From assembly GCA_965215505.1 (NCBI GenBank), contig OZ244065.1, positions 5,920,001 through 5,984,000 of the forward strand: a stretch of DNA of 64,000 nucleotides, in the 5' to 3' direction. A model generated the notes under the pieces. The model saw nothing but the letters and a program-made list of their open reading frames with translations. It was not told where the DNA came from and ran no database searches. This DNA is from Capsulimonadaceae bacterium (lineage in GTDB: Bacteria; Armatimonadota; Armatimonadia; Armatimonadales; Capsulimonadaceae). Within the stretch, counting starts at the first letter, position 1. Each line of letters begins with the position of its first letter. The position numbers and the translations under genes are program-made. Positions 1 to 64,000 of this stretch are shown here, piece by piece.

Positions 1-743
1 TATTCACCGACAACAAGCACGGGTTCGCGCTGGTATCATTCCCCAGCGTCGCCGAGACGATCGAGTTCTTCGCGCTTCTCTCGGGGACTCTCACCATCGC
101 GTTCATCACCGGACGTCTGCGCTCGACCCTGGGCGAGCTGAACCGGACGAACGGGAATTTGCAGGCGGCGAATGCCCGGCTGACCGAGAGCGAGCAGCAG
201 CGGCGCGTCTTCAACCGGGACGTCCTGCTGGCCATCACCGGCGGCAAGCTGCGGCTCGTGGAACACGACGAGATGCCGCCGCGCGACCTCGTCTCCGAAA
301 CCCCCACCATGACGCAGGTCTTGCGCGTGCCGCAGGACGCCAGCCGCCTGCGCCACGCCCTGGTGCGGCTGGGACAGGAAACCGGCATGGATGCCGAGCG
401 CGTTGACGACCTCTGCACGGCCACCACCGAAGCGGCGACCAATGCCGTCAAGCACGGCAACGGCGGCCTGGCGACGGTCTGGGCTGGCCGTGAAGCCGTC
501 ACCGTCCAGATCGCGGACCACGGCACGGGCATCGCGCCGGCCCATCTGGCGCGGGCCACCCTGGAACAGGGCTTTTCCACCCGCGTCTCGCTCGGCATGG
601 GCTTTCACCTGATGCTCCAGTCAACCGATGCGCTCGCCCTCTGCACGGATTCACATGGCACCACCGTCTTCCTCCAGGTCTTCAACAAACCCCGGCCGAC
701 CGCCCAGGAAGCCGCCCTCGCCCGCTACGGCGGCATCACCTAG
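1..743 (+). CDS. 5'-truncated membrane protein with C-terminal HATPase_c (RsbW/RsbT-like anti-sigma kinase) domain
   Basis: Frame is open from the window edge. Hydrophobic stretch, then EAATNAVKHG (N box), DHGTGI (G1 box) and SLGMGF (G2 box). Confidence 0.75.
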   Translation, partial: FTDNKHGFALVSFPSVAETIEFFALLSGTLTIAFITGRLRSTLGELNRTNGNLQAANARLTESEQQRRVFNRDVLLAITGGKLRLVEHDEMPPRDLVSETPTMTQVLRVPQDASRLRHALVRLGQETGMDAERVDDLCTATTEAATNAVKHGNGGLATVWAGREAVTVQIADHGTGIAPAHLARATLEQGFSTRVSLGMGFHLMLQSTDALALCTDSHGTTVFLQVFNKPRPTAQEAALARYGGIT

Positions 744-755
744 TCGGGCGGCGCA

Positions 756-1583
756 TTAGTCGCCGTAGGATACCGTCGCGCGGGCCGGCCCCAAAACGTC
801 CTCGCCGGACACCCACCGTTCCACGGCCTGTGGCCGGTCCAGAGCGATCAGCAGGCCGCTGTTCAGCTCGCACCTGTGGTCCGCGTCTTCGGGCAGGCCC
901 GCGCGGCGCACCGCCCCGACGAGGCCCGCCTGGATGCCCGCGTTGACGCCCAGGGGCCGCTGGTCCTGCACGGCCCGTAGGTCGCCGCCCCCGTCTTCCA
1001 TGACGCGCTCGCACGCGGCCACGTCGCGGCTGTTCCAGGAGCGGCAGGCGAGGGGCCGGACGCCGTGGGCCGAGCAGAGGCCGTCCTCCAGCAGCGCGCA
1101 GGGGACGGCGGCGCGCACCCGCCCGGTCGGAGTCAGGCCCCGAATGGTCGCGGAGGTCCACCGAAGCCTCTCCCGCAGCAGTGCGAGCTGTGCCTCCGTG
1201 CGCGTCGCGCGCAGGTGTCCGGCGATCAGGAACACCTCGGGGGCCGATGCCTCGACCGTCAGATAGCAGCAGAAGGAGCAGCCGGCCCGGCAGTCGTGTT
1301 GGACGACGTTCAGGCTCTGGACATAGCGCCAGGTCTGGTCGTAGCCGTCATGGGCTTCGCGCGCCGCCGCCGACAGCGCCGGGGGCGTGACCGGCCGACC
1401 CAGGTACGCCCCGAGCCGCCTCTCCGTGTCGCCCGCCAGGGCGCGCACGAACGGCATCATCTTTTCGGGCGTGGCCGCGAGCGGGTCGCGGCCCGCCGTC
1501 TGCCCTGCCGACGTCTCGGGGACCTCCCCAGGCGGCTTGGTGCGCCGCTTCGTCCTCCCAGCCATTCGGCTGCGGTCTTTCAT
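756..1583 (-). CDS. YkgJ-family cysteine cluster (CxxCxxCC-type) protein
   Basis: CRAGCSFCC and CALLEDGLCSAHGVRPLACR motifs. ATG at 1583 has an SD-like sequence upstream. Confidence 0.8.
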   Translation of the reverse strand: MKDRSRMAGRTKRRTKPPGEVPETSAGQTAGRDPLAATPEKMMPFVRALAGDTERRLGAYLGRPVTPPALSAAAREAHDGYDQTWRYVQSLNVVQHDCRAGCSFCCYLTVEASAPEVFLIAGHLRATRTEAQLALLRERLRWTSATIRGLTPTGRVRAAVPCALLEDGLCSAHGVRPLACRSWNSRDVAACERVMEDGGGDLRAVQDQRPLGVNAGIQAGLVGAVRRAGLPEDADHRCELNSGLLIALDRPQAVERWVSGEDVLGPARATVSYGD

Positions 1584-1717
1584 GGCTTTCCTTCCTGCTC
1601 CCACTGTGGTGAAGACCGCCGGGACTCTCCAGGCGGCACTACACTTTACCACGTCTACGCCCCCCACGCCTGCGCCCGCCGCCGAATAGTTTACAGCCTT
1701 GGTGTGTTCCCTTTCCT

Positions 1718-1772
1718 CTTAACAAATCCTTAACATTCGCTTAAAGCTCGTTTAACATTGGGCCAGTAAAAT
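1718..1772 (+). promoter_or_regulatory. Pho-box-like tandem operator (four YTTAAC-like boxes at 11-bp period) plus -10 TAAAAT
   Basis: Boxes start at 1718, 1729, 1740 and 1751; TAAAAT at 1767-1772. Lies upstream of phosphoesterase genes. Confidence 0.65.
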
Positions 1773-1821
1773 GACCTGGCGCAGTGTGACATTCACCCGA
1801 ATACCTAAAGGAGCAGCATCC

Positions 1822-2478
1822 GTGAAATCCTTATCCCTTCGTCGGCCCCTGAGCCACGCCGCCTTGCTCGGCCTCGCCGCCGCGGCCTTCCTGTGCGCCG
1901 GGAGCGCGTCCGCCCAGAACTCGCCCTATGCCTTCCAGATCATTAATGGGACGCTCTCCGGGGGCGACCCCGTCGAGTCCGTCACCGACGACCTCACCTT
2001 CAACAACCTCGTAGTGACGGAGACTTTCAGCGACGGCTTCATCACCCCGATCTCTTTGGGCAGCCTGAACACGGGCACCCTCTTCACCGAGACGCCGGCC
2101 ACCCTGTATGACCCCGTCCACGGCGCGCTGGCTACCGCCGTGTTGAGCGGCACCCTGGGCATCGACGGGTTCCCCGCGACCAGTGTCCTGAACGTGGCCT
2201 TGCAGAAGTCGCCCGGCGGCCCCACGACGAGTCAGTACATCAGCACCGCCTTCTCGACGACCCTGAGCCTCAGCCCCTTCAGCGCCGCACCGGCGGGCAG
2301 CATCAGCGTCGGACAGTTTTCCCTGGAGGCCGGCGGCAATCCCCTCTTCGGAGCTGCCCCCACCGAGATCGTCGTCGCCCCGGCCGTGCCGGAGGCCTCC
2401 ACGGTCGTTTCCCTGGGGCTGATGCTGGCCCTCGGCCTGGGCGGGCTGGCCGTCACGCGCCGCCGTGCCGCCAAGTGA
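1822..2478 (+). CDS. PEP-CTERM-like exosortase-sorted surface protein
   Basis: AAGGAG then GTG at 1822; signal peptide; C-terminal VPEAS + transmembrane helix + RRR. Confidence 0.8.
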   Translation: MKSLSLRRPLSHAALLGLAAAAFLCAGSASAQNSPYAFQIINGTLSGGDPVESVTDDLTFNNLVVTETFSDGFITPISLGSLNTGTLFTETPATLYDPVHGALATAVLSGTLGIDGFPATSVLNVALQKSPGGPTTSQYISTAFSTTLSLSPFSAAPAGSISVGQFSLEAGGNPLFGAAPTEIVVAPAVPEASTVVSLGLMLALGLGGLAVTRRRAAK

Positions 2479-2509
2479 AGGCGTTTTTACGATGAGGAGG
2501 AACATCACG

Positions 2510-5500
2510 ATGAAGCGAAATCAACTCAAGAAGCGAAATCAACTCAAGAACGGGGCGGCAGCCCTGGGCGCGGCCCTGCTCGGGCTGCTCGCCGGCTCCG
2601 CCGCGACGGCGCAGGTGGACGGCACCAACTGGGGCACCATCACCACCCCCGTCTACGGCACCTCGGAAACGGCCGTCGCGAACGGGACCTACAGCGCCGC
2701 CGAACTGCTCGCCGGGCCGAACAAGTCCGGAGAACTGTCGCTCCCGTCCACACTGACGCCCACCTACTTCGACGGCGTCCTGCCCAACGGCAAGAAGGTC
2801 ACGCCTGCGGGCGTCGTCGCCCAGATCGGTATGCACCCGCTGGGCAGCGCCTTGACGCCCGACGGCCAGTACATCATCCTCTCGTGCGACGACGAGCGCA
2901 ACATCACCGGCGGCCTCTCGACGCAGCCTTCGCCGACTACGGCGGGAACCACGGTCAACCTGCTCGGCGGCTACTCGGTCACCGTCCTGCGGACCTCGGA
3001 CATGAAGGTCGCTGCCCAGGCCAACGTCGGCCCGCTGTTCGTCGGCCTTCAAGTGGTTGCGAACGGCGCAGGCGGCTACACCGTCTACGCTTCCGGCGGC
3101 GGCGACCACAACGTCAAGGTCCTGACGTTCACCCCCCCGGCCACCGCGACCTCGCTCGGCACGCTGACGTCGGGGACGCCCATCAAGATCAACCCGATCA
3201 CGCCGAACGGCACGGCCACCAACTTCGCCGCGCTCCCTAACACCGGTGCCTTCAACGGCGGCGACTTCCCGGAGAACAGCGGCAACAGCGGCGGCGTCGT
3301 TGGCAGCGGCAGCGGCAACCGGCTGACCTTCCCGGCCGGCTCCGCCCTCAGCCCGACCGGCCGCTACTTGTATGTCGCCTGCAACGCCGACAACAGCCTG
3401 GCCGTCATTGACACCACCACCAACACAGTCATCAAGCAGGTCCCGGTCGGCTTCCTGCCCTACGGCGTCTCGGTCAGCCGCGACGGTTCCAAGGTCCTCG
3501 TCTCCAACTGGGGCGTCCAGCAGTACAGCTTCCTCGCCCCCCCGACGCTCGATGGGAACGGCAACGTGACCGCCCTTGCCTCAGTCACCCCCAGCGCCCC
3601 GAACGTCAGCGGCCTGTTCTTCGTGCCGGTCACCAGTACGGCGGGCACCAACCCGCAGACCTCTTCGGTGTCCGTCGTCTCCGTCCCCGGCGGTAACCCC
3701 GCCAGCGCCACCCTCCTGGGCAGCATCTACGAGGGCCAGCCCGCCGGGCTGGACGACCGCAGCATCGTCGGCGAGACCCACCCCTCCGCTTCGGCCATCG
3801 TGCGTCGCGGCACTATCGAGGTGGAGTACGTCGCCAAGGCCGGCAGCGACGCCCTGGGGCTGATCCTGGTCGCCAACAGCCGCAAGCTGCAAGACGTGGA
3901 CCTGTCTCCGCTCAATCTGAACCTGGACAGCCACACCGTCCACGGCACCTATCCTAACGCTTTGGCGGTCTCGCCGGACAACACGCGGCTTTATGTCGCC
4001 GAGGCGGGCCTGAACTCGGTGGCCGTGCTCGACACGACCAACCCGATGGCCCCCGTCCTGATCGGGCGCATCCCCACCGGCTGGTATCCCACTGCCCTGA
4101 GCGTCAGCGCGGACGGCAGGACCCTCTATATCGTCAGCGACAAGGGCGTCGGCGAGGACATCAACCCGGCGACGAACCTCGCCACCAACCCGACGGCCAG
4201 CGGCATCGAGTCGTTCAGCAACTCCAACTCCATCTTCGGCACCTTGCAGAAGGTTGACCTGACCCGCTACACGCCTGACCAGACCACCGCCCTGGCGAAC
4301 AACTTCGCCGTCCAGTCCGGCAAACTCGACACCTCCATCGTGCCGCTCGGCGGCCCGGCCTCGAACAAGATCAAGCATGTGATCTTCATCCTGCACGAGA
4401 ACAAGACCTTCGACTCCATGCTCGGCAATCAGGCCCACTTCGGCGCCTTCGCCAACCAGAACTATAATCTGGCGAATGGCACGACCAGCCTGGACACCGA
4501 GTACGCGGTGACCGGGCCGACCGGCTTCACGCAGCTCGCCTACAACACGCAGGCGCTGGCCGACACCTTCGCCACCGGCGTCAACTACTACTCGGACGCC
4601 GAGGAGAGCGACGGCGGGCATCAGTTCAGCGCCTCGGGCACGGCCAGCGACTACACCGAAAAGACGCTTCTCGTCAAGGGCGGGCGCGGCCTGCTCGCCA
4701 ACAAGAACATGGAGCCGGAGGACTACCCGGAGGGCGGCTACATCTTCAACAACGCCGCCCGCAACGGCGTCTCCTTCAAGGATTACGGGGCGCTCATCCG
4801 CGTCACCGGCACCGACAACGGCTACGCCAACCCGGCCAAGACCATTGACCCGCCCAGCGGCGGGGGCGGCCTGCCACTGGTGACGGGGCCGACGGTCAAC
4901 GGCGTCACCCTCGGGGCCGAGAGCAACCCGGTCCTCAACGGCCAGAACACCACTAGTGCTCCGTCCGCCTCCACTACGGTCGTCGAGGTGCCCGGCAGCG
5001 ATGTCACCTCGGCGACTCAAGGGCTGGGCCAGTCCTACTTCCTGAAGAACCCGATCCTCGCCATTTTGGGCGAAGCGAACGCCAACGGCGAGCCGCACCT
5101 GGACGTGAACTATCCGGGCTACAACTTCGGCATTTCCGACCAGCGCCGCGCCCTGGAGTTCATCAAGGACTTCGACCGCATGAGCGCCGCGGGCACGCTG
5201 CCGCAGTTCATCTACCTCTACCAGCCGAACGACCACTCCGGCAACCCCGCCGCCACGACCAACATCAGCATCACCGGCGGCAGTCCCTCGGGCGCGGAAC
5301 TGATCGCCGACGGCGACACGGCCCTCGGCATGGTGGTGAAGCACATCATGGGCACCCCCACCTACTACAACAGCGCCGACGGCACCGGCAGCGCGATCTT
5401 CATGACCTACGACGATGCCCAATCCGGCCGGGACCACCTGGACCCGCACCGGACGCCGATGATCGTCATCAGCCCCTACGCCAAGCCCGGCTTCCTGGGG

Positions 5501-5959
5501 ACGCGCCACTACTCGACGGCTTCCATCGTCAAGACCGAAGAACTGCTGCTGGGCCTGCCGCCGAACAACTACGGCGACCTGTTCGCCACCGACCTGCGCG
5601 ACATGTTCCAGTCGAGCTACAACGGCATCGCGCTCGGGCCGGACGGCCTGACTCTGATCCAGACGAAGAGCGGCAAGGCGCTCATCAAGCTCCACAGCAA
5701 GAGTACTTATGTGGCGACAGCGGAGGGCCGCAAGGTCTGGAAGCTTTCCGAGAAACTGGACTCGTCCTCCCCGGACCAGGACAGCCAGCGCCTGAGCCTC
5801 GTCACCCTGCTCTCAATGCAGGCCGACTCGCTGCACCATCAGGCGGCGAAGAAGAACCGCCTGCACACGACCGGGTACAAAGCTGCCCAGGCCCGCGTCT
5901 ACCAGGCCGCCGTGCGCGTCGTCAACGGCCCCAAAGCCGGCGACACCGACGGCGACTAG
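2510..5959 (+). CDS. Secreted YncE-like beta-propeller / phosphoesterase (alkaline phosphatase superfamily) fusion
   Basis: AGGAGG then ATG at 2510; propeller repeats (LYVA..NSVAVLD, IPTGWYP); HVIFILHENKTFD, NDH and YDDAQSGRDH motifs. Confidence 0.85.
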   Translation: MKRNQLKKRNQLKNGAAALGAALLGLLAGSAATAQVDGTNWGTITTPVYGTSETAVANGTYSAAELLAGPNKSGELSLPSTLTPTYFDGVLPNGKKVTPAGVVAQIGMHPLGSALTPDGQYIILSCDDERNITGGLSTQPSPTTAGTTVNLLGGYSVTVLRTSDMKVAAQANVGPLFVGLQVVANGAGGYTVYASGGGDHNVKVLTFTPPATATSLGTLTSGTPIKINPITPNGTATNFAALPNTGAFNGGDFPENSGNSGGVVGSGSGNRLTFPAGSALSPTGRYLYVACNADNSLAVIDTTTNTVIKQVPVGFLPYGVSVSRDGSKVLVSNWGVQQYSFLAPPTLDGNGNVTALASVTPSAPNVSGLFFVPVTSTAGTNPQTSSVSVVSVPGGNPASATLLGSIYEGQPAGLDDRSIVGETHPSASAIVRRGTIEVEYVAKAGSDALGLILVANSRKLQDVDLSPLNLNLDSHTVHGTYPNALAVSPDNTRLYVAEAGLNSVAVLDTTNPMAPVLIGRIPTGWYPTALSVSADGRTLYIVSDKGVGEDINPATNLATNPTASGIESFSNSNSIFGTLQKVDLTRYTPDQTTALANNFAVQSGKLDTSIVPLGGPASNKIKHVIFILHENKTFDSMLGNQAHFGAFANQNYNLANGTTSLDTEYAVTGPTGFTQLAYNTQALADTFATGVNYYSDAEESDGGHQFSASGTASDYTEKTLLVKGGRGLLANKNMEPEDYPEGGYIFNNAARNGVSFKDYGALIRVTGTDNGYANPAKTIDPPSGGGGLPLVTGPTVNGVTLGAESNPVLNGQNTTSAPSASTTVVEVPGSDVTSATQGLGQSYFLKNPILAILGEANANGEPHLDVNYPGYNFGISDQRRALEFIKDFDRMSAAGTLPQFIYLYQPNDHSGNPAATTNISITGGSPSGAELIADGDTALGMVVKHIMGTPTYYNSADGTGSAIFMTYDDAQSGRDHLDPHRTPMIVISPYAKPGFLGTRHYSTASIVKTEELLLGLPPNNYGDLFATDLRDMFQSSYNGIALGPDGLTLIQTKSGKALIKLHSKSTYVATAEGRKVWKLSEKLDSSSPDQDSQRLSLVTLLSMQADSLHHQAAKKNRLHTTGYKAAQARVYQAAVRVVNGPKAGDTDGD

Positions 5960-5968
5960 AACCCACTG

Positions 5969-5998
5969 CCCCGGCTTCCCCAAGCTGGGGCTTTTTTC
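5969..5998 (+). terminator. Intrinsic terminator-like hairpin between the two phosphoesterase genes
   Basis: CCCCGGCTT/AAGCTGGGG stem followed by a T run. Confidence 0.55.
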
Positions 5999-6013
5999 GC
6001 CCGTTTGGAGACA

Positions 6014-8830
6014 ATGATGCTCTGCACACGAAACATAAGTAAGCGAAACTCGTTAGCCCTGCTCGGTGCCGCCGCCGTCGCCCTACTCGGCGTCCCTGTC
6101 GGGGCGCAGAACACGAACCCACTCGTCACGGGCAAGCGGATCACCCTGCCGCCGCTCGGGACGCAGGCGAACGTCGGCAGCCTGCCGATGAACATGATCC
6201 TCAGCCCTGACGGCCGGTACGCCGTCGCCACCGACATGGGCTTCCGGCAGGCGCTGTCGGTCCTGGACACCTCGACCGGCGCGGTCCTCTCGCAGACGCC
6301 GTTCTTCCCGGACCCGAACCAGCCCGGCGTCAACGCCGGCGACCCCAAGAAGATCAACCTCTACTACGGGCTGGCCTTCGCGCCGACCGCCAACCCCGAT
6401 GGCAGCTACACCCTGTATGCGTCCCAGGGCAGCAATGCCGCCGTCGGAGTCTACAGCCTGGCGAACGGCACTCTGACCTCGACGGGTACCATCCCCCTCA
6501 AGCCGGGCGACTTCGCGGCCGGACTCGCGACCGACGCGCGCGGCTACCTGTATGTGGCCGTCAACGAATATTATGGCGGCCCGGACCCGACGGGGCCGCT
6601 CACGCAGCCCGGCCGGCTCCTGGTCTATAACACCGCCGTCAGCCCCGCCGCCGAGGTCGCCCGCGTCTCGGTGGGGAATGCAGCCCTGCTCAACTCCTTC
6701 CCCCTGGCCGTGGCCGCACTGGGCGACGGCAGCAAGGTCTACGTCTCCAGCCAGCGCGACGGCGCGGTGTATGTCTTCAATGCCTCCGTCCCCGCCGCCA
6801 CGGCGGCGGCCGGCGTCCTGCCGACCGGCGCGCACCCGGACGCGCTGCTGCTGAACCGGGCGCAGACCAAGCTCTACGTCGCCAACGCCCACTCCGACAC
6901 CGTCTCGGTCATCAACACGGCGGACAACAGCGCCGCCGCGACGGTCCTGCTCCGGCCGAGCGGTGCGACGACATTGGCGGGCGCGACGCCGACCGGCCTG
7001 GCCTTGACGCCGGACGAGAGCCGCCTGTATGTGACCCTGGGCGACATGAACGCCGTCGCCGTCGTGGACCTGACGGCGGGGGCGACGGTCGGCTACATCC
7101 CGACCGGCTGGTATCCGACCGCCGTGGTGGCCTCGCCATTCAGGAAGCAGATCCTGGTCGCCGACGCCAAGGGGACCGCCACGCGCAACCCGAACCCCGG
7201 CCAGAAGGTGTACGACCTGCCAGGCGGCAAGAGTACCGATAGCGCGGGCCGGTTCTATGACCTGAACATCATCGAGGGCCAGGTGCAGACGATGCCGGTC
7301 CCCAACCCGGCACAGCTCGCGGCCCAGACGCAGCAGGTGGTCCTCAACAACCGGCTCACACAGATCGGGGTCGTCCCCGCCCCGTTCGGCCAGATCGGCT
7401 TGAAGGCGGGCGGCATCCAGCACGTCATCTACATCGTCAAGGAGAACCGGACCTACGACCAGGTCCTCGGCGATCTGCCCCAGGGCAACGGCGAGCCTGA
7501 CCTCGCCATCTTCGGCCAGAAGGTGACACCGAACCTGCACGCCCTGGCCTCCCGATTCGTCCTGCTGGACAACTTCTATGACTGCGGCGAGGCCTCCGGC
7601 GACGGCTGGCCCTGGTCCACCCAGGGCATCGCCACCGAATACGTCATCAAGAACCTGCCCTACAACTACAGCGGCCGGGGCCGGAACTATGACTTCGAGG
7701 GCCAGAACAACGGCTACCTCGTGGGCGGCTTCGCGGCCAAGGACCCCAACGGCAAGACGAACTCCACCGTCTTCACGAACGGGGCACCCGCCATCCCCGA
7801 CGTCTCCGAAGCGCCCGCCGGACACATCTGGGACCTGGTCGCAAGCGCCAAACTGTCCTACCGCAACTACGGCTTCTTCACCTCGTTCGGCGTCGGCACG
7901 GTCCTGCCGGACAATTACCCGACGGCCAAGGGCCTACTGCCTCCGGGCCGCTACACGTCCGGCGCGCTGGACCCCGTGGCGAACGGCATCACCGACTTCG
8001 ACTTCCGCCGCTTCGACACTGCCTATCCCGATAGCGATGCGCCGGCCCTGTACGGCTTCCAGGGCTACCCGACGCAGGCTTACGGCGCGTTCAGCGCCAA
8101 GAGCCGCTTCACCGAATGGAGCCGCGAGTTCCAGGCGCAGCTCGCGGCCAACGCCGTCCCGACGTTCTCGATGGTCCGCTTCATGAATGACCACACCGCC
8201 GGCCTTGCGTCCGGCGTGGCCTCGCCGCAGGCGCACGTCGCCGACAACGACTATGCCGTGGGCCAGCTCGTGGATGCGGTCAGCAAGAGCAGCATCTGGA
8301 ACAGTACGGCGATCTTCATCATCGAGGACGACGCCCAGGACGGACCCGACCATGTGGACGCCCACCGCTCCACCTGCTACGTCATCAGCCCTTACATCAA
8401 GCAGGCTTCTGTAGACCATACGTTTTACAACACGGACAGCGTGCTGAAGACGATGGAGCTGCTGCTGGGACTGCCGCCGATGAGCCAGTATGATGCCGTG
8501 GCGACCCCGTTCCTGGACTTCGATACCGCGCCGAACAACGGCGGGACCTACACGGCCCTCCAGCCGGCCCAGGCGATCATCACGGACACCAACCCCGTGT
8601 TGTCGTCCCTGAAGCCGGGCACGATGGCCTACCACCTGGCGAAGCTGGCGAGCAAGCTCGACCTGATCCACCCGGACAGCGCGCCGGCCGCCCTGCTGAC
8701 CGAGATGGAATGGAAGAGCGTCAAGGGCATGAACGCTAAGGTCCCCGCGACGCACCACAGCGGCCTCGTGCTGACGCGCCCCGCGTCCCCCAAGGCGGCG
8801 GCCCATGCCGCCGTCAAAGACGGCGACTAG
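6014..8830 (+). CDS. Second secreted YncE-like / phosphoesterase paralog
   Basis: Signal peptide; propeller repeats; HVIYIVKENRTYDQVLGD and EDDAQDGPDHVDAHRS motifs. Confidence 0.88.
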   Translation: MMLCTRNISKRNSLALLGAAAVALLGVPVGAQNTNPLVTGKRITLPPLGTQANVGSLPMNMILSPDGRYAVATDMGFRQALSVLDTSTGAVLSQTPFFPDPNQPGVNAGDPKKINLYYGLAFAPTANPDGSYTLYASQGSNAAVGVYSLANGTLTSTGTIPLKPGDFAAGLATDARGYLYVAVNEYYGGPDPTGPLTQPGRLLVYNTAVSPAAEVARVSVGNAALLNSFPLAVAALGDGSKVYVSSQRDGAVYVFNASVPAATAAAGVLPTGAHPDALLLNRAQTKLYVANAHSDTVSVINTADNSAAATVLLRPSGATTLAGATPTGLALTPDESRLYVTLGDMNAVAVVDLTAGATVGYIPTGWYPTAVVASPFRKQILVADAKGTATRNPNPGQKVYDLPGGKSTDSAGRFYDLNIIEGQVQTMPVPNPAQLAAQTQQVVLNNRLTQIGVVPAPFGQIGLKAGGIQHVIYIVKENRTYDQVLGDLPQGNGEPDLAIFGQKVTPNLHALASRFVLLDNFYDCGEASGDGWPWSTQGIATEYVIKNLPYNYSGRGRNYDFEGQNNGYLVGGFAAKDPNGKTNSTVFTNGAPAIPDVSEAPAGHIWDLVASAKLSYRNYGFFTSFGVGTVLPDNYPTAKGLLPPGRYTSGALDPVANGITDFDFRRFDTAYPDSDAPALYGFQGYPTQAYGAFSAKSRFTEWSREFQAQLAANAVPTFSMVRFMNDHTAGLASGVASPQAHVADNDYAVGQLVDAVSKSSIWNSTAIFIIEDDAQDGPDHVDAHRSTCYVISPYIKQASVDHTFYNTDSVLKTMELLLGLPPMSQYDAVATPFLDFDTAPNNGGTYTALQPAQAIITDTNPVLSSLKPGTMAYHLAKLASKLDLIHPDSAPAALLTEMEWKSVKGMNAKVPATHHSGLVLTRPASPKAAAHAAVKDGD

Positions 8831-8928
8831 CCGCCCTCGCCTCCACATAGGAAGCCCCGCGTCCAAGCAGTGGACGCGGGGCTTTCCCCCGTCAAGGCTC
8901 GACGTTGGGGGAGCGGATGCGGCAGGAA

Positions 8929-8988
8929 GGGCGAACACAAGGTTCGCCCCTACGGGGCAAGATGTACGGGCGTGATTCATCGCGCCCT
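8929..8988. repeat. REP-like palindrome doublet (GTAGGGGCG...CGCCC type)
   Basis: GGGCGAACACAAGGTTCGCCCCTAC plus an inverted GTACGGGCGTGATTCATCGCGCCC. Related doublets at 53621 and 62280. Confidence 0.6.
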
Positions 8989-9104
8989 CCCCCCATGCGC
9001 GCCCCCTCCGCCCTCTGTGCCAGACATAAGAAGGCCGCCCACCATCGGTATGGCGGGCGGCCTCGGTCATCCGGCCTTCGTCCCTGCGTGCCTACACGTT
9101 TGCC

Positions 9105-9371
9105 TTACATCTTCGCGCCGCGCATCGCCCGGCTCTCCCTGGCTGCGCGCGGCAGGCTGGACATCCGCACGATGGTGAGCGGGTCGCCGCCCTTGTCGTG
9201 CATCCCGTGCGCCCGCGCGTAGGCCACCGAATAGTAGCGCTTGTCCTTGGCATCGTAGGCGACCATCTTGCGTCCGTGATGTCGGTGTGCGGCATGGGCG
9301 GCAGGCGGAACGGCGAGCAGAGCAACGGCGGCGAGAACGACCGCCGCAGTGAAAGGTGTCTTCGACCTCAT
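9105..9371 (-). CDS. Small secreted basic/His-rich hypothetical protein
   Basis: GGAGG SD; signal peptide ending AHA; directly downstream of the DUF1559-type gene. Confidence 0.65.
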   Translation of the reverse strand: MRSKTPFTAAVVLAAVALLAVPPAAHAAHRHHGRKMVAYDAKDKRYYSVAYARAHGMHDKGGDPLTIVRMSSLPRAARESRAMRGAKM

Positions 9372-9386
9372 AAGGTCCTCCGTGTT

Positions 9387-10232
9387 CTAGGGATAGGTGA
9401 AGCTGGGCATCCCCGGCTGGGTGTTCCCGGCAGCGCAGATATTGGGTTCGTTCGGCCCGGCGCTCTGTGAACTCTGTACCGTCGTGTCCATCACCCCAGG
9501 AATTGGGTTGTTGTAGATCAGCTCGCACCCGGTCAGGTCTTTGCTGTTCTGGAACGTGGTGGCATTGTAAGCCTTCGCATGGCCGTCATAGAAAATGGCG
9601 TTCATGCGGCCCTGATGCCGGTTGCCAGAGTGCCACATGTGCGCCGTATTCCCGCCGTAGTCCGGGTCAAAGTCGCCGTTGAATGCCTCGATCCAGGTGT
9701 CGCCGATAGTGCCGGCCGAGTCTCTGTCCCACTTCTCCACGATTACCGCCGTCTCGACTGGGTCATCAATCTTGGCCAGCGGGAGGCTTTCCGCCGAGCG
9801 GCAGGCGATGTAGGAGCGCGGGATCACGAGGTTGTTGCCGGCGTCCGCGCTGAGGGTGGGGCCGGCGTCACTGGGGCAGGTGAAAACCGCGTTGCTCTTG
9901 ACATACGGCATGATCTGGTTCCACCACTTGATCGTGTAGCTGGCGGCGGGGCGGACAACGCCGCTCCGCGAGTGGGCGGCGACCGTGTCGGCGTAGAAGA
10001 AGAGCTTCTCGTCGCTGTCGTTGATGTACTGCGAAACGGCGAGTCCGAGCTGCTTCTCGTTGGAGAGGCAGGTCGTGGCCCGCGCCCGCTCCCGGACGGA
10101 CTGGAAGACCGGGAAGAGGATGGCGGCAAGAATCGCAATGATGGCGATGACGACGAGCAGCTCGATCAGCGTAAACGCTTGAGTGTAGCCCCGGCGACTT
10201 CCGGGGCGGAGCGGCGGCAAGAGTTCTGACAT
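9387..10232 (-). CDS. Prepilin-type N-terminal cleavage/methylation, DUF1559-type protein
   Basis: [26 protein letters not shown]-terminal H-X9-DG motif ([13 protein letters not shown]). Confidence 0.9.
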
Positions 10233-10340
10233 GGGCGTTCTCCTCCAAACACTGGTTTCTGTGTGGCCAGTATACTAGGGCAATGTAAAGAGAACATTAA
10301 GAAGCCGCCGCGTGGCCGCAGAGTAGGTATAATCAGAAGC

Positions 10341-11813
10341 ATGACCTATGACATCGTCGTGATCGGGGGCGGCCTTCTCGGCGTGAGCATCGCGCGGGAC
10401 GCCGCAGGGCGCGGCCTGTCCGTCTGCCTGTTCGAGCAGGAGGACTTCGGCGCGGGGGCGACGTCGCGGGACAGCCGGCTGGTCACCGGCGGGCTGAACG
10501 CGCTCGAGTCCCTGGACTTCACGCGCGTCCGCGAGGACATCCGGGAGCGGGAGGTCCTGCGCCGGACCGCGCCGCATCTGGTCCAGGCGCAGCCCTGCCT
10601 CCTCCCCTTCTACGGCCAGGGCGTGCTGGCCCAGACCCGGCTGCGGGCGAGCCTCGCACTCACCGACGCCCTGGGCTTCGACCAGTCCCTCCCCGTGCAT
10701 CAGGTTCTGTCCCCGTCGGAGGCGCGCGCGCGCGCCCCCGGCCTGCGCGCCGAAGGGCTGGTGGGGGCCGCGCTGGTCTGGGAAGCATCCGTGCCCCGAA
10801 TCGAGAGGCTTGCCCTCGAACTCGCCCTGGACGCGCGCCGGCACGGGGCTTCGCTGCGGACGCACACGCGGGTCGAGGCGCTCCGCGCGGAGCGGGCCGG
10901 GCGGGGCCGGGAGCAGGTCACCGGCGTTCAGTGGGTGGACCGTCTCACCGGCGAAGAGGGCCGCACGGACGCAGGCCTAGTTGTCGTCGCCGCGGGTGCC
11001 TGGGAGTCCGGGCTGGCCCTGCCCGCCGCGCCCCCGCCGCGCCTGGTCAAGAGCGTGTCCATCATCGGCCCGCCGCTGCCGGGGCGCGGGGACGCCCTCA
11101 TATTCCCGCGCGAGGAGGAAGGCGGTCTGCTCACGGTCACATCCTGGCCGAAGGGCTGCCGCGTCGGCAGCGTCGAGGCCGACTTTGATGGGGACCTGGA
11201 CACCGCGCACGCAACGGGGGTGGAAGTCTCGGCCTTGCTCCGCCTCGTCCGTGACTTCCTGCCGGATGTGGCCTGGGAGGACACGGCGGGCGCGCAGGCC
11301 GCCGTGTATGCGCCCCTGCCGCATCACTCCCCCTCGTTCGGCACCGCCGCGCCGGCCCATGACATCCGGGACCACGCGGCCAACGGGGGGGCACAGGAGG
11401 GCCTGGTGAAGGCGGCCGCGAGCCGGGTGACCGGTACGCGCGCCGTCGCCGAGGAGGTCGTGGATCTTGCCTGCCGCAAACTGGGCCGCGCGCTCTCCAC
11501 GCCGCCCTGCCGGACCGACTCGACGCCGCTGCCCGCGCCCGCAGGCCCTACGCTCGACGCGCCCGCCCCGGATGATGCGGCCCTCCGCGCCGCCGTGGAG
11601 TGGGCGGTGGCCGAGGAGGAGTGCCGCACTCTGCGCGACTTTCTCGAACGCCGCTCGGCTCTGGCATGGGCGGCGGACGGCGGGCGGTCCGCCGTCCCCG
11701 CCGCCGTGGAGACGATGGCCGCCCTGCTCGGCTGGGATGCCGACCGCCGGGCGCGGGAGGCCAGGGCGTATGAGGCCGACCTTGCTCTGACGCAGGCCTT
11801 CCGCGTGCTTTAG
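10341..11813 (+). CDS. FAD-dependent glycerol-3-phosphate dehydrogenase-like oxidoreductase
   Basis: YDIVVIGGG FAD motif; DAAGRGLSV and DFGAGATSRDS; GlpD-like C-terminus (DFLERRS). Divergent from canonical GlpD. Confidence 0.75.
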   Translation: MTYDIVVIGGGLLGVSIARDAAGRGLSVCLFEQEDFGAGATSRDSRLVTGGLNALESLDFTRVREDIREREVLRRTAPHLVQAQPCLLPFYGQGVLAQTRLRASLALTDALGFDQSLPVHQVLSPSEARARAPGLRAEGLVGAALVWEASVPRIERLALELALDARRHGASLRTHTRVEALRAERAGRGREQVTGVQWVDRLTGEEGRTDAGLVVVAAGAWESGLALPAAPPPRLVKSVSIIGPPLPGRGDALIFPREEEGGLLTVTSWPKGCRVGSVEADFDGDLDTAHATGVEVSALLRLVRDFLPDVAWEDTAGAQAAVYAPLPHHSPSFGTAAPAHDIRDHAANGGAQEGLVKAAASRVTGTRAVAEEVVDLACRKLGRALSTPPCRTDSTPLPAPAGPTLDAPAPDDAALRAAVEWAVAEEECRTLRDFLERRSALAWAADGGRSAVPAAVETMAALLGWDADRRAREARAYEADLALTQAFRVL

Positions 11814-11916
11814 GTGTGCTGAGGGTACGCCGAGGGGAAGTGGAAGATCGGGAAATGAGAGAAACGGCCCGCAACCACTTCCTGGTTGCGGGCCGCCCCG
11901 AGTTGACCGGGCCGAG

Positions 11917-12882
11917 TCAGTTGCAGTTCGGGTGCGGGCCGTTGAAGTCGGTCGCCCACAGGCAGACATCCCCGACCACCTTCTCGTAGCGGATCGCCTT
12001 GACGTGCCCGTCCGCGAACTGGCAGTTGATCAGGCTGATGTGGCGGCTCGGGATCATCTGCAAGGCCTGAGCGGGGGTGACGGCGCTCCCCGTGCTCCAG
12101 CTCCAGTTCGAGTTGCCGATGTTCATCCAGTAGCTCTTGTACTGGCCGCCCTGGTTGTTCAGGAAGGGCACGTCGCCGTTCGTCGGGTCGGTGTTCAGGT
12201 TGTCGGTGACGGTCATGCCGCTCTGATTGTTGACGTCAGGGCAGACGCCGTAGTAGGTCGCGTCGGTCATCAGGATCGTGCCGGCGGGGCGGGTCACTTC
12301 CGCCAGGGAGACGATGTGGGCCGGGGCGCCGCCGGTGGCATAAGTGCCGGCGGGACTCATCCATGCGTCGTTGTGCCCGTAGCTGTTCTCGCCGCCATAC
12401 CCGGTGCCGCTGCATCCCGTGGCGTTCTGGCCACACCCGTTGGCCGCAGACCCCGTCGGGTCGTTCGTGCCGACCCAGGCGTTCGGGGCGTCGGGGCACT
12501 TGAACACGTCGTAGCTCTTGACGAACGGCTGGAGCATGCTGATCCAGAAGGTACGGTGTTCGGCGTTCTGAGTCAGGCCGGCGTTCGGGGTGGGGCCGCC
12601 GTTGGACTGGGCCATCGGGTTGCAGTACGACCCGGCCGCGCCGCAGTCGTAGCGGTGGGGGTAGAACTTCTCGTCCGAGTCCTGCGTGTACTGGATCGTC
12701 GCGACGCCGATCTGCTTGAGGTTGCTCAGGCATTGGGTGCGGCGGGCATTCTCCCTTACCTTCTGGAAGACGGGGAAGAGGATGGCGGCGAGGATCGCGA
12801 TGATGGCGATGACGACGAGCAGCTCGATCAGCGTGAAGCCCGGTCGGTGCTTGACGTGGGAGCGGTTGGGGCTGTCCAGCAT
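11917..12882 (-). CDS. Prepilin-type N-terminal cleavage/methylation, DUF1559-type protein
   Basis: [41 protein letters not shown]. Confidence 0.9.
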
Positions 12883-12966
12883 TATTGTCTCTTTCTTCTT
12901 AGACTGGGCCGCCTGCGATGTGTGCGCGGCCACCTATAGTCTACAGCCGGACAAGGAGAGTTTCGA

Positions 12967-13004
12967 TTAAGACAAGATTAAGCTTGGATTAAGTTTGTGT
13001 TAAG
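12967..13004 (-). promoter_or_regulatory. Pho-box-like operator (four CTTAA boxes at 11-bp period)
   Basis: TTAAG on the plus strand at 12967, 12978, 12989 and 13000. Confidence 0.6.
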
Positions 13005-13021
13005 CGGGCAAATGGGGGCGG

Positions 13022-13660
13022 TCAGGCGGGCGGCGACGGCTGATGGGTCAGCCGCGCCAGCTCCCGGCCAAGCTCCTGCGTGATGGCCTCGATGGCCCGG
13101 CCGCGCGGCATCCCGCCGAAGTCCTGGGGGCGGATCGGCGGGCCGTAGGTGACGACGACCGGCCTGGGGGACCAGCGCGGGGTCAGCGTGCCGTAGGGCA
13201 GGACGCCGTTGACGTTCTCCAGGCCGACCGGGATGATCGGCGTCCCCGTCCGCAGGGCGACCAGGGCGACGCCCGGCTGGAGGCGCTGCAAGCGGCCGTC
13301 CTCCGAAGCGCGGCCTTCGGGGAACAGCAGGACCGGCTCGCCGCCCTTCAAAACCTCCTCGATGCGCCGCAGGGCCGCACGGTCCGGCGTGTCCCGGTGG
13401 ATCTGGATGCCCTGGAGCCGGGCGAACCACGGCCCCAGGACGGGGATCTGGAACAGCTCCTTCTTGCCCACCATCCAGCAGCGGCGCGGGGCGGTGACGA
13501 AGATCGCCGTCGGGTCGGCATCGCTGATGTGGTTCGGGCAGTACAGCACCCCGCCCCGGCGCGGGACGTTGCCCTCGCCGCTCGACCGCAGGCGGCCCAG
13601 GACGCGCAGGATCAGGCGCAGGGAGGCGAACAAAAGGGGATAGCTGAGGAAGTAGATCAT
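13022..13660 (-). CDS. plsC: Lysophospholipid acyltransferase (PlsC family)
   Basis: NHISDAD and LFPEGR motifs. Real start MIYFLSYP overlaps the MFS stop (ATGA). Confidence 0.8.
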   Translation of the reverse strand: MIYFLSYPLLFASLRLILRVLGRLRSSGEGNVPRRGGVLYCPNHISDADPTAIFVTAPRRCWMVGKKELFQIPVLGPWFARLQGIQIHRDTPDRAALRRIEEVLKGGEPVLLFPEGRASEDGRLQRLQPGVALVALRTGTPIIPVGLENVNGVLPYGTLTPRWSPRPVVVTYGPPIRPQDFGGMPRGRAIEAITQELGRELARLTHQPSPPA

Positions 13661-14994
13661 GCCCGGATTTCCCCCATCCGGGCCGCGACCTCGCCCGCCG
13701 CCTCCCGCTCGCGCAGCAGCGAGAGGACGCCGAAGCCGAGTGCCAGGCAGACGGCGCAGACGGCGAAGATGACGCGGTAGCCGCCCTGCCCGTTGTGGCT
13801 GCTCAGGTTGATGAGCGTCCCCGTCAGCGCGACCGCGCCCGGCCCGGAGATGGAGGCGGCGGCCGTCTGCAAGCCGACATAGAAGCCGATCTCTTTGGGC
13901 GGCACGAGCCGGGTCAGCAGCGGGTAGGCGGAGGCGTTCTGCGCGCCGATGCCAAGCCCCGCCAGGCCCAGGACGACCGCGACCTGCGCGAGCGTCGTCA
14001 CCCAGAGCGCGTTCGCGGCGGCGACCGTGATCAGGGCGAGGCTGAACAGCAGCAGCCGCTTCGGCCCGAAGCGGTTGACCAGCGGGCCGAAGAGGAGGCT
14101 GCCCAGCCCGGTGCAGACGAGCAGCAGCACGGACATGAGCAGGGAAGTCCCGTCGGAGCAGTGCGTGATGCGCTTGATGAACGTGGTCAGGTAGGGCGTC
14201 ACCGCCCCGATGCCGGCCCCGAACAGCAGAAACATCGCCATATAGACCCGCGCCTGCCTCAGAGTCCGAAGCCCGGCCAGGGCGAGCTTGACGTCGTCCA
14301 TCTGCCCGCGCCGCGTCTCCGGCGGCGGCGTCACCGCCGGCTCCGAGGTCCGCGCGCAGGTCAGCAGTGTCGTCCCCAGCATCAGCAGGCCGACGAGGGT
14401 GAAGCCCACGGCCAGCGGCAGGTGCAGGACGGCGATCAGAGCAAGGATCGTGATCTGCCCCAGCGCCCCGACAAAGAACCAGAAGCCGGTCACCTTGCCG
14501 CGCTGCTCCGGCGTCGTGATGTCCGCCAAGAGTGCCTGGTACGGGTCCATGGCGACGTTGAAGGTGAGCGTGAACAGGAAGATGCACAGGACGACGCCCG
14601 CCAGCCGGAGGCCGGGCGGCAGGTGGGCGGCGGCGGGCGCGAGCAGCAGGAACAGGGCGGAGACCAGGATGAAGACCCGCATGAAGGGCCGCCGCCGCCC
14701 GCCCGGCCCGCGCAGGCGGTCGCTGATCGAGCCGACGACGGGCTGGATGAAGACGCCCTCGAACGAGTGCGACCCGCCCATGATCCCCAGCACGACCGCG
14801 TTCTGCGTGTACGCCTGGAGCCACAGCGGGATCACGAAGTTGTTGAAGGCGTAGAACATCCCGTAGCCCAGGTTCGCCAGGCTGTACCAGAGGATGCCGG
14901 CCAGCGGGAGCGGCGCGCGCGCCAGTGCCGCCGGCGTCTCCGGGGGAACGGTGGGGGCCGGGGGCCAGGCCGGCGGGGTGTCTGCGGTATCCAT
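13657..14994 (-). CDS. MFS transporter (GPH/sucrose-like)
   Basis: About 12 hydrophobic segments; GSISDR..GRRRPF motif. Confidence 0.85.
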   Translation of the reverse strand: MDTADTPPAWPPAPTVPPETPAALARAPLPLAGILWYSLANLGYGMFYAFNNFVIPLWLQAYTQNAVVLGIMGGSHSFEGVFIQPVVGSISDRLRGPGGRRRPFMRVFILVSALFLLLAPAAAHLPPGLRLAGVVLCIFLFTLTFNVAMDPYQALLADITTPEQRGKVTGFWFFVGALGQITILALIAVLHLPLAVGFTLVGLLMLGTTLLTCARTSEPAVTPPPETRRGQMDDVKLALAGLRTLRQARVYMAMFLLFGAGIGAVTPYLTTFIKRITHCSDGTSLLMSVLLLVCTGLGSLLFGPLVNRFGPKRLLLFSLALITVAAANALWVTTLAQVAVVLGLAGLGIGAQNASAYPLLTRLVPPKEIGFYVGLQTAAASISGPGAVALTGTLINLSSHNGQGGYRVIFAVCAVCLALGFGVLSLLREREAAGEVAARMGEIRA

Positions 14995-15125
14995 GTGGGG
15001 CCTAGTTCGCGGGCGGCAGGTCATTCTCCTGCCTGCACCAATGACGGGTGGCATGCCCGGCGGGAACCCGCCCCGTCTGCCCGCCGTTAGGGGGATAAGG
15101 CAGCCTTAGAAGGTACACTCATATT

Positions 15126-16193
15126 ATGGAAACGCTGACACAACCACTGACGATGGCCCGCACCGACGCGAACCCGCCCGCGCAGAGCTTCGGACAGGAA
15201 AACGACCTGTCCCTGCGCGTCCGCGCGATTGACCCCGCCCTGGACCTCGAGGCCGAGATCCTGCGCCTGAAGAAAGAGCTGAACGCCGTCATCCTGGCGC
15301 ACTACTACCAGGACTCGGACATCCAGGACCTGGCCGACCATGTGGGGGACAGCCTGGCACTCGCGCAGGCGGCGGCGGCGACCGACGCCGACGTGATCGT
15401 CTTCTGCGGCGTCCACTTTATGGCCGAGACGGCGAAGATCCTTAACCCCGACAAGCTGGTCCTCCTGCCGGACCTTGACGCCGGCTGCTCCCTGGCCGAC
15501 CGCTGCCCGATTGACGAGTACGCCGAGTGGCTGAAGCAGTATCCCGGCCATACGGTCATCAATTACATCAATTCGTCTGCGGCCGTCAAGGCCGTCTCGG
15601 ACATCATCGTGACCTCTTCCAACGCCGCCGACATCGTCCGGCAGCTCCCCCTGGACACGCCCATCGTGTTCGGCCCGGACCGGCACCTGGGCCGCTGGGT
15701 GGAGAAGGAGACGGGGCGCGAGATGGTGCTGTGGCCGGGCTTCTGCATCGTCCACGAGCAGTTCAACGCCCGCCGCCTGGCCAAGACGCGGGCGGCCTAC
15801 CCGCAGGCGCGGCTTATCGCCCACCCGGAGTGCGAGGAGGCCGTTTTGGAGCAGGCGGACTTCATCGGCTCGACGCTGGCCCTGCTGCGCTATGTCCAGA
15901 CGCACCCGCAGCACAAGCAGTTCATCGTCGCCACCGAGGTCGGCATCCTGCACCAGATGGAGAAGGCGCGGCCCGATGCCGAGTTCATCTGCTCCCCGCC
16001 CAATTCGGGCTGTAACTGCGCCTCCTGCCCGTACATGCGGCTGAACACGTTGGAAAAGCTCTACCTCGCCATGCGCGACAAGCGGCCCGAGATCACGATG
16101 GACGAGGGGACGCGCCTGCGCGCCCTGCGCCCGGTCCAGAGGATGCTGGACATGAGTAAGGGGCTGCCGCTGGTCCAGCAGAAGGGTGACTAG
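15126..16193 (+). CDS. nadA: Quinolinate synthase A
   Basis: [38 protein letters not shown] and CPYM motifs. Confidence 0.95.
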
Positions 16194-16503
16194 CATGACG
16201 CGCGCCGAGGCCCTGGCCGTCCTGACCGCCCACCGCTCTGAATTGGCCGCCTTCGGCCTGCGCCGCCTGGCACTGTTTGGTTCAGTGGCGCGCGACGAGG
16301 CCGGACCGGACAGCGATGTGGATGTACTCGTGGAGTTTGAGGGCAAGGCAACGCTGGACCGTTACGCGGGCCTGAACGATCGCCTGGAAGACCTTCTGCG
16401 GCGGCCCGTGGACTTGGCAACCCCGAGTATGATTCGCCCGTTTATGCGTGAAGGCGTAGAGGAGGATGCTTGTGAGGTCAAAGGATTATCGCCCGTTTCT
16501 TGA
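16186..16503 (+). CDS. Minimal nucleotidyltransferase (MNT/MntA-type antitoxin)
   Basis: [22 protein letters not shown] (GS-x10-DxD motif). Confidence 0.9.
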
Positions 16504-16809
16504 CGACATCCGCCGCTCCTGTGAGCGCGTAATTCGTTACACCAATGGCTTCACGGAAGAGCAGTTCTTAGCGGATGAAAAACTTACGACGCCACCCTGC
16601 GTCACCTCATTATCATCGGCGAGGCCGTTAAGCAACTTCCCGAAGAAGTGCGCGGACAATACCCGGCGGTGGAGTGGAAGCAGATCGCCCGCTTCCGCGA
16701 CCATGTCATCCACAGGTATTTTTCCGTCAATAACGACATCATTTGGGATGTTGTCGCCAACAAAGTGACTCAACTGCTCGCCGCATTAACGACGAACTTG
16801 GACACATAA
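16472..16809 (+). pseudogene. HEPN/DUF86 (HepT-like) RNase toxin, frameshifted
   Basis: One extra A in the A5 run at 16578-16582 restores ...DEKTYDATLRHLIIIGEAVKQLP...WKQIARFRDHVIHRYF...IWD (RX4H motif). Confidence 0.85.
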
Positions 16810-16815
16810 ACCCTC

Positions 16816-17724
16816 ATGACCCTTTCTGAACCCCTTCTCGGCGAAGCCCTCGACACGACCGTCACCACACTGATGAAGCCCCTGCTCGGCGCGCACATGC
16901 CGACGGCGGGGGGGCACCACAACGCCATCACGGACGGCGCGGCCATCGGGTGCCGCAGCGTCCAGATCTTCACGGCCTCGCCGCGCCAGTGGCGGGCACC
17001 GGCCATCGCGCCCGAAGTGGCCGAGAAATTCAAGCAGGTCGTGCGCGAGAGCGGCATCACCAAGACGGTCGCGCACGACTCGTATCTGATCAACCTGGCC
17101 GCCGAGCCGGGGAGCGACGTGCTGGCGAAGTCGCGGGCCGCCTTCCGGGCGGAGATCGAGCGGGCCGAGACTTTGGGCGTGGACTTCCTGGTTTCCCACC
17201 CCGGCGCGCACGGCGGGGCGGGGGAGGATGTCGGGATCGCGCGGCTGATCGAGAGCCTGGACATCATCCACCGCGAAACGGCGGGGGCGAATGTGCGCGT
17301 CGCCATCGAAACGACGGCGGGGCAGGGGACTTATCTGGGCGGGCGCTTCGAGCAGATCGCGCGCATCCTCAGCGGCGTCGAAGACCCGTCCCGGCTGGCC
17401 GTCTGCCTGGACACCTGCCACGTCTTCGCGGCGGGCTACGACATACGGACGCCCGAGGCGTACCAGGAGACGATGCGGCTGTTCGACGAGGTCATCGGGC
17501 TGGCGAACCTGCAAGTCATCCACGCCAACGACTCGCAGAAGGCGTTCGGAAGTCACGCCGACCGGCACGCGCACATCGGGGAGGGGGAGATCGGGCTGGA
17601 GGCTTTCCGGCTGCTGGTGAACGACCCGCGCTTGGCGGGCCTGCCGGTCATCGTGGAGACGCCCGAGAGCGAGACGATGCACGAGGTCAACGTCCGCCGC
17701 CTGCATGACCTCCTGGCTGGGTGA
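16816..17724 (+). CDS. nfo: Endonuclease IV
   Basis: LGAH, HDSYLINLA, HPG, ETTAGQG, CLDTCH, HANDS and DRHAHIGEG motifs. Confidence 0.95.
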   Translation: MTLSEPLLGEALDTTVTTLMKPLLGAHMPTAGGHHNAITDGAAIGCRSVQIFTASPRQWRAPAIAPEVAEKFKQVVRESGITKTVAHDSYLINLAAEPGSDVLAKSRAAFRAEIERAETLGVDFLVSHPGAHGGAGEDVGIARLIESLDIIHRETAGANVRVAIETTAGQGTYLGGRFEQIARILSGVEDPSRLAVCLDTCHVFAAGYDIRTPEAYQETMRLFDEVIGLANLQVIHANDSQKAFGSHADRHAHIGEGEIGLEAFRLLVNDPRLAGLPVIVETPESETMHEVNVRRLHDLLAG

Positions 17725-17804
17725 TCTGATGGCCGCATGGCCCCTCCCGCAACTTTTCCCGGCGGCGCGTGTCAGAGTCTCCAGTAACCACGGAGGTACG
17801 CGCC

Positions 17805-18107
17805 ATGAACAACTCCCCCGACCCGAGCGGCGGGATCATCGCCGGCTTTGTTCTGCTGTACGGCTTTCTCATCCTGCTGGGCCTCGCCTCTTTCGTCTTC
17901 TGGATCGTCGAGATCGTGGACGTCGCCCGGCGCGAGTTCCGGGACCCGAACACGAAGCTGCTCTGGCTGCTCGTCGTCATCCTCGCGCACGGCCTGGGGG
18001 CGCTGATCTACTACTTCGCCGGCAAGCCGCAGGGCTGGCTGCCGGGGCAGACGCCGCTTTACCCGCAGTACCCGCCACGGTATCCGCCGCAAGACAGGCA
18101 GGAATAA
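17805..18107 (+). CDS. Small membrane protein (PLDc N-terminal-like)
   Basis: GGAGG SD; KLLWLLVVILAHGLGALIYYFAG. Confidence 0.75.
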   Translation: MNNSPDPSGGIIAGFVLLYGFLILLGLASFVFWIVEIVDVARREFRDPNTKLLWLLVVILAHGLGALIYYFAGKPQGWLPGQTPLYPQYPPRYPPQDRQE

Positions 18108-18133
18108 AGTCGGGTCGGCGGTAATTGTAAGGC

Positions 18134-20581
18134 GTGACCGTCATCCCTGAAAACCCGCCGGCCGAGAACCCCGCCCCGGAAACGCTGCCCTCCGGGCTGT
18201 CGCGCCTGCAAGTGCGCCGCGCCCTGCGGCTCTGGACCCTGGAGGGCTGCGTCGCCACCGTCCAAGGCTCGCTGACGACGGGCGCGTTCCAGACCGGCTT
18301 CGCCCTGTTCCTGGGGTGCAGCCCGTTCTGGCTGGGCGCGCTGGGCGGCATCCCGGCCCTCGCCGGGCTGGTCCAGCTCCTCTCCTCCTACCTCGCCCAG
18401 CGGTACGGGCAGCGCAAGCCTCTGGTCATGTGGTTCTCGTTCGCCTCGCGCCTGCTCTGGGTGCCGATGCTGCTGATCCCCTTCATCCTGCCGCGCCCGT
18501 GGTGGGTCGGGACGTTCCTGCTGCTCACGCTCCTCGCCGCGCTCCTCGGCAACGTTTCCGCGCCCCTCTGGACGGCCTGGATCACCGACCTCGTCCCGGA
18601 CGACAACCGGGGGCGCTACTTCGGGCGCAAGAACATGTACGGCGGCTGGGTCGGGATGATCGTCCCCATCGCGGGCGGCTACTTCCTCGATGCCGCCTCC
18701 AAGAACCCCACCTGGGGCCAGGCGGCGGCCTTCGCGGTCATCTTCGGGGCGGCGACGCTGTTCGCGGGCGGCTCGCTCGGGCTGGCCTCGCAAAGCCCGG
18801 ACGTGCCGCAGGAGCGTTCGGGGGCCGACGGGGGCGGGGGGTGGGCGGCGGCACTGGACTATTACCGCGCGCCGTTCGCGGACCTGAACTTCCGCCGCGT
18901 GACCGCTTATGTCGCCATGATGGTCGTGGCCCAGTCCATCGCGGGCCAGTTCTTCACGGCCTACCAGATCCAGTACCTCGCCCTGAACTTCACCTCCCTC
19001 CAACTGCTGGCCGCCGCCGCCGCGCTGGCCTCGCTCGGGTCCATGCCGCTGTGGGGCTACCTCTCAGACAAGTACGGCAACAAGCCGATCCTGATCATCT
19101 GCTGCGGACTGGTGCTGATCCCGCCGCTGATGTGGATACCGGCCTACCCCGACGGTCTGGCCGGCCTGTGGGGGCACGACGCGCACGGCCACCTGCGCGT
19201 GTCCCTGACCAAGCTCGACATCATCGCCCTGAACGTCCTGTCCGGCGTCGGGTGGGCAGGGGTCGGCCTGACGCAGTTCAACCTGATCATCGGGGCCTCG
19301 CCCGCCGACAAGCGGACGGTGTATATCAGCGCAATCGCCGCCGTGTCCGGCCTGGCCGGCGGCCTTGCCCCGGTGGCGGGCGGGGCCTTGATGGAGGCGA
19401 TGGCGCACCTGCCCTTCCCGGCGCACGGCCTGATCCGCAGCAACTACCACGTCCTGTTCATCCTGTCGGCGGCACTGCGCGTCGTCGCCCTGTTCCTGGT
19501 CCGCCCGATCCATGAGGCGGGCAGCCGGCAGGCGACCTATGTGCTGAAGCAGCTCAAAGCGTCCAAGCCCGTCGGCTCCTTCGCTGGCATCCAGAAGCTG
19601 TCGCGGGCGGGCAGCTCGCAGGCGCGCATCCAGGCGGTGGAGTCGCTGGGCCGGCTGAAGACGCCGCTGGCGGTGGAAGAATTGGTGCGGACTCTGGACG
19701 ACGTCTCGCTCTCCGTCCGGGAGCAGGCCGCCGTCGCGCTGGGGGAGATCCGGGACCCGCGCGCGACGATGCATTTGGTCCACAAGCTGGCTGACCCGGC
19801 CTCGGGCATCAGCGGGGCGGCGGCGACCGCACTGGGCAAGATCGGGGATCGGGCCGCCCTGCCGGCCCTCGCCGCCGCCGCACAGCTCGGCCCGCCGCCG
19901 CGCCAGCTCGCCGCTTTGGAGGCGCTGGGCCGGCTGTCCGACCCGTCCGTCTCCGACATCCTGGGCGCGCTGATGCGCGACCCGGACGCGGCCGTCCGCA
20001 CGGCGGCCCTGCGCGCCCTGGCGGAGCGCGAGGACCCGGCCAGCCTGCCTGGCCTGATCGCGCAGCTCGGGGCGGAGCAGGAGCCGGCGAACCTCGCTGT
20101 CCTGGCCGACGCCCTGGGCCGGCTTGGCGAGCCGGAAGCCGCCCTGCCGCTGCTCCACGCGCTGGGCCGGAGCGCCTCACCGACCGTGAAGCGGGAGATA
20201 CTCAACGCCGTCGGCAGCCTGGGCGGCGGGCGCGACGCCTTCTACCCTTATCTGGCCCTCGACTCGTATGCGCGGGATGAGACAGTCGGGAAGATCCTGA
20301 TGAACATCCAGCGGCGCTACCGGGCGCGGGCGGCGCAGAAGAAGGAGCCGGGCGCGGCCCGCATCTCGATCCTGGCCAAGCGCGCGCTGGCGGCTTACAC
20401 CCTGGGCGACAACAAGGCATGCCTGGACCGTCTGGCGCGTCTGGCGCGTCTGCTGCCCTCCGACCCGGCCCTGCCCGCCTGCGAGATACTGCTGGCGCTG
20501 GACGCGCGGGACGGAGAGACGCCGTCGGGGGAAGAGGTCTTGCTGGGCGTGTTCCTGGTTCGGCGGTTGACTGGGGGGTAG
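18134..20581 (+). CDS. MFS transporter fused to C-terminal HEAT repeats
   Basis: MFS helices (RGRYFG, WGYLSDKYG) followed by VREQAAVALGEIRD-type repeats. Confidence 0.85.
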   Translation: MTVIPENPPAENPAPETLPSGLSRLQVRRALRLWTLEGCVATVQGSLTTGAFQTGFALFLGCSPFWLGALGGIPALAGLVQLLSSYLAQRYGQRKPLVMWFSFASRLLWVPMLLIPFILPRPWWVGTFLLLTLLAALLGNVSAPLWTAWITDLVPDDNRGRYFGRKNMYGGWVGMIVPIAGGYFLDAASKNPTWGQAAAFAVIFGAATLFAGGSLGLASQSPDVPQERSGADGGGGWAAALDYYRAPFADLNFRRVTAYVAMMVVAQSIAGQFFTAYQIQYLALNFTSLQLLAAAAALASLGSMPLWGYLSDKYGNKPILIICCGLVLIPPLMWIPAYPDGLAGLWGHDAHGHLRVSLTKLDIIALNVLSGVGWAGVGLTQFNLIIGASPADKRTVYISAIAAVSGLAGGLAPVAGGALMEAMAHLPFPAHGLIRSNYHVLFILSAALRVVALFLVRPIHEAGSRQATYVLKQLKASKPVGSFAGIQKLSRAGSSQARIQAVESLGRLKTPLAVEELVRTLDDVSLSVREQAAVALGEIRDPRATMHLVHKLADPASGISGAAATALGKIGDRAALPALAAAAQLGPPPRQLAALEALGRLSDPSVSDILGALMRDPDAAVRTAALRALAEREDPASLPGLIAQLGAEQEPANLAVLADALGRLGEPEAALPLLHALGRSASPTVKREILNAVGSLGGGRDAFYPYLALDSYARDETVGKILMNIQRRYRARAAQKKEPGAARISILAKRALAAYTLGDNKACLDRLARLARLLPSDPALPACEILLALDARDGETPSGEEVLLGVFLVRRLTGG

Positions 20582-20585
20582 GTTC

Positions 20586-23500
20586 CTATTGCAGCGGGTC
20601 GAACAGCGGCACGATGACGGTGCGCGGCTTGCCGATGGTGGACTGGACGAGCAGTGTGTGACTCTGCTTTCCGGCCGAAGGCAACAGCAGCTTTCGCGCG
20701 GCGGTCAGGCCCAAGCCCGCCGTTTTGTGGCCGTCAATCTCCAGCACTTCGTCGAACGTGTTGAGGGCGGCGCGGACAACGGGGTCGCGCGCCTGCACCT
20801 CGGCGAGTATGACGTGACCGTGGCCCTGCGGGTCCTTCGTTTCCATCAACGTCAGGCCCGTCGTCTTGGTGACAAAGGGGGCGCGGGTGGCCGAGGTGGG
20901 TGCGAAGAAGACGCGGGAGTGCGGGTAGTCGAAGGTGACGACGAACCGGGACAGCAGGGACACGCCGAGCGACCCGGCGTTGATGAGGGACGCGCCGCCC
21001 TTGGGGTCGAGGGAAAAATCGGTGGGCACGCCGCGCAGGGTGACGCCCGCGACTCGGAGGGACCCGGTGCGCGTGACGCGGGAGCGCGAGACGCCGCCGA
21101 TGCCGCCGCCGGTCGTCAGGAGGCCGTGCGGGTACTTCTTGTCCAAGCCATATTGGGCGACGAAGGGGCTGTAGAGCCGCAGGGCGGCTTCATCGCCGGT
21201 GTCAATGAGGAACCTCTGGGGCGGCAGGGCGTCGAACTGGGCGACGACGGAGGGAACGTCATTGTCCAGTTCGAGAGGAAGGGCGACGCCGTCCGAGGCA
21301 GTCGGGTGGAAGGCGTCGGGCCGCAGGAAGGTCAGCTTCTTGCGCGCGAAGTCCAGGCGGACGACGAAATGGGAGAGCAGGTCGTAGCCGACGAAGCCGG
21401 AGATCGGGCGGGTGAAGTAGGAGTTCAGGGTGTCCGGCAGGTCAATCGCGATCGCCGTCACATCGGTGAGCTGGACCGCGCCCGGCACCTCCACGCGGCT
21501 GACGAGGACCGGGTGCAGGTCGGTCGAGCCGCCGTAGCCGCGCGCCTCCAGGAAGCCGCTGCTTTTCAGCCCCAGACGAGTCGCCGTCTGCTGGGAGAGG
21601 GCGATGCCGCTGGCCCCGCTGTCCAGGAAGACGCGGCTGGGCTGCCCGTTGAGCCGCAGGTCGAGTCCGATCTCGCCGTCGTCGGTGTCGAAGGGGACCG
21701 TCGCGGATGTCTGGCCGGGCCTAATGAAGCGGAACTTGTCGCCGCCGGTCGGCGGCGCGAACAGGTCCGGCGGCAGCGTGATGTTGTTCTGGAGCCGGGT
21801 GACTTTCCCGACGATGTCGTAGCGTGCGGTGCCGTTCGTCGTCGTCATGCTGAAGGGAAAGCGCGCCCCGTCCACGGCCCGGTAGTCGCCGTAGCCGGTC
21901 GTCACCAGGATGTTGTCGTCGAGGTGCTGCTCCCGGACGATCAGGAACGTGTGCGGGTCGAAGAAGAGCGTGCTGGGCTTGCCGCCGTCGGGCAGGGCGT
22001 CCACGACCCAGTCGCCCGTTTCGGGGTCCGGCTGGGGGCGCAGGGTCAGCCGGCCGGGGATGCGGCCGGGCAGGACATAGGAATTGGTGTCGAAGAAGAG
22101 CTGGACGCGCAGGTCCTTCAGCTCTTCGCCCGCCAGCGGGCGGACGTTGCCGTTGGTGTCGCGCTGCCAGGCGCTCTTGCCGTCGTAGCCCTGGGTGATA
22201 TCCAGAATCCCGAGCTTGTCCTCCTCGTACTCCCGGTCGGGTGCGGCGTAGATGGTCGTGATCGTCCCCTGGATGCCGCCCGTCGAGACGCTGGAAACGA
22301 CCTTGGTGTTCTTGAGGGCCATGATGACGTCCGCGCCGCCTAGGGCGGTCAGGTGCTTCTGCATCAGCATCGCCAGCGTCATCGGCGGGTCTGTCGGCAC
22401 GGGCGGGGTCATCACGTCCGCCACCAGGGAGAAGTGTGCGCCCCCCGCCCGCGTTCGCAGGGCGCTCGGCAAGGCGGGCGGCACGAGCGGCGCGGGGGCG
22501 GGGGGCGGGGGCGGGCCGGCCGTGAGCTGCATCCGGCTGTGCGCGTAGTCGAACGTCACCTGGAAGCGGTTCAGTACCTGGTTGCCGATCCCGCCGGCGT
22601 TCGTGGAGACGCGGGCGATCCCCGGCCCGGTCAGTGTCGCCACGTCCAGGCCGCTGAACTTCAGGGTCCCGACGCCCATCGTGTGCCCCGGCGTGATCGT
22701 CTCTTGGACCACCCCGCCCACCCCACTGCCGGAGAGAATCCGGGCGCGCGGGTCGTTCGGGCGCGGCAGCAGGCCGTTCGCCTGGGCGTAGTCTCCGTAC
22801 AGGTGGACGCCGCCCGCGTCGCCCGTATCAACCAGGAACCGGGCGGGCGGGTGGCCGTCCACGGAGGCGAGGATCGTCGGCACCCGCCCCTCCAGCTTGA
22901 GCGGGACCGTGACGCCCGCCCCGTCGGGGACGCGCGGCGCGGCGGGGTCGGTCAGGGTGACGGTCTTCTGGGCATAGTCGATCCGCGTGACGAAGCGGGA
23001 AAGCAGCTCGTAGCCGATGCCGCCGTCCACGCGGCCCTGCGCGCTGAGGCGCTTGCCGACATTCGGGTCCTTGATGACGTGCAGGAGCTGGCCGGACAGG
23101 CGGACCGCGCCGCCGAGTTCGAGCGTCGCCTGCGTCGCGATCCCGGTGTCCGAGGAGCCGCCGTACCCGAGGGTGGGCAGGTTGCCCTGCGTGTTCAGCC
23201 CCGCCTCCTGGGCGGCCTGGGCGGTGATGAACGCCCCGCCCGCCCCGCTGTCCAGCAGGAAGCGGAGGGGGTGGCCATTGACCGAGACGAAGACGATGAC
23301 CTCGTTCTCGTCGGTCACGAAAGGGAACGCGGCCTGGGTGGTGGCACCGGGCGTCAGGAACTGCCAGTCTCGCGCCGGCCTCGGCAGCACGAACAGCGAA
23401 GCGACGAGCGTCGCCCGCGTCGCCTGGGTCAGCGCGGCATCAATGGTCAGCGGCAGCCCCGCCGGCTGGATCTGGAGGTGGCTGGGCGTCTGCAACCCGA

Positions 23501-24110
23501 ACAGCGGCTTGTAGGTCAGGATGCTGATCGTCGTGCTGATCCCGCCCTTCCGCACGACCGACTTGCGGATGAGGTACGTCTTCGGGTCCAAATAGATCGT
23601 CTGCTTGGTCCCGCCCTTCGGCAAGACGTCCAGCACATAACACCCCGTCTCGACGTCGCGCCCCGGCCGGAGCGTGATAGTGCCACTGCCGCCTTTGGAG
23701 GTGTGCTTGAGTGGGTCCACGCTTTCGAGCGAGAAGCCGTTGTCGGCCTTGTTCTCGGCCAGCTCCTCGCCGCCCAGGATGCGGACGTTGCCGTTGCCGT
23801 CCTGCTCCCAGGTCGTCTTGCCGTCGCTGCCGGACGTGTTGGAGATCGGCCCCAGCCGGACCTCCGTGCGGCTGCGGTGCTTTGACGCCTCGTAGGTCGT
23901 CATCGTGCCGCTCAGGCCGCCCGCGCTCATCGTGTAGACAGTTTCCTGCATCCCCGTGTCCGGGAAAGCGGTCGGCGAGCCGGTGGCCCGCTGGTGCCGC
24001 GCCAGCACCTCGTTGAGTGTCAGCGCGGCGGGCGGCAGGGCGGCGGCGGGGAGGAGCAGGCAGAGGAGGGACGCGCACAGGAGGGTGCGCTGGAAAAGGG
24101 TGTAGTTCAC
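20586..24110 (-). CDS. Secreted retropepsin-like aspartyl protease, internally duplicated, with degenerate C-terminal PDZ-like region
   Basis: Signal peptide; four catalytic motifs LLDSGA, LVDTGD, FLDSGA and LIDTGD, each with downstream G-x-I/V/L-G motifs. Confidence 0.85.
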   Translation of the reverse strand: MNYTLFQRTLLCASLLCLLLPAAALPPAALTLNEVLARHQRATGSPTAFPDTGMQETVYTMSAGGLSGTMTTYEASKHRSRTEVRLGPISNTSGSDGKTTWEQDGNGNVRILGGEELAENKADNGFSLESVDPLKHTSKGGSGTITLRPGRDVETGCYVLDVLPKGGTKQTIYLDPKTYLIRKSVVRKGGISTTISILTYKPLFGLQTPSHLQIQPAGLPLTIDAALTQATRATLVASLFVLPRPARDWQFLTPGATTQAAFPFVTDENEVIVFVSVNGHPLRFLLDSGAGGAFITAQAAQEAGLNTQGNLPTLGYGGSSDTGIATQATLELGGAVRLSGQLLHVIKDPNVGKRLSAQGRVDGGIGYELLSRFVTRIDYAQKTVTLTDPAAPRVPDGAGVTVPLKLEGRVPTILASVDGHPPARFLVDTGDAGGVHLYGDYAQANGLLPRPNDPRARILSGSGVGGVVQETITPGHTMGVGTLKFSGLDVATLTGPGIARVSTNAGGIGNQVLNRFQVTFDYAHSRMQLTAGPPPPPAPAPLVPPALPSALRTRAGGAHFSLVADVMTPPVPTDPPMTLAMLMQKHLTALGGADVIMALKNTKVVSSVSTGGIQGTITTIYAAPDREYEEDKLGILDITQGYDGKSAWQRDTNGNVRPLAGEELKDLRVQLFFDTNSYVLPGRIPGRLTLRPQPDPETGDWVVDALPDGGKPSTLFFDPHTFLIVREQHLDDNILVTTGYGDYRAVDGARFPFSMTTTNGTARYDIVGKVTRLQNNITLPPDLFAPPTGGDKFRFIRPGQTSATVPFDTDDGEIGLDLRLNGQPSRVFLDSGASGIALSQQTATRLGLKSSGFLEARGYGGSTDLHPVLVSRVEVPGAVQLTDVTAIAIDLPDTLNSYFTRPISGFVGYDLLSHFVVRLDFARKKLTFLRPDAFHPTASDGVALPLELDNDVPSVVAQFDALPPQRFLIDTGDEAALRLYSPFVAQYGLDKKYPHGLLTTGGGIGGVSRSRVTRTGSLRVAGVTLRGVPTDFSLDPKGGASLINAGSLGVSLLSRFVVTFDYPHSRVFFAPTSATRAPFVTKTTGLTLMETKDPQGHGHVILAEVQARDPVVRAALNTFDEVLEIDGHKTAGLGLTAARKLLLPSAGKQSHTLLVQSTIGKPRTVIVPLFDPLQ

Positions 24111-24152
24111 CCCGTTAGTTTACCGCATTCCGCGCCGATTTTTGGTCAGCCC

Positions 24153-24182
24153 TTGACAATCCCCGAAACCGTGTGCTATTAT
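24153..24182 (+). promoter_or_regulatory. Sigma70 promoter of the RNA-repair operon
   Basis: TTGACA (24153) and extended TGcTATTAT -10 (24174-24182); 18-nt spacer. Confidence 0.75.
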
Positions 24183-24195
24183 CTCGCCCGGACCC

Positions 24196-24417
24196 ATGAC
24201 TTCACGAAACCATAACCTGCTCGCGGCGACCCCCGGCATCCAGACACCCTCGTTCTGGTCGCCCCTCGCCGCGTCACGCCTGGCCGACGGTTTCGGTACG
24301 GGCGCGGCGGGCTGTTTCGCGCCCTCCGCCGCCTATCAGCCCGGCCAAGCCATAACCCCAGATTATCCCGCGCCGCCGGTTGCGCCTGCCTCATGTCACC
24401 AGGAGAGACATCCTTAG
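24196..24417 (+). CDS. Putative leader peptide (uORF, 73 aa)
   Basis: ATG lies just downstream of the -10 element; contains rare codons (ATA, AGA, CGA); a terminator follows within 40 nt. Confidence 0.45.
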   Translation: MTSRNHNLLAATPGIQTPSFWSPLAASRLADGFGTGAAGCFAPSAAYQPGQAITPDYPAPPVAPASCHQERHP

Positions 24418-24452
24418 TTTTTCCTCCCCCAACGACATTCAGCAGAGCAATC

Positions 24453-24486
24453 GGCCCCCGGCGCAAAGCCAGGGGCCTTTTTCTTT
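24453..24486 (+). terminator. Intrinsic terminator/attenuator upstream of the tRNA-Tyr and ligase genes
   Basis: GGCCCCcGGC-GCAAA-GCCaGGGGCC stem-loop followed by TTTTTCTTT. Confidence 0.75.
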
Positions 24487-24531
24487 GCCTCTTCGCGTCA
24501 CGGCGAAAGCCACAAAAGCAAGACAGAACAT

Positions 24532-24616
24532 CGGTTGGAGGCAGATACGGTTTGCTGCTCTGGTCTGTAAAACCAGTTCCCGTTGTGGAGTGTGGGTTCG
24601 AATCCCACCCAACCGA
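24532..24616 (+). tRNA. Atypical tRNA-Tyr(GUA), long variable arm
   Basis: Acceptor CGGTTGG/CCAACCG + A73; D stem GCAG/CTGC; anticodon stem CTGGT/ACCAG with GTA at 24567-24569; T arm GTGGG-TTCGAAT-CCCAC. Confidence 0.8.
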
Positions 24617-24649
24617 CTTGACCGACCATTCCGAAGGGAGGCGACGCGA

Positions 24650-25756
24650 ATGAGCGAACTGGAAGTACAGCGATTTTTACGCGGCGGCGGGACGCTCGCA
24701 GATCTGACGGCCACCTACGGCATCAAGGCGAAAGCCGATGTCGATCTCGGCGTCGTCATGCTGAACTACAACCAGATCGCCTCGCCGATGGCCGAAATGA
24801 TCTGCCAGGAGTGCCGCGCCCTGCTGCTCGAAATGGGCACCTGGGACGTGGTTTCGCGGAGCTTCTTCAAGTTCTTCAATCTGGGGGAGCCGAACGCCCA
24901 CGAGGTTGATTGGAAGACGGCGCGGGTGCAGGAAAAGCTGGACGGCAGCCTGGTCTGCCTCTACTTCCACCGAGGGCAGTGGCGGGTCGCGACGAAGGGA
25001 ACGCCGGACGCCTCCGGGCCGGTGAACAGCCACCCGATCACCTTCGCGGACCTGGTCAAGCAGACGCTGGCCGAGATGGGAAGCTCGTTCGAGGGCCTGA
25101 CGGCACATCTCGACCCGGCGGTCTTCTACTCCTTCGAGCTGACCGCGCCTGAGAACCGCATCATCGTCCCCTATGAAGACCGCCGCCTGACCTGGCTGGC
25201 GGCGTGGGATGCGCGGACCTTGGAAGAGCTGGACATTGAGGCGCTGCCCGACCTGCCCACCCCGCGCGTCCGGGAGTACCCGCTGCGGACTCTGGACGAG
25301 GTGATGACGGCGGTGGGGGCCATCGCGCCGTTCGCCGCCGAGGGCTTCATCGTGCGGGACGCGGCCCACCGGCGCGTCAAGATCAAGAGCGCGTCCTACC
25401 TGATGGTGGACCGCATCCTGAGTGCCCTCAGCACGCCCCGCCGCAAGGTGGAAGCGGTGCTGTCCGCGCAGTTCGACGACATGGTGCCGCAGCTCCCGCC
25501 CCAAGTGCGGGACGAGATGCTGTCGCTCCAGGCACATCTGGTGGCGTTCCGCCGGGAGGTGGCGGAGACGTTCGAGGCGCTTGCCGGGATCGAGGACCGG
25601 CGCGGGTTCGCGGCGGAGGCCTTGCGCCACCCGTTCTCGCCGATGCTGTTCTGGCTGCGGGACGGCAACGACATGGATGAGTGCTTCAGGCGGCTCCACC
25701 CGGACCGCCTGGTGGAATGGCTGGCGGTCGCGCCCGCCGGGGCGGAGGAGGAATAG
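24650..25756 (+). CDS. T4 Rnl1-like ATP-dependent RNA ligase
   Basis: ECRALL, SRSFFKFFN, QEKLDGS (motif I), FEL, EGFIV and VKIKS motifs. SD GGGAGG before ATG at 24650. Confidence 0.88.
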   Translation: MSELEVQRFLRGGGTLADLTATYGIKAKADVDLGVVMLNYNQIASPMAEMICQECRALLLEMGTWDVVSRSFFKFFNLGEPNAHEVDWKTARVQEKLDGSLVCLYFHRGQWRVATKGTPDASGPVNSHPITFADLVKQTLAEMGSSFEGLTAHLDPAVFYSFELTAPENRIIVPYEDRRLTWLAAWDARTLEELDIEALPDLPTPRVREYPLRTLDEVMTAVGAIAPFAAEGFIVRDAAHRRVKIKSASYLMVDRILSALSTPRRKVEAVLSAQFDDMVPQLPPQVRDEMLSLQAHLVAFRREVAETFEALAGIEDRRGFAAEALRHPFSPMLFWLRDGNDMDECFRRLHPDRLVEWLAVAPAGAEEE

Positions 25757-25759
25757 GAA

Positions 25760-26770
25760 ATGTCTACGCTTATCGTGGAGGTCTGCAAAATCGAAAAAGT
25801 GCTGGCGCATGACAACGCGGACGCGCTGGATCTGGCTCAAATCAAGGGCTGGCAGTGCGTCATCCCGAAGGGGAAGTACGCGCCGGGCGACCTGGTGACC
25901 TACATCCCCATTGATGCGGTCATCCCGGCCGAGCATTCGGACCGCTGGGGCATCACCAAGTACCTGTCCAACGGGCGGGTCCGGTGCGCGCGCCTGCGCG
26001 GCGAGCCGAGCTTCGGCGTCATCGTGGACCGCGACAATAAAGAATGGCCGGAGGGTAGGGACATCCAGGACTTCTACGGCATCACCAAGTACGTCCCGCC
26101 GGTCAAGATCAGCGCGGGCGACGCCGCCCCGTCCCACCCGCTGTTCGTCGAGTACACGGACGTCGAGAACCTGCGGAACTTCCCCGCCGTCTTCACGGAA
26201 GGCGAGGAGGTGTCGGTGTCGGAGAAGATTCATGGGACATCATGCCGGTTGGGGCTGGTCGAGGGCGAGTGGATGGCCGGCTCCATGTCGGTGCGCCGAC
26301 GCCGGCCCGAGGAGCTGTCGGGGAGCATCTACTGGCAGCCGATGGCCCTGCCGGATGTCGAGGCCCTGCTGAGTCACCTGGGCGCCTCGCACCGGCAGGT
26401 GATCCTGTACGGCGAGGTCTTCGGCAGCAAGGTCCAGAGCCTGGCCTATGGTCAGACCGGGGCGACCGGCTTCCGCGCCTTCGACCTACTGGCCGACGGC
26501 AAGTACCTGGACGCAGACGACTTCGCGGCCTTGTGCGCGCGGTTCGAGGTACTCGCCGTCCCCGTCCTGTACCGGGGGCCGTACAGCCTGGAGACAGTCA
26601 AGGCGCTGTCCGAGGGCGCGACGACCTTGGGCGCGGACCACATCCGCGAGGGCGTCGTCGTCCGCCCGGTGCGGGAGCGCAATGACCCGAAGGTGGGCCG
26701 GGTCTGCCTGAAATACATCGGCGACCCGTACCTGTTCGCCAAGAACGTCACGGACAGCCACGACGTTTGA
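25760..26770 (+). CDS. RNA ligase, DRB0094/DraRnl family
   Basis: N-terminal HDNADALDLAQIKGWQCV...RLRGEPSFG; SEKIHGT, LYGEVFG, FRAFD, REGVV and LKYI motifs. Confidence 0.88.
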   Translation: MSTLIVEVCKIEKVLAHDNADALDLAQIKGWQCVIPKGKYAPGDLVTYIPIDAVIPAEHSDRWGITKYLSNGRVRCARLRGEPSFGVIVDRDNKEWPEGRDIQDFYGITKYVPPVKISAGDAAPSHPLFVEYTDVENLRNFPAVFTEGEEVSVSEKIHGTSCRLGLVEGEWMAGSMSVRRRRPEELSGSIYWQPMALPDVEALLSHLGASHRQVILYGEVFGSKVQSLAYGQTGATGFRAFDLLADGKYLDADDFAALCARFEVLAVPVLYRGPYSLETVKALSEGATTLGADHIREGVVVRPVRERNDPKVGRVCLKYIGDPYLFAKNVTDSHDV

Positions 26771-26791
26771 CATTTCGAGAAAGGGAAAAAC

Positions 26792-27211
26792 ATGGAAAAG
26801 GAAAACATCAAGATCTTCGGAGACCACGAGGAGTCCACGTTGGCCCAGATCACGCGCTCGGCCTCCCCCGAGTCGGTCCGAGGCGCCGTCCTGTGCGCGG
26901 ACGGCCACAAGGGCTACGCCGTGCCCATCGGGGGCGTGATCGCCTACGAGGACAAGATCAGCCCGTCCGGAATAGGGTTCGATATCGCCTGCGGCAACAA
27001 AGCCGTGCGCCTGGACGTTCCCGCCTCGCAGGTGCGGGGCAAGATCAAGAAGATCATGGATGACGTCTGGAGCCACCTGGAATTTGGCATCGGTCGGACG
27101 AACGACACGCATGTGGACCACGAGCTGTTCGACGACGAGGCATGGAAGCTGTCGCCGATGAAGTCGCTAAAGCAGATGGCCCGCAACCAGCTTGGGACAA
27201 TCGGCAGCGGT
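26792..27211 (+). CDS. rtcB: RtcB RNA ligase, exon 1 (140 codons)
   Basis: ADGHKGYAVPIGG and GFDIACG motifs; ends QLGTIGSG. Confidence 0.92.
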
Positions 27212-27471
27212 GTCAGCCGCCTCGCATTGTAAGATGCGATGAGAAACCCGTCCAAATCGGGAAACGCCTGTGAGGGTAATTCCGAGGGAAGTGCGCTGGC
27301 GCGAGCCAACACCCCGTAGAGAGCAGAGGGACTTGGGCAGCCTGGGAACAGGCTGAAGGTGTGCTCCGAACTGCATGGAAAACGAACATGCAGAGCCAGG
27401 CGGAAACGACCTGGATGGTTTTGCTTTTTCGCGGCAGGAACCGCATAAAAAGCAAAACAGATAACAGACTG
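27212..27471 (+). ncRNA. Group I self-splicing intron (260 nt, no homing endonuclease ORF)
   Basis: Exon ends in U with P1 GCGGU/GCCGC (U-G wobble); intron ends in G; P/Q/R/S-like elements; P7 GAGCA/UGCUC; removal restores GSG|NHY in frame. Confidence 0.85.
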
Positions 27472-28227
27472 AACCACTATGTGGACATCTTCGCCGATGA
27501 GCAGGACCGGACCTGGATCGGCGCGCACTTCGGATCGCGCGGGCTGGGGCACAAGACGGCGACCTTCTTCCTGGAGGCGGGCGGGGCGAAGGACGGCATG
27601 GACGTGGACCCTCTGGTCCTCGACGTGCGCTCGTCGCTCGGCGGCGACTACCTCGCCTGCATGGCCCTGGCCGGGCGCTACGCCTACGCGGGGCGCGACT
27701 GGGTCTGCGCCGAGGTGGCGCGGCTGCTGGGGGCGAACATCCTGGAGGAAGTACACAACCACCACAACTTCGCCTGGAAGGAGACGCACGGCGGGCGGGA
27801 CCTGTGGGTGGTCCGCAAGGGGGCGACGCCGGCCTTCCCCGGCCAGAAGGGATTCGTTGGCGGCTCGATGGGGGACCAGTCGGTCATCCTGGAGGGCCTG
27901 GCTTCGGACGAGGCGACGGACGCGCTGCATTCGACGGTGCATGGTGCGGGCCGCGTGATGAGCCGGACGCAGGCGCGCGGCAAGGTCAACCGCAAGACGG
28001 GCCAGGTGATCTCGCCGGGCGTGGTCTCGCGCGCGATGATGCAGGAGTGGCTGCGCGAGAAGAACGTCGAGCTGCGCGGCGCGGGCACGGACGAGTCGCC
28101 GCATTGTTACAAACGGCTTCCGGACGTGCTGGCGCACCACGCCGGGTCCATCCGCGTCCTGCACACGCTGACGCCGCTCGGCGTGGCGATGGCAGGCGAG
28201 GACGTGGCAGACCCGTTTCGGGACTAG
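27472..28227 (+). CDS. rtcB: RtcB RNA ligase, exon 2 (spliced product 391 aa)
   Basis: Begins NHYVD; HFGSRGLG, HNHHN, VRKGATPA, GSMG, STVHGAGR and DESPHCYK motifs. Confidence 0.92.
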   Translation, partial: NHYVDIFADEQDRTWIGAHFGSRGLGHKTATFFLEAGGAKDGMDVDPLVLDVRSSLGGDYLACMALAGRYAYAGRDWVCAEVARLLGANILEEVHNHHNFAWKETHGGRDLWVVRKGATPAFPGQKGFVGGSMGDQSVILEGLASDEATDALHSTVHGAGRVMSRTQARGKVNRKTGQVISPGVVSRAMMQEWLREKNVELRGAGTDESPHCYKRLPDVLAHHAGSIRVLHTLTPLGVAMAGEDVADPFRD

Positions 28228-28231
28228 GCTC

Positions 28232-28261
28232 ACACCCGGCCCTTCCGGGCCGGGTGTTTTT
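28232..28261 (+). terminator. Terminator-like hairpin between rtcB and tRNA-Ile
   Basis: ACACCCGGCCC-TTCC-GGGCCGGGTGT followed by Ts. Confidence 0.65.
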
Positions 28262-28263
28262 CT

Positions 28264-28336
28264 GCTTCCGTCGCTTAACTGGACAAAGCGCGCCCCTTAT
28301 AAGAGCGTGATCCGGGTTCGAGTCCCGGCGGGAGTA
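28264..28336 (+). tRNA. tRNA-Ile(UAU) or tRNA-like RNA
   Basis: Acceptor GCTTCCG/CGGGAGT + A73; D stem GCTT/AAGC; anticodon loop CTTATAA (TAT at 28298-28300); T arm CCGGG-TTCGAGT-CCCGG. Confidence 0.78.
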
Positions 28337-28338
28337 GC

Positions 28339-29055
28339 CTATGAGCCGTGGGTCTTGGCCGGATGAGCGGGCTTGCGCTTGGCCGTGACGGAGGCGGCGG
28401 GCTTGTGGGGCTTTGTATGGGACACGGGGCTGACGAGGAACGTGACCGGCGTGAGGGCGGTGACGCTGCCGTCCGCCATCAGGGCGCTGGCCCCGAGCGT
28501 GTGGTCGCCGGGGCGGAAGAGGGAGGTGTCTATCGTCACTTTGCCCGACCCGTCCACCGTCAGGGGCGTCGGGGCACCGTCGAGGCTGAGGGTGAACTTC
28601 TGCGCCGTGAGCGCCCCCGTCGGCGTAATCGTGACGCTGGTCTTGCCGACGATGGTTTCCACCTTCATCGTGAAGGGCACGGCGTCGATGAGCTTGACGT
28701 TGTAGCGAGTCATCCGGGTGACCGCCCCGCCCCCCCGGCTCCAGTAGACCGCGATCTGCTCGGTCGGGTCGTGTTCGATGGCCGTGTTCCACACCAGCTT
28801 CCACGAGTCCAGGAAGTCGCCCTTGGTGAACTCGCCGTAGTCGTTGCGGAGGGCGAACGTGGTCATCATCATCTGCTGGCTGATCGTCCCCTGGAACACG
28901 ACGAGGGTGCCCCGCACGACCGTGAGCGGGATGGGGGTTGGGGACGGCTTGACCAGCACGGTCACGGTCGGTGCCTGGGCGGACGCCGCGCCACCGAAGC
29001 CGTAGACCGCAAAAATTACGAGGGCGGGGATGAGAGCCTGAGTGATAGCCTTCAT
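28339..29055 (-). CDS. Exported hypothetical protein with Ig-like C-terminal region
   Basis: Signal peptide ending ASA; beta-rich sequence; GC-biased third codon positions. Confidence 0.65.
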   Translation of the reverse strand: MKAITQALIPALVIFAVYGFGGAASAQAPTVTVLVKPSPTPIPLTVVRGTLVVFQGTISQQMMMTTFALRNDYGEFTKGDFLDSWKLVWNTAIEHDPTEQIAVYWSRGGGAVTRMTRYNVKLIDAVPFTMKVETIVGKTSVTITPTGALTAQKFTLSLDGAPTPLTVDGSGKVTIDTSLFRPGDHTLGASALMADGSVTALTPVTFLVSPVSHTKPHKPAASVTAKRKPAHPAKTHGS

Positions 29056-29170
29056 CGGTAGTAGTTCTCCTCTGAAAGAGAGCTTGTTTCCATTGCTCAT
29101 CCCTCATTGTATCACACTCCGCGGGCTTTGAGAAGGGGGAGCGGCCCGAATGCCGGAAACGGCACCGGTT

Positions 29171-31327
29171 TCAGGCCGCCTGGCGGAGCGCCGCCTCGCC
29201 ATTCCCGGTGTCCTCCCTCCCCATGCCCTCGCGCATGAGGCTGACGAACAGGGGGGCGAGTGAGGGATCGAACTGCGTCCCCGCCCCGCGCGCGACTTCG
29301 CCCAGGGCCGTCTCCCAAGACAGCCCTTTCCGGTACGGGCGGTCGCTGGTCATGGCGTCGAACGTGTCGGCCAGGGCGAGGATGCGGGCCAGGAGCGGGA
29401 TCTGTTCGCCCGCCAGCCCGTCCGGGTAGCCGCCGCCGTCCCACCGCTCGTGGTGGTGGCGGACGCCCGGCAGGGCGGCGGCGAGTTTGGGGGCTTTGCG
29501 GACGATGACTTCGCCCAGGGCGGGATGCGTCTCCATGACCCGGCGCTCTTCGTCGTCCATCCGGCCCGGCTTCTTGAGGATGGCGTCGGGCACGCCGATC
29601 TTGCCGACATCGTGCAGGGTGCCGGTCATGTGGACCAGGGCGACCTCGTCGGCGGTCAGGCCCGCCCGGCCTGCCAGGGCGACGGCGTATTCCGCGACGC
29701 GCTGGGAGTGACCCTGGGTGTAGGGGTCTTTGGCGTCCACGGCGGCGGCCAGCGCCTGGATCGTGGGGAGGCTTTCGTCCTTCAGGAAGCGATGGAGCTG
29801 GTAGGGGTCGGCACCAGCGTCCGCGCCCGGCACGCTGTCGAAGCGGCAGACGCGGTCGCGCCCGAGCTGCTTGGCGCGTGAGACGGCAAGTTCGGCGGCC
29901 AGCACCAGGCCTTCCCCCTCCGCCGTGTGGGTGCCGAACTCGGCGCAGCCGATGCTGAGTGTCAGGCCGTGGTCCAGCCCGGCGACGGCCGCCCGGATCA
30001 TCTCCGCCAGGGCCTCCGCCTGTGCCAGATCGCGCTGCGGCAGCAGGACGGCGAACTCCTCGCCGCCGTACCGGGCCGCGACCGCGACTTGAGGCATGCA
30101 GGCTTGGAGCGTCTCGGCCACGTCACGCACCGCCAGGTCGCCCGCTGCGTGGCCGTGCCGCTGGTTGTACTGCCCGAAGTGGTCCAGGTCCAGCAGGAGT
30201 AGGGACAGGCGCTCGCCGGAGTGCGCGCAGCGCCGAGCCTCCTGGTCGAGCCGCTCCTGGAACCGGCGGTGGTTGTCCAGGCCGGTCAAGGGGTCCGTGT
30301 CTATCAGGGCCAACAGGCGTTCCTGGCTGCCGCGCAGGGACGCCGTCATCTCATTGAACACGGTCTGGAGCAGTCCGATCTCATCGGCCCGGCGGACCTC
30401 GAAACGGGCGGGCCACTCCCCCCGGCGCAGCGTCTCGGCGGCCTCGACGACACCTCCAAGGGGGCGGGTCAGGCCGCGCGCGAGGAACGCACCGCCGGCC
30501 AGGGCCAGCAGCAGCGTCAGGGCGGAGGCGGCGAGGAACGCCAGCAGGCATCGGTGGTAGAGCGCCATCGCCGGCCCATAGGGGCGCAGGGTGACGAACC
30601 CCATGCCGGCCTTGGGGTCGGTGTCGGGGAGCGGCGCGTAGAGGGCAAAGTAGCGGGTGCCGTTCAGCACCACCACCGTGGGCGTGCGGGGAGTCGGCAA
30701 GGTGGGGGGCAGCGGGCAGGAAGCGCCCACGACTTTGCCGTGGTAGAGGAACGCCACATCGGTTCCTAATGAGGCGCGCAGGTGTACGGCCACGGCGGGG
30801 TCAATGGCGCGGTAGGCGGTGAAAGTCCCCCACGGATAGGCGTGGATCTGCACCGGTACGCAGACGGCCAGCACGAGCCTCCCCCCCCGCGCGACGATCC
30901 CCTGCCATTCACGGTTGTCTATTGCGGCGGCGACCCCAGCATCGGCGCTCATGTCCGTCCCCGCGCGTAGCCCCCCCCCGGCGTCGGCCAGGACATGCCC
31001 GTCAAGGTTGGTCACGATGATCTCGTCCACGCCCAACTTCTGCCGGTAGCCGCGCAACTCGTATAGCACGGTCGCCGGATTATTGGTGCTGATCGCCGCC
31101 CGCAAGACCGGCAGATTGGTGATCAGGCGGGACTGGTCGCGCAGGACGGAGGTCCGCTCGCGCATGAGCTGGCCCAGTACGCCGCCGGTCGTGCGGACGT
31201 CCGCCTGCACGGCCCGGCCCACCTCGCGGGACACGAGGACGGTGAAGGCGAGCAGGATGACGGACACCAGGCCGACCGCCGTGCCGGCGACGAGCAGGAG
31301 GATCTTGGCGCGCAGACTCAGTTTCAT
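29171..31327 (-). CDS. Membrane sensor (Cache-like, HAMP) - GGDEF - HD-GYP c-di-GMP enzyme
   Basis: Two TM segments; DEIG HAMP; DPLTGL, ARYGGEEF, HDVGKIG and HHERWDGGGYP motifs. Confidence 0.92.
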   Translation of the reverse strand: MKLSLRAKILLLVAGTAVGLVSVILLAFTVLVSREVGRAVQADVRTTGGVLGQLMRERTSVLRDQSRLITNLPVLRAAISTNNPATVLYELRGYRQKLGVDEIIVTNLDGHVLADAGGGLRAGTDMSADAGVAAAIDNREWQGIVARGGRLVLAVCVPVQIHAYPWGTFTAYRAIDPAVAVHLRASLGTDVAFLYHGKVVGASCPLPPTLPTPRTPTVVVLNGTRYFALYAPLPDTDPKAGMGFVTLRPYGPAMALYHRCLLAFLAASALTLLLALAGGAFLARGLTRPLGGVVEAAETLRRGEWPARFEVRRADEIGLLQTVFNEMTASLRGSQERLLALIDTDPLTGLDNHRRFQERLDQEARRCAHSGERLSLLLLDLDHFGQYNQRHGHAAGDLAVRDVAETLQACMPQVAVAARYGGEEFAVLLPQRDLAQAEALAEMIRAAVAGLDHGLTLSIGCAEFGTHTAEGEGLVLAAELAVSRAKQLGRDRVCRFDSVPGADAGADPYQLHRFLKDESLPTIQALAAAVDAKDPYTQGHSQRVAEYAVALAGRAGLTADEVALVHMTGTLHDVGKIGVPDAILKKPGRMDDEERRVMETHPALGEVIVRKAPKLAAALPGVRHHHERWDGGGYPDGLAGEQIPLLARILALADTFDAMTSDRPYRKGLSWETALGEVARGAGTQFDPSLAPLFVSLMREGMGREDTGNGEAALRQAA

Positions 31328-31388
31328 TGCCTGTTCATTGCCTGTTCATTGCCTGTTCATTGCCTGTTCATTGCCTGTTCATTGCCTG
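31323..31388 (-). repeat. Six perfect 11-bp tandem repeats containing the start codon (CAGGCAATGAA on the minus strand)
   Basis: TTCATTGCCTG at 31323, 31334, 31345, 31356, 31367 and 31378. Confidence 0.95.
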
Positions 31389-31392
31389 CTTA

Positions 31393-31977
31393 CTACTTCC
31401 GAACGAGCGCCAGCGCCAGCGGGGCCGGCTTGTCGCCGACGGTGATAGTCTGGGTGAGAACGGCCCCGCTCTCGTGCCAGCCGTGCAGGGTGTAGGTCCC
31501 CGGCGGCACGTTCGGCATTCGGAACCGGCCCTGCGCGTCCGTGACCGCATAATAGGGGGTGTCCACGACCATGATGTAGGCGCTCATGTCCGAGTGGACG
31601 TTGCAGAGCAGGACGACCAGGCCGGTCTTGTCGAAGGTGATGGACTTGGTCGCGCCGCGCGGGTACATGCCCAGGTCGAACTTCTTCGCCTGGAAGTAGG
31701 CGAAGACGTTGTGGAAGATGGTGTCGTCGTTGGGAAAGCGGACGGTCGTGCCGCGCGTCACGACCAGGACGTGCGGCAGGAACATCTTGTCCCGCTGGTC
31801 CACGACCGCGTGCGGCAGTGGCGGTGCGGGGACGCTGCCCTCCAGATAGACGACGGCTTCGCGCGCCGCGCCGTGCGGCAAAGTCACTCTGCCGGTGAGT
31901 CCTGCGGCGCGGGCCGGGAGCATGGGAGCGGCGGAAAGGCCGACCAACAGACAAAGCAGTGTGATCAGTGAGCGCAT
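31393..31977 (-). CDS. Secreted cupredoxin-like / carboxypeptidase-regulatory-like protein
   Basis: Signal peptide; FPNDDTIFHNVF, CNVHSDM and VPPGTYTL motifs. Confidence 0.8.
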   Translation of the reverse strand: MRSLITLLCLLVGLSAAPMLPARAAGLTGRVTLPHGAAREAVVYLEGSVPAPPLPHAVVDQRDKMFLPHVLVVTRGTTVRFPNDDTIFHNVFAYFQAKKFDLGMYPRGATKSITFDKTGLVVLLCNVHSDMSAYIMVVDTPYYAVTDAQGRFRMPNVPPGTYTLHGWHESGAVLTQTITVGDKPAPLALALVRK

Positions 31978-32015
31978 TAGGAGTGTGCCTCTCGGGTTGC
32001 CCGGTATTTGTTCTG

Positions 32016-32043
32016 TTATCGGCAATCGGCCCGGCGCGCTTTA
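32016..32043 (-). promoter_or_regulatory. Sigma28 (FliA/WhiG)-type promoter
   Basis: Minus strand reads TAAA-N16-GCCGATAA. Confidence 0.7.
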
Positions 32044-32084
32044 GGCCCCTAACGAGCGCCCCCGCTGCCGCCATAATGGGACAC

Positions 32085-33113
32085 ATGAAACAAGCGGACA
32101 AACAGGCGGGCGCCTGGCGGAGGCCGAGGTCGCTGCGGCGCGCGTCGGCGCTGATACTCGGGCTGCTCTGTGCGGGCGGCGCGGCCCATGCCCAGATGCC
32201 GACGGCGCAGGGGACGACCGTCGGGGAGCTGGACCTGGACCTGCGGGCGCGGATCGCCGCCGTCGGCCATTCGGGGGATGAGCTGCACGCGACCACGTTG
32301 CGCCTGGGGACGGAACTGGGGCAGGGTGTCCGTTTCCGCACTTATGGGGCGGACCGGTACGGAACACTCGCCGCCCAGGAGGCGGTCGTGGAGAAGGAGT
32401 GGGGCGGGAACGCGGGCCGCGCCCAGGCGGGCCTGGTCCGGCTGCCGTTCGGCATCTACGACCCGCGCGAAACCTACGCCTCGGGCCTGATCGACTACCC
32501 GCTGGCGCGCGGCGACTATTACACCCACTCCGTGGACTGGGGGGTGCCGGGCGTGGCGTGGAGCGGTGGTCCGCCGCAGTTGCAGGTGGAGGCGGCGGGG
32601 TTCAGCGGGCGCGGGACGGGGATCTGGGACAACCAATCGCTGGTCCGTGGGGTCGCGGCGCGGGCGCAGACCTATTCCGGGGGCGCGATCTTCGGACTCA
32701 GCCGCTGGGACGGGGCGCTGCAAGACCCTACGGCGACGCCGGCCATCCAGTCCGTCCACATGACGGGTCTGGACCTGCGCTACACGAAGACCCAACTTCT
32801 CGTCCGGGGCGAGTACCTGCTCGGGACTCTGGCTGGCGACCACATGAGCGGCTGGTATGCGGACGCCTACTACCGACTCCCAGGGCATGAGCATTGGAGC
32901 CTGGTGGGCCGCCTGGAGCGCCTCAAGCCGGGGAGCGACTATGCCGAAAGCCGTCAGGTCACGCTGGGGGTGCGGTGGGTCGCGACGCGCGACTGGACCC
33001 TGGCGGCCAACTGGCGTCACAACAACGGGCGCGTCTACTCGCCCAACTGGAACCCAGCGGCCCCCAAAGGCGGCGATGTTTTACTGCAAGCCTACCGCCG
33101 CATCAACTGGTAA
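32085..33113 (+). CDS. Putative outer-membrane beta-barrel (porin-like) protein
   Basis: Signal peptide ending AHA; alternating beta-strand pattern; C-terminal aromatic residue (W). Confidence 0.6.
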   Translation: MKQADKQAGAWRRPRSLRRASALILGLLCAGGAAHAQMPTAQGTTVGELDLDLRARIAAVGHSGDELHATTLRLGTELGQGVRFRTYGADRYGTLAAQEAVVEKEWGGNAGRAQAGLVRLPFGIYDPRETYASGLIDYPLARGDYYTHSVDWGVPGVAWSGGPPQLQVEAAGFSGRGTGIWDNQSLVRGVAARAQTYSGGAIFGLSRWDGALQDPTATPAIQSVHMTGLDLRYTKTQLLVRGEYLLGTLAGDHMSGWYADAYYRLPGHEHWSLVGRLERLKPGSDYAESRQVTLGVRWVATRDWTLAANWRHNNGRVYSPNWNPAAPKGGDVLLQAYRRINW

Positions 33114-33188
33114 GGGGATGAACGCAAAAACGCCCCCGACAACAGCGTGTGCTGTCGCCGGGGGCGTTTTCTGTTCAGGCGGCCTCAG

Positions 33189-33262
33189 CGGGGATGACGG
33201 GACTTGAACCCGCGGCCTCTGCCTTGACAGGGCAGCGCTCTAACCAATTGAGCTACACCCCC
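33189..33262 (-). tRNA. tRNA-Asp(GUC)
   Basis: Canonical cloverleaf GGGGGTG...CTGTCAA...CATCCCCG; no encoded CCA; TTGACA/TATATT promoter at 33288-33317. Confidence 0.95.
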
Positions 33263-33334
33263 AGGGAATGCGGCCCGAACGTAGAAGAATATACCTCAAT
33301 CGGCGTGCGGGTGTCAAGGGGCGTGGCGACTTTT

Positions 33335-34270
33335 TTAGGGAGGCGTCAGGAGCATCACGGCGCGGCGGACCGCCCCCTCGACCGGCGACTGGAGGGGCGG
33401 CGTCATCTCCGCGAGCGGGGCGAAGCGACGCAGGGAGCGGGTGAAGACGTCGGCCACGAAGTCGCCCGCGTTCCAAAGCCCGCCGATGGGGGCGACCGGG
33501 AACGGCGTCCCGGCATCGGCGAAGAGCCGCCTGGTGACGCCGTGGGCGAGGTGTGCCAGCGTCCCGCCCGCCCGCATCAGGATGGCGCGGGCGACGGCGT
33601 CGTCGTCTTCCTCGGCGGCGGCGGCGACGGTGCGGGCCAGCCCCGCGATCTTCACGCGGGTCAGCCCCCCGCCGTAGACGCCGGGGATCAACTCGGCAGG
33701 GTCGGACAGGCCCAGCCCTTCCAGGATGCGTCCGCTCAGGCTGGTCGGCTCGCCGGTGCCGTCGGCAGCATGCAGGACGGCGGCGAGGGCGGCGCGGCCC
33801 ACGCCGTAGCCGCTGCCGCCGTCATCAATGAGGTAGCCGTAGGCCCCGGCCTTGTGGCGTTCGCCCGCCGCGTTCTCGCCATACGCCGCCGAGCCGGTCC
33901 CCGCGATGACGATCACGCCCGGCCTGCCCCCGGTCGCCCCGGTCAAGGCGATGGCGTAGTCCGGCTCGACGGCGACACGGGCTTGGGGGAAAGCAGACAG
34001 AAGACCGGCCCGAAACTGGTCCCGGCGCAGTGTGAAGGATACGCCCGCGACGCCCGCGCAGAGGGCGGAAACATCGTCGCGGCCCTGTCCTGCTTCCCTC
34101 AGCGCCAGATCGGCCGCTGTTAGGGCCGTGGTCAGAGCCTCGGACGGCGGGACGGCGGCCAGGTTGCAGGCCCCCACTTGTCCCCGCCCGATGATCTCGC
34201 CCGACGAAGTGGCGGCGGCGACGCGGGTCTGCGTCCCGCCGCCGTCCAGCCCGAGGACGAGGCCGGTCAT
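33335..34270 (-). CDS. BadF/BadG-family sugar (N-acetylglucosamine-like) kinase
   Basis: LGLDGGGTQT, VIAGTGS and DDGGSGY motifs. Confidence 0.88.
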   Translation of the reverse strand: MTGLVLGLDGGGTQTRVAAATSSGEIIGRGQVGACNLAAVPPSEALTTALTAADLALREAGQGRDDVSALCAGVAGVSFTLRRDQFRAGLLSAFPQARVAVEPDYAIALTGATGGRPGVIVIAGTGSAAYGENAAGERHKAGAYGYLIDDGGSGYGVGRAALAAVLHAADGTGEPTSLSGRILEGLGLSDPAELIPGVYGGGLTRVKIAGLARTVAAAAEEDDDAVARAILMRAGGTLAHLAHGVTRRLFADAGTPFPVAPIGGLWNAGDFVADVFTRSLRRFAPLAEMTPPLQSPVEGAVRRAVMLLTPP

Positions 34271-34896
34271 TCGGCCAGCCCTGCCAGATGGCTGGTGTCG
34301 TTCAGGAACAGGACGCGGCTGTCCCCCGGCTTGTGAAAGTCGAGGCGGCTCAGGGAGGCGTTGTCCAGGTGCAGGCACAGGAGGGTGGGGAGGGCGGCCT
34401 GCAAGGCTTCCAGGACCAGCGCGCGGCCGGACCCGCCGTGCCCGACCAGCAAGACGGTTTCTTCCGGGCCGGGGTGCGCGGCCAGGACGCGGCGCAGGAC
34501 GGTGGACAGCCGCTCCTGCACCTGCGGCCAGGTCTCGCCGCCGGGGACGAGGGCCTCAAGGTCGCGGGCGACATGATACCGGTGCCACAGGTCCGGGTAG
34601 TCCCGCTCCAGGTCGGCCTGGTTCAGCCCCTCCCAGTCCCCGAAGCCCTTCTCGCGCAACTCCGGCACCGTCTGGACCGTCAGCCCGTGCCGGGCGGCGG
34701 TCGGCGCGGCGGTCCGGGCGGCGCGGGACAGGTCGCTGGTGTAGACGGCGTTAAGGCGGGTGTGAGACAGCCGGGTCGCCAGCGCCTCGGCCTGCGCCAA
34801 GCCCTTCGCGCTGAGGGGGATGTCGGTCCAGCCTTGGACGCGGCGGATGGCGTTCCATTCGGTTTCGCCGTGGCGGGCCAGTAGAATACGGGTCAC
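34267..34896 (-). CDS. Histidine phosphatase family protein
   Basis: RHGET, SDLSRA, LRE.GFGDWEG and VGHGG motifs. Confidence 0.9.
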   Translation of the reverse strand: MTRILLARHGETEWNAIRRVQGWTDIPLSAKGLAQAEALATRLSHTRLNAVYTSDLSRAARTAAPTAARHGLTVQTVPELREKGFGDWEGLNQADLERDYPDLWHRYHVARDLEALVPGGETWPQVQERLSTVLRRVLAAHPGPEETVLLVGHGGSGRALVLEALQAALPTLLCLHLDNASLSRLDFHKPGDSRVLFLNDTSHLAGLAE

Positions 34897-35016
34897 GTTC
34901 GCTCCCTGTCGGTTTGCTGCGAGAAGTGTACCCGGCGGTGATGGAATTCTGATGCCCGCTGTTGACAAAACCCGCCGTATCTGCTACAATGGTCCTGTCG
35001 GTGTTTGGAACCAGTC

Positions 35017-35093
35017 CGGGGTGTAGCACAGTTGGTTAGCGCGTGAAGCTGGGGGCTTCAAGGTCGCAGGTTCGAGTCCTGTCACCCCGACCA
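35017..35093 (+). tRNA. tRNA-Pro(GGG)
   Basis: CGGGGTG...CACCCCGACCA; promoter TTGACA (34962)-N17-TACAAT; terminator at about 35110-35146. Confidence 0.93.
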
Positions 35094-35161
35094 TTTTCAG
35101 ACGACGGCAAAAGCGGCGAGAGGAATGCTCCTCTCGCCGCTTTTTCGTGTCGGGTTCGGTG

Positions 35162-35548
35162 TCAGCCGCGCCTGACCTGGACATAGGGCGACTGCTGCTC
35201 GACGCGGCGCAGGCGCTCGTCCGTCCGCTCTAAAGTCTGGTCGAAGGACACGTCAAAAGAGGTGGCCGTGTCGCGGAGCTGGGCGAGCTGGGCGTTCAGC
35301 GCGGCGACCTCGGCGGCCAGCGCCCGAGGGTCCGTGCGCGGCAGGGGCAGCGGGCGGCCCAGCAGCAGGGAGGCCGCCTGGCGGCCGAGGGCGCGCGCGC
35401 CCGTCAGCAGCGCGGTCCATCCCCAGCCCAGGGCGGCGACAAGCAGGAGCAGGACCATCGGGAACGTGCTGAAATGGTTCTCACCCAGCCATAGATGGTC
35501 GATCAGCGCGCCGAGGCTGATCCAGAAAACGGCCCTCCAGGCTTTCAT
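35162..35548 (-). CDS. Hypothetical membrane protein with coiled-coil tail
   Basis: AAGGAG SD; TM segments followed by heptad-like sequence. Confidence 0.65.
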   Translation of the reverse strand: MKAWRAVFWISLGALIDHLWLGENHFSTFPMVLLLLVAALGWGWTALLTGARALGRQAASLLLGRPLPLPRTDPRALAAEVAALNAQLAQLRDTATSFDVSFDQTLERTDERLRRVEQQSPYVQVRRG

Positions 35549-35562
35549 GCGGACTCCTTCTT

Positions 35563-36240
35563 CTACGGTCGGGCGATGGCGGGGCCGCCCGACTGGGCGG
35601 GGGACGCGGCGGGGGCGCTGACCGGGTGGCAGGCGGTTTCGGCCCAGGTGCCGTTCCATTCCAGGCGTCGTGCGGCCAGCTTCGCCGTTTCCTTGCCTTC
35701 GAACCGCTCGATGATGGCGAGGGCGAGGTCAAGCCCCGCCGAGATGCCCCCGCACGACATGATCGTCTTGCCGCTGCTGACCACGCGGGAGCCTTTGACG
35801 ACTTTGATGGCCGGATACGCCTTCGCCATCGTCTCCAGGTGGGACGCATGGGTGGTGATCCGGTGGCCGTCGGCAAGGCCGGTCTTGGCGAGGATGTACG
35901 CGCCCGTACTGACCGAGGCGATCACCTCGGCCGAGTCGCTCGCTTTCCGCAGGAACTCCATCACATGAAGTGGCAGGTTCTCTTTGCGCGAGCCTGGCCC
36001 GCCGGGGATGATGATGATGTCGGCCTCGAAGGCTTCGGCCAGAGACTTGTCGGGCAGGATGCAGAGCTTGTGCGCGCACTGAACCGTCGCCCGCCGGTCC
36101 GCGACGGTCTGGACGTGGAACGCCGGTTTCTCGCTCCATCGCCCGTCCACGACGCGGCGGCAGGAGGCCAGCACCTCGTAAGGCCCGCAAAAGTCGAGTT
36201 CGTCCACCCCTTCATACAGCAGCACGTCCACAGTTCTCAT
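35563..36240 (-). CDS. DJ-1/PfpI family protein
   Basis: ELDFCGPYEV, IIPGG, ASVSTGA and GGISAGLD motifs. Confidence 0.85.
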   Translation of the reverse strand: MRTVDVLLYEGVDELDFCGPYEVLASCRRVVDGRWSEKPAFHVQTVADRRATVQCAHKLCILPDKSLAEAFEADIIIIPGGPGSRKENLPLHVMEFLRKASDSAEVIASVSTGAYILAKTGLADGHRITTHASHLETMAKAYPAIKVVKGSRVVSSGKTIMSCGGISAGLDLALAIIERFEGKETAKLAARRLEWNGTWAETACHPVSAPAASPAQSGGPAIARP

Positions 36241-36352
36241 CGTTGAATGCCTCTTGATGCCTTGCCGCGTCCCGCCGGAGCCGGTCAGACTCCGCCGGAT
36301 GCTGGTGAATACCGGACCTCGCCAGCAAGATCATCCCCTTCCAGCCTCGCCT

Positions 36353-37054
36353 TCAGCGCCAGAAACGCAGCAGGGACTCGAAGACCGCGCGGCCGTCGCC
36401 CGAGCCGAGGGCCGGGTCGGCGGCCCGCTCCGGGTGCGGCATCAGGCCGAGGACGTTAAAGCCCTCGTTGGCGATGCCGGCGATGTCGTCCCGCGAACCG
36501 TTCGGGTTCGCGCCGTCCGTCGGCACCCCATCCGCCATTTCTTCCGGGTGCGTGTACCGAAACAGGACCCGGTTCTTCGCCTTCAGCTCTTCGAGCGTGG
36601 CGTCGTCGCAGACGTACTTGCCCTCGCCGTGCGCGACGGGGACTTGCAATATCTGTCCCGCCGTGAGCGCGTTCGTGAAGGGCGTGTCCGTGTTCTCGGC
36701 GCGCAGGTGGACCTGCTTGCAGACGAACTTCTGGTTGTCGTTGCGGAGCAGCGCGCCCGGCAGCAAGTGGGACTCGCACAGCACCTGGAAGCCGTTGCAA
36801 ATGCCCAGGACCAGCCCGCCACCCGCCGCGAACTCCTGCGTGGCCGCCATGGCGGGCGCGAACCGCGCGATGGCCCCGCAGCGCAGATAGTCGCCATAGG
36901 AAAAGCCGCCCGGCACGACGACGCAGTCCACGCCCTTCAGGTCCGCGTCCTGGTGCCACAAATACTCGGTCGGCTGGCCCATGACGTCTTTAAGCGTGTG
37001 GTAGGCGTCCTGATCGCAGTTGGAGCCTGGAAATTTGATCACGCCGAATTTCAC
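36353..37054 (-). CDS. purQ: FGAM synthase glutaminase subunit
   Basis: [25 protein letters not shown] and MPHPER motifs. Confidence 0.96.
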
Positions 37055-37290
37055 GCGACCACCTCATAGCGGTAGTCCTCGATGACCGGGTTCGCCAGCA
37101 GCTTGTCGCACATCTCGCGAATCTGCGTGTCCATCTCCGCCCCGTCCGCCACCGTCATCTCCACATACTTGCCGATCCGCACCTGCTCCACGCCGCCGTA
37201 GCCGAGCTGCTGCAAGGCCCCCTGGACCACCTTGCCCTGCGCGTCCAGCAGGGACGGCTTGAGCGTCACATAAACCTTGACCTGCACCAT
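37051..37290 (-). CDS. purS: FGAM synthase subunit PurS
   Basis: [15 protein letters not shown] and [10 protein letters not shown] motifs. Confidence 0.95.
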
Positions 37291-37320
37291 TACTTCTCCC
37301 GTTCGTTTTTGCAAATTTCG

Positions 37321-37737
37321 TTATTTTTTGTACACCGTGTACGTCATTTCGGAGGCCACCCCACCTGATTTGTTCAGCAGGTGAATGACATGGGCGTGAA
37401 GTGTCGCGGTGTCCAGTGGCGTGTAATCATAGTTGACCAGCAGAATGTTCGACCGGCGTGGCTTCCACAGCTTTGCCGTAAAATGGGACACGCGACACCT
37501 GCCGGAGGCGACGACCGCCGCAACGGGAGGTGCCGGGCGTGTTCCTGACGTAGAGGGGGCGATGTGTTCCATGATGTGGTAAATGTGCCCGACTCGCCAT
37601 GGAAGGGGGGAGTAAGTCGTCATCCCCGACCATGGGAACAACGGCTGGCTCATTTGTGCCTCTAGCGGACGACAAAAACAAAATACCATCAGGATGACGG
37701 CTGCCCACCTAAGTCCGAATGTCTCCCTACTTCTCAT
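37321..37737 (-). CDS. Hypothetical, possibly exported protein (lower GC)
   Basis: Signal-like N-terminus; ATGA overlap with the upstream HicB-like ORF. Confidence 0.45.
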   Translation of the reverse strand: MRSRETFGLRWAAVILMVFCFCRPLEAQMSQPLFPWSGMTTYSPLPWRVGHIYHIMEHIAPSTSGTRPAPPVAAVVASGRCRVSHFTAKLWKPRRSNILLVNYDYTPLDTATLHAHVIHLLNKSGGVASEMTYTVYKK

Positions 37738-37898
37738 GCCTGCATCTCTGCAACGGCCGCTTTGTATTCGGAAATCGCTTCGCGAATGTTGTCCAGTGCC
37801 TCCTGCCTCGTCTCGCCCTGGGACCAGCAGCCCGGCAGAGCCGGACAGGAAACGCTGTAGCCTTCCTCTGATTTGAGCAGCATCACTCGGTAAAGCAT
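37734..37898 (-). CDS. Short HicB-like antitoxin domain (54 aa, not in the ORF track)
   Basis: MLYRVMLLKSEEGYSVSCPALPGCWSQGETRQEALDNIREAISEY... Confidence 0.8.
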   Translation of the reverse strand: MLYRVMLLKSEEGYSVSCPALPGCWSQGETRQEALDNIREAISEYKAAVAEMQA

Positions 37899-37997
37899 GG
37901 CGACGACCTATCTTCCTTCATGGGGGCGTTCTATGCAACCACCTGTGCAGTCATTATACCATTGATTGCCAAGACGTGCCAGAGGCCGCTTGGTTCA

Positions 37998-39362
37998 TTA
38001 TTCCGGCTGGACGTGCCGGACGAGCTGGGCGGCCAGCCCGGTGTAAGTCGCGGGCGTCAGGCTGAGGAGGCGCTGCTTGTCGTCGTCAGGCAGGTCCAAA
38101 TCAGTGATGAAGGTTTGGATGCCTTCTTTGGTGATGCCCGCGCCGCGCGTCAGCTCCTTCAGCCGCTCGTAGGCGTCGGGGGTGCCGGCGCGGCGCATGA
38201 CCGTCTGGATCGGCTCGGCCAGCACCTCCCAGGCGTCCCCCAGGTCGCGCGCGATGGCGGCCGGGTTGACCTCTAAGACGCCCAGGCCGCGCAGGGTGGA
38301 CTGGAGGGCGACGTAGGAGTGGGCGACGGCAGCCCCGACGTTGCGGAGGGCGCTCGAATCGGTCAGGTCGCGCTGGAGCCGGGAGACCGGCAGCTTGGCG
38401 GCGAGGTGGGTCAGCAGGGCATTGGACACACCGAGATTGGCCTCAGAGTTCTCGAAGTTGATGGGGTTGACCTTGTGCGGCATGGTGGAGGAGCCGACCT
38501 CCCCGGCCACGGCCCGCTGCTTGAAGTAGGCCAGCGAGATGTAGGTCCAGACGTCCTGGTCGAAGCCCAGTGTGACCGTGTTGAAGCGGATCAGGGCGTG
38601 GGCCAGCTCCGCGATCCAGTCGTGCGACTCAATCTGGGTCGTCAGCGGATTGAACGTCAGCCCCAGATGCTCGACGAAGGCGCGTGACAGATCCTCCCAG
38701 GGCAAATCCGGGTAGGCAGCGGTGTGGGTGTGGAAGTTGCCGACCGTGCCGTTGAACTTGCCCAGATACTCGACCGCCTCGATCTGCCGGATTTGACGCC
38801 GCCAGCGGTGGACGAAGACGGCCATCTCCTTGCCCAAGGTGGTCGGGCTGGCGGGCTGGCCGTGGGTCCGGGCGAGGATGGCGACTCCGCGCGTGTCCTG
38901 GGCCAGCACGGCGACCCGGTCCACCATCCGGGCCGCCAGCGGCAGCCACCTCCCCCGAATCCCATTCTGGAGCATCAGGCCATAGGACAGGTTGTTGATG
39001 TCCTCCGAGGTGCAGCAGAAGTGGAGGAAGGGGATGACATCGGCAAGCGATGTCTCCCGCAGCCGCTCCTGCAAGTAATACTCGACGGCCTTGACGTCAT
39101 GGCGCGTGGTCTGCTCGATCTCCTTGACGCGGCCCGCCTGCGCCGGGTCAAACTGTGTGATGATGGCGCGCAGATAGCTTTGCTCCTCGCCGGAGAGTGG
39201 CCGGACGTCCGTGATGCCGGGCTGCTCGGCGAGGAACAGGAGCCACTCCACTTCCACCCGTACCCGGTACTTGATGAGGGCGTACTCAGAGAACTCGGAG
39301 GTCAGGTCCTCCGTCTGCGCCGCGTAGCGCCCGTCAACCGGTGAAATGGCCGTCACTGACAT
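37998..39362 (-). CDS. purB: Adenylosuccinate lyase
   Basis: AISPVDGRY, HDVKAVEY, TSEDINN, RTHGQPA and GSSTMPHKVNPINFENSE motifs. Confidence 0.96.
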   Translation of the reverse strand: MSVTAISPVDGRYAAQTEDLTSEFSEYALIKYRVRVEVEWLLFLAEQPGITDVRPLSGEEQSYLRAIITQFDPAQAGRVKEIEQTTRHDVKAVEYYLQERLRETSLADVIPFLHFCCTSEDINNLSYGLMLQNGIRGRWLPLAARMVDRVAVLAQDTRGVAILARTHGQPASPTTLGKEMAVFVHRWRRQIRQIEAVEYLGKFNGTVGNFHTHTAAYPDLPWEDLSRAFVEHLGLTFNPLTTQIESHDWIAELAHALIRFNTVTLGFDQDVWTYISLAYFKQRAVAGEVGSSTMPHKVNPINFENSEANLGVSNALLTHLAAKLPVSRLQRDLTDSSALRNVGAAVAHSYVALQSTLRGLGVLEVNPAAIARDLGDAWEVLAEPIQTVMRRAGTPDAYERLKELTRGAGITKEGIQTFITDLDLPDDDKQRLLSLTPATYTGLAAQLVRHVQPE

Positions 39363-39612
39363 GTTCGATGTATCCTTTGCGTCTGCTAGGGCCTTATTAT
39401 ACCTCCGCCCCTCATCAGCCCGACCGACAAGACACTGCGGATTTCCCGTAGCGATGCTCACGGAAAATAGGCGAGAATTTAACCGAACTCTCACGTTGTT
39501 CCGCGCCAAACACTCAAACATACAGGTATAATTACCCGGTCAACCATGCAAGCATGGGCGGCGGAGCCGCACGGACGCGGCAGAAAAGCAGAAAGCCGGT
39601 GGGCAAGCAAGA

Positions 39613-40845
39613 ATGCCAGTGAAGAAGATCGGCCTGTTATTGGGCGATGAAACGGACTGGCCTGATGCCCTGGAAGCGATCCTGCGCCGCCTTCAGCCGC
39701 AGATTTCCTATGGAGGCGAAACTTGGCGCGTGGCGATGGAACGTGTCCGCCTCCGGCCCTTCGCGCTTGACCAGCCCGTCCCTTATGATGTCGTCCTGGA
39801 CCGCCTGAGCCACTGGCACTTCCAGCCCCGGCAGTGGCTCAAAAAGGCCGCGCTGGTGGATGACGCCTACCTGCTCAATAACCCTTTCACCTTCCAGTGC
39901 TTCGACAAACACGCCGCCTATGCCGCCATGCACCGGCTCGGGCTGCCGGTCCCGCAGACGTGGCTCCTCCCCGTGGCGGAGGGGGTCAACACCTACAAGT
40001 ACCGCGTCACCACGTCCCGCTATCAGGACCCCCCCGACCTGGCGGGGATCGGGGCGCGGACGGGTTATCCCCTTTATCTGAAGCCCTACGACGGCGCGGG
40101 CGGGCGAGACGTGAGCCGGGTGGACGGCGAAGACGCCTTAGCCCAATCGTATGCGGAGTCGGGGCAGGCGCTCCTGCTCGCTCAAGCCGGCGTGGGTCCG
40201 GGCGGGATGCTGCGGACGCTGGGCATCGGCCCGCAGGCCTTGACCGTGCGTTATGACATCGGGCAGCCGATGCACGCCCGCTACCGGCTGGACAGGCCGG
40301 ACGAGGCCGAGGCGCGGGAGGCGGGGCGGGTCATCAAAGTGATCAACGCCTTCTTCCTGTGGGACCTCAACACCTGCGAGACCATCTGGCAGGGCGGCCG
40401 GGGGTGGCTGATAGACTTCGCCAACGCCTGCCCGGACATGGCCCTGACGAGCCTGCACGCCTTCTTCCCCGGCGTCCTCAAATCCCTGCTGTCGTGGCTG
40501 GTCTACTGCGCCGTCACCGACCGCCCGATGCGGCTGATGCCCGACGCCGCGCCCTATTTTGCCGTCGCCGACTCGGCGCGCACCCCCGAGGAGAAGATGG
40601 ACGCCTACGAGAGATTGGCGGACGCCCACTTCACCACGGAAGCATTCCAAGACTTCTGCGCCACGCACCTGCAAGGTCTGGACGGGTGCGCCCGAAACTT
40701 CGCGCGGTCGGCGGAGTTCGACGCCATCCTGGTGCAGAAAGTTTGTTCCACATTCCCACATCACGAACAGGAGGGCTTCATCTCACATTACCGGCACCTG
40801 ATCCGAACCTGGGTCGAGGACGAAACTGGTGGCACAGACCACTGA
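39613..40845 (+). CDS. ATP-grasp fold protein
   Basis: LLNNPF...DKH, YPLYLKPYDGAGG and IDFANACPD motifs. Confidence 0.8.
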   Translation: MPVKKIGLLLGDETDWPDALEAILRRLQPQISYGGETWRVAMERVRLRPFALDQPVPYDVVLDRLSHWHFQPRQWLKKAALVDDAYLLNNPFTFQCFDKHAAYAAMHRLGLPVPQTWLLPVAEGVNTYKYRVTTSRYQDPPDLAGIGARTGYPLYLKPYDGAGGRDVSRVDGEDALAQSYAESGQALLLAQAGVGPGGMLRTLGIGPQALTVRYDIGQPMHARYRLDRPDEAEAREAGRVIKVINAFFLWDLNTCETIWQGGRGWLIDFANACPDMALTSLHAFFPGVLKSLLSWLVYCAVTDRPMRLMPDAAPYFAVADSARTPEEKMDAYERLADAHFTTEAFQDFCATHLQGLDGCARNFARSAEFDAILVQKVCSTFPHHEQEGFISHYRHLIRTWVEDETGGTDH

Positions 40846-40945
40846 AAGCGCATCCCGTCCCGACCACGTCCCGCATGGCACTTGCCATACACCCTGCAAT
40901 CATCGAGGCCGCCCATTGAAGGCGGCCCGTAAGGAGAAACACACC

Positions 40946-41641
40946 GTGGCCCAAACTTCTAACGGTTCCATCCCCGTTGATCTCGTCATCCTGATCGACA
41001 CCAGCGTTTCCATGAAAGACGAGGCCGTCGGCCTCAGCGCGGCGGCGGAGGCCGCCATCGAAGTCGCCAGCACCAAATGCCCATCCGACCTGCGCGTCAA
41101 GTGGCTCGGCCTGGAAGGCGTCTGGAAAGGCACCAGCTTTGACCAGAGCGTTCATGCCTACCTTGGCGGCGTCGGCGTCCCTGCGGACGCCCTCCGGGGC
41201 CGCAAGAAGGGCGAGGTGGCGGACGGCGGCGCGCAGGAGGACGGCGCGCGCAACATGGAGGACATCACGCACCACTTCGACTGGCGCGAGGGCGTGGCCC
41301 GCGCGATCTTCTACCTCAGCGACGAGGCGCTTGAAGGCGGCGGCGACATGATCACGCCGGAGCAGACGGCGGCGGGCGACAAGGCCATCGCGGCGGCCCA
41401 GGGGGGTGGGGTCACGGTACACACCTACTTCGGCACCACCAAGAGCCGCTACAAGGCCGACTTGCAGGCCGAGTTCGCCCGCGTCGCCCACGAGACGGGC
41501 GGGCACGCCTTCACGCAGCAGGACAGCATCGGCGGGTTCGCGCAGGTGCTGGAGAAGGTGATCTGCACCTCGCGCGTGGTCAAGGAGCCGGCGGCTCCGG
41601 GCGGCGGGTTCGCACCCGCTACCCACCAGCAGGAGATGTAA
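40946..41641 (+). CDS. vWA (MIDAS) domain protein
   Basis: AAGGAG SD then GTG; VDLVILIDTSVSM (DxSxS); FYLSDE and ETGG motifs. Confidence 0.8.
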   Translation: MAQTSNGSIPVDLVILIDTSVSMKDEAVGLSAAAEAAIEVASTKCPSDLRVKWLGLEGVWKGTSFDQSVHAYLGGVGVPADALRGRKKGEVADGGAQEDGARNMEDITHHFDWREGVARAIFYLSDEALEGGGDMITPEQTAAGDKAIAAAQGGGVTVHTYFGTTKSRYKADLQAEFARVAHETGGHAFTQQDSIGGFAQVLEKVICTSRVVKEPAAPGGGFAPATHQQEM

Positions 41642-41733
41642 GTCGCCGACGGGCATGAAAAGCGGCCCGCCTTCCAAAAGAGGGCGGGCCGGGCACCCCG
41701 GCCCCCTGGACGCACGACACGCGAGGAGTTCAC

Positions 41734-43524
41734 ATGGCAGACCTGAAGTTCCGAATGACGCCGGCCCCGGAGGGGGCTGGCCTGACCTTCCTTCTCCTCC
41801 GGGACGGGGAGGAGGCGCTGTCGGCGGCGGGCGACTTCGTGGACCGGGACGCCTGCCTCGCCGCCATCCGTAAGGTCGCCGGGGCGCTGAACGATGACGA
41901 GCCGTTTTCGGTCCGCGCCGTGCCGGGGGGGCATGTCCTGGAACTGAGCGGGCCGGACGGGCAGACCCTGGCGCGCAGCCGGCCTCAAGGCGAGGAAGCG
42001 GCCGAAGCACTCCGGGATGCCTTGGGGGAAGCCGCGTCCGAGCAGGAGGAATACCAGATCGATCTGCCGCCGACGATGGGCGCGCGGGCCGTGACGGTGC
42101 CGGCGTCCTTCCAGACCGCCCGCATGATCTCCGCCGGTGACTACGATTTCGCCCGGCTTTCCTCCTCCGGCCTGACCGGATTCGAGTCCTTCCTGAACGA
42201 CCGCGACGGGCGGCACTATTTTCACTTCAACGACGCGCAGGGGGAGGCGCTGCTTTACAGCCGTGGGTTCGGCGATACCTCCCAGCGGAACAAGCGCCTG
42301 CGGGCGGTGATCGCGAGCGGCGAGGCCGAGCAGCGTTATGAGCGGCGGGAGGAGAACGGAAGCCATTTTTTCATCCTCAAAGGCCGCAACGGGCAGGAGA
42401 TCGCGCGGAGCCGCGCGTTCCTGACGTTGGGCGCGATGGAGGCGGCGCTGGCCTGGCTGTGTCTGGAGATGCCGCGTCAGGCGGAGCAGGCCGCAGCGCA
42501 GACGAAGGTCCGCAAGGGCGGCGGGAGCCGCAGGGGCCTCTTCAACCTCGCCCTGGCTTCCCTGACGGGCCTCGCGGGTTTCGAGATGCTTCGGGCTGCC
42601 GACCGGCGTCACTACTTCCTGTTCAACGGCGAGGATGGCCGCCCCCTCCTGTTCAGCCAGGGCTACAAGACCAGCGCAGGCCGCGATCAGGGCGTCCGGA
42701 GCCTGATCCGATTGGGCGCAAACCCTGCCCGTTATGAGGCCGCGCAGGAGAATGGGCAGCACTTTTTCGCCATCCGAGCGGGGAACCGCCAGGAAATCGC
42801 CCGAAGCGGAGACTTCGGCTCGGTGGAGGCCATGACGGCGGCCATGCGCCGACTCCAGGCCGGCATTCCGGCCCAGGCCGCTGCCTTCGGCGTCGCCGCC
42901 GAACTCCTGGAAACCTCCGCCGGCGAGAGCCTGATGATCCATGTTCCACGGGCAGAAGCGCTGGAGGAGGCCGCACATGCCCCGCTCATTGCAGGCGCTC
43001 CGCTTGTTGCGGGCGCGGTCGTCGGGGCCGCCGCGCCGGCCCTGCATGAAGCCGTGCCCATCGTCACTGAGCCTGTCCCGCCTCCGCTTCCGATCCCCGC
43101 TGTTCCCGCTCCGTCGCCCGTACTTCCGCCGCGACGCCCCGACGGTGTGGCCCGCTTCTGGCCCGTGCCCCTTGCGGTCCTGGCGCTGGCGTGTCTGGCT
43201 TGGGGACTGATCGGGCACCGCCCGAAGACCGTCGCCAGCGTCCTAAAGACCGTAGCGGCCCCGTCCCCCGTTCTGGCGTCGGCACTGCTCCCGTCCAGCG
43301 CCGTGACTGTCAGCGCGGGGCAGAAGGGGGTGTCGAAGCATCTTACATCCGCAGTACCGCAGGCACACGTGGCCCTTCTGCCTCCGTCCACAGTGCCGGT
43401 TTCGGCGGGAATCCGCCAAGCCGATGCCGTTGCACTCGCTCATGTTCCTTCTCGGCCCAAGCGGCGGAACAAGTGGTGGTCAAACTATGCCGCCACCTCC
43501 CGGCGTTATCATGGTGGGTCGTGA
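41734..43524 (+). CDS. Multi-YegP/DUF1508-repeat protein with C-terminal TM and low-complexity tail
   Basis: Repeated HYF.FN..G..LL.S.GY and FF.L...N.QEIARS motifs; Pro-rich linker; TM segment. Confidence 0.75.
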   Translation: MADLKFRMTPAPEGAGLTFLLLRDGEEALSAAGDFVDRDACLAAIRKVAGALNDDEPFSVRAVPGGHVLELSGPDGQTLARSRPQGEEAAEALRDALGEAASEQEEYQIDLPPTMGARAVTVPASFQTARMISAGDYDFARLSSSGLTGFESFLNDRDGRHYFHFNDAQGEALLYSRGFGDTSQRNKRLRAVIASGEAEQRYERREENGSHFFILKGRNGQEIARSRAFLTLGAMEAALAWLCLEMPRQAEQAAAQTKVRKGGGSRRGLFNLALASLTGLAGFEMLRAADRRHYFLFNGEDGRPLLFSQGYKTSAGRDQGVRSLIRLGANPARYEAAQENGQHFFAIRAGNRQEIARSGDFGSVEAMTAAMRRLQAGIPAQAAAFGVAAELLETSAGESLMIHVPRAEALEEAAHAPLIAGAPLVAGAVVGAAAPALHEAVPIVTEPVPPPLPIPAVPAPSPVLPPRRPDGVARFWPVPLAVLALACLAWGLIGHRPKTVASVLKTVAAPSPVLASALLPSSAVTVSAGQKGVSKHLTSAVPQAHVALLPPSTVPVSAGIRQADAVALAHVPSRPKRRNKWWSNYAATSRRYHGGS

Positions 43525-43737
43525 TCCTCCGGCCCTGAGCTTCCCGCAAGGTAGGCCGGCTTTGGTACGCCTGCTGTTTTCCCCACCGTGTTCCTCTTCC
43601 TGCTTTCATCCACTTCCGCTTGACTGCCGAACAGGCTCAGCAAAAATCGGGTAGAGAAGCGGCCTCAAAACGCCGACATTCTTGTCAGGATTGAATGAAA
43701 CCCGGACGTTTCTAGCGGGCCGGAGGAAGAGACTCGC

Positions 43738-46233
43738 ATGAAGACCCAGACGCGGCTGCTTTGTATGGGGGCGGGCGGCATTTTGGCGACGGCACTCTCG
43801 CTCATCGGGATCGGGGCCTGGCAGAGCCGCGTGTTCACGACGCAGGCGCAGGCGGAGATCGGGCGGATGGTGGACGACGACCTCGACCATCTGGCGCGGA
43901 CGACCTACAGCATGATCCAGGCGCAGGACCAGGCTCTGCGGCTCCAGGTGGATTCCGACCTGAACGTGGCCACCCATGTACTCCAGAGCCACGGCGCGCT
44001 GCGCCTGTCCCAGAGCCGGGTCGCCTGGCAGGCGACGAACCAGTTCACAAAAGCCAAAACGGCGGTCACGCTGCCGGAAATGACCGTCGGCGGGCTGTGG
44101 CTGGGGCGGAACACCGAGATCAAGACCCCGACCCCGGTGGTGGACGAGGTCAAGGGGCTGACCGGCGCGACCGTCACCATCTTTCAGCGTATGGACTCAT
44201 CCGGCGGGCTGCTCCGGGTCGCCACCAACGTCCAGAAGCTCGACGGCAAGCGCGCCCTCGGCACCTTCATCCCCGCAGTGAACCCGGACGGCAAGCCAAA
44301 CCCCGTGGTCTCCTCAGTCCTCCACGGCAAGACCTACCGGGGCAACGCCTTCGTGGTCAACGCTTGGTACGTCTCCGATTACACGCCCCTGTTCAACGAC
44401 CGGCATGAGGTCGTGGGGGCGCTCTATGTCGGCATCAAGCAGGAGAGTGTCGCGTCGCTGCGTCAGGCGATCGTCGGCGCGCACATCGGCAAAACCGGCT
44501 ATATCTTCGCGCTGCGCGGGACCGGGGTGGACCGTGGCCAATATGTCATCTCCCGGAACGGCGCGCAGGACGGGCAGAATGCGTGGCAGACGAAAGACGC
44601 TTCGGGCCGGCTGATCACCCAGGAGATGATCGCTAAAGCGCTGGCGCTGGCTCCGGGAGACTCGGTCGGCACGCGCTATCTGTGGAAGGACGAGGGCGTG
44701 AACGCGCCGCACGAGAAAGTCGCCCGGCTGCTTTATTATGCGCCCTGGGACTGGGTGATCGGGGTCACCGCCGCACCCGAGGACTTCGGCGCGTTCCAGG
44801 CCAGGCTGGAAGCGGGCCGGAACCGGATGCTGGCGATCTTCGTCGGGATGGGCCTGCTCCTCGCCCTGCTCGGCGCGTTCGTCGCGTGGCGGTTCGCGCG
44901 CGGCCTGGCGGCCCGGCTGAACCGCATCGCCGCCGTGGCCGACGGGATCGCGGGCGGCGAGGTGGACCACAAGATCGCGGAAGACGGAGACGAGGAGATC
45001 GTCGCCCTGAACCATGCCCTGCGCCGTGCCGTCTCCTACCTCCGGGAGACGGCCGACGCAGCCATGGGCATCGCCGGGGGCGACCTGACGGTAATCGTCC
45101 GGCCGCGATCGGAGCGGGACGCGCTGGGACAGGCCTTCGCCGGCATGGTCGCGACTCTGCGCGGCCTGATCGGGAGCCTCTCGGAAAACGCCGCGACGGT
45201 CACGTCCGCTTCGAGAACGCTGGCGGCCACCAGCGGGCAGATCGGCGCGGCGGTGGAGCGTATCAGCGCCGCGCTCCAGGACGTGGCGCAGGCCGGCGCG
45301 TCGTCGGCCCGAGGTGCCGAGGAGGTGGCGCGCGGCAGCGGCGCGCAGACCCGCGCGGTTTCGGAGAGCGCCGCGCTGCTGAGGCAGCTCACCCGGACGA
45401 TCGGGGAGGCCGCCGGGGATGCCCGGTCCGCGACCGAGGCCACCGGGCGGGCGTCCGAGGTGGCCGCCTCGGGCGGCGAGACGGTCCGGCAGGCGGTGCT
45501 GGGCATGGAGACGATCCGGCACACCGTCTCCGAGGCGGCTGAGGTCATCGGGTCGCTCGGGACGGCCTCAGACCAGATCGGCGGTATCGTGGCGACCATC
45601 GACCAGATCGCCTCCCAGACCAACCTCCTGGCCCTGAATGCGGCCATTGAGGCGGCACGGGCGGGGGATGCGGGCCGGGGCTTCGCCGTGGTGGCCGACG
45701 AGGTGCGGAAGCTGGCGGAGCGGTCGAGCGCGGCGACGCGCGAGATCGGGTCGCTCATCGAGGACATCCAGGCGCGGACCCGTCTGGCGGTCGGGGCGAT
45801 GCAGGCGGGGACGCGCGAGGTGGCGGCCGGGATGGCCCTGTCGGAGCAGGCGGGGAGCGCCCTGGCGGAGATCCAGGCCACGGTCGCGGGCGTGTCGGCG
45901 CAGGTGCGGGCGATTGAGGCGGCTACGGCGCAGATGACGGCGGCCTCGGCGGCGGTATCGGCCTCCACCGCCGAGGTATCCGCCGTGGCGGAGGGCAGCA
46001 GCGCCGCCGCCGAGGGCATGAGCCAGGCGGCGGGGGAGGTGTCCGCCTCGCTATCCAGTGCGGCGGCCATGACGGCGCAGCAGCAGGGGGGCGTGGCGCA
46101 GGTCAGCGCCGCCGCCGCCGAGTTGCAGCAGATGGCCGAGCAGCTCAACTCGACGATCCGCCGGTTCCGTCTCGACGCGGACGGTGCGGCGGAGCCGGGC
46201 CGTGCGGCCCCGGCGCTCCAGAGGGCGGCCTGA
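43738..46233 (+). CDS. Methyl-accepting chemotaxis protein (Cache 3/Cache 2 fusion, HAMP)
   Basis: [53 protein letters not shown]. Confidence 0.95.
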
Positions 46234-46249
46234 CGAAGCGCGACAGACC

Positions 46250-46945
46250 TCACTGCAATTTGACGAGCGGGGCGATCTTGGCGAACTTCTTGGGGCCGAT
46301 GCCGGTGACCATCATTAGGTCTTCCACCTTCTCGAACCGGCCCGCCGACTGGCGGTAGGCGAGGATGCGGCCCGCCATGCTGGGACCGACGCCGGGCAGG
46401 CGCTCCAAGTCCGTGTCGGTGGCCGTGTTCAGCGCGATCAACTCGCCCGAGTCTGCCGTGACCTTGCCGCCGCGCCCACCCCCATTCCCCTTCGCCGACT
46501 TTACCGCCGCGTGCGCTGTCGCCGGGGGAGTTGCGGAAGGCGTCAAGACCGGCGGCACGGCACCGCGCTTGGGGACGAAGACTTTCTCTTCGTCGGTCAC
46601 TTTCTCGGCGAGGTTTACGGCGTCCATGTCGGCCTCCCCGGTGGGGCCGCCGGCGGCGAGGATGGCCTGCATGACCCGGCTCCCCGGACGGAGCGCGTAG
46701 AGCGACGGTCGCCGGACCGCCCCAGCCACGTCCACATACACGAGGCCGGCGAGCTTGGGCGCGGTTTGGGGGGCTTGCGAGGGCGGTGTGACGGGTGGAG
46801 AGGCGGCATCGGTCGCCTCCGGCGGCTGTCTGATCGTGATGGGAGGCGGCGCGGCCTTGTGTCCTGCAAGCAGGACGAAGCCGCTGCCGAGCAGGCAGGC
46901 CAGGCAGACGATCAGCAGCGCGAGGCGGGTCCGGGCATCCTGCAT
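46250..46945 (-). CDS. comEA: ComEA-family DNA-binding protein (TM, SLBB, helix-hairpin-helix)
   Basis: VDVAGAVRRP, NLAEKVTD, LNTAT...LPGVGP and VTGIGPK motifs. Confidence 0.88.
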   Translation of the reverse strand: MQDARTRLALLIVCLACLLGSGFVLLAGHKAAPPPITIRQPPEATDAASPPVTPPSQAPQTAPKLAGLVYVDVAGAVRRPSLYALRPGSRVMQAILAAGGPTGEADMDAVNLAEKVTDEEKVFVPKRGAVPPVLTPSATPPATAHAAVKSAKGNGGGRGGKVTADSGELIALNTATDTDLERLPGVGPSMAGRILAYRQSAGRFEKVEDLMMVTGIGPKKFAKIAPLVKLQ

Positions 46946-47019
46946 GGTATTTCTTCCTTGATGGGGCTGGCGCAACTTTCCGGGGCGGCCGGTGTCTCAG
47001 TGGATAGGGAGACACTGAC

Positions 47020-47436
47020 ATGACGAAATTCACAGAAACGCAGACATTTCCAACCATCGCCTACGGTGTATTGGGCCTCTCGGCGGTCGCGGTCGTCTGG
47101 TCGGGACTGCTCTGGCCTGTCCTGCTGCTCGGCATGGCCTTCAATCTGCTCTGCCTGCGGACGACGGTGACGGAGGCGCAGGTGACCGTCCGCTTCGGTG
47201 CCCTGTTCCCGTTGTACCAGCGGAGCATCCCCAAAGCGGACATCGTCTCCTTTGAAGTGGTGACGTACTCGCCCATCGCCGACTACGGCGGCTGGGGCAT
47301 CAAGTGGGGGCGGGGCGGCCTTGCCCTGAACGCGCGCGGCAACCGGGGCGTCCGCCTGACGCTCCGGGATGGCCGCCGTGTCCTGGTCGGCTCGCAGCGG
47401 CCCGGAGAGCTGGCGGCGGCGCTTGGCACGGGTTAG
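47020..47436 (+). CDS. Small membrane protein (YGGWGI motif family)
   Basis: GGGAGA SD; TM segment; YSPIADYGGWGIK and VLVGSQRP motifs. Confidence 0.75.
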   Translation: MTKFTETQTFPTIAYGVLGLSAVAVVWSGLLWPVLLLGMAFNLLCLRTTVTEAQVTVRFGALFPLYQRSIPKADIVSFEVVTYSPIADYGGWGIKWGRGGLALNARGNRGVRLTLRDGRRVLVGSQRPGELAAALGTG

Positions 47437-50042
47437 ATGACCACATTCACCAGCTTGCCGGGGACGACGATGACCTTCTTGGGCGCACCGCCGTTCAAAG
47501 CCTCGGCCACCTTCGGGCTGGCGAGGGCCAGCGCCTGTAAGGTGTCCTGGTCGGCGTCGGCGGGGGCGGTCATCTTGTCGCGCACCTTGCCGTTGACCTG
47601 GACGACGAGGGTGATCTCGTCCTTCTTGGCGACTTCCGGGTCCGCCTGCGGCCAGGAGTGCCGGTAAAGGAAGCCGGCCCGGCCCAGTCCCTCTGTCCAC
47701 AGCTCGTCGGCGAGGTGCGGGGCGAACGGGGCGAGGGCAAGAGTCAGGTACTCGACGGCTTCATCCAGGGCCGCCGAGCGCGCACCGGCCGGCAGGACGT
47801 TGGCGACCTCGTAAGCCATGTTGACCCATTCCATCAGCCCCGCGACTGCCGTGTTGAAGCGGAAGCTTTCCAGGTCGTCGGCGACCCGCAGCAGGGTCTG
47901 ATGCGTCTTGCGTCGCAGGTCCCGGTCTTTGCCGGAAGCCTCGCCCGCCGTGGCCCGCCAGTCCGGAGTCCAGCCCTCGCCCCACGACGCGACCAGGCGG
48001 TAGACGCGGGCAAGGAACTTGGATGATCCCCGGATGCCCTCCTCGCTCCATTGCACGGTCTCTTCAAAGGGGGCGACGAACATCTCGTAGACGCGCAGGC
48101 TGTCTGCACCGAACCGCTCGGCGGCCTCATCGGGTGTGACGACGTTGCCCGCCGACTTGGACATCTTGGCCCACCGGTAAGTGATCTCGGACGGTTCAAA
48201 GCGGGCCAGGTCTTCCGGCTTGACCGCCTTCCAGTCCTCGATCTTCTCCTCGGCTTCCTCCTCGCCTTCTTCACCTGCGGACGGCTTGCGGCCCGGCGTG
48301 TAGGCCAGCATCATGCCCTGGTTCCGCAGGCGGGTGAACGGCTCATCGAAGCCCAGCATCCCGGCATCAAACAGCACCTTGTTCCAGAAGCGGGCGTACA
48401 AGAGGTGCATGACCGCATGTTCCGCGCCGCCGACATAGGTGTCCACGGGCAGCCAGTAATCCACGGCCTCGCGCGAGAAGGGGGCCGCGTCGTCGTGCGG
48501 ATCGGCGAAGCGCAGGAAGTACCACGAGGAGCAGGCGAAGCCCGCCATCGTGTCCGTCTCGCGCCGGGCCGGCTCCCCGCAGATCGGGCAGTTCGTTTCG
48601 ACGAATTCCGCGATGCTCGCCAGCGGCCCCTCGCCCGTCCCGGTCGGCTGGTAATGCTCGACGGGCGGCAGGACGACCGGCAACTGGTCATCGGGAACCG
48701 GCACCTCGCCGTGCGTCGGGCAGTGGATGATCGGGATGGGGACGCCCCAATACCGCTGCCGCGAGAGCAGCCAGTCGCGGAATCGGTAGGTGACGACCGG
48801 CTTGCCTAAGCCATCCGCTTCCAGCCATTCGGCGACTTTTCGCACCGTTTCTTTGCTGTAGGCCAGCCCGTCGAACGGCCCCGAATGGACCAGGACGCCC
48901 TTGTCCGTGGTTGCCGCTGTCATCGTGTCGCCGTCAACCTCCTGCCCCGGCTCCTGATAGACGGGAACGATGGGCAGGCCGAACTTGCGGGCGAAGTCGA
49001 AGTCGCGCTGGTCGTGGGCGGGGACGGCCATGATCGCGCCGGTGCCGTAGCCCATCAGGACGTAGTCGGCGATCCAGACGGGGACAGGCTGCCCGTTGAC
49101 CGGGTTGGTGGCATACGCGCCCGTCCAGACGCCCGTCTTCTCGCGCCCCTCCGCCTGCCGGTCCATCTCCGTCTCGCGCCCCGCCCGCGCCGCATAAGCC
49201 GCCACGGCGTCGCTCTGCTCGGGGGTAGTCAGTGCAGCGACCAGGGGATGCTCGGGGGCGATGACCATGAAGGTCGCCCCCCAGAGCGTGTCCGGGCGCG
49301 TGGTGAAGACGGTGATCGTCTCGCCGCCCGCCTTGAAATGCACCTCCGCGCCCTCGCTCCGCCCGATCCACTTGCGCTGCTGCTGCTTGATGCCCTCGGA
49401 CCAGTCCAGCTTGTCCAGGTCGTTAATCAGGCGGTCGGCGTAGGCCGTGATCTTCAGATACCACTGCGGCATGGCCTTCTTTTCGACCTGCGTCCCGCAA
49501 CGCCAGCACCGGCCGTTGACGACCTCCTCGTTGGCGAGGACCGTCTTGTCCTGCGGGCACCAGTTGACGGGCGCGTTCTGCCGGTAGGCCAGGCCGCGCT
49601 TGTAGAGCAGCAGGAAGATCCACTGCGTCCACTTGTAGTAGGCGGGGTCACTGGAATTGACCTCCCGGTCCCAGTCATAGCCCATGCCGATGAGGTTCAT
49701 CTGCCGCTTGTAAGTGGCCGCGAACTCCGCCACCATCGGGCCGGGGTTGCGCTGCCGCTTGATGGCCTCGTTCTCGGCGGGCTGTCCGAAGGCGTCCCAG
49801 CCCATCGGGTGCAGGACGTTGAAGCCCTGCATCGCCTTCAGCCGCAGGAAGGCATCGGTAGGCGCGTAGTTCTTGAAGTGCCCCACCGACAGCCCCGCGC
49901 CGGAGGGGTAGGGGAAGAACTCCAACCCGTAGTACTTGGGCTTGGTAGGGTCCATTTCGGCGTGGTACAGGTCGGCCTCGGCCCACCGGGCCTGCCACTT
50001 CGCCTCGATCTCGCGGAAGTTATATTTCTCGTCCAACGCCAT
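47433..50042 (-). CDS. leuS: Leucine--tRNA ligase
   Basis: FPYPSGAGLSVGH, GWDAFG, editing domain FTTRPDT / GTGAIMAVPAHD, and KMSKS motifs. Confidence 0.97.
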   Translation of the reverse strand: MALDEKYNFREIEAKWQARWAEADLYHAEMDPTKPKYYGLEFFPYPSGAGLSVGHFKNYAPTDAFLRLKAMQGFNVLHPMGWDAFGQPAENEAIKRQRNPGPMVAEFAATYKRQMNLIGMGYDWDREVNSSDPAYYKWTQWIFLLLYKRGLAYRQNAPVNWCPQDKTVLANEEVVNGRCWRCGTQVEKKAMPQWYLKITAYADRLINDLDKLDWSEGIKQQQRKWIGRSEGAEVHFKAGGETITVFTTRPDTLWGATFMVIAPEHPLVAALTTPEQSDAVAAYAARAGRETEMDRQAEGREKTGVWTGAYATNPVNGQPVPVWIADYVLMGYGTGAIMAVPAHDQRDFDFARKFGLPIVPVYQEPGQEVDGDTMTAATTDKGVLVHSGPFDGLAYSKETVRKVAEWLEADGLGKPVVTYRFRDWLLSRQRYWGVPIPIIHCPTHGEVPVPDDQLPVVLPPVEHYQPTGTGEGPLASIAEFVETNCPICGEPARRETDTMAGFACSSWYFLRFADPHDDAAPFSREAVDYWLPVDTYVGGAEHAVMHLLYARFWNKVLFDAGMLGFDEPFTRLRNQGMMLAYTPGRKPSAGEEGEEEAEEKIEDWKAVKPEDLARFEPSEITYRWAKMSKSAGNVVTPDEAAERFGADSLRVYEMFVAPFEETVQWSEEGIRGSSKFLARVYRLVASWGEGWTPDWRATAGEASGKDRDLRRKTHQTLLRVADDLESFRFNTAVAGLMEWVNMAYEVANVLPAGARSAALDEAVEYLTLALAPFAPHLADELWTEGLGRAGFLYRHSWPQADPEVAKKDEITLVVQVNGKVRDKMTAPADADQDTLQALALASPKVAEALNGGAPKKVIVVPGKLVNVVI

Positions 50043-50161
50043 TGTGTGTTCGTGCTCGGTTCCTGAGTTGTTGGCTTTAGTATACTAGTGGGAGAGGGGG
50101 ATAGTCAAGGGTACGCATTTGGATGGTGCATTAATACTATATAAATAAATCTGAATTAGTA

Positions 50162-50190
50162 TTGACAAATAATTAAGCATCTAGTATAAT
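50162..50190 (+). promoter_or_regulatory. Consensus sigma70 promoter with overlapping inverted repeat
   Basis: TTGACA-N17-TATAAT; AATACTA (50133) / TAGTATT (50157) inverted repeat overlaps the -35. Confidence 0.85.
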
Positions 50191-50235
50191 TAAAATACCA
50201 AACGTCAGGAGAACACTATAAACAACTATCTGGTC

Positions 50236-50712
50236 GTGCGACGCGAATATGATGACAATGACAATGTTGCTGAAACACATCCTGAGATGCGCGTGACGGA
50301 CGTTCCCGTGGGAACAACTCTGAAACAAATCAAGGAGGTGTTGACGCAATCAGGACATACTTACCAGTGGGGCCTGTACACGGTGCTTCCAGAAGAAGAG
50401 TGGTATCCCTTAAAGGATATGATAGACCCTCGCGAATACGGAGAACGAGCGGAGCGTCTTCTGTTTTATGAGATAGGCATGGATGTCATCAGCTATGAGG
50501 AGCTACTAGACAAACTCAACGATGAAAAGCGGGTCACCCTGCGCCTTCCTGTCGGCCTTCACTTCGCTCTCTCTCGCGCCTCAGGAGACATGACACTGAA
50601 CGCCTACTGCACCAAAACCCTGGCTGATGCAGTAGGGTACGGTGACCTACCAGAATTTGAAGCCCAGCGCCGGAAACCCGGTCGCCCCAAGAAGGTCCAG
50701 GACGGCGAATAA
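50236..50712 (+). CDS. Putative DNA-binding antitoxin-like protein (C-terminal HicB/RHH-like region plus AT-hook)
   Basis: VTLRLPVGLHFAL...MTLNAYC; RRKPGRPKK; lower GC. Confidence 0.6.
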   Translation: MRREYDDNDNVAETHPEMRVTDVPVGTTLKQIKEVLTQSGHTYQWGLYTVLPEEEWYPLKDMIDPREYGERAERLLFYEIGMDVISYEELLDKLNDEKRVTLRLPVGLHFALSRASGDMTLNAYCTKTLADAVGYGDLPEFEAQRRKPGRPKKVQDGE

Positions 50713-50723
50713 AGGAGGCGGTC

Positions 50724-51221
50724 ATGAGCGAAGAAACACGCCCGCCTCTGCTCCAACTCGGGGGCGAAGAAGCCCTCAAAGCCTACGAAAAGGAATTCGG
50801 CCAACTGTACCAAAACCGCCGTGTCTACGACATCTTGGGAAACATCGTAGTCTTTCCGCCAGGTTCTTGCTGGCATATCTGCTTCAAGCGCGATGAAGAT
50901 GACCGCTCGGCACGCCGCCCGCGTAACATTTGGTCACAGGAGCGAGCCGAACGCATACCCTGGATCATGTCTGCACTCAATGACCCGCGAACAGAAATAA
51001 GGCCGGATAGGGAGATCGAGAACCGCCTCAACTACTTGTTCATAGTGGAGGCTGATCCCGAACACAACCTGACACAAGAATTCTACTGCGTGGTCGCAGA
51101 AAGGGATATAAGAGGCATAGTGGTTCTCGTGACAGCGTTCCCCATAGACCAAAAAGGCTGGGCTAACCGCCGTCGCGCTGGCAAAGCATTGTATCCCAAC
51201 GTGAAGAAGGGCGAGGCATAA
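50724..51221 (+). CDS. Putative PBECR/RelE-like nuclease-fold protein
   Basis: AAGGAGG SD; WHI, RAERIPWI..AL..P.EI and terminal VLVTAFP pattern (family recognised from memory). Confidence 0.55.
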   Translation: MSEETRPPLLQLGGEEALKAYEKEFGQLYQNRRVYDILGNIVVFPPGSCWHICFKRDEDDRSARRPRNIWSQERAERIPWIMSALNDPRTEIRPDREIENRLNYLFIVEADPEHNLTQEFYCVVAERDIRGIVVLVTAFPIDQKGWANRRRAGKALYPNVKKGEA

Positions 51222-51242
51222 AGCCTCGCCCTTCTTCTTTTT
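51203..51242. terminator. Long hairpin over the nuclease stop codon, possibly bidirectional terminator
   Basis: GAAGAAGGGCGAGGC-ATAAA-GCCTCGCCCTTCTTC followed by Ts. Confidence 0.75.
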
Positions 51243-51378
51243 CATTTATGGCCGTAGCAACCCGCCTGGCGGCTATGATCTTTGACGGATTTCTCCGCTT
51301 TCCGGCTCGAAGGCTATTCCAGTTTCCTAGAACCCCGGCTGCCCGACTGCCCCTGATGGGGTCTCCACGGATGGGCAA
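51203..51378 (-). ncRNA. Candidate convergent structured small RNA
   Basis: Extended -10 TGCTATAAT on the minus strand (51383-51391); GAAA-tetraloop hairpins; ends at the shared hairpin. Confidence 0.45.
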
Positions 51379-51519
51379 TGTTATTATAGCACATTCTATG
51401 AACTTTCCTCATGTTCATTTTCCGAGACAGCTTCGTCCTCAGCATAGGCCGCTCGCTTGAAAGGATTTCCGCCGCCCGGCGGCGAACCTCTGGGCATCAA
51501 CCGCCGAGGAGGCTTTCTT

Positions 51520-52119
51520 ATGTCCATCTCCAATTCACTGCCGATAGTCCCGGAGGAGCCGGGCGATAAAGACCGCGCGGACCTCTGGGAGCGGCTGCGG
51601 ATGCACTACACGCACCCGAAAACGCCCGTCGTCAACGCCAATGAGGTCTACCAGCAGGGGTTAAGCCCGCTGGACAAGCTGGCGGCGGCCATCACCGACA
51701 AGGTCGGCTCGATGGGGTTCTTCCTACTCATCCTGACCTGGACCATCCTGTGGACGGGCTACAACATCCTCGCCTCGGAGGTGCCTGCCCTGCACTGGAA
51801 GTCGTTTGACCCGTTCCCGGCGTTCGTCGCGTACCTGCTGATCAGCAACGTCATCCAGATCCTGCTCATGCCCCTCATCATGGTGGGGCAGAACGTCCAG
51901 AGCCGGCACTCGGAGATCCGGGCGCAGCTTGATTTCGAGATCAACCAAAAGGCCGAGAAGGAGATCGTGGTCATCCTGAAGCATTTGGAACACAACACCG
52001 ACCTGATGATTCATTTGATGCGCCACCTCCAGTGCCAGGTCGCCGACGAAGACCTCCAGGCCATTGCGGCGGAACACGAGGCGGCGGTGAAGCTGGAGCA
52101 GAAGGAAGTGAAGGCTTAG
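51520..52119 (+). CDS. DUF1003-like membrane protein
   Basis: VGSMGFF, FDPFP and LIMVGQN motifs. Confidence 0.8.
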   Translation: MSISNSLPIVPEEPGDKDRADLWERLRMHYTHPKTPVVNANEVYQQGLSPLDKLAAAITDKVGSMGFFLLILTWTILWTGYNILASEVPALHWKSFDPFPAFVAYLLISNVIQILLMPLIMVGQNVQSRHSEIRAQLDFEINQKAEKEIVVILKHLEHNTDLMIHLMRHLQCQVADEDLQAIAAEHEAAVKLEQKEVKA

Positions 52120-52223
52120 GTCGTGAAGGCGTGATACTCCGGGAATGCTATGCCTGCCGCGTTTCCTGCGGATGCCGCCGGGGAAAAAACGGCTGGCATT
52201 CCTACCAACGGAGGACACGGCGG

Positions 52224-53102
52224 ATGGCACAGTCATTTACGGCGACGGAGGCGGGGGCGCTGGCGAAGACGGCGGAGGGGGCGAAGCGGCTCGTCCTGGT
52301 GACGGGCGCGGCGGGGCGTATCGGGTCGTACTTCGCCGAACACGCGCGGGACAAGTACGCGCTGCGGCTGATGGTGCGGGGCGACGAAGAGGGGATAGAG
52401 CCCATCAGAGCCTTCGGCGAGGTGGTGGAGGCGGAGCTGGGCGACCTGGACCGGCTGAAGGAAGTTTGCGCGGGCGTGGACACCGTCGTCCACATGGCGG
52501 GCGATCCGGGGCCGTCGTCGCTGTGGCAGAGCCTGTTGGAAACCAACATCATCGGGACGTATAACATTTTCGCAGCGGCGAAGACGGCTAATGTGCGGCG
52601 CGTCATCTATGCCTCGTCCATCCACGCGGTTTCAGGCTACCCGCCCGACGTGCAGGTGAAGACGAGCGAGCCGGTCAACCCCGGCGACATCTACGGCGTT
52701 TCCAAGTGCTTCGGGGAGGCCCTGTGCCGGTACATGGCGGAGAAGGAAGGCGTCAGCGCCATCGCCCTGCGGATCGGGGCCTTCCAGCCGTTGGAGTCGG
52801 TGCAGGACGAAAAAGGAATCGGGATGCTGGACTCCTTCGTCTCGCACCGCGATTTGGACCAGCTCATCAATCGGTGTGTTGACGTGGAGAACGTCCAGTT
52901 CGCTGTCCTGCACGGCCTGAGCGACAACCGGTTCAAGCGGCTGGACATTTCCGACGCCCGCGAATTGGTCGGCTACGCGCCCCAGGACGACTCGACGGAG
53001 GAACTGCCGCCTGTGCGCGGTCTGCACCTGCGCGAGACAGTGACCACCGACAGCGGCATCGCGGACGGGGGGGAGTCGGGGATGCGCGCCGAGGTGGGCT
53101 GA
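52224..53102 (+). CDS. NAD-dependent epimerase/dehydratase (uronate-dehydrogenase-like SDR)
   Basis: VLVTGAAGRIG, YASSIHA, YGVSK and LRIG motifs. Confidence 0.88.
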   Translation: MAQSFTATEAGALAKTAEGAKRLVLVTGAAGRIGSYFAEHARDKYALRLMVRGDEEGIEPIRAFGEVVEAELGDLDRLKEVCAGVDTVVHMAGDPGPSSLWQSLLETNIIGTYNIFAAAKTANVRRVIYASSIHAVSGYPPDVQVKTSEPVNPGDIYGVSKCFGEALCRYMAEKEGVSAIALRIGAFQPLESVQDEKGIGMLDSFVSHRDLDQLINRCVDVENVQFAVLHGLSDNRFKRLDISDARELVGYAPQDDSTEELPPVRGLHLRETVTTDSGIADGGESGMRAEVG

Positions 53103-53162
53103 GGGCCGCGTTTGCCTGCAATCGGGGGGCGGGTAAAACGGGGCATCAAGGAGAATGACACC

Positions 53163-53381
53163 GTGCAGCTAACCAAAGACACACCGGTCACCGAACCCGA
53201 GGAGACGCACCCGCAGGACCCGCATCAGACGGGCAGCGGCTCGTCCGACGCGCCCGGCGGCAAAGACGCCCCGGCCCACAGCGCCCTGGGCATGGGCCAC
53301 AGCGGGGGGGAATATCCCGCCCCGGACGCCTCTGCCGAACCGTCGAAGACAAAAGAGGAGGGTGCCAATGGGACAGGGTAG
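53163..53381 (+). CDS. Small hydrophilic hypothetical protein
   Basis: AAGGAG SD then GTG; disordered acidic composition. Confidence 0.5.
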   Translation: MQLTKDTPVTEPEETHPQDPHQTGSGSSDAPGGKDAPAHSALGMGHSGGEYPAPDASAEPSKTKEEGANGTG

Positions 53382-53577
53382 CACAGGGCAGGTCGAGACG
53401 ACCGAGGCGGCAGGCGGCATCATCCCCAACACGACCACGGACGACACGACGACGGCGGGCGATCAGCTCCCCGCCGGGGACATAGACCCGGACAGCACCC
53501 GCTCGGCGGACGAGACGGGGCAGGGGGGCGACCCGACCGCCCCGGCGAAGAACAAGGCGCACCCGTGGAACGGGTGA
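53368..53577 (+). CDS. Small acidic hydrophilic hypothetical protein
   Basis: GGAGG SD; overlaps the previous ORF; T/D/G-rich. Confidence 0.55.
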   Translation: MGQGSTGQVETTEAAGGIIPNTTTDDTTTAGDQLPAGDIDPDSTRSADETGQGGDPTAPAKNKAHPWNG

Positions 53578-53620
53578 CTTAGGCCAGCGTGGGAACCGAA
53601 AGAGGGCGAAGATTGGAGAA

Positions 53621-53688
53621 AGGGCGAGGGAACCTCGCCCCTACACATGCATCATGTGCATGGCGTAGGGGCGGGATTCCCCCGCCCT
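53621..53688. repeat. REP-like inverted doublet
   Basis: AGGGCGAGG-GAA-CCTCGCCCCTAC ... GTAGGGGCGGG-ATTC-CCCCGCCCT between convergent genes. Confidence 0.6.
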
Positions 53689-53701
53689 CTTTCCTATCGT
53701 C

Positions 53702-55042
53702 CTAGTTGGTGTTGACGCCCGCCACGATGTCGCCCTGGCTGTCTTGCATGACATACCGGCGCTGGTCGCTGCCGTCGGGGGGCGTCGGCGCGGGTTTTGT
53801 GCGGTCGAAGATCGCCGCCCCGCCGTCGTCCTTGCCGTCCGGGCCGACGCTGTAGAGGACATAGCCCGCGCCGGTGCGCTTGTAGCGCAGCGGCCCGGAC
53901 GCGGCGAACGGGTCGGCGGGGACGGACGGGAGATAAGCCGGCGTGAGCGCCGCCAGGCTGGCTGGGTATGCGCCGTGGTCCAGCCTGTAGGCGCGCAGGG
54001 CCAGCGTCACCAGCAGCAAAGCGTTCTCCGCGTCGGCCTTCGCCTCAATCAAACGCACTCCAGTAAAGGCCGGCAGCAGGAATTGGTCCACGGGGTCACT
54101 CGGCACTGTGGGGGCACTCGGGTGAGCCGCATAGGGCTTACGGGCATCGGTGATGGACTCGTCCATGTACCGGGTGTAGTTCGCCATGATGGTGCGCTTC
54201 CCCGACAAACGGCATCGCATCAGGAACGCTTGGGTCGGCAAAACATTGGAGGCATCCCCCGTGAAGGTCCCCATGTTGCCGGGCCAGCCCCGCTGCCGCA
54301 TCACTTCCAGCAGACCTGCCTGGCCCAACCATTCCTCCTCCTGGAGCGTGTCCGCATAAGGAACGTGAAGTGCCCGGATCTGCGTCAGGCGACGCGCCGC
54401 CGCCCGCGCCTGGGCGGCGTCCAGCCGGCCCGCCGACTTCCACGCCTGCCGCCGCCCGATGGCCTGGCAGGCGACCCCGACCAGCATGCCGATGAGCGGG
54501 CCGCCGCGCGGCATCGTCCCGCCCATCTGAACGGCGTCCAGGCTCGCGCCCATGGCCCCGCCCGCGTCGCCCTTCGCGGCGTCCACCTGCGCTTGCAGGG
54601 ACAAGAGCCGCGCCAGCCCACGGATCTTCTGGTAGTGCGGGAACGGGGCGCTGAACGACCGTGCCGGCACCTCCTGGTAGGAGTACTGGAAGCCGGCATG
54701 CAGGGTCTGGACGGCCCCGGCATTCTCCGCCACCAGCTTCTCCTTGTCCGCCAGTGAGTAGAAGTGCATGTCGCCGACCGGCTTGGTTGCCGGGTTCCAG
54801 GTGCCGACGGCGTTGCCGATCTTGCCGCCGTCCACGATGGCATTGGTCGCGGCGATGTAATAGTCGCGGGCGTTCGTCGCAGGCATGGCCGGTGTCGGGA
54901 CCGAAATGTCGGGGTTCCGGTCCAGGGCGCGGAACCAGAGGAATACGCCCATGGCGAGCGGCAGGACGAGGACGAGGAGGATCATCAGCAGTCTGTCGCC
55001 GGCGGACCAGGCGACTCGGGGGCGGCGGTTGCGGCTGTTCAT
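53702..55042 (-). CDS. Membrane-anchored helical protein with GspG-like C-terminal motif (paralog 1)
   Basis: N-terminal TM; YPASLAAL.P.Y...PADPF...YVLYSVGPDGKDDGG. Confidence 0.75.
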   Translation of the reverse strand: MNSRNRRPRVAWSAGDRLLMILLVLVLPLAMGVFLWFRALDRNPDISVPTPAMPATNARDYYIAATNAIVDGGKIGNAVGTWNPATKPVGDMHFYSLADKEKLVAENAGAVQTLHAGFQYSYQEVPARSFSAPFPHYQKIRGLARLLSLQAQVDAAKGDAGGAMGASLDAVQMGGTMPRGGPLIGMLVGVACQAIGRRQAWKSAGRLDAAQARAAARRLTQIRALHVPYADTLQEEEWLGQAGLLEVMRQRGWPGNMGTFTGDASNVLPTQAFLMRCRLSGKRTIMANYTRYMDESITDARKPYAAHPSAPTVPSDPVDQFLLPAFTGVRLIEAKADAENALLLVTLALRAYRLDHGAYPASLAALTPAYLPSVPADPFAASGPLRYKRTGAGYVLYSVGPDGKDDGGAAIFDRTKPAPTPPDGSDQRRYVMQDSQGDIVAGVNTN

Positions 55043-55126
55043 GTCGGTATAACGGGAAAGCGCGGCAATCGGTTCGGGGCGCGATATGAGACTTACAGAA
55101 CGGGTGACTGATGGGCCGGGGCTTTC

Positions 55127-56482
55127 CTAGTTGACGTTGACTCCCGCCACGATGTCGCCCACACTGTTCTCCTGCACCAGGCGGCGGCGATCGTACCCGT
55201 CAGCGGTGGTCGGGACGGGGAGCGCATGGTCGAAGATCGCCGCGCCGCCGTCGTCTTTGCCGTCCGGGCCGACGCTGTAGAGGACATAGCCTGCCCCCGC
55301 GCGCTTGTAGCGCAGCGGCCCGGACAGGGAGAATGGATCGGCGGGGATGGCTCTGATGTACCCCGGCGCGAGTGCGGTCAGCGTCGGCGGGTACGCGCCG
55401 TGATCCATTTTGTAGGCGCGCAGGGCCAGCGTGACCAGCAGCAAGGCGTTTTCCGTATCGGCCTTCACTTCGTCCAATCGGCCTGCGGATAAGATCGGGA
55501 CCAGGATCTGGTTGACGGGGTCAGTCGGCAGAGGCGGCGGCGCGGGATGGGTCGCGTAAGGCTGCCGGGCGTCGGCAATGCTCTGCTCCATGTAGCGGGT
55601 GAAGTTTGCCATGATCGTCCGCTTCCCCATCAGCCGGATGTGTGCCGCTATCGGCCAGCTCGACGCGGCCTGGTCCTGCTGCTGATCCGGTGCCATGGCG
55701 GTCAGCAGGTTGGCGGGCCAGTCGGGCTTACGCATCAGTTCCAGCAGGCTTCCCTGTACTTCCCATTCTTCCTCTTGCAGCGTGTCCGCGAAGGGTACAT
55801 GGCCCGCGCGGATGGTTTCCAGCCGCCGTGCCGCCGCCCGCGCCTGGGCGGCGTCCAGCCGGCCCGCCGACTTCCACGCCTGCCGCCGCCCGATGGCCTG
55901 GCAGGCGACCCCGACCAGCATGCCGATGAGCGGGCCGCCGCGCGGCATCGTCTCGCCCATCTGAACGGCGTCCAGGCTCGCGCCCATGGCCGCGCCCGCG
56001 TCGCCCTTCGCGGCGTCCACCTGCGCTTGCAGGGAGAGAAAGCGCGCCAGCGCCCGGATCTTCTGGTAGTGCGGGAAGCCGGCGCAGAAGGACCGGTACG
56101 GCGGCTCCTGATAGGGGTATTGGAAGCCAGCGTGGAGGGTCTTGATCGCCCCGACGTTTTCGGCCACGAGTTTCTCTTTATCTGCCGGCGAGTAGAAGTG
56201 ATTGTCGCCTGACGGTTTGGTCGCCGGGTTCCACCGCCCATTCGCGTATTCGATTTTGCCTTCGTCCACGATGACCTTGCTCGCGGCGATGTAATAGTCG
56301 CGGGCATTCGCCGTAGGCATGGTGGGCGTCGGGATGGCGGCGTCCGGGTTTTGGTTCAGGGCGCGGAACCACAGGAAAATACCCAGCGTCAACGGCAGGA
56401 CGAGGCCGAGGAGGAGCATCAGGAACTTGTCCCCGCGTGACCAAGGGATCTTCGGACGGGGGACTTTCGGGCTGCTGTTCAT
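55127..56482 (-). CDS. Membrane-anchored helical protein with GspG-like C-terminal motif (paralog 2)
   Basis: Collinear with 53702-55042; start MNSSPK matches MNSRNR. Confidence 0.75.
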   Translation of the reverse strand: MNSSPKVPRPKIPWSRGDKFLMLLLGLVLPLTLGIFLWFRALNQNPDAAIPTPTMPTANARDYYIAASKVIVDEGKIEYANGRWNPATKPSGDNHFYSPADKEKLVAENVGAIKTLHAGFQYPYQEPPYRSFCAGFPHYQKIRALARFLSLQAQVDAAKGDAGAAMGASLDAVQMGETMPRGGPLIGMLVGVACQAIGRRQAWKSAGRLDAAQARAAARRLETIRAGHVPFADTLQEEEWEVQGSLLELMRKPDWPANLLTAMAPDQQQDQAASSWPIAAHIRLMGKRTIMANFTRYMEQSIADARQPYATHPAPPPLPTDPVNQILVPILSAGRLDEVKADTENALLLVTLALRAYKMDHGAYPPTLTALAPGYIRAIPADPFSLSGPLRYKRAGAGYVLYSVGPDGKDDGGAAIFDHALPVPTTADGYDRRRLVQENSVGDIVAGVNVN

Positions 56483-56531
56483 GCCTGTATAACGGAGGAA
56501 CACCGCAAATCGGTTCGGGTATACTAAGGGC

Positions 56532-57215
56532 ATGGTGCAAACGATTTCCGGTAAAGCGTATCGGGGTGCGACGCCCGACCCGGCCCAGGCGACGCGGGAG
56601 GCGATGAGGCTGGTCAAAGACGGCCGCCTGCCGCTCGTGGAGGTCTTCTACTCGCTGCAAGGCGAAGGGGGGCGCACTGGGCAGGCGACGGTCTTCGTGC
56701 GGTTCGCGGGCTGCAACCTAGCCTGCGAGTTCTGCGACACGGACTTCCGGGTCAACGCGACGTACACGGTGGGTGAGCTGGCCGAGGAGATCGGGCGCGT
56801 GGGCGGCGGGTGCCGCTGGGTCTGCTTCACGGGGGGCGAGCCGACGATCCACGACCTGCAAGGGCTGTGCGAAATGCTGCACGGGCGGGGTTACCGCCTG
56901 CAAATGGAGACGAACGGTACGCGGCCCCGGCCCGAGTGGGGGGTTGACCATGTGACCGTCTCGCCCAAGCAGCCGCAGGGCGGGCGTCTGCATCCGTGGT
57001 ATGAGGGGCACGCGGCGGAGTTCAAGTATGTGGTGGACGACGCGGCCGATCTGGCGCGCGCCCTGGACGGTGCCCGGCGGCACGGGCGGACGACGTTCGT
57101 ACAGCCGAACGCGCTCAACCCGGACGCCGTCGCCCTGTGCATCGAGGCCGTGAAGCAGCACCCGGAACGGCTGCGGCTGTCTTTGCAAACGCACAAGCTG
57201 CTCGAAATCCGTTAG
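56532..57215 (+). CDS. queE: 7-carboxy-7-deazaguanine synthase (radical SAM)
   Basis: FYSLQGEG, CNLACEFCDT, TGGEP, ETNGT, SPK and SLQTHK motifs. Confidence 0.92.
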   Translation: MVQTISGKAYRGATPDPAQATREAMRLVKDGRLPLVEVFYSLQGEGGRTGQATVFVRFAGCNLACEFCDTDFRVNATYTVGELAEEIGRVGGGCRWVCFTGGEPTIHDLQGLCEMLHGRGYRLQMETNGTRPRPEWGVDHVTVSPKQPQGGRLHPWYEGHAAEFKYVVDDAADLARALDGARRHGRTTFVQPNALNPDAVALCIEAVKQHPERLRLSLQTHKLLEIR

Positions 57216-57280
57216 CCGTTTAGCGTCCTGCCGTTTAGTCGGCGTAGGCATGCGGGTAGAGTGGGGCGGGGGACAAGCCA

Positions 57281-57535
57281 ATGAAGAAGCGGAATATCGT
57301 GGTACTGCTGGCCGTCGTGGGGGCCGCCTACCTAGCGCTCAAGGGGAAGAAACAGGCTGAGGCCACGGCGGGTGCCGCCGGCGTGACGCCTTCGGCGACC
57401 GTCAGCGAGACGCCGATGGTGGAGCCGGTCGTTCATCTGGTCGAGGAGACGCTGCACCAGCATGAGGGCGAGGACAGCCCGATCGTTCACGCCTTCGAGG
57501 AGGCGCTGGAGGAGAAGGCAGGGCACGGAGCCTGA
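57281..57535 (+). CDS. Small membrane-anchored hypothetical protein
   Basis: Basic N-terminus plus TM segment; acidic tail. Confidence 0.65.
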   Translation: MKKRNIVVLLAVVGAAYLALKGKKQAEATAGAAGVTPSATVSETPMVEPVVHLVEETLHQHEGEDSPIVHAFEEALEEKAGHGA

Positions 57536-57560
57536 CAGAAAGCCTGACAGAAAGCCTGAC
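57529..57560 (+). repeat. 12-bp tandem repeat (AGCCTGACAGAA, about 2.7 copies) containing the stop codon
   Basis: AGCCTGACAGAA AGCCTGACAGAA AGCCTGAC. Confidence 0.85.
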
Positions 57561-57612
57561 GGAAAAGAGGGCGGGGATAATCCCCGCCCTCTTGCCGTTC
57601 ATGACCGTGTGT

Positions 57613-58548
57613 TCAGGACTGTAAATAGTCGCGCAGGCGCTTTTTACGGGCGGCGGAGCGCAGCTTACGCAGGGCCTGGGACTCGATCTGGCGGACGCGC
57701 TCGCGGGAGATGTGCAGCTCGTCCCCGATCTGCTGCAAGACGCTCTTGTCGTCCTCGTCGAAGCCGAATCGCTTCCGCATGATGACCTTCTCGCGGTCGT
57801 CCAGCGTGTTCAGGATGGCCTCGATCTCGCCGCGCATCTCCTGGGCGATCAGCTCGTCCTGCGGGTTCGGGGCGTTGCGGTCCAGGACGAGGCTGCCAAG
57901 CGAGGTGCTGTCGTCGTCGCCGACCGTCATGTCCAGCGAAACCGGCTCCTGGGTCGTTTGCAGCAGGCTGTTCATCTTCTTCAGGGACAGGCCGGCGTGG
58001 TCGGCGATCTGTTCGACGGTCGGCTCCTGGCCCAAGACGCGGTGCAATTCGGCGCGGGACTTGTCTATCTTCCGCAGCGACTCGGAGATGTGCGCGGGCA
58101 GCCGGATGGCCTTGGCCTTGTTGTCAATGGCCCGGCCGATGGACTGGCGTATCCACTGGGTCGCGTAGGTGCTGAACCGGTAGCCCATGCGCGGGTCGAA
58201 CCGCTCCGTGGCCGTCATCAGGCCGATGGCGCCTTCCTGGATGAGATCCTCCATCGGGATGCCGCTCGCCAGATAGTTCTTGGCGATGGAGACGACCAGC
58301 CGCATGTTGGACTCGATCAGGCGCTCCTTCGCCGTGTTGTCCCCGTAACGCGCCTTGCGGGACAGAGATTTCTCCTCGGTCGCCGTCAGCAGCTTGGTGC
58401 GGGTCAGGCGGTTGATGTAGGAGGCGAGGTCGTCCGCGAACGACCCCATGACGGGCGCTTCCGGCGCGGGCGGGCGGCCCAACGCCGGGGTATCCCGCGC
58501 GTCGTCCTCGGGCACGCCGTTGAAAAAATGATCGGCTGTCGTGGTCAT
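57613..58548 (-). CDS. RpoD/RpoS-family sigma factor lacking region 1.1
   Basis: NMRLVVSIAKNY, DLIQEGAIGL, RFSTYATQWIRQSI and ISRERVRQIE motifs. Confidence 0.92.
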   Translation of the reverse strand: MTTTADHFFNGVPEDDARDTPALGRPPAPEAPVMGSFADDLASYINRLTRTKLLTATEEKSLSRKARYGDNTAKERLIESNMRLVVSIAKNYLASGIPMEDLIQEGAIGLMTATERFDPRMGYRFSTYATQWIRQSIGRAIDNKAKAIRLPAHISESLRKIDKSRAELHRVLGQEPTVEQIADHAGLSLKKMNSLLQTTQEPVSLDMTVGDDDSTSLGSLVLDRNAPNPQDELIAQEMRGEIEAILNTLDDREKVIMRKRFGFDEDDKSVLQQIGDELHISRERVRQIESQALRKLRSAARKKRLRDYLQS

Positions 58549-58745
58549 GCGTTGCTTGACTTCCACCGTAAAACAAAAAGCCGCGCCGCGTCTCCGTTGA
58601 CACATCCCTCTAGTTCGCCGTGTGCTGTCCATGTTCCTTCCCCATTTGTCCTCTAAGACTACCTGGATTTTTGGAGCGATTTTCGTCAACGCCCGCCGTT
58701 TCTGCTACAATGGGTTTGGAAGCCGACTCTGGAGAACCGCTTGAC

Positions 58746-60071
58746 ATGCCGACCCGGCTTGCCGCCGAGGCGATCACAATCCGATACGCGCCCGACTCGC
58801 CGCCCGTCCTGACGCAGTTCTCGCTCGACGTCCGGCCCGGCGTCTTCCTGGGCATCGTCGGGCCGAACGGCTCCGGCAAGTCCACCCTGGTCCGCGCCCT
58901 GTCCCGCGCTCTGCGGCCCGTGGCGGGGGCGGTGCTGCTGGACGAGGGCGACCTGTACTCAGGGACGTCCGCGCGCGAGGCGGCGCGGGCCATCGGCGTC
59001 GTGCCGCAGGAGACATCGGTTTCGCTCGACTTCACGGTCCGCGAGGTCGTGCGGATGGGCCGCGCCCCGCACCTGCCGCGCCGCCCGTTCGCCTCCGAAA
59101 CCGCCGAGGACGAAAGGATCGTGGCCGCCGCCATGCGTGACGCGCAGGTGGAAGGGCTGGCAGACCGGGCCGTCCCGACTCTGTCCGGGGGCGAGCGGCA
59201 GCGCGTCCTGTTCGCGCGCGCCCTGGCCCAGCAGCCCGGCGTGATCCTGCTGGATGAGCCGACCGCGCACCTGGACCTGCGCCACCAGACCGAGGCGCTG
59301 ACGCTGGCGCGGGACCTGGCGCACGGCGGCAAGGCGGTTTTGGCCGTGCTGCACGACGTCAACCTGGCCTCCGCCTACTGTGACATGCTGGTCCTGCTCG
59401 ACGCGGGCCGGATCGTCGCGCAGGGGCCGCCGGAGCAGGTCGTGACGGCGGAGAACTTGCAGGAGGTCTACGGGGCGCGCGTCTGGGTGCGCCGCCACCC
59501 CGCCTCGGGCCGGCCCCTGGTCCTGACCCTGCCCGAGATGATGGACCCGTCCGAAACCCCCGGCACCCTGCGCGTCCACGTCATTTGCGGCGGCGGCACG
59601 GGGACGGCCCTGCTGCTCGCCCTGCACGGCCGGGGCTGGGCGGTGACGGCGGCGGGCCTGAACGCGGGCGACACCGACGCCGAGGTGGCGGCGATGCTTG
59701 GCGTCTCGTTCGCCCGCGAGGCGTCCTTCTCGTCGCTCTCCCCCGAGGTTCTGCATGAAGCCGCGCGCCTGGCCCAACCGGCGGACGTGGTCCTGCTGAC
59801 GGACGTTCCTTTCGGCCGGGCGAACCTGGCGAACCTCGAAGCCGCCCTGGCCCTGCGCCGGGCGGGCAAGCCTGTCATCTGCCTGAACGGGCCGCCGGAC
59901 GACTTCAATGCCCGCGACTTCACCGGCGGCGCGGCGGGCGCGCTCTGGCGGGACCTGCTGGAGGCCGGGGCGGAAGCGGTCGGCACATCCGAAGTCGCAT
60001 TGTCACTGCTGGAAAGTTGGAACCGTCAGACACCGTCCTGTGAACGAGGCGGCTTGTCCCTAGACCGATAG
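58746..60071 (+). CDS. Cobalamin/Fe-siderophore ABC transporter ATP-binding protein with C-terminal extension
   Basis: GPNGSGKS, LSGGERQR, LLDEPT and LHDVNLA motifs. The last ~15 codons appear to derive from the inserted IS. Confidence 0.88.
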   Translation: MPTRLAAEAITIRYAPDSPPVLTQFSLDVRPGVFLGIVGPNGSGKSTLVRALSRALRPVAGAVLLDEGDLYSGTSAREAARAIGVVPQETSVSLDFTVREVVRMGRAPHLPRRPFASETAEDERIVAAAMRDAQVEGLADRAVPTLSGGERQRVLFARALAQQPGVILLDEPTAHLDLRHQTEALTLARDLAHGGKAVLAVLHDVNLASAYCDMLVLLDAGRIVAQGPPEQVVTAENLQEVYGARVWVRRHPASGRPLVLTLPEMMDPSETPGTLRVHVICGGGTGTALLLALHGRGWAVTAAGLNAGDTDAEVAAMLGVSFAREASFSSLSPEVLHEAARLAQPADVVLLTDVPFGRANLANLEAALALRRAGKPVICLNGPPDDFNARDFTGGAAGALWRDLLEAGAEAVGTSEVALSLLESWNRQTPSCERGGLSLDR

Positions 60072-61353
60072 CGAATGCACTTGGCAGTCGCGTGTCTGGG
60101 ACGATACGGCTTCTGACGGAGCCGCGTCGGAAGGTGAAGACCAACCGACAAGGTGTTTGTCACGGATATTGAGCGCGGCATTCTTGTCCGCATTGGCACG
60201 ATGACCACACGAGCGACAAACAAACAAACTTGGACTGGGACGGGCGGTTGCCTCGGTAGCTGTGACCGCAGGCGGCACACCGCTGGCTCGCATGGCGCGG
60301 GTCAATCCCGACCACGCGGCAACCCAGAGCTTCAGCCTTGTAGTCCAAGAACGAGCGGAGTTGGGCGAACGACCAGGAGTGAAGACGCCGTTTGGCCTCT
60401 CCTCTGCTGGCCTTCACCCGCGCCCTGATGTTCGTCAGGTTCTCTACTACGACGGTCATTCCCGCCGTGGTGCCGTCAAGGATGCTCTTCGAAAGCACAT
60501 GATCACAGTCGCGTCGGAATCGTTGCTCACGACCCGCGAGGCGTCGAAGGCGGCGTTTGGCCGACTTCGTGCCTTTCGACTGAAGTTTGCGCTTCAAGCG
60601 GAAGCGACGCTTGCTGACTTCCCGCCAGCGTTTCTTGCCGTGAAGCCTGCCATCGGAGGTGACGGCCGGGCGAGTCACGCCCAGATCAACGCCAAGAGCT
60701 GTGCCGTTGTCGGTGAACTCCATGTCCTCCAGTTTCAGGACGACGTGCAGGGTGAACCGCCCCTTGCGGTACATGAGGTCGGCAGTGGAGACACGATTTC
60801 CAGTCAATGCCGACGCATAGGCAGGAACGCAGAAAGCGACCTTTTGACGCCCCACGACGGTCGCGAGGTTGGCGAAACCCTTCTGCCAGTCCACAGAGAA
60901 CGAGTTGACGTTGTAGCGGGGCGGGCAGAGCGTGGACTGAGGGGTGTTGCCCTTCTTGCCCTTCCTCGCAAGTGCCATCGCAGACTTGACGGCCTCTGCT
61001 GCCTTTTGCCGCGCCTGAACGTGCAGGTCGGAGACAAGGGCGGGGTAAGCCGCCTTGCATTCTCGGTGGGTGAGGCGGTGCAAAGTGTAAGCATTTCCTT
61101 CGCGGAGCCGCCACCCTTGCGAGCAGACAGCATTGAACGACTGCGTGAACTGGCGAATCGTTTCCAGCAGGCTTTTGGCCTGCTCCGCTGTGGGGTTCAG
61201 AGACAACCGCAATGTTCTGTCCATGCTTCAGTTATACTATACAGCAGTACGGTTTTACAACACTTAAAAGGAGACGCGAGGTGGAATACGCCTTCGGCAG
61301 ATAGGAAGCAATCTTCCTGTCACCTAAAGGAGACTTTCCCATTGCTTGTTATT
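60025..61353 (-). mobile_element. Non-autonomous IS200/IS605-family element (tnpB only)
   Basis: Lower GC; tnpB; subterminal hairpin-like ends; removing it yields a sensible gene junction. Ends are inferred. Confidence 0.7.
60060..61224 (-). pseudogene. tnpB: TnpB RNA-guided nuclease, frameshifted before RuvC-III
   Basis: GVDLG, VVENL and WSF motifs; SQRCAACG. FVCRSCG...NADKNAALNI is in another frame because of an extra 4-nt unit at 60216-60229. Confidence 0.88.
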
Positions 61354-62205
61354 ATGGAAGCCCTAATTGAACACACATTAGAGCCGGAGATCGCCGGACC
61401 CGCCCCGCGCCGGACGCGGCTGCCCCTGCGGCTGACACTCCTGCTGGCAGTCGCGATCCTGCTGCTGGGCGTGTTCGCCGCCGGCAGCGGGCGGGCCTTG
61501 TGGGAGGCAGCCCGGTTGAGCTGGCTGGCGGCGGCGGGGCATACTGTGACCGGCCGCATCGTCCGCGTCGCGACGGAGCCGTCCGAAGTCAAGGGACAGC
61601 CGCCGCGCCCGGTCGCCGTCCGGTATGCGGCTGACCTGGCCGGCCCCTCGGGGACCATCCACCGGGAGGGCTGGATCGGGCTGGGCACGCCCGCCGCGCC
61701 CGCCAATGGGGCCGTCGGGATCAATGGGCCGGGGCGGGCCGTCCCCAAGCCGACTTTCCCCGCGCCCGCCCTGCGCGCGGGCCAGCCGGTGCCGATTCGC
61801 TACGCCTCCTGGTTCGGCGGCGTCGCCTCCCAGCCCTGGGTGCCCGACCCGCGCGGGCGGGTCCTGACCCTGATCCTTTCCGGCAGCCTGGTCCTGCTGG
61901 TCAGCCTGCTCCTCCTGCGGCGGCTCCTGAGGTGGATCGGGGAGCGTCTGCACCTGCTGCGCCTGGGGACGGCGACGGTCGGGACGATCACGCACAAGCG
62001 GACCGAGGCCGAGGACATGGTGCGCTACTACCTCCGTTACGGCTACGCTTTTGGGCAGGGCGAGGAGCCGGGGAAGGGGCGGGAACACGAGGAGCAGGTC
62101 AGCATGGACCAGTGGAAGCTGTTCCACGTCGGCCAGCCGGTGACGGTGCTGTACGACCCGGACGAGCCGGAGCGGGTAGGGCTGTACGCGCTGATCCGGC
62201 ACTGA
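61354..62205 (+). CDS. Membrane protein with DUF3592-like domains
   Basis: TM - beta domain - TM - beta domain ending VGQPVTVLYDPDEP. Confidence 0.7.
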   Translation: MEALIEHTLEPEIAGPAPRRTRLPLRLTLLLAVAILLLGVFAAGSGRALWEAARLSWLAAAGHTVTGRIVRVATEPSEVKGQPPRPVAVRYAADLAGPSGTIHREGWIGLGTPAAPANGAVGINGPGRAVPKPTFPAPALRAGQPVPIRYASWFGGVASQPWVPDPRGRVLTLILSGSLVLLVSLLLLRRLLRWIGERLHLLRLGTATVGTITHKRTEAEDMVRYYLRYGYAFGQGEEPGKGREHEEQVSMDQWKLFHVGQPVTVLYDPDEPERVGLYALIRH

Positions 62206-62279
62206 CCTACCCCCGGCGCAGCACTGGCTACCCGGAGGGCGAGCGCCGACCCCTCCCTGTTAGGGGAGGATAAAGAAAG

Positions 62280-62335
62280 AGGGCAGGGATACCCTGCCCC
62301 TTCGCATTGCATGTAGGGGCGGGTCCCCCCGCCCT
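62280..62335. repeat. REP-like inverted doublet
   Basis: AGGGCAGGG-ATA-CCCTGCCCC ... GTAGGGGCGGG-TCCC-CCCGCCCT. Confidence 0.55.
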
Positions 62336-62349
62336 TCCCATCCCCATCT

Positions 62350-63345
62350 TCAATTCGCGACGAAGCGGATCGTGAGGCTTTCGCCATGTTCTGAGGGGTG
62401 ACTGGTGACGAAGGCGTCATAGTCGGCATTGTTGTACCTGATGGGAAACATGCCCTCTTGCGGCACATCACTCCGGGTGATGTCCATCTCCGCCATGACC
62501 TTGATTTTGAAGGTCGTCGGCTCCTGAAGTGATTTCGGGAGTGGGAGGACTTGATCGGACAAGCCCTCGCCGCGTAGCTGAACACGCACCTGCCCGCCTT
62601 CAGGAAGGAATCGCATTTCGGTCGCTTTCGCCTCGATGGCCCACACCAGCAGGGAGTGCTGTAGGGCCTGGACCGGGTGATCGCGATAGAACGTCTCGCG
62701 CCCGGTGTCGGTGGCGACGGAGGCCAGCGCACCGGCGATGTCTCCATTCACGCGAGACACGAAAGCGTCATCCCGCGAAGGGCGAGACTCCGAAAGACTG
62801 TCGTTGACCATGGCAAGGATCCTCCCTTTCAACCGCTGTCGGCCCTGATTGAGCCGGCTCTTTACCGTCGTCATGGGCAGGCCGAGAAACTCGGCGATGT
62901 CCTGGTGTGACCGTTCCCCGAAATAAAAGAGCGTGATCACCTCCCGCTGGCCGGACGGCAGCGACTGGATGGCCCGGCCGACTTCTTCCTCGACCTGATG
63001 CCGCTGCGCGATCTCCTCTAAACCGGGCGTGGAGGCGGGCAGGTGTTCGGCGTGTTGGAGTGGAACCGTGTCCACACGCTTGTTCCGGGTCAGGCGGTCG
63101 CACTGCTTGAAGACGATCTTCCTGAACCAGACCGGGAAGGCCTCCGGCGCGCGCAGGCCAGGCAGTAGGCGATGCGCCTCCACGAACGCCTCTTGGGCGG
63201 CGTCCTGCCCCTCGTGGAAACTGCCCAGGACCGTCGCGGCGTAGGCAGCCGCGCGGTCCTGGAAGCGCCGGACGAGCCAGTTGAACGCTTCCAAATTTCC
63301 CGCCTGCGCCCGCCGCACCTGCCGCGCTGTTTCCTCATCGCTCAT
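62350..63345 (-). CDS. ECF sigma factor with C-terminal PilB/GspE N2D-like domain
   Basis: AFNWLVRRFQ, DAAQEAF, FPVWF and TVKSRL (sigma regions 2 and 4); tail AIEAKATEMRF...IKVMAEMDI...PQEG...GESLTIRF. Confidence 0.88.
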   Translation of the reverse strand: MSDEETARQVRRAQAGNLEAFNWLVRRFQDRAAAYAATVLGSFHEGQDAAQEAFVEAHRLLPGLRAPEAFPVWFRKIVFKQCDRLTRNKRVDTVPLQHAEHLPASTPGLEEIAQRHQVEEEVGRAIQSLPSGQREVITLFYFGERSHQDIAEFLGLPMTTVKSRLNQGRQRLKGRILAMVNDSLSESRPSRDDAFVSRVNGDIAGALASVATDTGRETFYRDHPVQALQHSLLVWAIEAKATEMRFLPEGGQVRVQLRGEGLSDQVLPLPKSLQEPTTFKIKVMAEMDITRSDVPQEGMFPIRYNNADYDAFVTSHPSEHGESLTIRFVAN

Positions 63346-63471
63346 GTCAAATCGCTCATGTCAAATCGCTCATGTCAAATCGCTCATGTCAAATCGCTCA
63401 TGTCAAATCGCTCATGTCAAATCGCTCATGTCAAATCGCTCATGTCAAATCGCTCATGTCAAATCGCTCAT
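63337..63471 (-). repeat. 14-bp tandem repeat (9 full copies + 9 nt) containing the sigma factor start codon
   Basis: ATCGCTCATGTCAA every 14 bp from 63337; the minus strand reads TTGACATGAGCGAT. Confidence 0.95.
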
Positions 63472-63584
63472 ATCGAGTGGTGCCTACTGATAAGACCCGA
63501 GTTCGCGCGGAAAGGTTGAAACGAATAAGCCCCCGCCTCTGGGCCAGAGGCGCGGGCGTTTTTGTTGACCTGTTCACCGGCGCG

Positions 63585-64000
63585 CTAGGCCGCGATGATC
63601 TCGCGCACGATGTCCGCAGGCCCGCAGAGGATCAGCTCGGTCCCGGCGGGGTGGGGCGGGGCGAGTTCCGAGGCGGCTTGCAGCGGACCACCCTTGAGGC
63701 GGAAGGCGAGCTGCCGGACGCCCGCCGCGCGCCACGAGTCCAGGAGGTCGGCGGTCAGCGGCGCGTCGGTCTGGTGGCGGCCGGCGAGGAAGGTCAGGCC
63801 GCCGAGGTGCAGGGGGCGCAGGGCCAGCTCATCGGTGGCCGCGCCGACGAACGCGCTGACGGCGGCCTCCGAGGCGGACAGGGCGCGGTCAATGGCGAAG
63901 GCGTGGGGGAGCTGCTCGGCCAGGGTGTCGTCGAAGATGCGCGCCACCGTCGTGATCTTCGGGTTCAGGCGCTTGGCATGGAGGCAGGCCTGGATGTTGG
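63585..64000 (-). CDS. 3' part of a TrkA-N/RCK (NAD-binding) domain protein, potassium-channel-like
   Basis: NIQACLHAKRLNPKITTVARIFD; frame is open to the window edge. Confidence 0.65.
   Translation of the reverse strand, partial: NIQACLHAKRLNPKITTVARIFDDTLAEQLPHAFAIDRALSASEAAVSAFVGAATDELALRPLHLGGLTFLAGRHQTDAPLTADLLDSWRAAGVRQLAFRLKGGPLQAASELAPPHPAGTELILCGPADIVREIIAA

Follow-up and report, generated by a model that had tools for sequence, protein, structure and literature searches.

A probable tRNA-repair operon of spare tRNAs and three RNA ligase families behind a recurrent leader in a Capsulimonadaceae bacterium

The closest described counterpart of the locus reported here comes from cyanobacteria. 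According to the available parts of two reports, translational stress in Anabaena induces rtcB together with arrays of spare tRNAs (PMC8421152; PMC10272220). The available part of the first adds that the array tRNAs are cleaved during stress – with a sponge role proposed for them – and that such L-arrays spread by horizontal transfer; it already ties spare tRNAs and rtcB to translational stress in cyanobacteria (PMC8421152). As far as these texts describe the L-array (trn operon)/rtcB regulon of Anabaena sp. PCC 7120, the present locus resembles it in supernumerary tRNAs that appear functionally tied to rtcB, in a proposed translation-recovery role, in horizontal spread and in odd tRNAs. The Anabaena regulon, as described there, is governed by TrcR, a repressor that acts on direct repeats at the promoters, whereas here a small ORF and a terminator stand ahead of the genes; and rtcB of the Anabaena model strain lies elsewhere in the genome, whereas here ligases of three families are interleaved with tRNAs – of which, unlike in the cyanobacterial L-array, only two are left in this genome.

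Other parallels concern single components. In the rtcBA operons under RtcR and sigma-54 (E. coli, Salmonella) and in rsr-yrlBA-rtcBA, RtcB is a stress-induced RNA repair ligase, the part it may also play here, but the present locus holds no RtcR, RtcA or Ro60 and its promoter is of the sigma-70 type. Phage T4 Rnl1 (gp63), together with Pnkp, repairs tRNA-Lys cut by PrrC. The first ligase of our locus is likewise an Rnl1-family nucleotidyltransferase with a KxDG motif, similar to the phage family over nearly its whole length; yet it is distant (60 bits with TIGR02308, the T4 RnlA equivalog, far under the cut-off of 242), has no Pnkp partner and sits in a cellular rather than a phage context. 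The second passes TIGR02306 and combines OB and nucleotidyltransferase domains, as do DraRnl of Deinococcus radiodurans and NgrRnl of Naegleria (Rnl5 family), but is embedded among spare tRNAs and under a leader.

Anatomy of the locus

The window analysed is a 64,000-nt stretch of contig OZ244065.1 (positions 5,920,001 to 5,984,000; assembly GCA_965215505.1) from a Capsulimonadaceae bacterium, a soil-type organism. Its plus strand carries, in order, a promoter, a 73-codon ORF, a terminator, tRNA-Tyr, the Rnl1-like and DraRnl/Rnl5-type genes, a two-piece rtcB and tRNA-Ile(UAU), with the following features:

24153..24182, + strand: sigma-70-type promoter, TTGACA-18-TATTAT with TG before the -10 (11/12 consensus matches)
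24196..24417, + strand: small leader ORF, 73 codons, probably near-leaderless (open in relatives)
24375..24383, + strand: region 2 (GCCGGTTGC), within the leader ORF, complementary to region 3 (conservation)
24447..24455, + strand: region 3 (GCAATCGGC), whose final three bases form the foot of the terminator stem (conservation)
24453..24486, + strand: intrinsic leader terminator, hairpin and T-run (covariation, relatives)
24532..24616, + strand: supernumerary tRNA-Tyr(GUA) with long variable arm, A8, C1-G72 and no encoded CCA (ARAGORN; Rfam 48.9 bits)
24650..25756, + strand: Rnl1-like ATP-dependent RNA ligase, 368 aa, motif KLDGS (PF09511, phrog_562)
25760..26770, + strand: DraRnl/Rnl5-type RNA ligase, 336 aa, N-terminal OB domain, motif KIHGT (TIGR02306)
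26792..27211, + strand: rtcB exon 1, 140 codons, ending ...GSG with GGT (PF01139, E 2.4e-17)
27212..27471, + strand: group I intron, 260 nt, without an ORF (presence/absence, fold, model R1)
27472..28227, + strand: rtcB exon 2, 251 codons, beginning NHY and containing HGAGR (PF01139, E 1.7e-38)
28232..28257, + strand: 11-bp GC-rich hairpin followed by TTTTTCT, between the rtcB stop and tRNA-Ile (hairpin scan)
28264..28336, + strand: supernumerary tRNA-Ile(UAU) with G1.U72, a C30.A40 mismatch and no encoded CCA (53.5 bits)

ORF, tRNA and HMM scans recovered, in place, every element that an earlier note on this DNA had named. The promoter hexamers and the 13-nt spacing from -10 to ATG are conserved in relatives (alignment; G016 and G019 sequences); the 4.5 kb contains two promoter-like sites, against 0.4 expected from shuffles, and a scan of it found no second such site on the plus strand. 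Gaps are short (32 nt between tRNA-Tyr and the Rnl1-like gene, 3 nt from there to DraRnl, 21 nt from DraRnl to rtcB), and ribosome-binding sites were seen. The flanking genes encode a 1174-aa double aspartyl-protease-like protein, a 253-aa unknown protein and a GGDEF/HD-GYP protein. The note had also reported no recognisable RtcR, RtcA, Ro60 or Pnkp gene, which holds for the locus; RtcA, a TROVE/Ro60 gene and a second rtcB are encoded elsewhere in the genome. That no Pnkp-type end-healing enzyme for the two ATP-dependent ligases is found in the locus counts against the operon model favoured below.

The three ligase assignments withstood both HMM and PDB-sequence tests. The Rnl1-like protein scores 57.1 bits with PF09511 (cut-off 28.3; E 3e-15) and matches phrog_562 over residues 29-343 (E 2.7e-44) and the T4 Rnl1 chain 2c5u (E 3.4e-7); the DraRnl-like protein scores 182.9 bits with TIGR02306 (cut-off 151), contains PF09414 and PF21189 and matches the Naegleria RNA ligase 5cot (E 1.8e-17). 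All three ligases match phage families (PHROG), and their frames are intact, with catalytic motifs present and a host-like GC3 of 0.86-0.93. The DraRnl module occurs in 12 of the 23 other genomes of the genus; in two sister genomes, G011 and G022, DraRnl is split into three frames, so parts of the module are dispensable.

Both tRNAs are extra copies and, as the note had it, non-canonical: tRNA-Tyr in its A8, tRNA-Ile in G1.U72 and the C30.A40 mismatch. The genome has another, ordinary tRNA-Tyr, whereas tRNA-Ile(UAU) is its only UAU tRNA; a candidate CAU-type tRNA-Ile2 shares the acceptor stem of tRNA-Ile(GAU). Compensatory changes among relatives affect the acceptor 1-72 pair, D stem and variable arm of tRNA-Tyr and the T stem of tRNA-Ile(UAU). 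The pair of rtcB and tRNA-Ile(UAU) recurs in three further genomes (G012, G022 and G017). Although tRNA-Ile lies on the operon's strand, the strong hairpin and T-run separate it from rtcB, and it is therefore not simply within the transcription unit; relatives have a hairpin of different sequence, without a T-run, at the same position. The bracketing of the ligases by two tRNAs, which the note had stressed, is present but turns out to be a local accident: in sister species the same ligases (DraRnl, RtcB) lie scattered within arrays of 8-15 tRNAs, which makes this locus a shrunken tRNA-array/RNA-ligase island. Those arrays hold odd tRNAs of their own – a 73-nt tRNA-Leu, an 85-nt tRNA-Trp and tRNA-Phe(AAA).

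The leader as a candidate attenuator

Leader-peptide transcription attenuators are well known from trp, his and pheST. With these the present leader shares a short upstream ORF and an intrinsic terminator overlapped by an alternative pairing. It differs in having no run of a single regulatory codon and no identified region 1, in its long ORF (52-94 codons), which has a conserved N-terminus and, over region 2, a PPIA motif, and in what would be controlled – tRNA genes and RNA-repair enzymes rather than a biosynthetic operon. Length changes of the ORF stay in frame, and the N-terminus M-x4-5-N-L/F and the motif (A/P)PPIA recur in relatives. Its GC3 (0.70 here, 0.55-0.70 in relatives) lies well below the 0.86-0.93 of neighbouring genes, and it has no match in Pfam, NCBIfam or PHROG.

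Region 2, a 9-nt stretch twelve codons upstream of the ORF's stop, retains GCCG(A/G)TTG in 12/12 module leaders; it is conserved at the nucleotide level, third codon positions included, and also in G016, where it is read in a different frame. AATCGGC of region 3 is invariant in 12/12 leaders, as is its overlap with the terminator foot. In the helix between the two regions 95.4% of cells are paired; the 12 leaders contain no compensatory double change, and the support comes from conservation, two G.U changes and lineage-specific extensions (read by eye). RNAfold forms this helix together with a truncated terminator, and blocking region 2 switches the structure; as a duplex, the helix reaches -14.3 kcal/mol against -19.4 for the terminator hairpin, and the loss of only three terminator base pairs may, in such a model, weaken termination rather than abolish it. 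The terminator itself – missed by a simple hairpin scan because of an internal loop – is paired in 95.8% of cells across 12 relatives, with compensatory changes at 5 of 10 pairs and a covariation score reached by 0/500 shuffles; its T-run ends about 45 nt before tRNA-Tyr.

The leader motif is unique in this genome, but 23 copies of the conserved unit, consisting of a small ORF, an antiterminator pairing of 8-9 nt and a terminator, were examined in 18 genomes of the genus. All 12 DraRnl modules carry the ORF, both regions and the terminator; among the 11 further copies, nine could be judged where the contig allowed, eight of them lying immediately upstream of tRNAs, rtcB or a Thg1-like tRNA-repair gene and one 0.9 kb upstream of rtcB. 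Given this repeated placement of the unit ahead of tRNA-repair genes throughout the genus, sequence comparison strongly suggests that the operon is controlled at the RNA level, as the earlier note had proposed.

A group I intron in rtcB

Mobile group I introns with LAGLIDADG genes are familiar from T4 td and nrdB and Bacillus recA and nrdE, alongside the cyanobacterial tRNA-Leu intron. The split in rtcB, read from the start as an intron, is indeed of this kind: it has P1-P9, a U.G at the 5' splice site in P1 and a terminal G, is inserted at conserved catalytic-site codons, and belongs to a family with patchy presence and an endonuclease gene in a peripheral loop. Unlike known examples, it interrupts a host gene unreported as intron-bearing in the literature searched, and this copy lacks the endonuclease gene. 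No description of an rtcB intron was found in that literature, nor any mention in the available parts of PMC8421152 and PMC10272220. Rfam RF00028 (group I) gave no match, which counts against the favoured explanation, whereas the purpose-built model R1 hit the window just once, with 188.7 bits; the intron is single-copy in the genome.

In sister species the intron is missing precisely at GSG|NHY, the exons directly abutting. Exon 1 ends in GGT in intron-bearing alleles and in GGC, GGA, GGG and GGC in four intronless ones. A 17-mer scan yielded 77 loci, 64 with P1 and the 5' part in rtcB context, to which model R1 added two – a family found in rtcB of four phyla, at 66 of the 77 scanned loci. 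Across 60 sequences, 98.5% of cells in P1-P9.1 are paired, with compensatory changes at 29 of 54 pairs, a value reached by 0/500 shuffles (slid controls, 35-43%); the guide sequence covaries with the exon (GCGGU/GCCGC, GGGGU/GCCCC, GAGGU/GCCUC, GUGGU/GCCAC). At the level of such comparisons, fold and mobility are established. Many copies contain a LAGLIDADG gene (one relative's intron ORF matches LAGLIDADG_3, E 8.4e-10); the present copy, though without one, retains every invariant column of the alignment. The rtcB exons of the two intron-bearing alleles show 139 differences, 102 of which fall at third codon positions, and contain no internal stop; rtcB is therefore still under selection, and the intron must be removed, presumably by splicing. 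The RNA data examined (contigs of relatives, 90-95% likeness) contained no spliced rtcB junction; the one intron-less junction in these runs carries GGC and is an intronless allele rather than spliced RNA.

What the locus may do

The reading we favour, and regard as fairly probable, is a leader-controlled operon for tRNA repair and spare-tRNA supply. Were the small ORF instead an ordinary small-protein gene that ends in a terminator of its own, unrecognised downstream promoters would drive the tRNAs and ligases, whose neighbourhood would reflect shared function or descent. Such an account, which we think unlikely, gains from peptide residues at the N-terminus and around PPIA that a purely regulatory leader does not obviously need, from the missing compensatory double change and from a terminator stronger than the competing helix, but it sits poorly with the short distance from T-run to tRNA-Tyr and the single plus-strand promoter-like site, with the frame-independent conservation of region 2, with the constant overlap of region 3 and the terminator foot, and with an ORF of low GC3 and no family match.

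That the locus is a functionless, decaying remnant of a horizontally acquired tRNA-array island of phage or plasmid origin, its rtcB inactivated by the intron, strikes us as very doubtful. The patchy distribution, the broken DraRnl of G011 and G022, the phage-family matches, the two tRNAs left from 8-15, the lost homing-endonuclease gene and the horizontal transfer of L-arrays (PMC8421152, available part) all point that way; against them stand intact, host-like ligase frames with catalytic motifs, mainly third-position change in the rtcB exons, the intact invariant columns of the intron, cloverleaves maintained by compensatory changes, and flanking genes shared with G011, the downstream one also with G022. 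A possible but not likely alternative – a special case of the favoured explanation rather than a general translation-stress response – is chiefly a defence against anticodon nucleases, whether these come from competitors, from phages or from toxins of the cell itself, in which the odd tRNAs are cleavage-resistant or sacrificial versions of the targeted ones and the ligases reseal cuts. A8 in tRNA-Tyr, C1-G72 in part of the genus, G1.U72 in tRNA-Ile and the odd tRNAs of relatives' arrays are consistent with it, as are the mending of nuclease-cut tRNA by T4 Rnl1 and the proposed sponge role of cut Anabaena array tRNAs (PMC8421152, available part); yet the locus has no recognisable nuclease or toxin gene, and these anticodons are tied to no known nuclease in this organism.

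In the favoured operon, a strong constitutive-type promoter would start a transcript that opens with a small ORF in which common codons are scarce, and the position of the ribosome on it would decide between region 2/3 pairing and the terminator. We infer that normal translation would occupy or unwind region 2, letting the terminator form and keeping the operon off, while slowed or failing translation would free region 2, costing the terminator its foot and permitting read-through; a ribosome at the leader stop codon would leave region 2 uncovered, which makes this polarity only tentative. Read-through would co-transcribe the spare tRNA-Tyr, the Rnl1-like and DraRnl/Rnl5 ligases (both predicted to seal 3'-OH/5'-P ends) and RtcB, which would join 2',3'-cyclic-P or 3'-P to 5'-OH ends, so that both break chemistries could be served; beyond the hairpin it would yield the spare tRNA-Ile(UAU), and the tRNAs may also act as decoys. 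The rtcB mRNA would first shed, by self-splicing, its 260-nt ORF-less intron – a degenerate member of a mobile, LAGLIDADG-bearing family that in several phyla homes to the rtcB codons for GxG|NH. The operon is thus probably switched on when protein synthesis falters.

Layout of the locus, its ligases and its spare tRNAs

All elements between 24153 and 28336 lie on the + strand of a genome of 6.18 Mb (66.5% G+C, one contig; G000), and ORF, tRNA, HMM, terminator and promoter analyses recover every component that the earlier note had named:

From 24153, +: promoter TTGACA-18-TATTAT at the upstream end of the locus (11 of 12 consensus matches, TG before the -10)
24196-24417, +: leader ORF, 73 codons (ORF reading)
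24453-24486, +: leader terminator, hairpin and T-run (compensatory changes in relatives)
24532-24616, +: tRNA-Tyr(GUA) (tRNA gene search)
24650-25756, +: Rnl1-like ligase ORF, 368 aa (RNA_lig_T4_1)
25760-26770, +: DraRnl/Rnl5-type ligase ORF, 336 aa (TIGR02306)
26792-27211, +: rtcB exon 1 (PF01139)
From 27212 (intron base 1) to intron base 260, +: group I intron in rtcB (presence/absence in relatives, fold)
27472-28227, +: rtcB exon 2 (PF01139, HGAGR)
28232-28257, +: 11-bp hairpin with T-run, between rtcB and tRNA-Ile
28264-28336, +: tRNA-Ile(UAU) (tRNA gene search)

The gaps from tRNA-Tyr through the Rnl1-like, DraRnl-type and rtcB genes are 32, 3 and 21 nt, with a purine-rich stretch ahead of each start codon. 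The flanking genes are unrelated: on the opposite strand a 1174-aa protein with two aspartyl-protease-like domains, and besides it a GGDEF/HD-GYP protein and an unknown protein of 253 aa. The first of these (20586-24110, - strand), with a signal-like N-terminus and two retropepsin-like domains (Asp_protease_2, E 3.5e-30), adjoins the module in the genus relative G011 too. As G011 has both flanking genes and the sister genome G022 the downstream one, and as the GC3 of the ligase genes (0.86-0.93) is host-like, the island is not a recent arrival.

The three ligase assignments, hitherto made from the sequence alone, hold in HMM searches, with RNA_lig_T4_1, TIGR02306 and PF01139 all above their cut-offs. 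The first protein scores 57.1 bits with RNA_lig_T4_1 (Pfam; cut-off 28.3), is similar to the T4 gp63 phage family phrog_562 over residues 29-343 (E 2.7e-44) and, among PDB sequences, to chains of T4 Rnl1 (E 3.4e-7), and carries motif I KxDG as KLDGS; lying far under the cut-off of the NCBIfam equivalog for T4 RnlA (TIGR02308: 60.1 bits, cut-off 242.25), it is a distant relative, and we call it 'Rnl1-like'. Its gene is confined to part of the genus – G000, G011, G015, G022 and, in part, G012. The second, with 182.9 bits against a cut-off of 151.15 for the DRB0094 equivalog TIGR02306, an N-terminal OB domain (PHA02142, PF21189) followed by a nucleotidyltransferase RNA_ligase domain (PF09414), and similarity to the Naegleria RNA ligase NgrRnl (5cot, E 1.8e-17), is by profile and domain order an Rnl5/DraRnl-type enzyme; in both G011 and G022 its gene is split into three frames. 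PF01139 recognises each half of rtcB, with 63.7 and 133.4 bits (cut-off 27) at model positions 8-94 and 174-424, and exon 2 contains the HGAGR motif, whose histidine is the nucleophile of RtcB. Joined, the exons give 140 + 251 = 391 codons, the length of the intronless orthologues, and show 93-94% identity to them. Rnl1 and Rnl5 enzymes seal 3'-OH to 5'-P ends, and RtcB seals 2',3'-cyclic-P or 3'-P to 5'-OH ends; we know of no cellular substrates for the DraRnl/Rnl5 and Rnl1-like ligases.

Both tRNAs of the locus are supernumerary. The ARAGORN count for the genome is 64 genes, 63 for tRNAs and one for tmRNA, among them a second, ordinary tRNA-Tyr, one tRNA-Ile(GAU) and four tRNAs with anticodon CAU, one of which, having the acceptor stem of tRNA-Ile(GAU), is likely the lysidine-modified tRNA-Ile2; the UAU tRNA-Ile occurs only at the locus. 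The module tRNA-Tyr has the bacterial long variable arm and A8 in place of U8, and its pair 1-72 is C1-G72 in the window and three sister species, G1-C72 in three others. The tRNA-Ile(UAU) has G1.U72 in five of six copies and a C30.A40 mismatch in three of six. Since stem changes are compensatory – in the D-stem, anticodon stem and variable arm of tRNA-Tyr and in the T-stem of tRNA-Ile – both are maintained as tRNA-like molecules with unusual features. The missing encoded CCA is not one of these, as seven of eight G000 tRNAs inspected lack it.

In sister species, the homologous modules hold 8-15 tRNAs, against two in the window, and the ligases stand within the arrays. Two of them read as follows, and those of G018 and G003 resemble them:

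G005: tRNA-Lys, Glu, Tyr, Cys – DraRnl – Pro, His, Trp, Leu x3, Asn, Asp, Arg, Ser x2 – RtcB
G014: tRNA-Cys, Tyr – DraRnl – Gly, Leu, Ile(UAU), Leu, Asn, Asp, Arg, Ser – RtcB

The window locus is therefore a reduced form of a tRNA-array/RNA-ligase island. Extended arrays of tRNA genes ('L-arrays'), as characterised in PMC8421152, consist of many (up to 43) closely spaced spare tRNAs on one strand; with only two, the window locus is a reduced relative of such arrays rather than an L-array itself. Sister arrays also include odd tRNAs, such as a tRNA-Phe with anticodon AAA, a 73-nt tRNA-Leu without the long variable arm and an 85-nt tRNA-Trp (in the G016 locus L189 at 4249-4322 and in arrays L015 and L016), and G018 has a 94-nt tRNA-Ile(UAU). 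Elsewhere in G000 (C1:2218412-2219837, outside the window), the RtcA gene of the genome has, at a distance of about 400 nt, an odd 75-nt tRNA-like gene with anticodon CAU that does not correspond to any of the three usual CAU tRNAs; here too, an RNA-repair gene may be paired with a tRNA.

Relatives likewise have a GC-rich hairpin of different sequence between rtcB and the next tRNA, which starts 4-6 nt past it; the T-run after the hairpin is found in the window only. Rather than a dedicated terminator, the hairpin is probably a structure that serves processing, or stabilises the 3' end, of a co-transcript cleaved by RNase P, although in the window it may terminate part of the transcripts.

The intron in rtcB

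The sister genome G022 carries the same insert in rtcB (254 nt, 92% identical), and nine relatives (G011, G012, G015, G014, G005, G018, G003, G016 and G023) have rtcB without it. In the four of these compared at the junction (G011, G012, G015 and G005), the sequence is exactly colinear with the window exons, and excision of the insert restores the reading frame exactly. Exon 1 ends in GGT in both intron-bearing alleles and in GGC, GGA, GGG and GGC in the four intronless ones. Being single-copy in G000, the insert is not a repeat or MITE.

Its fold, assigned by ourselves and guided by known group I architecture, comprises the following elements.

Elements of the rtcB intron (intron numbering)
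P1: exon end / 5-9; U.G at the 5' splice site
P2: 11-17 / 22-28; GUAA loop
P3: 39-42 / 118-121
J3/4: AAAU
P4: 47-50 / 70-73
P5: 56-57 / 64-65
P6: 75-82 / 99-104; loop holds an extra GNRA-capped hairpin
P7: 110-113 / 152-155; pseudoknot with P3
P8: 127-133 / 138-144
J8/7: AAGGUGU
P9: 160-166 / 176-182
P9.1: 185-191 / 196-203
P9.2: 207-247
Terminal G: 260

Across 60 distinct sequences, 98.5% of 3237 cells are standard pairs, and in 29 of the 54 pairs both partners have changed, values that none of 500 shuffles reaches; sliding the partners by 1-3 columns lowers pairing to 35-43%. Compensatory changes occur in each of P4, P5, P6, P8, P9 and P9.1. In the same 60 sequences P3 and P7 are invariant and 100% paired, and because they never vary they are consistent with the fold and add no proof of it. 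P1 is paired in 95% of cells: the window exon GCGGU pairs with intron bases 5-9 (GCCGC), and over 64 loci the internal guide sequence tracks the exon (GCGGU/GCCGC, GGGGU/GCCCC, GAGGU/GCCUC, GUGGU/GCCAC). The window intron ends in the terminal G, as does every one of the 37 introns whose 3' end was mapped. Rfam RF00028, a model that misses many group I subgroups, gives no match at E up to 10 in the region and none across the whole G000 genome. Judged by exact presence and absence, the P1-P9.1 fold and the terminal G, the 'intron-split rtcB' of the earlier note is borne out, and the interruption is, on this comparative evidence, a group I intron of a widespread family.

Removal of the intron from rtcB RNA can be argued indirectly, from purifying selection on the exons. 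Between the two intron-bearing alleles the exons show 139 differences, of which 102 fall on third codon positions, and no internal stop occurs; in contrast to this intact rtcB, DraRnl decays quickly once released, into three frames in G011 and G022. Since the exons of intron-bearing alleles are under selection while DraRnl decays in the same genomes, the intron would have to be removed.

Public sequencing runs were searched as well. The search listed 24 runs; ten of these, none recorded as RNA, contained at least half of the words of the stretch, and one was recorded as RNA. Comparing the window with three RNA-labelled runs and with the run richest in its words yielded contigs only. Those from the RNA-labelled runs cover rtcB exon 2 as well as the intron and the exon borders on its two sides; as they are only 90-95% alike to the window, they come from relatives. 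One run of doubtful kind yielded a contig that skips 27211-27471, with GGC|AAC at the joint, alongside an intron-bearing contig. We rejected its reading as spliced RNA, because C instead of T before the joint marks an intronless allele. No GGT|AAC occurs among the relatives' contigs. In run X19 (27080-27513), intron-bearing and intronless rtcB alleles of close relatives are found in one environmental data set, which suggests that the intron is polymorphic within natural populations.

The family extends well beyond the genus. In a search of 401 phylum genomes with an intronless orthologue, a genome of another family (G239) proved to have a homologous insert of 239 nt, placed at the same codon. 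A scan of one genome per prokaryote species for a 17-mer common to the two introns gave 77 loci, 64 of which have the P1 helix and conserved 5' part in the rtcB context ...LG(S/T)LGGG|; two more were recovered with a covariance model of our own (R1), and the other 11 were set aside as chance matches, ten without an R1 match and one marginal and partial (12.8 bits, E 0.007). The hosts are mostly Cyanobacteria, with further cases in Pyrinomonadaceae (Acidobacteriota), Chthonomonadaceae and Firmicutes (Shimazuella, Paenibacillus, Thermincola). Although RtcB in these hosts shares only about 25-31% identity with the protein of the window, the insertion point is identical. Among the copies whose tails were inspected, at least 13 run past P9.1 into an ORF with LAGLIDADG-type motifs (the one tested: LAGLIDADG_3, E 8.4e-10). 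As the window intron has only a 41-nt hairpin at this position after P9.1, it can no longer home by itself. None of five intron-bearing rtcB loci in other phyla has a tRNA array within 10 kb on either side, so the intron and the arrays travel separately.

Other insertions in rtcB were met along the way. A Chthonomonadaceae paralogue (L153, G410:C2, 8142-11642) holds two selfish elements, an intein in exon 1 (Intein_splicing, E 3.8e-19) and a copy of the present group I intron that contains a LAGLIDADG ORF of 265 aa. The rtcB of G211 (L061, C1, about 1207500-1211076) is interrupted by 2.4 kb inserted after NHYVDL, six codons further downstream than the intron; R1 does not match this insert, which is therefore a different element. 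An Aulosira MAG (L131) gives two R1 matches in one 1.2-kb locus, at 987-1216 and 512-725 (145.9 and 52.7 bits), and may thus carry a second, diverged intron near the first. In G017, G013, G006, G177 and G038 (also loci L190-L192), rtcB has an in-frame insert of about 1.3 kb near residue 66, presumably an intein; given such inserts in sister species, rtcB is a hot spot for inteins and introns in this lineage. Inteins in RtcB are reportedly known already (PMC4760082). No intron in rtcB was found described in the literature searched, and within that scope the family seems to be undescribed.

The leader and its recurrence

In all 12 genus genomes that carry the DraRnl module, we find the promoter, the leader ORF, a stop codon 21-30 nt ahead of region 3 (24447-24455 in the window), and (C/T)AATCGGC leading into the terminator hairpin and T-run. 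The ORF has 52-88 codons in these genomes and up to 94 in further copies, with a conserved start M-x4-5-N-L/F-x-A-A and (A/P)PPIA near its end; it is rich in codons rare in G000 (GC3 0.55-0.70 versus about 0.9). Its ATG lies 13 nt past the -10 hexamer (24182-24198), a spacing kept in relatives, so a very short 5' UTR is probable and the mRNA is probably almost leaderless, without a Shine-Dalgarno sequence. The terminator shows compensatory changes in five of ten pairs, with 95.8% of cells paired. Rfam (all families) has no match in leader or intron, either at the gathering threshold or at E up to 10 on 24000-28500; a Deinococcus Y-RNA match over tRNA-Ile (19 bits, against 80) was dismissed as the tRNA-like part of that RNA.

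The PIA codons within the ORF (region 2, 24375-24383) read GCCG(A/G)TTG and are complementary to the AATCGGC of region 3, so that the two could form an alternative helix. Across the genomes 95.4% of region 2/3 cells pair, with two G.U variants and no double changes, and by eye the helix can be extended with lineage-specific complementary bases, such as GTCTTG/CAAGAC (G008) and GTCTT/AAGAC (G019). In G016 the ORF crosses region 2 in another frame and the bases are still kept, so the constraint is on the RNA. RNAfold predicts for the free RNA this helix and a shortened hairpin that no longer abuts the T-run; with region 2 unavailable, the full terminator is restored. Taken as a candidate attenuator, the leader has a well-supported ORF and terminator, and between them a helix that is complementary without double changes and overlaps the terminator by 3 bp only, the final three bases of region 3 being the first three of the terminator stem.

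Recurrence of the leader is the main reason to read ORF and terminator as a control element dedicated to tRNA rescue. The pattern occurs in 16 of 17 sampled genus genomes besides G000, and in G000, where the motif is unique; 23 copies in 18 genomes were examined, eleven of them beyond the 12 DraRnl modules.

Genes downstream of the eleven further leader copies
G016, first copy: rtcB directly
G016, second copy: array of 11 tRNAs
G017: intein-bearing rtcB, then tRNA-Ile(UAU)
G006: tRNA-Lys, tRNA-Phe, then intein-bearing rtcB
G023: array, then rtcB
G001: tRNA-Tyr and tRNA-Ile(UAU)
G020: tRNA-Tyr
G014 (L195, G014:C5, 685-2105): Thg1-like protein (PF04446, E 1.1e-26), then GNAT acetyltransferase
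G013: rtcB, 0.9 kb downstream
Two copies at contig ends: downstream genes not judgeable

Every judgeable copy has spare tRNAs, or an enzyme of a family acting on tRNA ends, downstream on the same strand; bacterial Thg1-like proteins repair tRNA 5' ends. GNAT genes also appear in the TrcR regulon table of PMC10272220. Matches to the leader pattern outside the genus, from a phylum-wide search, were set aside: the pattern is too loose there, and they look like chance. Control at the RNA level, as the earlier note had suspected, gains support from this recurrence before tRNA and repair genes and from the retention of region 2 as RNA.

As to polarity, we prefer a scheme in which impaired translation would lead to read-through of the leader terminator, by analogy with classical attenuators and with the stress induction published for Anabaena. 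Other models of timing are possible, since a ribosome waiting at the leader stop codon would not cover region 2. On the preferred scheme, the small ORF and terminator would form a ribosome-mediated sensor of failing translation, defining – without a protein regulator – a genus-wide tRNA-rescue regulon of spare arrays, RtcB, Rnl5, Rnl1-like and Thg1-like enzymes, with an rtcB that carries an undescribed, widely travelling intron family specific to active-site codons. We put this full reading forward tentatively, rating it somewhat below an even chance.

Relation to published systems and significance

Long tRNA arrays have spread horizontally in several phyla, according to Santamaria-Gomez et al. 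(PMC8421152); in Anabaena they are silent until translation is impaired and are co-regulated with rtcB through promoter repeats, and a rescue or sponge role of their tRNAs is discussed there. These repeats were later reported to bind the repressor TrcR (PMC10272220). With an array/rtcB stress regulon thus described for Anabaena, the general idea of the earlier note was already in print for another phylum. Its interpretation is supported in part: the ligase families, the intron and the spare tRNAs hold, control by a cis-acting RNA is strongly suggested, and the physiological role is a proposal.

The small-ORF/terminator unit was not found as a control element in the literature searched. The interleaving of DraRnl, Rnl1-like, Thg1-like and RtcB genes with tRNA arrays was likewise not found there; Armatimonadota arrays may already be included in the supplementary lists of PMC8421152. 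The finding seems to hold two undescribed parts.

For RtcB, it adds a mobile intron family present in at least four phyla, sometimes beside an intein in one gene; it makes rtcB a new member of the small set of protein-coding genes known to host group I introns in bacteria, and it explains rtcB genes that automatic annotation would label broken. The locus also ties the DraRnl/Rnl5 and Rnl1-like ligases to tRNA. To our knowledge, the sensing of damaged tRNA and the decision to repair it take only two forms in bacteria, RtcR/sigma-54 in enterobacteria and the TrcR repressor in Anabaena. Unlike these protein regulators, the leader described here is a cis element. If our reading is true, damage to tRNA or ribosomes would be sensed without a protein regulator, and a leader that reads translation itself and sets free both spare tRNAs and tRNA-repair enzymes of three or four kinds would constitute a third, simpler logic.

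Follow-up and report, generated by a model that had tools for sequence, protein, structure and literature searches.

A probable ORF-less group I intron between the active-site codons of a bacterial rtcB gene, with same-site relatives in viral and metagenome contigs

The window analysed here, a stretch of 64,000 nt (64 kb) from the genome of a Capsulimonadaceae bacterium, carries an rtcB gene whose two halves lie in different reading frames (Table 1). An insert of 260 nt (27212-27471) separates the Gly from the Asn codon in the motif GSG|NH, and the two halves together amount to 391 aa. A preliminary description of this DNA had reported exactly this interruption, and its coordinates, motifs and product length were all confirmed. 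The halves match positions 8-94 and 174-424 of the Pfam profile PF01139; the first contains GFDIACGNK, which is the D..C metal-ligand motif of rtcB, and the second contains AHFGSRGLGH, HNHHNF and HGAGR. Two further ligase genes lie upstream and match the PHROGs families phrog_562 (2.7e-44) and phrog_968 (9.6e-45), and this ligase cassette is bordered by a tRNA gene on either side. A tRNA gene likewise follows rtcB in a sister species (G022). A prophage origin of the neighbourhood was considered and rejected, as the flanks are ordinary chromosomal genes (NadA, a TIM-barrel protein, MFS, an aspartyl protease and GGDEF-HD) and include no integrase.

Table 1. Features of the interrupted rtcB locus and predicted elements of the insert (positions within the window)
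Feature	Position	Strand	Description and basis
tRNA-Tyr(GTA)	24532..24617	+	Left flank of ligase cassette
RNA ligase gene, Rnl1/gp63-like	24653-25756	+	Upstream of rtcB; Pfam
PF09414 ligase with PHA02142 OB domain	25760-26770	+	Upstream of rtcB; Pfam
rtcB exon 1	26792..27211	+	140 aa, C-terminus QLGTIGSG; translation and Pfam PF01139 (2.4e-17)
P1	27207..27220	+	Exon GCGGU 27207-27211 with internal guide GCCGC 27216-27220; loop GUCA
Probable ORF-less group I intron	27212..27471	+	260 nt; begins and ends with G (omega G = 27471)
P2 hairpin	27222..27239	+	GUAA loop, closing pair U.G; MFE fold
P3 5' strand CCCGUCC	27247..27253	+	Partners 27329-27332 and 27335-27337; pseudoknot with P7
P4 enclosing P5	27257..27285	+	P4 27257-27262/27280-27285; P5 27266-27277, GUGA loop; J3/4 AAA just upstream
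P6/P6a/P6b	27286..27315	+	Loop GCGA here, GAAA in G022
P7 5' strand	27319..27325	+	G, bulged A, GAGCA; partner UGCUCC 27362-27367
P8 hairpin	27338..27355	+	7 bp; loop GGAA here, GAGA in G022
J8/7 AAGGUG and P7 3' strand UGCUCC	27356..27367	+	Aligned to GAAGAUAUAGUC of the RF00028 consensus
P9, P9a, P9b	27371..27393, 27396..27414 (GAAA loop), 27418..27458	+	MFE fold, covariation
rtcB exon 2	27472..28227	+	251 aa and stop, N-terminus NHYVDIF; translation and Pfam PF01139 (1.7e-38)
tRNA-Ile(TAT)	28263..28339	+	Right flank of ligase cassette

Comparison with uninterrupted homologues places the insert precisely. When both halves were searched by tblastn against rtcB loci of other genomes, the gap at residue 140|1 was 0 nt in 80 of 80, and the segment encoded by exon 1 directly preceded Asn-His in all 80. 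Another 22 loci came from the genus, and 21 of them carried no insert at this position; the exception is G022, with an insert of 254 nt. This survey, proposed as a check in the preliminary description, found continuous sequence at the junction throughout the intron-less loci and thereby fixes the ends of the insert to a single nucleotide. In an alignment to the PDB through an uninterrupted homologue (L012), the junction corresponds to the boundary of Gly201 and Asn202 in the RtcB of Pyrococcus horikoshii. The metal ligands of that enzyme are Asp95, Cys98, His203, His234 and His329 and its nucleophile is His404; metal M2 is ligated by His203, and Asn202 forms hydrogen bonds to the phosphates of GTP (PMC9745838). 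The active-site location claimed at the outset is thus borne out. Residues are conserved at all six metal-ligand and nucleophile positions between L012 and 4dwr, and the same motifs occur in the exons of the window, so that the split gene has both the PF01139 match and the residues that mark the RtcB class. Comparison of this genome (G000) with G022 shows purifying selection on the exons (dN/dS 0.10 at dS 0.46), and the product of the interrupted gene is very likely a working RtcB. The genome holds a second rtcB, an intact and uninterrupted paralogue of 438 aa. The earlier suggestion that splicing must precede any production of the repair ligase would therefore apply to the interrupted copy and fails for the genome as a whole.

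The insert can be folded as a group I intron from end to end. A U27211.G27216 wobble in P1 marks the 5' splice site (supported by sequence, MFE fold and P1 comparison), the terminal base is G, the elements P3-P9 follow the core order with its pseudoknot, and homology to known introns is detectable; the exception among the group I hallmarks is P10, a frequent though not universal helix, since pairing with exon 2 amounts to 0 bp in G000 and G022, compared with 2-10 bp in nine relatives. The P1 loop in these two genomes is only 4 nt long, and together the two features could weaken the choice of the 3' splice site. The P-, Q-, R- and S-like strings described previously, as well as the hairpins at 27222-27239, 27338-27355 and 27371-27458, were found where they had been placed. 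The predicted minimum free energy is -111.5 kcal/mol, compared with -90.1 +/- 5.0 in 200 shuffles (z = -4.26), none of which was as stable. According to the open reading frame list, no homing-endonuclease ORF fits in the 260 nt; the longest overlapping frames are two minus-strand frames of 69 aa and 80 aa and one on the plus strand that starts with GTG at 27361 and continues into exon 2. The reading frame of exon 1 is terminated 21 nt into the insert by an in-frame TAA (27230-27232) inside P2. The element is present in one copy in the genome.

Searches with Rfam gave no support for this assignment. RF00028, to our knowledge the only group I model in Rfam, did not match at its gathering threshold (50 bits) anywhere in the 64-kb window, nor at E<=10 on 27100-27600 or 27205-27400, and it gave no match in the whole genome; it is a detection model and does not define the group I class. 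The covariance-model check proposed earlier thus came back negative. Other, unrelated Rfam families produced chance-level matches only, at the gathering score and at E<=10. The core nevertheless agrees with the RF00028 consensus at J3/4-P4-J4/5, J5/4-P4', J6/7-P7 and J8/7-P7', and in P7 two pairs are altered on both strands (GAGCA/UGCUC compared with the consensus GACUA/UAGUC), which upholds the covariant P7 of the preliminary description. The RF00028 miss is likely due to these two base pairs and to a P6 sequence that departs from the consensus.

A covariance model (R1) was built from the core and proposed structure of the window intron alone, with P3 left out. In a search of 43 kb, R1 recovered introns that are positive for RF00028, namely L006 at 30.2 bits (1.7e-8), L092 at 3.5e-6 and, with values below 0.01, L005, a second intron of L006, L095, L089 and L093 (E up to 5.9e-3). 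In a control of 561 kb, comprising the window and the 80 rtcB loci, only the intron itself reached E<0.01, the next best value being 0.24. Whole-genome searches of 39 family genomes and 151 phylum genomes yielded no second strong copy, with weaker matches of 18-37 bits. Among the R1 matches, L103 sits within an ordinary ORF and is probably a chance match, and L101 is a distinct RF00028-positive intron that adjoins a recombinase gene. Separately, a weak R1 match lies elsewhere in the window, on the minus strand at 51397-51530 (11.1 bits, E 0.24).

Strong relatives of the intron occur in viral and metagenome contigs. A pattern derived from P7 of the window intron retrieved 51 viral and 105 metagenome stretches, of which all 51 viral and 80 metagenome loci were examined (131 in total). 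Of these, 80 score 60-159 bits with R1 and represent 46 distinct cores, and at least 65 of them have RtcB flanks (E<1e-3) and sit in divergent rtcB genes; the rtcB genes of these contigs hold at least 38 distinct intron variants. The host gene in L128 is a different one. Wherever an alignment reached the junction, the insertion site was that of the window. The intron-terminal G is present in 59 of 59 relatives whose exon-2 alignment starts at residue 1, and exon 2 begins NH[F/Y/C]; T precedes the intron in 14 of 14 whose exon-1 alignment reaches residue 140, a base found at this position in only 5 of 80 intron-less homologues. P1 comprises 5-8 bp in all 11 family members examined and covaries with exon position -4 (A-U, G-C, C-G). 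The intron family was seen in IMG/VR and metagenome contigs only, and 50,697 GenBank phage records contained no blastn match either to the window intron or to a phage-type relative. RF00028 matched none of 11 family loci, even at E<=1.

An alignment of 44 distinct rows (A4) provides strong covariation support for the fold. Paired cells make up 94.1%, compared with 71.2 +/- 0.7 after shuffling, and both-sided changes occur in 40 of 47 pairs. The covariation score is 0.462, whereas sliding the partners gives at most 0.062, and none of 500 shuffles reaches any observed measure. P3 covaries even though it was absent from R1 (outermost pair CG in 22 rows, GC in 12, UA in a single row; 88.4% pairing in helix 1). 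Both-sided changes affect 6/6 pairs of P4 (98% of cells paired), 10/10 pairs of P6 helices 5 and 6 (99.5% and 94.7% paired) and 7/7 pairs of P8, and all seven pairs of P9 covary. The letters of P7 were set by the search pattern, and for this reason alone P7 does not vary among the aligned family members; its covariation comes solely from the comparison with RF00028-type introns. Taken with the R1 matches, the P1 comparison and the sequence itself, this covariation supports the preliminary reading of the insert, with its boundaries and its P1 GCGGU/GCCGC, and the 260 nt are very probably an ORF-less group I intron, with splicing in this organism inferred. Judged by sequence, the intron belongs to a distinct group I lineage, with P7 GAGCA/UGCUC and a P6 starting GGGAAG, and the alignments place this lineage at a single position of rtcB, in numerous and highly divergent copies of the gene from large phages and uncultured microbes.

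The sister species offers a second view of the same intron. Among 61 relatives searched by blastn, G022 alone carries it; the other six matches are short (E 6e-5 to 4e-3), two of which coincide in part with 23S rRNA introns detected by RF00028. Between G000 and G022, which share 74% identity at exon third positions, the P3-P8 stems and junctions are identical, and changes within this span are confined to the loops L6 and L8, both of which differ yet remain GNRA. In addition, P2 shows one compensatory pair (U-A to C-G, alignment columns 36/43), and the distal P9b is remodelled with its pairing retained. Independent assemblies, that of G022 and those of several public runs, contain the same insert.

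Contigs from RNA libraries provide a candidate spliced product. In the metatranscriptome run X8, a contig of 447 nt joins 27211 to 27472 exactly, skipping the 260 nt unambiguously with sides of 247 and 200 nt; it is a Logan contig that matches the intron-bearing G022, as opposed to raw reads of this organism, and RNA libraries can contain DNA. Variant letters in X8 equal those of G022 at 28 of 29 listed sites, and the joined contig has 27 and 17 letters other than those of the window, compared with 27 and 16 G000-G022 differences over the same ranges. The run also contains the intron as a contig of its own, with the P9b variant of G022. A loose end in run X3, where contig depths roughly match, corresponds to the empty site of G011, an intron-less allele of this rtcB. 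Such alleles exist in samples of this kind, and an intron-less G022-like strain could therefore conceivably underlie the joined contig. In runs X1 and X2, cover extends across the intron and its exon junctions, as unspliced RNA or DNA, and is incomplete over the gene in X1.

These contigs bear on the possibility that the insert is a group I descendant which no longer splices, for instance after losing P10 and the endonuclease gene, leaving a pseudogene whose work is done by the intact 438-aa paralogue. We consider this improbable. The absence of P10 pairing, the minimal P1 loop and the sister-species origin of the RNA contig are in its favor, as is the paralogue itself. However, both exons remain intact in two species at the low dN/dS given above, the core stems and junctions have stayed identical while synonymous sites diverged, with the changes that did occur keeping pairs and GNRA loops, and an RNA-library contig with the exon sequence of G022 has its two sides fused at precisely the expected point.

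A functional intron would follow the textbook group I pathway. Transcription would pass through the intron, the ribosome would halt at the in-frame TAA, and the RNA would adopt the P1-P9 fold with its P3/P7 pseudoknot. Free guanosine, held at the P7 G-C pair (G27321-C27366, which we take by analogy to be the guanosine-binding pair), would attack after U27211, wobble-paired to G27216 in P1, and the freed 3' OH of exon 1 would then attack after the terminal G27471. The predicted junction is GGCAGCGGT-AACCACTAT, and the ligated mRNA would encode the 391-aa RtcB with its metal and GTP site intact. Both the self-splicing chemistry and its operation in this very organism are inferred. The guanosine cofactor had earlier been linked to the GTP dependence of RtcB, which is merely a coincidence of words.

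The preliminary description also proposed a domesticated regulatory checkpoint. On this reading, splicing would be rate-limiting and would respond to GTP, Mg2+ or the state of translation, so gating RtcB. That two species have kept the intron with no endonuclease gene, that its core is strongly constrained and that a stop lies just within it all suit this idea; in-frame intron stops are described as stalling ribosomes and letting the intron fold (PMC3984707). Nevertheless, such conservation is expected of any intron that needs to splice, no element for ligand binding or switching was seen, and the window copy is indistinguishable from ordinary ORF-less derivatives of mobile introns. Many same-site relatives carry LAGLIDADG genes in the P9 region (LAGLIDADG_3 above the Pfam cut-off in 7/7 intron ORFs tested), and the relatives L172 and L176 are versions with and without the homing-endonuclease gene (HEG-plus and HEG-minus) that have identical 5' ends. 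Within the genus, the intron occurs in 2 of 21 genomes holding this rtcB and is absent from the other 19, including the closest orthologue. A regulatory role is thus quite improbable, and the HEG-plus and HEG-minus forms, together with the patchy genus distribution, form the pattern of a selfish mobile intron without its endonuclease gene. The window copy would have lost this gene or never received it, and we propose that the intron persists because splicing renders it nearly neutral. A broader scenario, which we regard as unlikely, envisages the window intron as one member of a large, Rfam-invisible clade specialised on the rtcB G-G/S-G|N-H codons, circulating with LAGLIDADG among viral contigs of 200-400 kb and occasionally entering bacterial chromosomes, where ORF-less copies might be useful to the host, for instance by making this accessory RNA-repair ligase dependent on ribozyme-folding conditions.

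Explanations that involve no intron (a MITE, an IS remnant, an assembly artefact or two assembling polypeptides) could appeal to the negative Rfam result and to the GTG-start frame running into exon 2, but they are largely refuted and very improbable, given the single genomic copy, the lack of a visible target-site duplication or terminal inverted repeat at the insert ends, the independent assemblies, the covariation behind the group I fold and a split that lies within the metal and GTP site.

The group I intron reading has practical consequences for annotation. With its two frames and stop codon, the interrupted rtcB looks broken, annotation would probably label it a pseudogene or a pair of fragments, and the same misreading applies to the at least 38 distinct intron variants in viral and metagenome rtcB genes. 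A covariance model based on this family would recover introns that RF00028 misses. Furthermore, rtcB joins the short list of protein-coding hosts of group I introns, with codons of the metal and GTP site as a new homing site, and the coexistence of HEG-plus and HEG-minus forms and of intron-plus and intron-minus alleles makes a good natural system for studying the gain and loss of endonuclease genes in phage RNA-repair genes. Our understanding of how group I introns work is unchanged by this finding.

Known group I introns of conserved protein genes in phages and bacteria resemble this one in their self-splicing-type fold, their position at codons for critical residues and an in-frame stop just inside the intron, as well as in the presence of ORF-containing and ORF-less forms distributed patchily among close relatives. 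The differences are a P7 off the Rfam consensus, in a lineage missed by RF00028, and the host gene, as rtcB does not occur in the available part of a review of such introns, and a full-text literature search, judged from listings and abstracts, turned up no publication about an rtcB intron. The nearest introns outside the family are those in 23S rRNA genes of Armatimonadota, congeners included (L005, L006, L090 and L094), which give the best non-family R1 matches (30-31 bits). Their P9 and J7/9 (CCGAACUGCAUGG...ACAUGCAGA) are nearly identical to those of the window intron, and L090 and L094 share its P6 form GGGAAGU...ACCCCGUA; among these introns, a LAGLIDADG ORF was confirmed in L090 only. 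Unlike the window intron, they reside in rRNA, have the standard P7 GACUA/UAGUC and are detected by RF00028. The active-site region of rtcB also hosts the archaeal RtcB inteins (Pyrococcus 'Hyp-2'), which are likewise selfish, self-splicing elements with a LAGLIDADG-type endonuclease. However, these inteins splice at the protein level and occupy a different rtcB site, whereas the element described here contains stops in all frames and would be removed as RNA.

The window comes from a single contig of 6.18 Mb (positions 5,920,001-5,984,000), and the best matches to its rtcB gene elsewhere come from Capsulimonadaceae MAGs (phylum Armatimonadota). The preliminary description held that this gene is split by a 260-nt insert, which is confirmed: both halves match the RtcB family PF01139 (exon 1, 2.4e-17, profile positions 8-94; exon 2, 1.7e-38, positions 174-424), and in all 80 rtcB loci from other genomes compared by tblastn, the gap between residue 140 and residue 1 of the second half is 0 nt. 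Read past 27211, the exon-1 frame holds six further codons and then a TAA at 27230-27232. The final base of exon 1 is T, and the insert begins and ends with G. A genus survey yielded rtcB of the window type in 21 of 24 genomes, amounting to 22 loci besides the window's own; 21 of these are uninterrupted, the sole exception being that of the congener G022, with a 254-nt insert in the same place. The closest orthologue, from congener G011, has halves 94% and 96% identical to those of the window and lacks the insert, its empty site reading ...GGCAGCGGC/AAC. The ends of the insert are thus known to the nucleotide. The junction lies between Gly201 and Asn202 of P. horikoshii RtcB (4dwr; aligned via the uninterrupted homologue L012); excerpts of PMC9745838 describe His203 as a ligand of metal M2 and Asn202 as hydrogen-bonded to the GTP phosphates.

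The further proposal that the insert is an ORF-less group I intron at GSG/NH is supported, among other evidence, by matches of a purpose-built model to recognized introns, by covariation that includes P3 and by the P1 guide. The covariance model, R1, was trained on the cores of the window and G022 introns only; its fold as written comprises P4, P5, P6/6a/6b, P7 with a bulged A, P8 and P9, with P3 omitted because it crosses P7. Applied to 43 kb of loci positive for the Rfam group I intron model RF00028, R1 matched those introns (L006, 30.2 bits, 1.7e-8; L092, 3.5e-6; L005, a second L006 intron, L095, L089 and L093, below 0.01), and its alignments set the window P7 opposite their GACUA/UAGUC or GACUG/CAGUC. 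In a 561-kb control composed of the whole window and 80 rtcB loci, the intron itself, at 198.5 bits, was the sole match below 0.01, and the next-best match had an E of 0.24. Covariation was tested on 44 distinct rows of the family alignment, using the R1 structure, to which P3 was added with a second type of bracket. Standard pairs were formed by 94.1% of cells, compared with 71.2 +/- 0.7 after shuffling; 40 of 47 pairs changed on both sides, as did 384 cells (104.8 +/- 8.4 shuffled), and the covariation score was 0.462, compared with 0.042-0.062 when partners were slid by 1-3 columns. None of 500 shuffles equalled any of these measures, in an alignment whose fitting to the R1 structure favours the modelled helices; P3, which lies outside R1, covaries too, its outermost pair being CG in 22 rows, GC in 12 and UA in 1. 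In each of the 11 introns for which both ends are defined, P1 is 5-8 bp long, and its guide tracks the exon (GGAGGU with GCCUCC, GGGGU with GCCCC, GCGGU with GCCGC). No P10 pairing was found in the window intron.

A covariance-model check with RF00028 itself was negative, with no match in the window at the gathering score, at E <= 10 on 27100-27600 and 27205-27400, or across the whole genome of the organism. RF00028 is functional in Armatimonadota, matching 18 of 151 genomes, including all five sampled congeners, and several of these matches fall within 23S rRNA genes. Its consensus was taken from the printed alignments of two true matches, L089 (76.6 bits) and L093 (51.6 bits). Relative to this consensus, J3/4-P4-J4/5, J5/4-P4', J6/7-P7-P3' and J8/7-P7' are recognizable in the window intron, with P7 reading GAGCA/UGCUC instead of GACUA/UAGUC (two pairs altered, on both strands) and P6 starting with GGGAAG instead of GCCAAG. 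In the structure line of RF00028, the P7 strands are represented as conserved sequence without pairing, so covariation there costs score, and this penalty is the probable reason that the model misses the rtcB intron. At E <= 1, RF00028 detected 0 of 11 loci of the rtcB intron family.

RNA evidence for splicing was sought in four public runs mapped to 26700-28300 at >=88% likeness, for which depths are rough because all are Logan contigs. In a metatranscriptome (X8), a 447-nt contig covers 26965-27211 and resumes at 27472-27671, skipping exactly 260 nt with an unambiguous joint; a separate intron contig covers 27278-27429, and its overhang is the G022 version of P9b. The variant letters of X8 are those of G022 at 28 of 29 listed sites, and mismatches to the window number 27 and 17 in the joined contig and 27 and 16 in G022 over the same ranges, so the joined molecule carries the exon sequence of a species with the intron in its genome. 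In a second RNA run (X2), one contig covers the whole intron and extends 30 nt into either exon, and the exon-1 contig ends at 27211, a pattern we infer to be the branch of spliced and unspliced forms in a graph of 31-letter words. In X3, probably DNA, an intron-bearing contig continues through both junctions, and in a second contig exon 2 is preceded by an exon-1 end that matches the G011 empty site exactly; therefore, an intron-less relative with a different exon sequence is present in this sample. The predicted spliced junction was thus recovered as an exact join in G022-type sequence, and the evidence for exact in vivo splicing, good but not conclusive, pertains to this sister species only, not to the window's own organism.

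Between the window and G022 introns, P2 shows a U-A to C-G exchange, the P6b loop changes from GCGA to GAAA and the P8 loop from GGAA to GAGA, both remaining GNRA, while P9 differs by a 1-nt loop deletion and distal P9b is remodelled with pairing kept. The P3-P8 core is identical bar two loop changes. The exons share 88% nucleotide identity (74% at third positions), with dN 0.048, dS 0.46 and dN/dS 0.10, both exons being similar. Given this ratio and the near-identical core, both rtcB halves and the intron RNA are judged to be under purifying selection in both species.

The window intron exposes a sizeable rtcB-specific lineage, largely on viral contigs, that is missed by the standard model. 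A search pattern made from the two P7-bearing strings of the intron, 9 and 12 bases long and 20-50 nt apart, occurs in 51 contigs of viral origin, many being 200-400 kb long, and in 105 stretches of metagenome sequence, 80 loci of which formed the metagenome side of the survey; P7 is invariant in these data because the pattern fixes it. Strong matches to R1, at 60-159 bits, numbered 41 among the 51 viral loci and 39 among the 80 from metagenomes; together, these 80 strong matches comprise 46 distinct core sequences. Another 16 matches, at 18-43 bits, were attributed to other intron types or to chance and excluded. RtcB coding sequence lies beside the core in 65 of the 80 strong matches (tblastn E<1e-3), the RtcBs of family loci being merely 20-37% identical to that of the window; most of the remaining 15 are loci ending a few hundred bases from the core. 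In the 59 members for which the exon-2 alignment starts at residue 1, the intron always ends in G, and exon 2 starts with NHF (55), NHY (3) or NHC (1). Exon 1 ends in GGT in all 14 members aligned to its last residue; at the third base of the same Gly codon, 80 intron-less homologues have C (48), A (17), G (10) or T (5). One of these 15, the intron of viral contig L128, which has ample flanks, is hosted by another phage gene, an ORF of 297 aa with no Pfam or PHROG match, and is sited close to the 3' end of this ORF.

Three RNA-ligase genes, with the intron-bearing rtcB in third place, share one orientation in a compact cassette; together with the flanking tRNA-Tyr(GTA) and tRNA-Ile(TAT) genes, they suggest a phage-type tRNA-repair module. 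Ordinary chromosomal genes surround the cassette, and no integrase was seen near it. A second rtcB paralogue is intact (438 aa, 39% identical), with an uninterrupted GSGNHF. The hairpin and T run following rtcB look like an intrinsic terminator.

Coordinates of rtcB, its intron and associated features
Feature	Locus	Coordinates	Details
rtcB exon 1	window	26792-27211	translation, 140 aa, ending ...QLGTIGSG
Intron	window	27212-27471	
rtcB exon 2	window	27472-28227	translation in another frame, to stop; 251 aa, starting NHYVDIF
Ligase cassette and tRNAs	window	24532-28339	order: tRNA-Tyr(GTA), Rnl1/gp63-like, PF09414 ligase, rtcB, tRNA-Ile(TAT)
Rnl1/gp63-like ligase	window		phrog_562
PF09414 ligase	window		PHA02142 OB domain; phrog_968
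Hairpin, then T run	window	28236-28262	G+C-rich; right after rtcB stop, before tRNA-Ile
Weak full-length R1 match	window	51397-51530 (-)	11.1 bits, E 0.24; probably chance
rtcB paralogue	L098	1501-2817 (-)	G000:C1 (window's own genome), ~248 kb
Viral intron most like the window's	L128	5795-6000	IMG/VR contig, 89 kb; 139 bits; not in rtcB
GIY-YIG ORF	L128	6062-7396 (-)	free-standing, directly downstream of intron
CRISPR-repeat matches	L205	7009-7260 (-)	metagenome contig; four, evenly spaced, RF01329, 30.8-31.4 bits, just below threshold; with a tRNA, ~2.5 kb upstream of intron-bearing rtcB
rtcB intron with LAGLIDADG ORF	L172	9895-10837	P1/P10 identical to L176
Same rtcB intron, no ORF	L176	1544-1758 (oriented)	
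LAGLIDADG_1 ORF	L090	712-1194	7e-26; in a 23S rRNA intron
RF00028-positive intron	L101	1476-1677 (-)	congener G001; 72.3 bits; adjoins large serine-recombinase ORF, overlaps 195-aa ORF on same strand

In the long family members (about 900-1040 nt), P9 is followed by an ORF of about 210-270 aa, and LAGLIDADG_3 exceeded the Pfam cut-off in 7 of 7 such ORFs tested. The L172 (943 nt) and L176 (215 nt) introns have identical 5' ends and offer a natural comparison for the gain or loss of an endonuclease gene. The window intron is too short to hold an endonuclease gene, is single-copy in its genome and was found in just two of the 21 genomes of the genus that have window-type rtcB; no other strong copy was found in 39 family and 151 phylum genomes. 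The suggestion that it has been domesticated for regulation was not supported. Its P9 and J7/9 are near-identical to those of congener 23S rRNA introns, which hints at possible shared ancestry or recombination. Group I introns, one or more per gene, also occur in 23S rRNA genes of this phylum, including those of congeners (L005, L006, L090 and L094, from genomes G015, G006, G157 and G154), and at least one of these introns bears a LAGLIDADG_1 ORF; in G006 and G015, P9 hardly differs from its counterpart in the rtcB intron.

A full-text literature search, at title and abstract level, returned no paper describing an rtcB intron, and a word count of the 2014 review of bacterial group I introns (PMC3984707) gave no mention of RtcB. 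According to excerpts of that review, homing sites commonly lie in codons for residues critical to function, and the in-frame stop found a short way into many introns probably serves to stall ribosomes, which would allow the RNA to fold. The window intron resembles the introns described there in both respects, being sited at functionally critical residues and having an in-frame stop just inside it.

Follow-up and report, generated by a model that had tools for sequence, protein, structure and literature searches.

An ECF sigma factor whose C-terminal tail is the N2D domain of PilB/GspE ATPases, from a clade with exchangeable tails

ECF sigma factors with built-in regulatory tails are recognised but little tested. 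Reviews list SnoaL, TPR, WD40, Cys-rich and transmembrane tails, and to our knowledge most ECF groups with regulatory tails have no experimental member. A gene in the 64,000-nucleotide stretch of a Capsulimonadaceae bacterium that we analysed (contig OZ244065.1, positions 5,920,001 to 5,984,000; hereafter the window) raises the question of what such a tail does when it resembles a piece of a pilus or secretion motor. A tail of this kind would add a new input to transcription, namely the state of a surface machine, with no need of an anti-sigma factor, kinase or second messenger to read it.

The open reading frame list and translation place this gene on the minus strand at window positions 62350..63345 (stop codon at 62350-62352), where it encodes a 331-aa ECF sigma/N2D fusion consisting, from N- to C-terminus, of sigma region 2, sigma region 4, a linker of ~40 aa and a 110-aa domain (residues 222-331). 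All 20 of the 20 matches in a homologue search were 328-338 aa in length. Sigma region 2 (residues 24-90; 63076..63276, minus strand) was recognised by Pfam Sigma70_r2 (E 1.7e-6) and by VIA-align to sigma2 structures (Z 13-14), and sigma region 4 (residues 120-172; 62830..62988, minus strand) by Pfam Sigma70_r4_2 (E 1.3e-15). The protein scored 65.3 bits against the NCBIfam profile TIGR02937 (sigma70-ECF; cut-off 42.9), and Foldseek and superposition of an AlphaFold2 model found the sigma core to be structurally like SigW, sigmaE and AlgU. A Pfam search of the 331-aa protein gave no match to sigma region 1 or 3. With regions 2 and 4 present and regions 1.1 and 3 absent, the protein is an ECF (group 4) sigma-70 factor.

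Sigma region 4 is followed by an extension of ~150 aa that includes a linker (residues 181-221; 62683..62805, minus strand) carrying the motif RPSxDxxF..RV, as defined from alignments of clade members. The protein is like other ECFs with a C-terminal extension in having a sigma2-sigma4 core, more than 100 aa of extension and no anti-sigma gene recognised alongside, the extension being thought to bind another protein (PMC8999054, in part). As in ECF41 (SigJ, SnoaL-like), the sigma factor is a one-component system in a single polypeptide whose extension replaces the anti-sigma factor; unlike ECF41, the fusion has no SnoaL domain, and Pfam found no TPR or WD40 domain in the 331-aa protein either. 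In ECF41 the extension contacts the sigma2-sigma4 linker intramolecularly, as the tail of the fusion may or may not do. It also differs from the ECFs with known extensions in that its extension is an N2D domain and its close relatives swap tails. We found no description of an N2D extension in the ECF literature searched, which included part of the supplement to PMC7826278, in agreement with the initial annotation, which knew of none.

The gene's surroundings point to no dedicated regulator. In the window its neighbours encode a K+ channel, a DUF3592 membrane protein, an ABC ATPase and TnpB, while in relatives they encode lipoyl synthase, glutaminase A, an NmrA-like protein and an amine oxidase, so that the neighbourhood varies between relatives. 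Pfam recognised no anti-sigma domain in the neighbouring genes of five loci, although an anti-sigma factor of a new type may be among them; the initial annotation had noted that many ECFs are regulated by C-terminal extensions instead of anti-sigma factors. None of the five loci examined has pilus or secretion genes beside the fusion gene. ECFs with regulatory extensions usually have a variable neighbourhood in which an anti-sigma gene is lacking (PMC7826278 and PMC8999054, both in part). The convergent DUF3592 gene adjoins the sigma gene in the window and at locus L104, lies one gene apart from it in L101 and is absent from L102 and L103. No neighbouring gene is kept across all loci, and we judged the presence of this one to be synteny among close kin.

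The tail (residues 222-331; 62353..62682, minus strand) was identified by sequence and fold matches as a degenerate PilB/GspE N2D domain. Residues 222-329 match Pfam T2SSE at profile positions 5-112 of 370 only (E 2.6e-8; 33.3 bits, cut-off 24.9), and positions 138-286 of the 564 in the NCBIfam PilB profile TIGR02538 align with residues 182-329 of the protein (E 8.8e-15). Against solved chains, the isolated tail matched Geobacter PilB (E 4.1e-10) and EpsE (E 1.8e-8). A profile-profile comparison (hhalign) of 45 family members with 34 PilB proteins gave 118 gapless columns (Prob 99.7, E 2.8e-25). In the tail region of the AlphaFold2 model, a helix (224-238) is followed by three strands (243-248, 252-258 and 265-270), a second helix, alpha2 (271-284), and three further strands (296-304, 307-318 and 321-330). 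This part of the model (residues 222/223-331) superposes on the N2D domains of EpsE, GspE, PilB and PilF with Z of 15.0-16.5 and rmsd of 1.4-1.8 A over 104-118 residues, and its Foldseek match to N2D has an E-value of 6.4e-9. The fusion also resembles the N2D of PilB, GspE and PilF (PDB 5TSH, 1P9W, 4KSR and 5OIU) in the motifs LPKSLQ, RIK..AEMDI, PQ(D/E)G and GE.

The rest of the motor is missing. Pfam found no MshEN or GSPE_N1E match in the fusion, whose N-terminus is instead the sigma core, and Pfam and a genome scan found neither a Walker A motif nor any of the C-terminal ATPase domain (CTD) to which Walker A, Walker B, the Asp box and the His box belong, the end of the protein being the end of the N2D. 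In that T2SSE scan of the genome the fusion covered profile positions 5-114, whereas seven PilB/GspE-type ATPases covered 2/6-369/370; eight shorter T2SSE ATPases gave partial coverage. The tail is thus, by sequence and by fold, the N2D of PilB/GspE ATPases without the ATPase domain. The initial annotation had described exactly this fusion from motifs in the translation; alignments agree with that reading, in which PQEG stands for PQDG and KIKVMAEMDI for RLKVM..LDI, together with HGE. The check that it named, a comparison of folds, likewise came out in favour of the T2SSE/PilB fold by profile-profile alignment, AlphaFold2 and Foldseek.

Which functions of an N2D domain could such a tail retain? 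Three arginines of PilB, R257, R271 and R286, sense nucleotide (PMC5424180, in part) and align with M299, F312 and R327 of the fusion. Arginine makes up 97-100% of the R271 and R286 columns in the profile built from 34 PilB proteins, and it occupies the R257 column by consensus only (<90%). Among the 45 fusion-family members, position 312 is most commonly F, L or V (35/45), with arginine outside the four commonest residues, and position 327 is arginine in 29; at position 299 leucine is commonest and arginine occurs in none of the 19 and none of the 23 rows shown of two alignments. PilB residues D262, H264, R275, R277, E310 and R312 are likewise replaced. Judged from these alignments, the aligned fusion family has other residues in place of two of the three arginines with which PilB senses ATP, a difference that, along with the missing N1D/MshEN and ATPase CTD, distinguishes the tail from the N2D of PilB, GspE and PilF. 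As part of the explanation that we favour, the tail would no longer be able to take part in ATP sensing.

Identity between the fusion and PilB consensus sequences is highest in helix alpha2 (9/14), strand b3 (4/6) and the alpha2-beta4 loop (6/11) and low in alpha1 (3/15) and strand b2 (2/7). In an AlphaFold2-multimer model of PulE6:PulF3, every PulF cytoplasmic (Cyto) domain contacts a single N2D, which meets it with alpha2 and the alpha2-beta4 loop (Guilvout et al. 2023, PMC10790770, in part). By this measure of identity, the alpha2 region, the modelled contact with PilC/GspF, is the most PilB-like part of the tail. Against docking on PilC, the PilB loop residues E310 and R312 are not kept in the fusions, and the N2D:PilC contact comes from a published model rather than from a solved structure. 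The PulE:PulF model is computed, for Klebsiella type II secretion, and the portions of PMC10790770 used here say nothing of sigma factors.

Relatives of the sigma core bear on this contact. The core belongs to a large and apparently undescribed ECF clade with exchangeable C-terminal domains, which include the PilC cytoplasmic domain and N2D in tandem, FliG, FliM, SecA, DnaE, PheRS and ankyrin repeats, as well as methyltransferases, UvrA, ATP synthase alpha/beta, ClpS, TPR and LRR repeats. The linker motif RPSxDxxF..RV is common to clade members with quite different C-terminal domains in alignments; a strict regular expression finds it in 9 of 28 related loci. In four relatives (P0248, P0251, P0253 and P0255) the sigma core is followed by a PilC/GspF cytoplasmic domain, recognised as a T2SSE-family T2SSF match in Pfam at 203-286, and then by an N2D-like domain, so that both partners of the PulE:PulF model are joined in one chain. 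The P0248 tail matched the fusion profile (Prob 92.9, E 3.7e-7); its match to the PilB profile was weak though in register (Prob 9.8, E 0.0033), and for its identity we go by the fusion profile and the fold. The model of a tandem relative superposes on the Cyto domains of EpsF, PilC and OutF (rmsd 1.1-1.2 A over 88-92 columns), and its N2D part matches the N2D of PilB/GspE; the pTM of the full-length model (0.37) leaves the placement of its domains unreadable. In trees, sigma cores with N2D and with T2SSF intermingle, with P0250 inside the main N2D clade (support 99) and P0029 paired with P0308 (98-99). Such tandem proteins give independent evolutionary support to the modelled contact between N2D and the platform protein.

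The explanation that we consider best, and hold as a whole to be plausible if short of probable, is that the N2D tail docks the sigma factor on the platform protein, whose occupancy sets the amount of free sigma factor. An ECF sigma factor with no partner anti-sigma gene would be controlled through its fused C-terminal domain, a copy of the N2D of a PilB/GspE-type ATPase that appears to keep the face modelled to meet PilC/GspF cytoplasmic domains. Through this tail the sigma factor would dock on a platform protein of type IV pili or type II secretion, at sites in its cytoplasmic domains that motor ATPases normally fill. The sigma factor free for RNA polymerase would then depend on the number of platforms occupied by motors, and it would also drive its own promoter. 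PilC binding, autoregulation, the regulon and the sense of the control, be it sequestration or activation, are inferences.

Several observations lend circumstantial support to the suggestion that the activity of the sigma factor is tied to the state of a pilus or secretion machine, as a PilC/GspF domain stands next to an N2D-like domain in four close relatives, parts of FliG or FliM occur in other members of the clade, and the N2D seems to have kept the modelled alpha2 contact yet lost ATP-sensing arginines. The platform protein PilC is a likelier partner than the motor ATPase itself. A similar principle, with no homology, underlies the FlgM/sigma-28 flagellar checkpoint, in which the activity of a sigma factor shows how far a surface machine has been assembled; in that system the completed machine exports a distinct anti-sigma protein, whereas we propose direct docking through a borrowed machine domain. 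Against such coupling, the gene lies away from pilus genes, no regulon was found, and the fusion occurs in 7 of 24 genomes of the genus while 40 of 41 genomes of the order have a PilC orthologue. Against machine-linked control in general, the same sigma clade bears many tails unrelated to pili (ankyrin, PheRS, SecA, DnaE and methyltransferases), and because of these the general mode of control may be independent of such machines.

The same variety of tails allows a broader reading, which we regard as possible but doubtful: a single ECF lineage of 'subunit-mimic' sigma factors, repeatedly fused to a copy of a machine subunit or domain, would compete for the docking site of that subunit, so that transcription reads the occupancy of the site or an attack on the subunit. 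The examples behind it are PilB N2D, the PilC cytoplasmic domain, FliG, FliM, SecA, DNA polymerase III alpha, ATP synthase alpha/beta, PheRS alpha and UvrA. If it is true, the form with an N2D tail would signal how far the platforms of type IV pili are filled by their motors. The wider pattern, in which PilC, FliG, FliM, SecA, DnaE, PheRS and repeat tails are joined at one conserved linker, may outweigh the single gene, as it suggests a modular design through which arbitrary contacts between proteins could be coupled to transcription. Modular tails of this sort are of interest for understanding signalling in little-explored phyla, Armatimonadota and Chloroflexota among them, and for building synthetic sigma-based sensors.

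The tail could instead be a purely intramolecular regulator, as in ECF41, that packs back against sigma2, sigma4 or the linker and, after a conformational change, turns the sigma factor on or off, the N2D fold being merely a convenient scaffold and the pilus machine having no part in it. Extensions known to work in this way exist (ECF41 SnoaL and ECF238 Cys-rich; PMC8999054, in part), the clade-wide presence of the linker motif whatever the tail fits a common sigma-proximal mechanism, and the invariant, fusion-specific residue W235 could pack on the linker helix. We nevertheless consider this reading unlikely, as a specific fold-back contact would have had to arise anew with every one of the clade's many unrelated tails, and the most PilB-like part of the N2D is the outward-facing partner surface in the published model. 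The full-length AlphaFold2 model (pLDDT 76.8, pTM 0.44), in which the mutual placement of domains is unreadable, offers no confident domain arrangement in its favour.

A further alternative keeps the pilus and changes the partner. Neighbouring chains of solved PilB hexamers meet mainly where the N2D of one lies on the CTD of the next (~1,600 A2; PMC5424180, in part, and PMC11656802), and the tail might mimic the N2D half of this 'packing unit' and dock on the CTD of a protein of the PilB/GspE/PilT type, so that motor subunits outside closed hexamers would hold or release the sigma factor. The seven PilB/GspE-like and eight other T2SSE proteins of the genome are possible partners. This is quite unlikely in our judgement, as most of the 90-100% conserved PilB residues directed at the nucleotide or at the adjacent CTD are replaced (D262, H264, R275, R277, R312 and R331), every CTD site of a closed hexamer is already taken, and the tandem relatives pair the N2D with a PilC domain and not with a CTD.

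It is more doubtful still that the tail is an integrated decoy of a pilus motor part attacked by phage or competitor proteins, the binding of which would release or activate the sigma factor and turn on a counter-response. PilB-blocking phage proteins are known (Tip, Aqs1 and Zip; reviewed in PMC11656802), an ECF sigma factor controlling defence genes has been described (PMC11506125, in part), and the clade tails that copy core machines (SecA, DnaE, UvrA, ATP synthase alpha/beta, PheRS and ClpS) or consist of ankyrin, TPR or LRR repeats are like decoy and repeat sensors. However, the neighbourhoods scanned held no recognisable defence genes, and PADLOC gave no match for the fusion sigma factor or for six of the seven other proteins scanned alongside it; the two matches that it returned, both weak, were on a sigma-nucleotidyltransferase paralogue.

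The view that a sigma gene was joined by chance to a truncated pilB, which left a tail without function, can hardly be maintained, for although a decayed relative exists (L029/L186, with residues 47-254 deleted and the -35 element degraded) and the fusion is patchy within the genus (7 of 24 genomes), the dN/dS of the N2D against two unsaturated orthologues (0.27 and 0.22) is near that of the sigma part (0.22 and 0.19), the sigma/N2D architecture persists down to 35-39% identity in the tail, and the full-length frame is intact in six of the seven fusion-bearing genomes of the genus. The linker has a dN/dS of 0.17-0.18. In a search with the sigma core, PF00437 was present in 38 of the 120 relatives listed, and W235, A236, K282, Q296 and E322 were invariant in all 45 aligned members. 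Because of the similar dN/dS of the two parts, these 38 relatives and the five invariant residues, the N2D tail is, on the evidence of substitution patterns, under purifying selection and functional, and not a relic. A metagenome scan with the tail added one orthologous locus among the 80 kept, the others being PilB genes.

ECF promoters combine an AAC-type -35 element with a GTC/CGT-type -10 element. Upstream of the fusion gene we found a candidate autoregulated ECF-type promoter, AACCTTT-N12-GGGTCTTA (63491..63517, minus strand), that is conserved at seven orthologous loci with fixed spacing and a variable spacer. The exact motif occurs once in each of five genomes, always at the fusion gene, and a reversed control gave 0 occurrences. 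With a position weight matrix (PWM) built from the seven orthologous promoters, the fusion promoter was the top site of the genome at 34.6 bits, the next reaching 21.5 and lying upstream of another ECF gene. The sigma factor may drive this candidate promoter, its own. In a regulon search of five genomes allowing up to two mismatches we obtained 8-12 sites per genome, compared with 14-30 in the reversed control, and the PWM search of the genome for further regulon sites recovered only the promoter of the fusion gene itself. One recurrent extra promoter-like site was rejected, as it lies inside the conserved coding start of an ABC ATPase.

Between this promoter and the start codon, which it includes, stands a tandem repeat of a 14-bp unit in 9.6 copies (63337..63471, minus strand; Tandem Repeats Finder, 100% matches). 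Each unit contains an ATG, a five-codon frame and a TGA that overlaps the next ATG. The repeat is absent or single-copy in orthologues. Short-read contigs break at this array, and repeat-only contigs have 7-10x the flanking depth.

The sigma-N2D fusion gene is an open frame of 331 codons on the minus strand (window 62350..63345), which the initial annotation had read as an ECF sigma factor fused to a PilB/GspE N2D-like domain, with no Walker A domain. Pfam placed sigma region 2 at residues 24-90, sigma region 4 at residues 120-172, and a T2SSE match at residues 222-329 (E 2.6e-8; 33.3 bits, cut-off 24.9); this last match spans only positions 5-112 of the 370 in the profile, bearing out the absence of a Walker A domain. 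The general ECF model TIGR02937 of NCBIfam scored above its cut-off (65.3 vs 42.9 bits), and residues 182-329 aligned with positions 138-286 of the NCBIfam PilB model TIGR02538 (E 8.8e-15). In a search among solved structures, the N-terminal 180 residues resembled AlgU, sigmaE and SigW, and residues 217-328 resembled Geobacter PilB and Vibrio EpsE/GspE. An AlphaFold2 model built with 19 family members as input (pLDDT 76.8, pTM 0.44) predicts two sigma domains, a disordered segment (180-192), a linker helix, and a compact C-terminal domain ordered as helix 224-238, three strands, helix 271-284 and three strands. Foldseek ranked PilB, EpsE and PilF first for this model (E 6.4e-9 to 8.5e-8; rmsd 1.7-1.8 Å over ~109 columns), and VIA-align (Z 15.0-16.5, rmsd 1.4-1.8 Å over 104-118 residues) superposed residues 222/223-331 on residues 180-290 of Geobacter PilB. 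From these domain, structure-search and fold matches, we conclude that the observation was correct in every particular.

The sigma-N2D proteins form a family that is both conserved and selected. A word-indexed search using the tail as query returned 20 proteins, all 328-338 aa long with tails 59-100% identical, and 19 of them carried PF00437 plus sigma domains. An exhaustive tail search of 1.84 billion representatives yielded 4,079 proteins at E ≤0.001, nearly all ordinary ATPases. When 18 short matches from this search were scanned with Pfam, four contained sigma and T2SSE domains (P0023, P0024, P0029 and P0064), one (P0026) contained sigma domains only, yet its tail aligns, and 10 were MshEN plus T2SSE fragments of ordinary ATPases; an HTH_17 plus T2SSE protein, a T2SSE-only protein and one without a Pfam match made up the remaining three. 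With the sigma core as query, PF00437 was present in 38 of the best 120 of 205 relatives. Tail residues P224, W235, A236, K282, Q296 and E322 are invariant in all 45 aligned members. Against its two unsaturated orthologues, the window gene has Nei-Gojobori dN/dS values of 0.215 and 0.186 in the sigma part, 0.176 and 0.168 in the linker, and 0.271 and 0.222 in the N2D part; comparisons with dS >1.3 (four pairs, all more distant) were set aside.

By their database records, the named relatives come from Armatimonadales and Armatimonadota metagenome-assembled genomes. Matches at E ≤1e-20 occurred in 12 of 301 sampled genomes of the phylum: four were the fusion (frames of 336-380 aa, in the window's genome and in three congeneric ones) and eight were PilB-type frames of 437-631 aa. 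Among 39 genomes of the family, the fusion gene was found in 7 of 24 from the genus and in none of 15 from nine other genera. One of these seven, G310, has a 101-aa remnant; this decayed copy from another species of the genus (L029 8001-8331; L186 1501-1831) joins residues 1-46 to 255-330, lacks residues 47-254, and has a degraded -35 element upstream. More distant clusters (35-39% tail identity) come from metagenomes.

The window's genome encodes 15 T2SSE ATPases in all, and its seven PilB/GspE-like proteins with an N2D share 22-31% identity with the tail. Profile-profile alignment of the 45 fusions and 34 PilB proteins is gapless (Prob 99.7, E 2.8e-25). In Geobacter PilB, R257, R271 and R286, all within N2D, sense nucleotide on the neighbouring packing unit, according to McCallum et al. 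(PMC5424180). Their counterparts in the window protein are M299, F312 and R327, as located by sequence alignment and by entry numbering in the structural alignment. Arginine makes up 97-100% of the R271 and R286 columns among the 34 PilB proteins; of the 45 fusions, 35 have F, L or V at position 312 and 29 have R at position 327. Other columns conserved at 90-100% in PilB are also changed in the fusions: D262 to E/G, H264 to R and others, R275 to Q/E, E310 to R/P/Q and R312 to D/E, with R277 and D279 variable. As conserved PilB residues including R271 have been replaced, the tail gave up its part in the ATPase cycle.

The fusions keep A236, P270, R/K280, K282, P295-Q296-E297-G298, P317 and G321-E322. 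Their consensus agrees with that of PilB most often in helix alpha2 (9 of 14 positions), strand b3 (4 of 6) and the alpha2-beta4 loop (6 of 11); agreement is lower in b1 (2 of 6), b2 (2 of 7) and alpha1 (3 of 15). In an AlphaFold2-multimer model of PulE6:PulF3, each platform cytoplasmic domain contacts a single N2D at its alpha2 helix and alpha2-beta4 loop (Guilvout et al., PMC10790770). Judged from these alignments, the best-kept segment of the fusion tail is the one modelled to touch PilC/GspF.

Relatives of the protein agree with this picture. Four tandem proteins (P0248, P0251, P0253 and P0255; 426-438 aa), which are among six T2SSF-tailed relatives, contain, in order, a sigma factor, a PilC/GspF cytoplasmic domain and an N2D-like domain. 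When a whole tandem protein was aligned to the fusion profile, its T2SSF part appeared as an insert; its last 140 residues alone matched fusion residues 216-328 (Prob 92.9, E 3.7e-7), and matched the PilB profile only weakly. Its structural model (pLDDT 78.4) matched solved chains of ECF sigmas, platform cytoplasmic domains and PilB/GspE N2D, including the cytoplasmic domains of EpsF, PilC and OutF (rmsd 1.1-1.2 Å, 88-92 columns, target TM 0.75-0.81). We built sigma-core-only trees with FastTree (155 rows) and with a short IQ-TREE search (83 rows, 72 dropped; every N2D, T2SSF, FliG/FliM, LRR, methyltransferase and nucleotidyltransferase row was kept, along with some of the others). In these trees, too, the tail types are intermixed. 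A 36-row clade (support 99) united 33 rows with N2D or N2D-like tails, two with methyltransferase tails and one with a T2SSF tail; N2D-tailed P0029 paired with T2SSF-tailed P0308 (support 98-99), and the four tandem proteins formed their own clade (support 99). FastTree placed this clade beside the N2D clade (support 94), a placement not confirmed by IQ-TREE.

We observe an ECF sigma factor fused to an N2D domain that is under selection and catalytically disabled. No anti-sigma domain was recognised near the window gene or in the scanned neighbourhoods of relatives. The proposal that its activity may be coupled to the pilus or secretion motor has partial, circumstantial support. We tentatively propose, at somewhat less than an even chance, that the tail serves to dock the sigma factor on cytoplasmic domains of a PilC/GspF platform protein. 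The free sigma pool would then follow occupancy of platforms by motor ATPases, and docking might either silence the sigma factor or activate it. The first-ranked rival is intramolecular control by the tail, as in ECF41, which we consider unlikely. Docking on an ATPase CTD as a mimic of a packing unit seems to us less likely still, and a decoy for proteins that attack the motor is improbable. That the tail is a relic is very improbable beside its dN/dS values. The rest of our probability goes to mechanisms outside platform docking and these four rivals.

The gene also has a private, conserved promoter-like motif. CAACCT(T/C)T-N12-GGGTCT(T/C)A lies upstream in seven orthologous loci, with invariant spacing and a variable spacer. 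ECF promoters typically carry AAC in the -35 element and GTC in the -10 element, and the motif looks like such a promoter. The exact pattern occurred once per genome in five of five genomes, each time at the sigma-N2D gene; its reversed control gave 0 matches in these five. It is the top-scoring site in the window's genome, and genome searches found no further targets. The motif suggests candidate autoregulation. Downstream of the candidate promoter, and taking in the start codon, lies a perfect 14-bp tandem repeat of 9.6 copies (window 63337-63471, minus strand). Each unit holds an ATG, a five-codon frame (MSDLT) and a TGA overlapping the next ATG, which gives a leader with nine decoy starts that lacks a Shine-Dalgarno sequence. 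In orthologues the unit is either degenerate and single-copy or absent. Short-read contigs end at the array, repeat-only contigs reach 7-10 times the flanking depth, and one low-depth contig from another study skips exactly 126 bases (9 units). In the window's genome there are 42 exact arrays with a period of 10-20 and at least five copies. Through copy-number change, the 14-bp array may adjust sigma-factor translation.

Neighbouring genes differ among relatives. A K+ channel gene (Ion_trans_2/TrkA_N) flanks the fusion gene upstream, and a DUF3592 membrane-protein gene (window 61330-62202, plus strand) converges on it downstream. The latter likewise converges on the sigma gene at locus L104, is separated from it by one gene at L101, and was not found at the L102 or L103 sigma loci. 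Between the DUF3592 and ABC ATPase genes of the window sits a 354-aa IS605-type TnpB (60160-61224, minus strand; OrfB_IS605 and Cas12f1-like TNB domain); the equivalent position in L104 has no TnpB. A 358-aa primary-type sigma-70 with regions 1.2, 2, 3 and 4 (57613-58689, minus strand) lies 3.7 kb from the ECF gene.

Over residues 1-205, the sigma core shares 44-58% identity with many ECF proteins, nearly all of which have long tails that begin at the same junction, after a common motif, RPSxDxxF..RV. Only 3 of the best 120 of 205 near-length relatives are ≤219 aa, and every frame at the best 18 genome loci is 359-1396 aa. By Pfam, near-length tails are ankyrin (16 proteins), T2SSF (6), PheRS alpha core (6), FliG_C (5), FliG_N+M (3), FliM (1, plus locus L024), methyltransferase, HEAT and nucleotidyltransferase (2 each), and SAICAR synthetase, HisKA/HATPase, receiver, GGDEF and glyoxalase (1 each). 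Among 49 longer relatives scanned, we found ankyrin (19), TPR (5), SecA (3), LRR (2), ClpS with ATP synthase alpha/beta (2), DNA polymerase III alpha (1) and no named tail (15). Genome loci added UvrA (L018) and ATP synthase alpha/beta (L019, L020, L025 and L026). A GNAT tail is also among the clade's exchangeable C-terminal domains (relatives P0172-P0317; loci L010-L026), and database records place members in Chloroflexota, Latescibacterota, Gemmatimonadota and Gammaproteobacteria.

The window protein is an ECF sigma factor with a regulatory extension, an already known type; N2D as the extension appears to be new. Known extensions include SnoaL, TPR, WD40, Cys-rich, zinc-finger, DUF1835 and transmembrane domains (PMC7826278, PMC8999054), and the available text of these two sources, with part of the supplement of the former, does not mention T2SSE, PF00437, GspE, PilB, pilus, FliM or ankyrin. 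No description of this extension was found in the ECF reviews and 2021 reclassification text searched or in the full-text literature searched, which held nothing relevant on sigma-T2SSE fusions or ECFs with SecA, UvrA or ankyrin. The word sigma is absent from a 2024 review of PilB regulation, and databases label the sigma-N2D proteins and clade relatives only 'RNA polymerase sigma factor (sigma-70 family)'. We therefore regard the N2D extension and its surrounding modular clade as undescribed in the literature searched. Sigma factors carrying copies of machine subunits may be a general principle.

The window's genome has a second member of the sigma clade (G000:C1:1190559-1191128; locus L218 571-2166, minus strand), a 531-aa protein 47% identical over residues 9-198, with a nucleotidyltransferase-like tail and weak PADLOC matches to a cyclase and PDC-S09. 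It also contains another sigma factor paired with a secretion-type ATPase, this time unfused (G000:C1:4620966-4622678): about 400 bases downstream of the gene for an ordinary 185-aa ECF sigma, on the same strand, is a gene for a 347-aa T2SSE-family ATPase.
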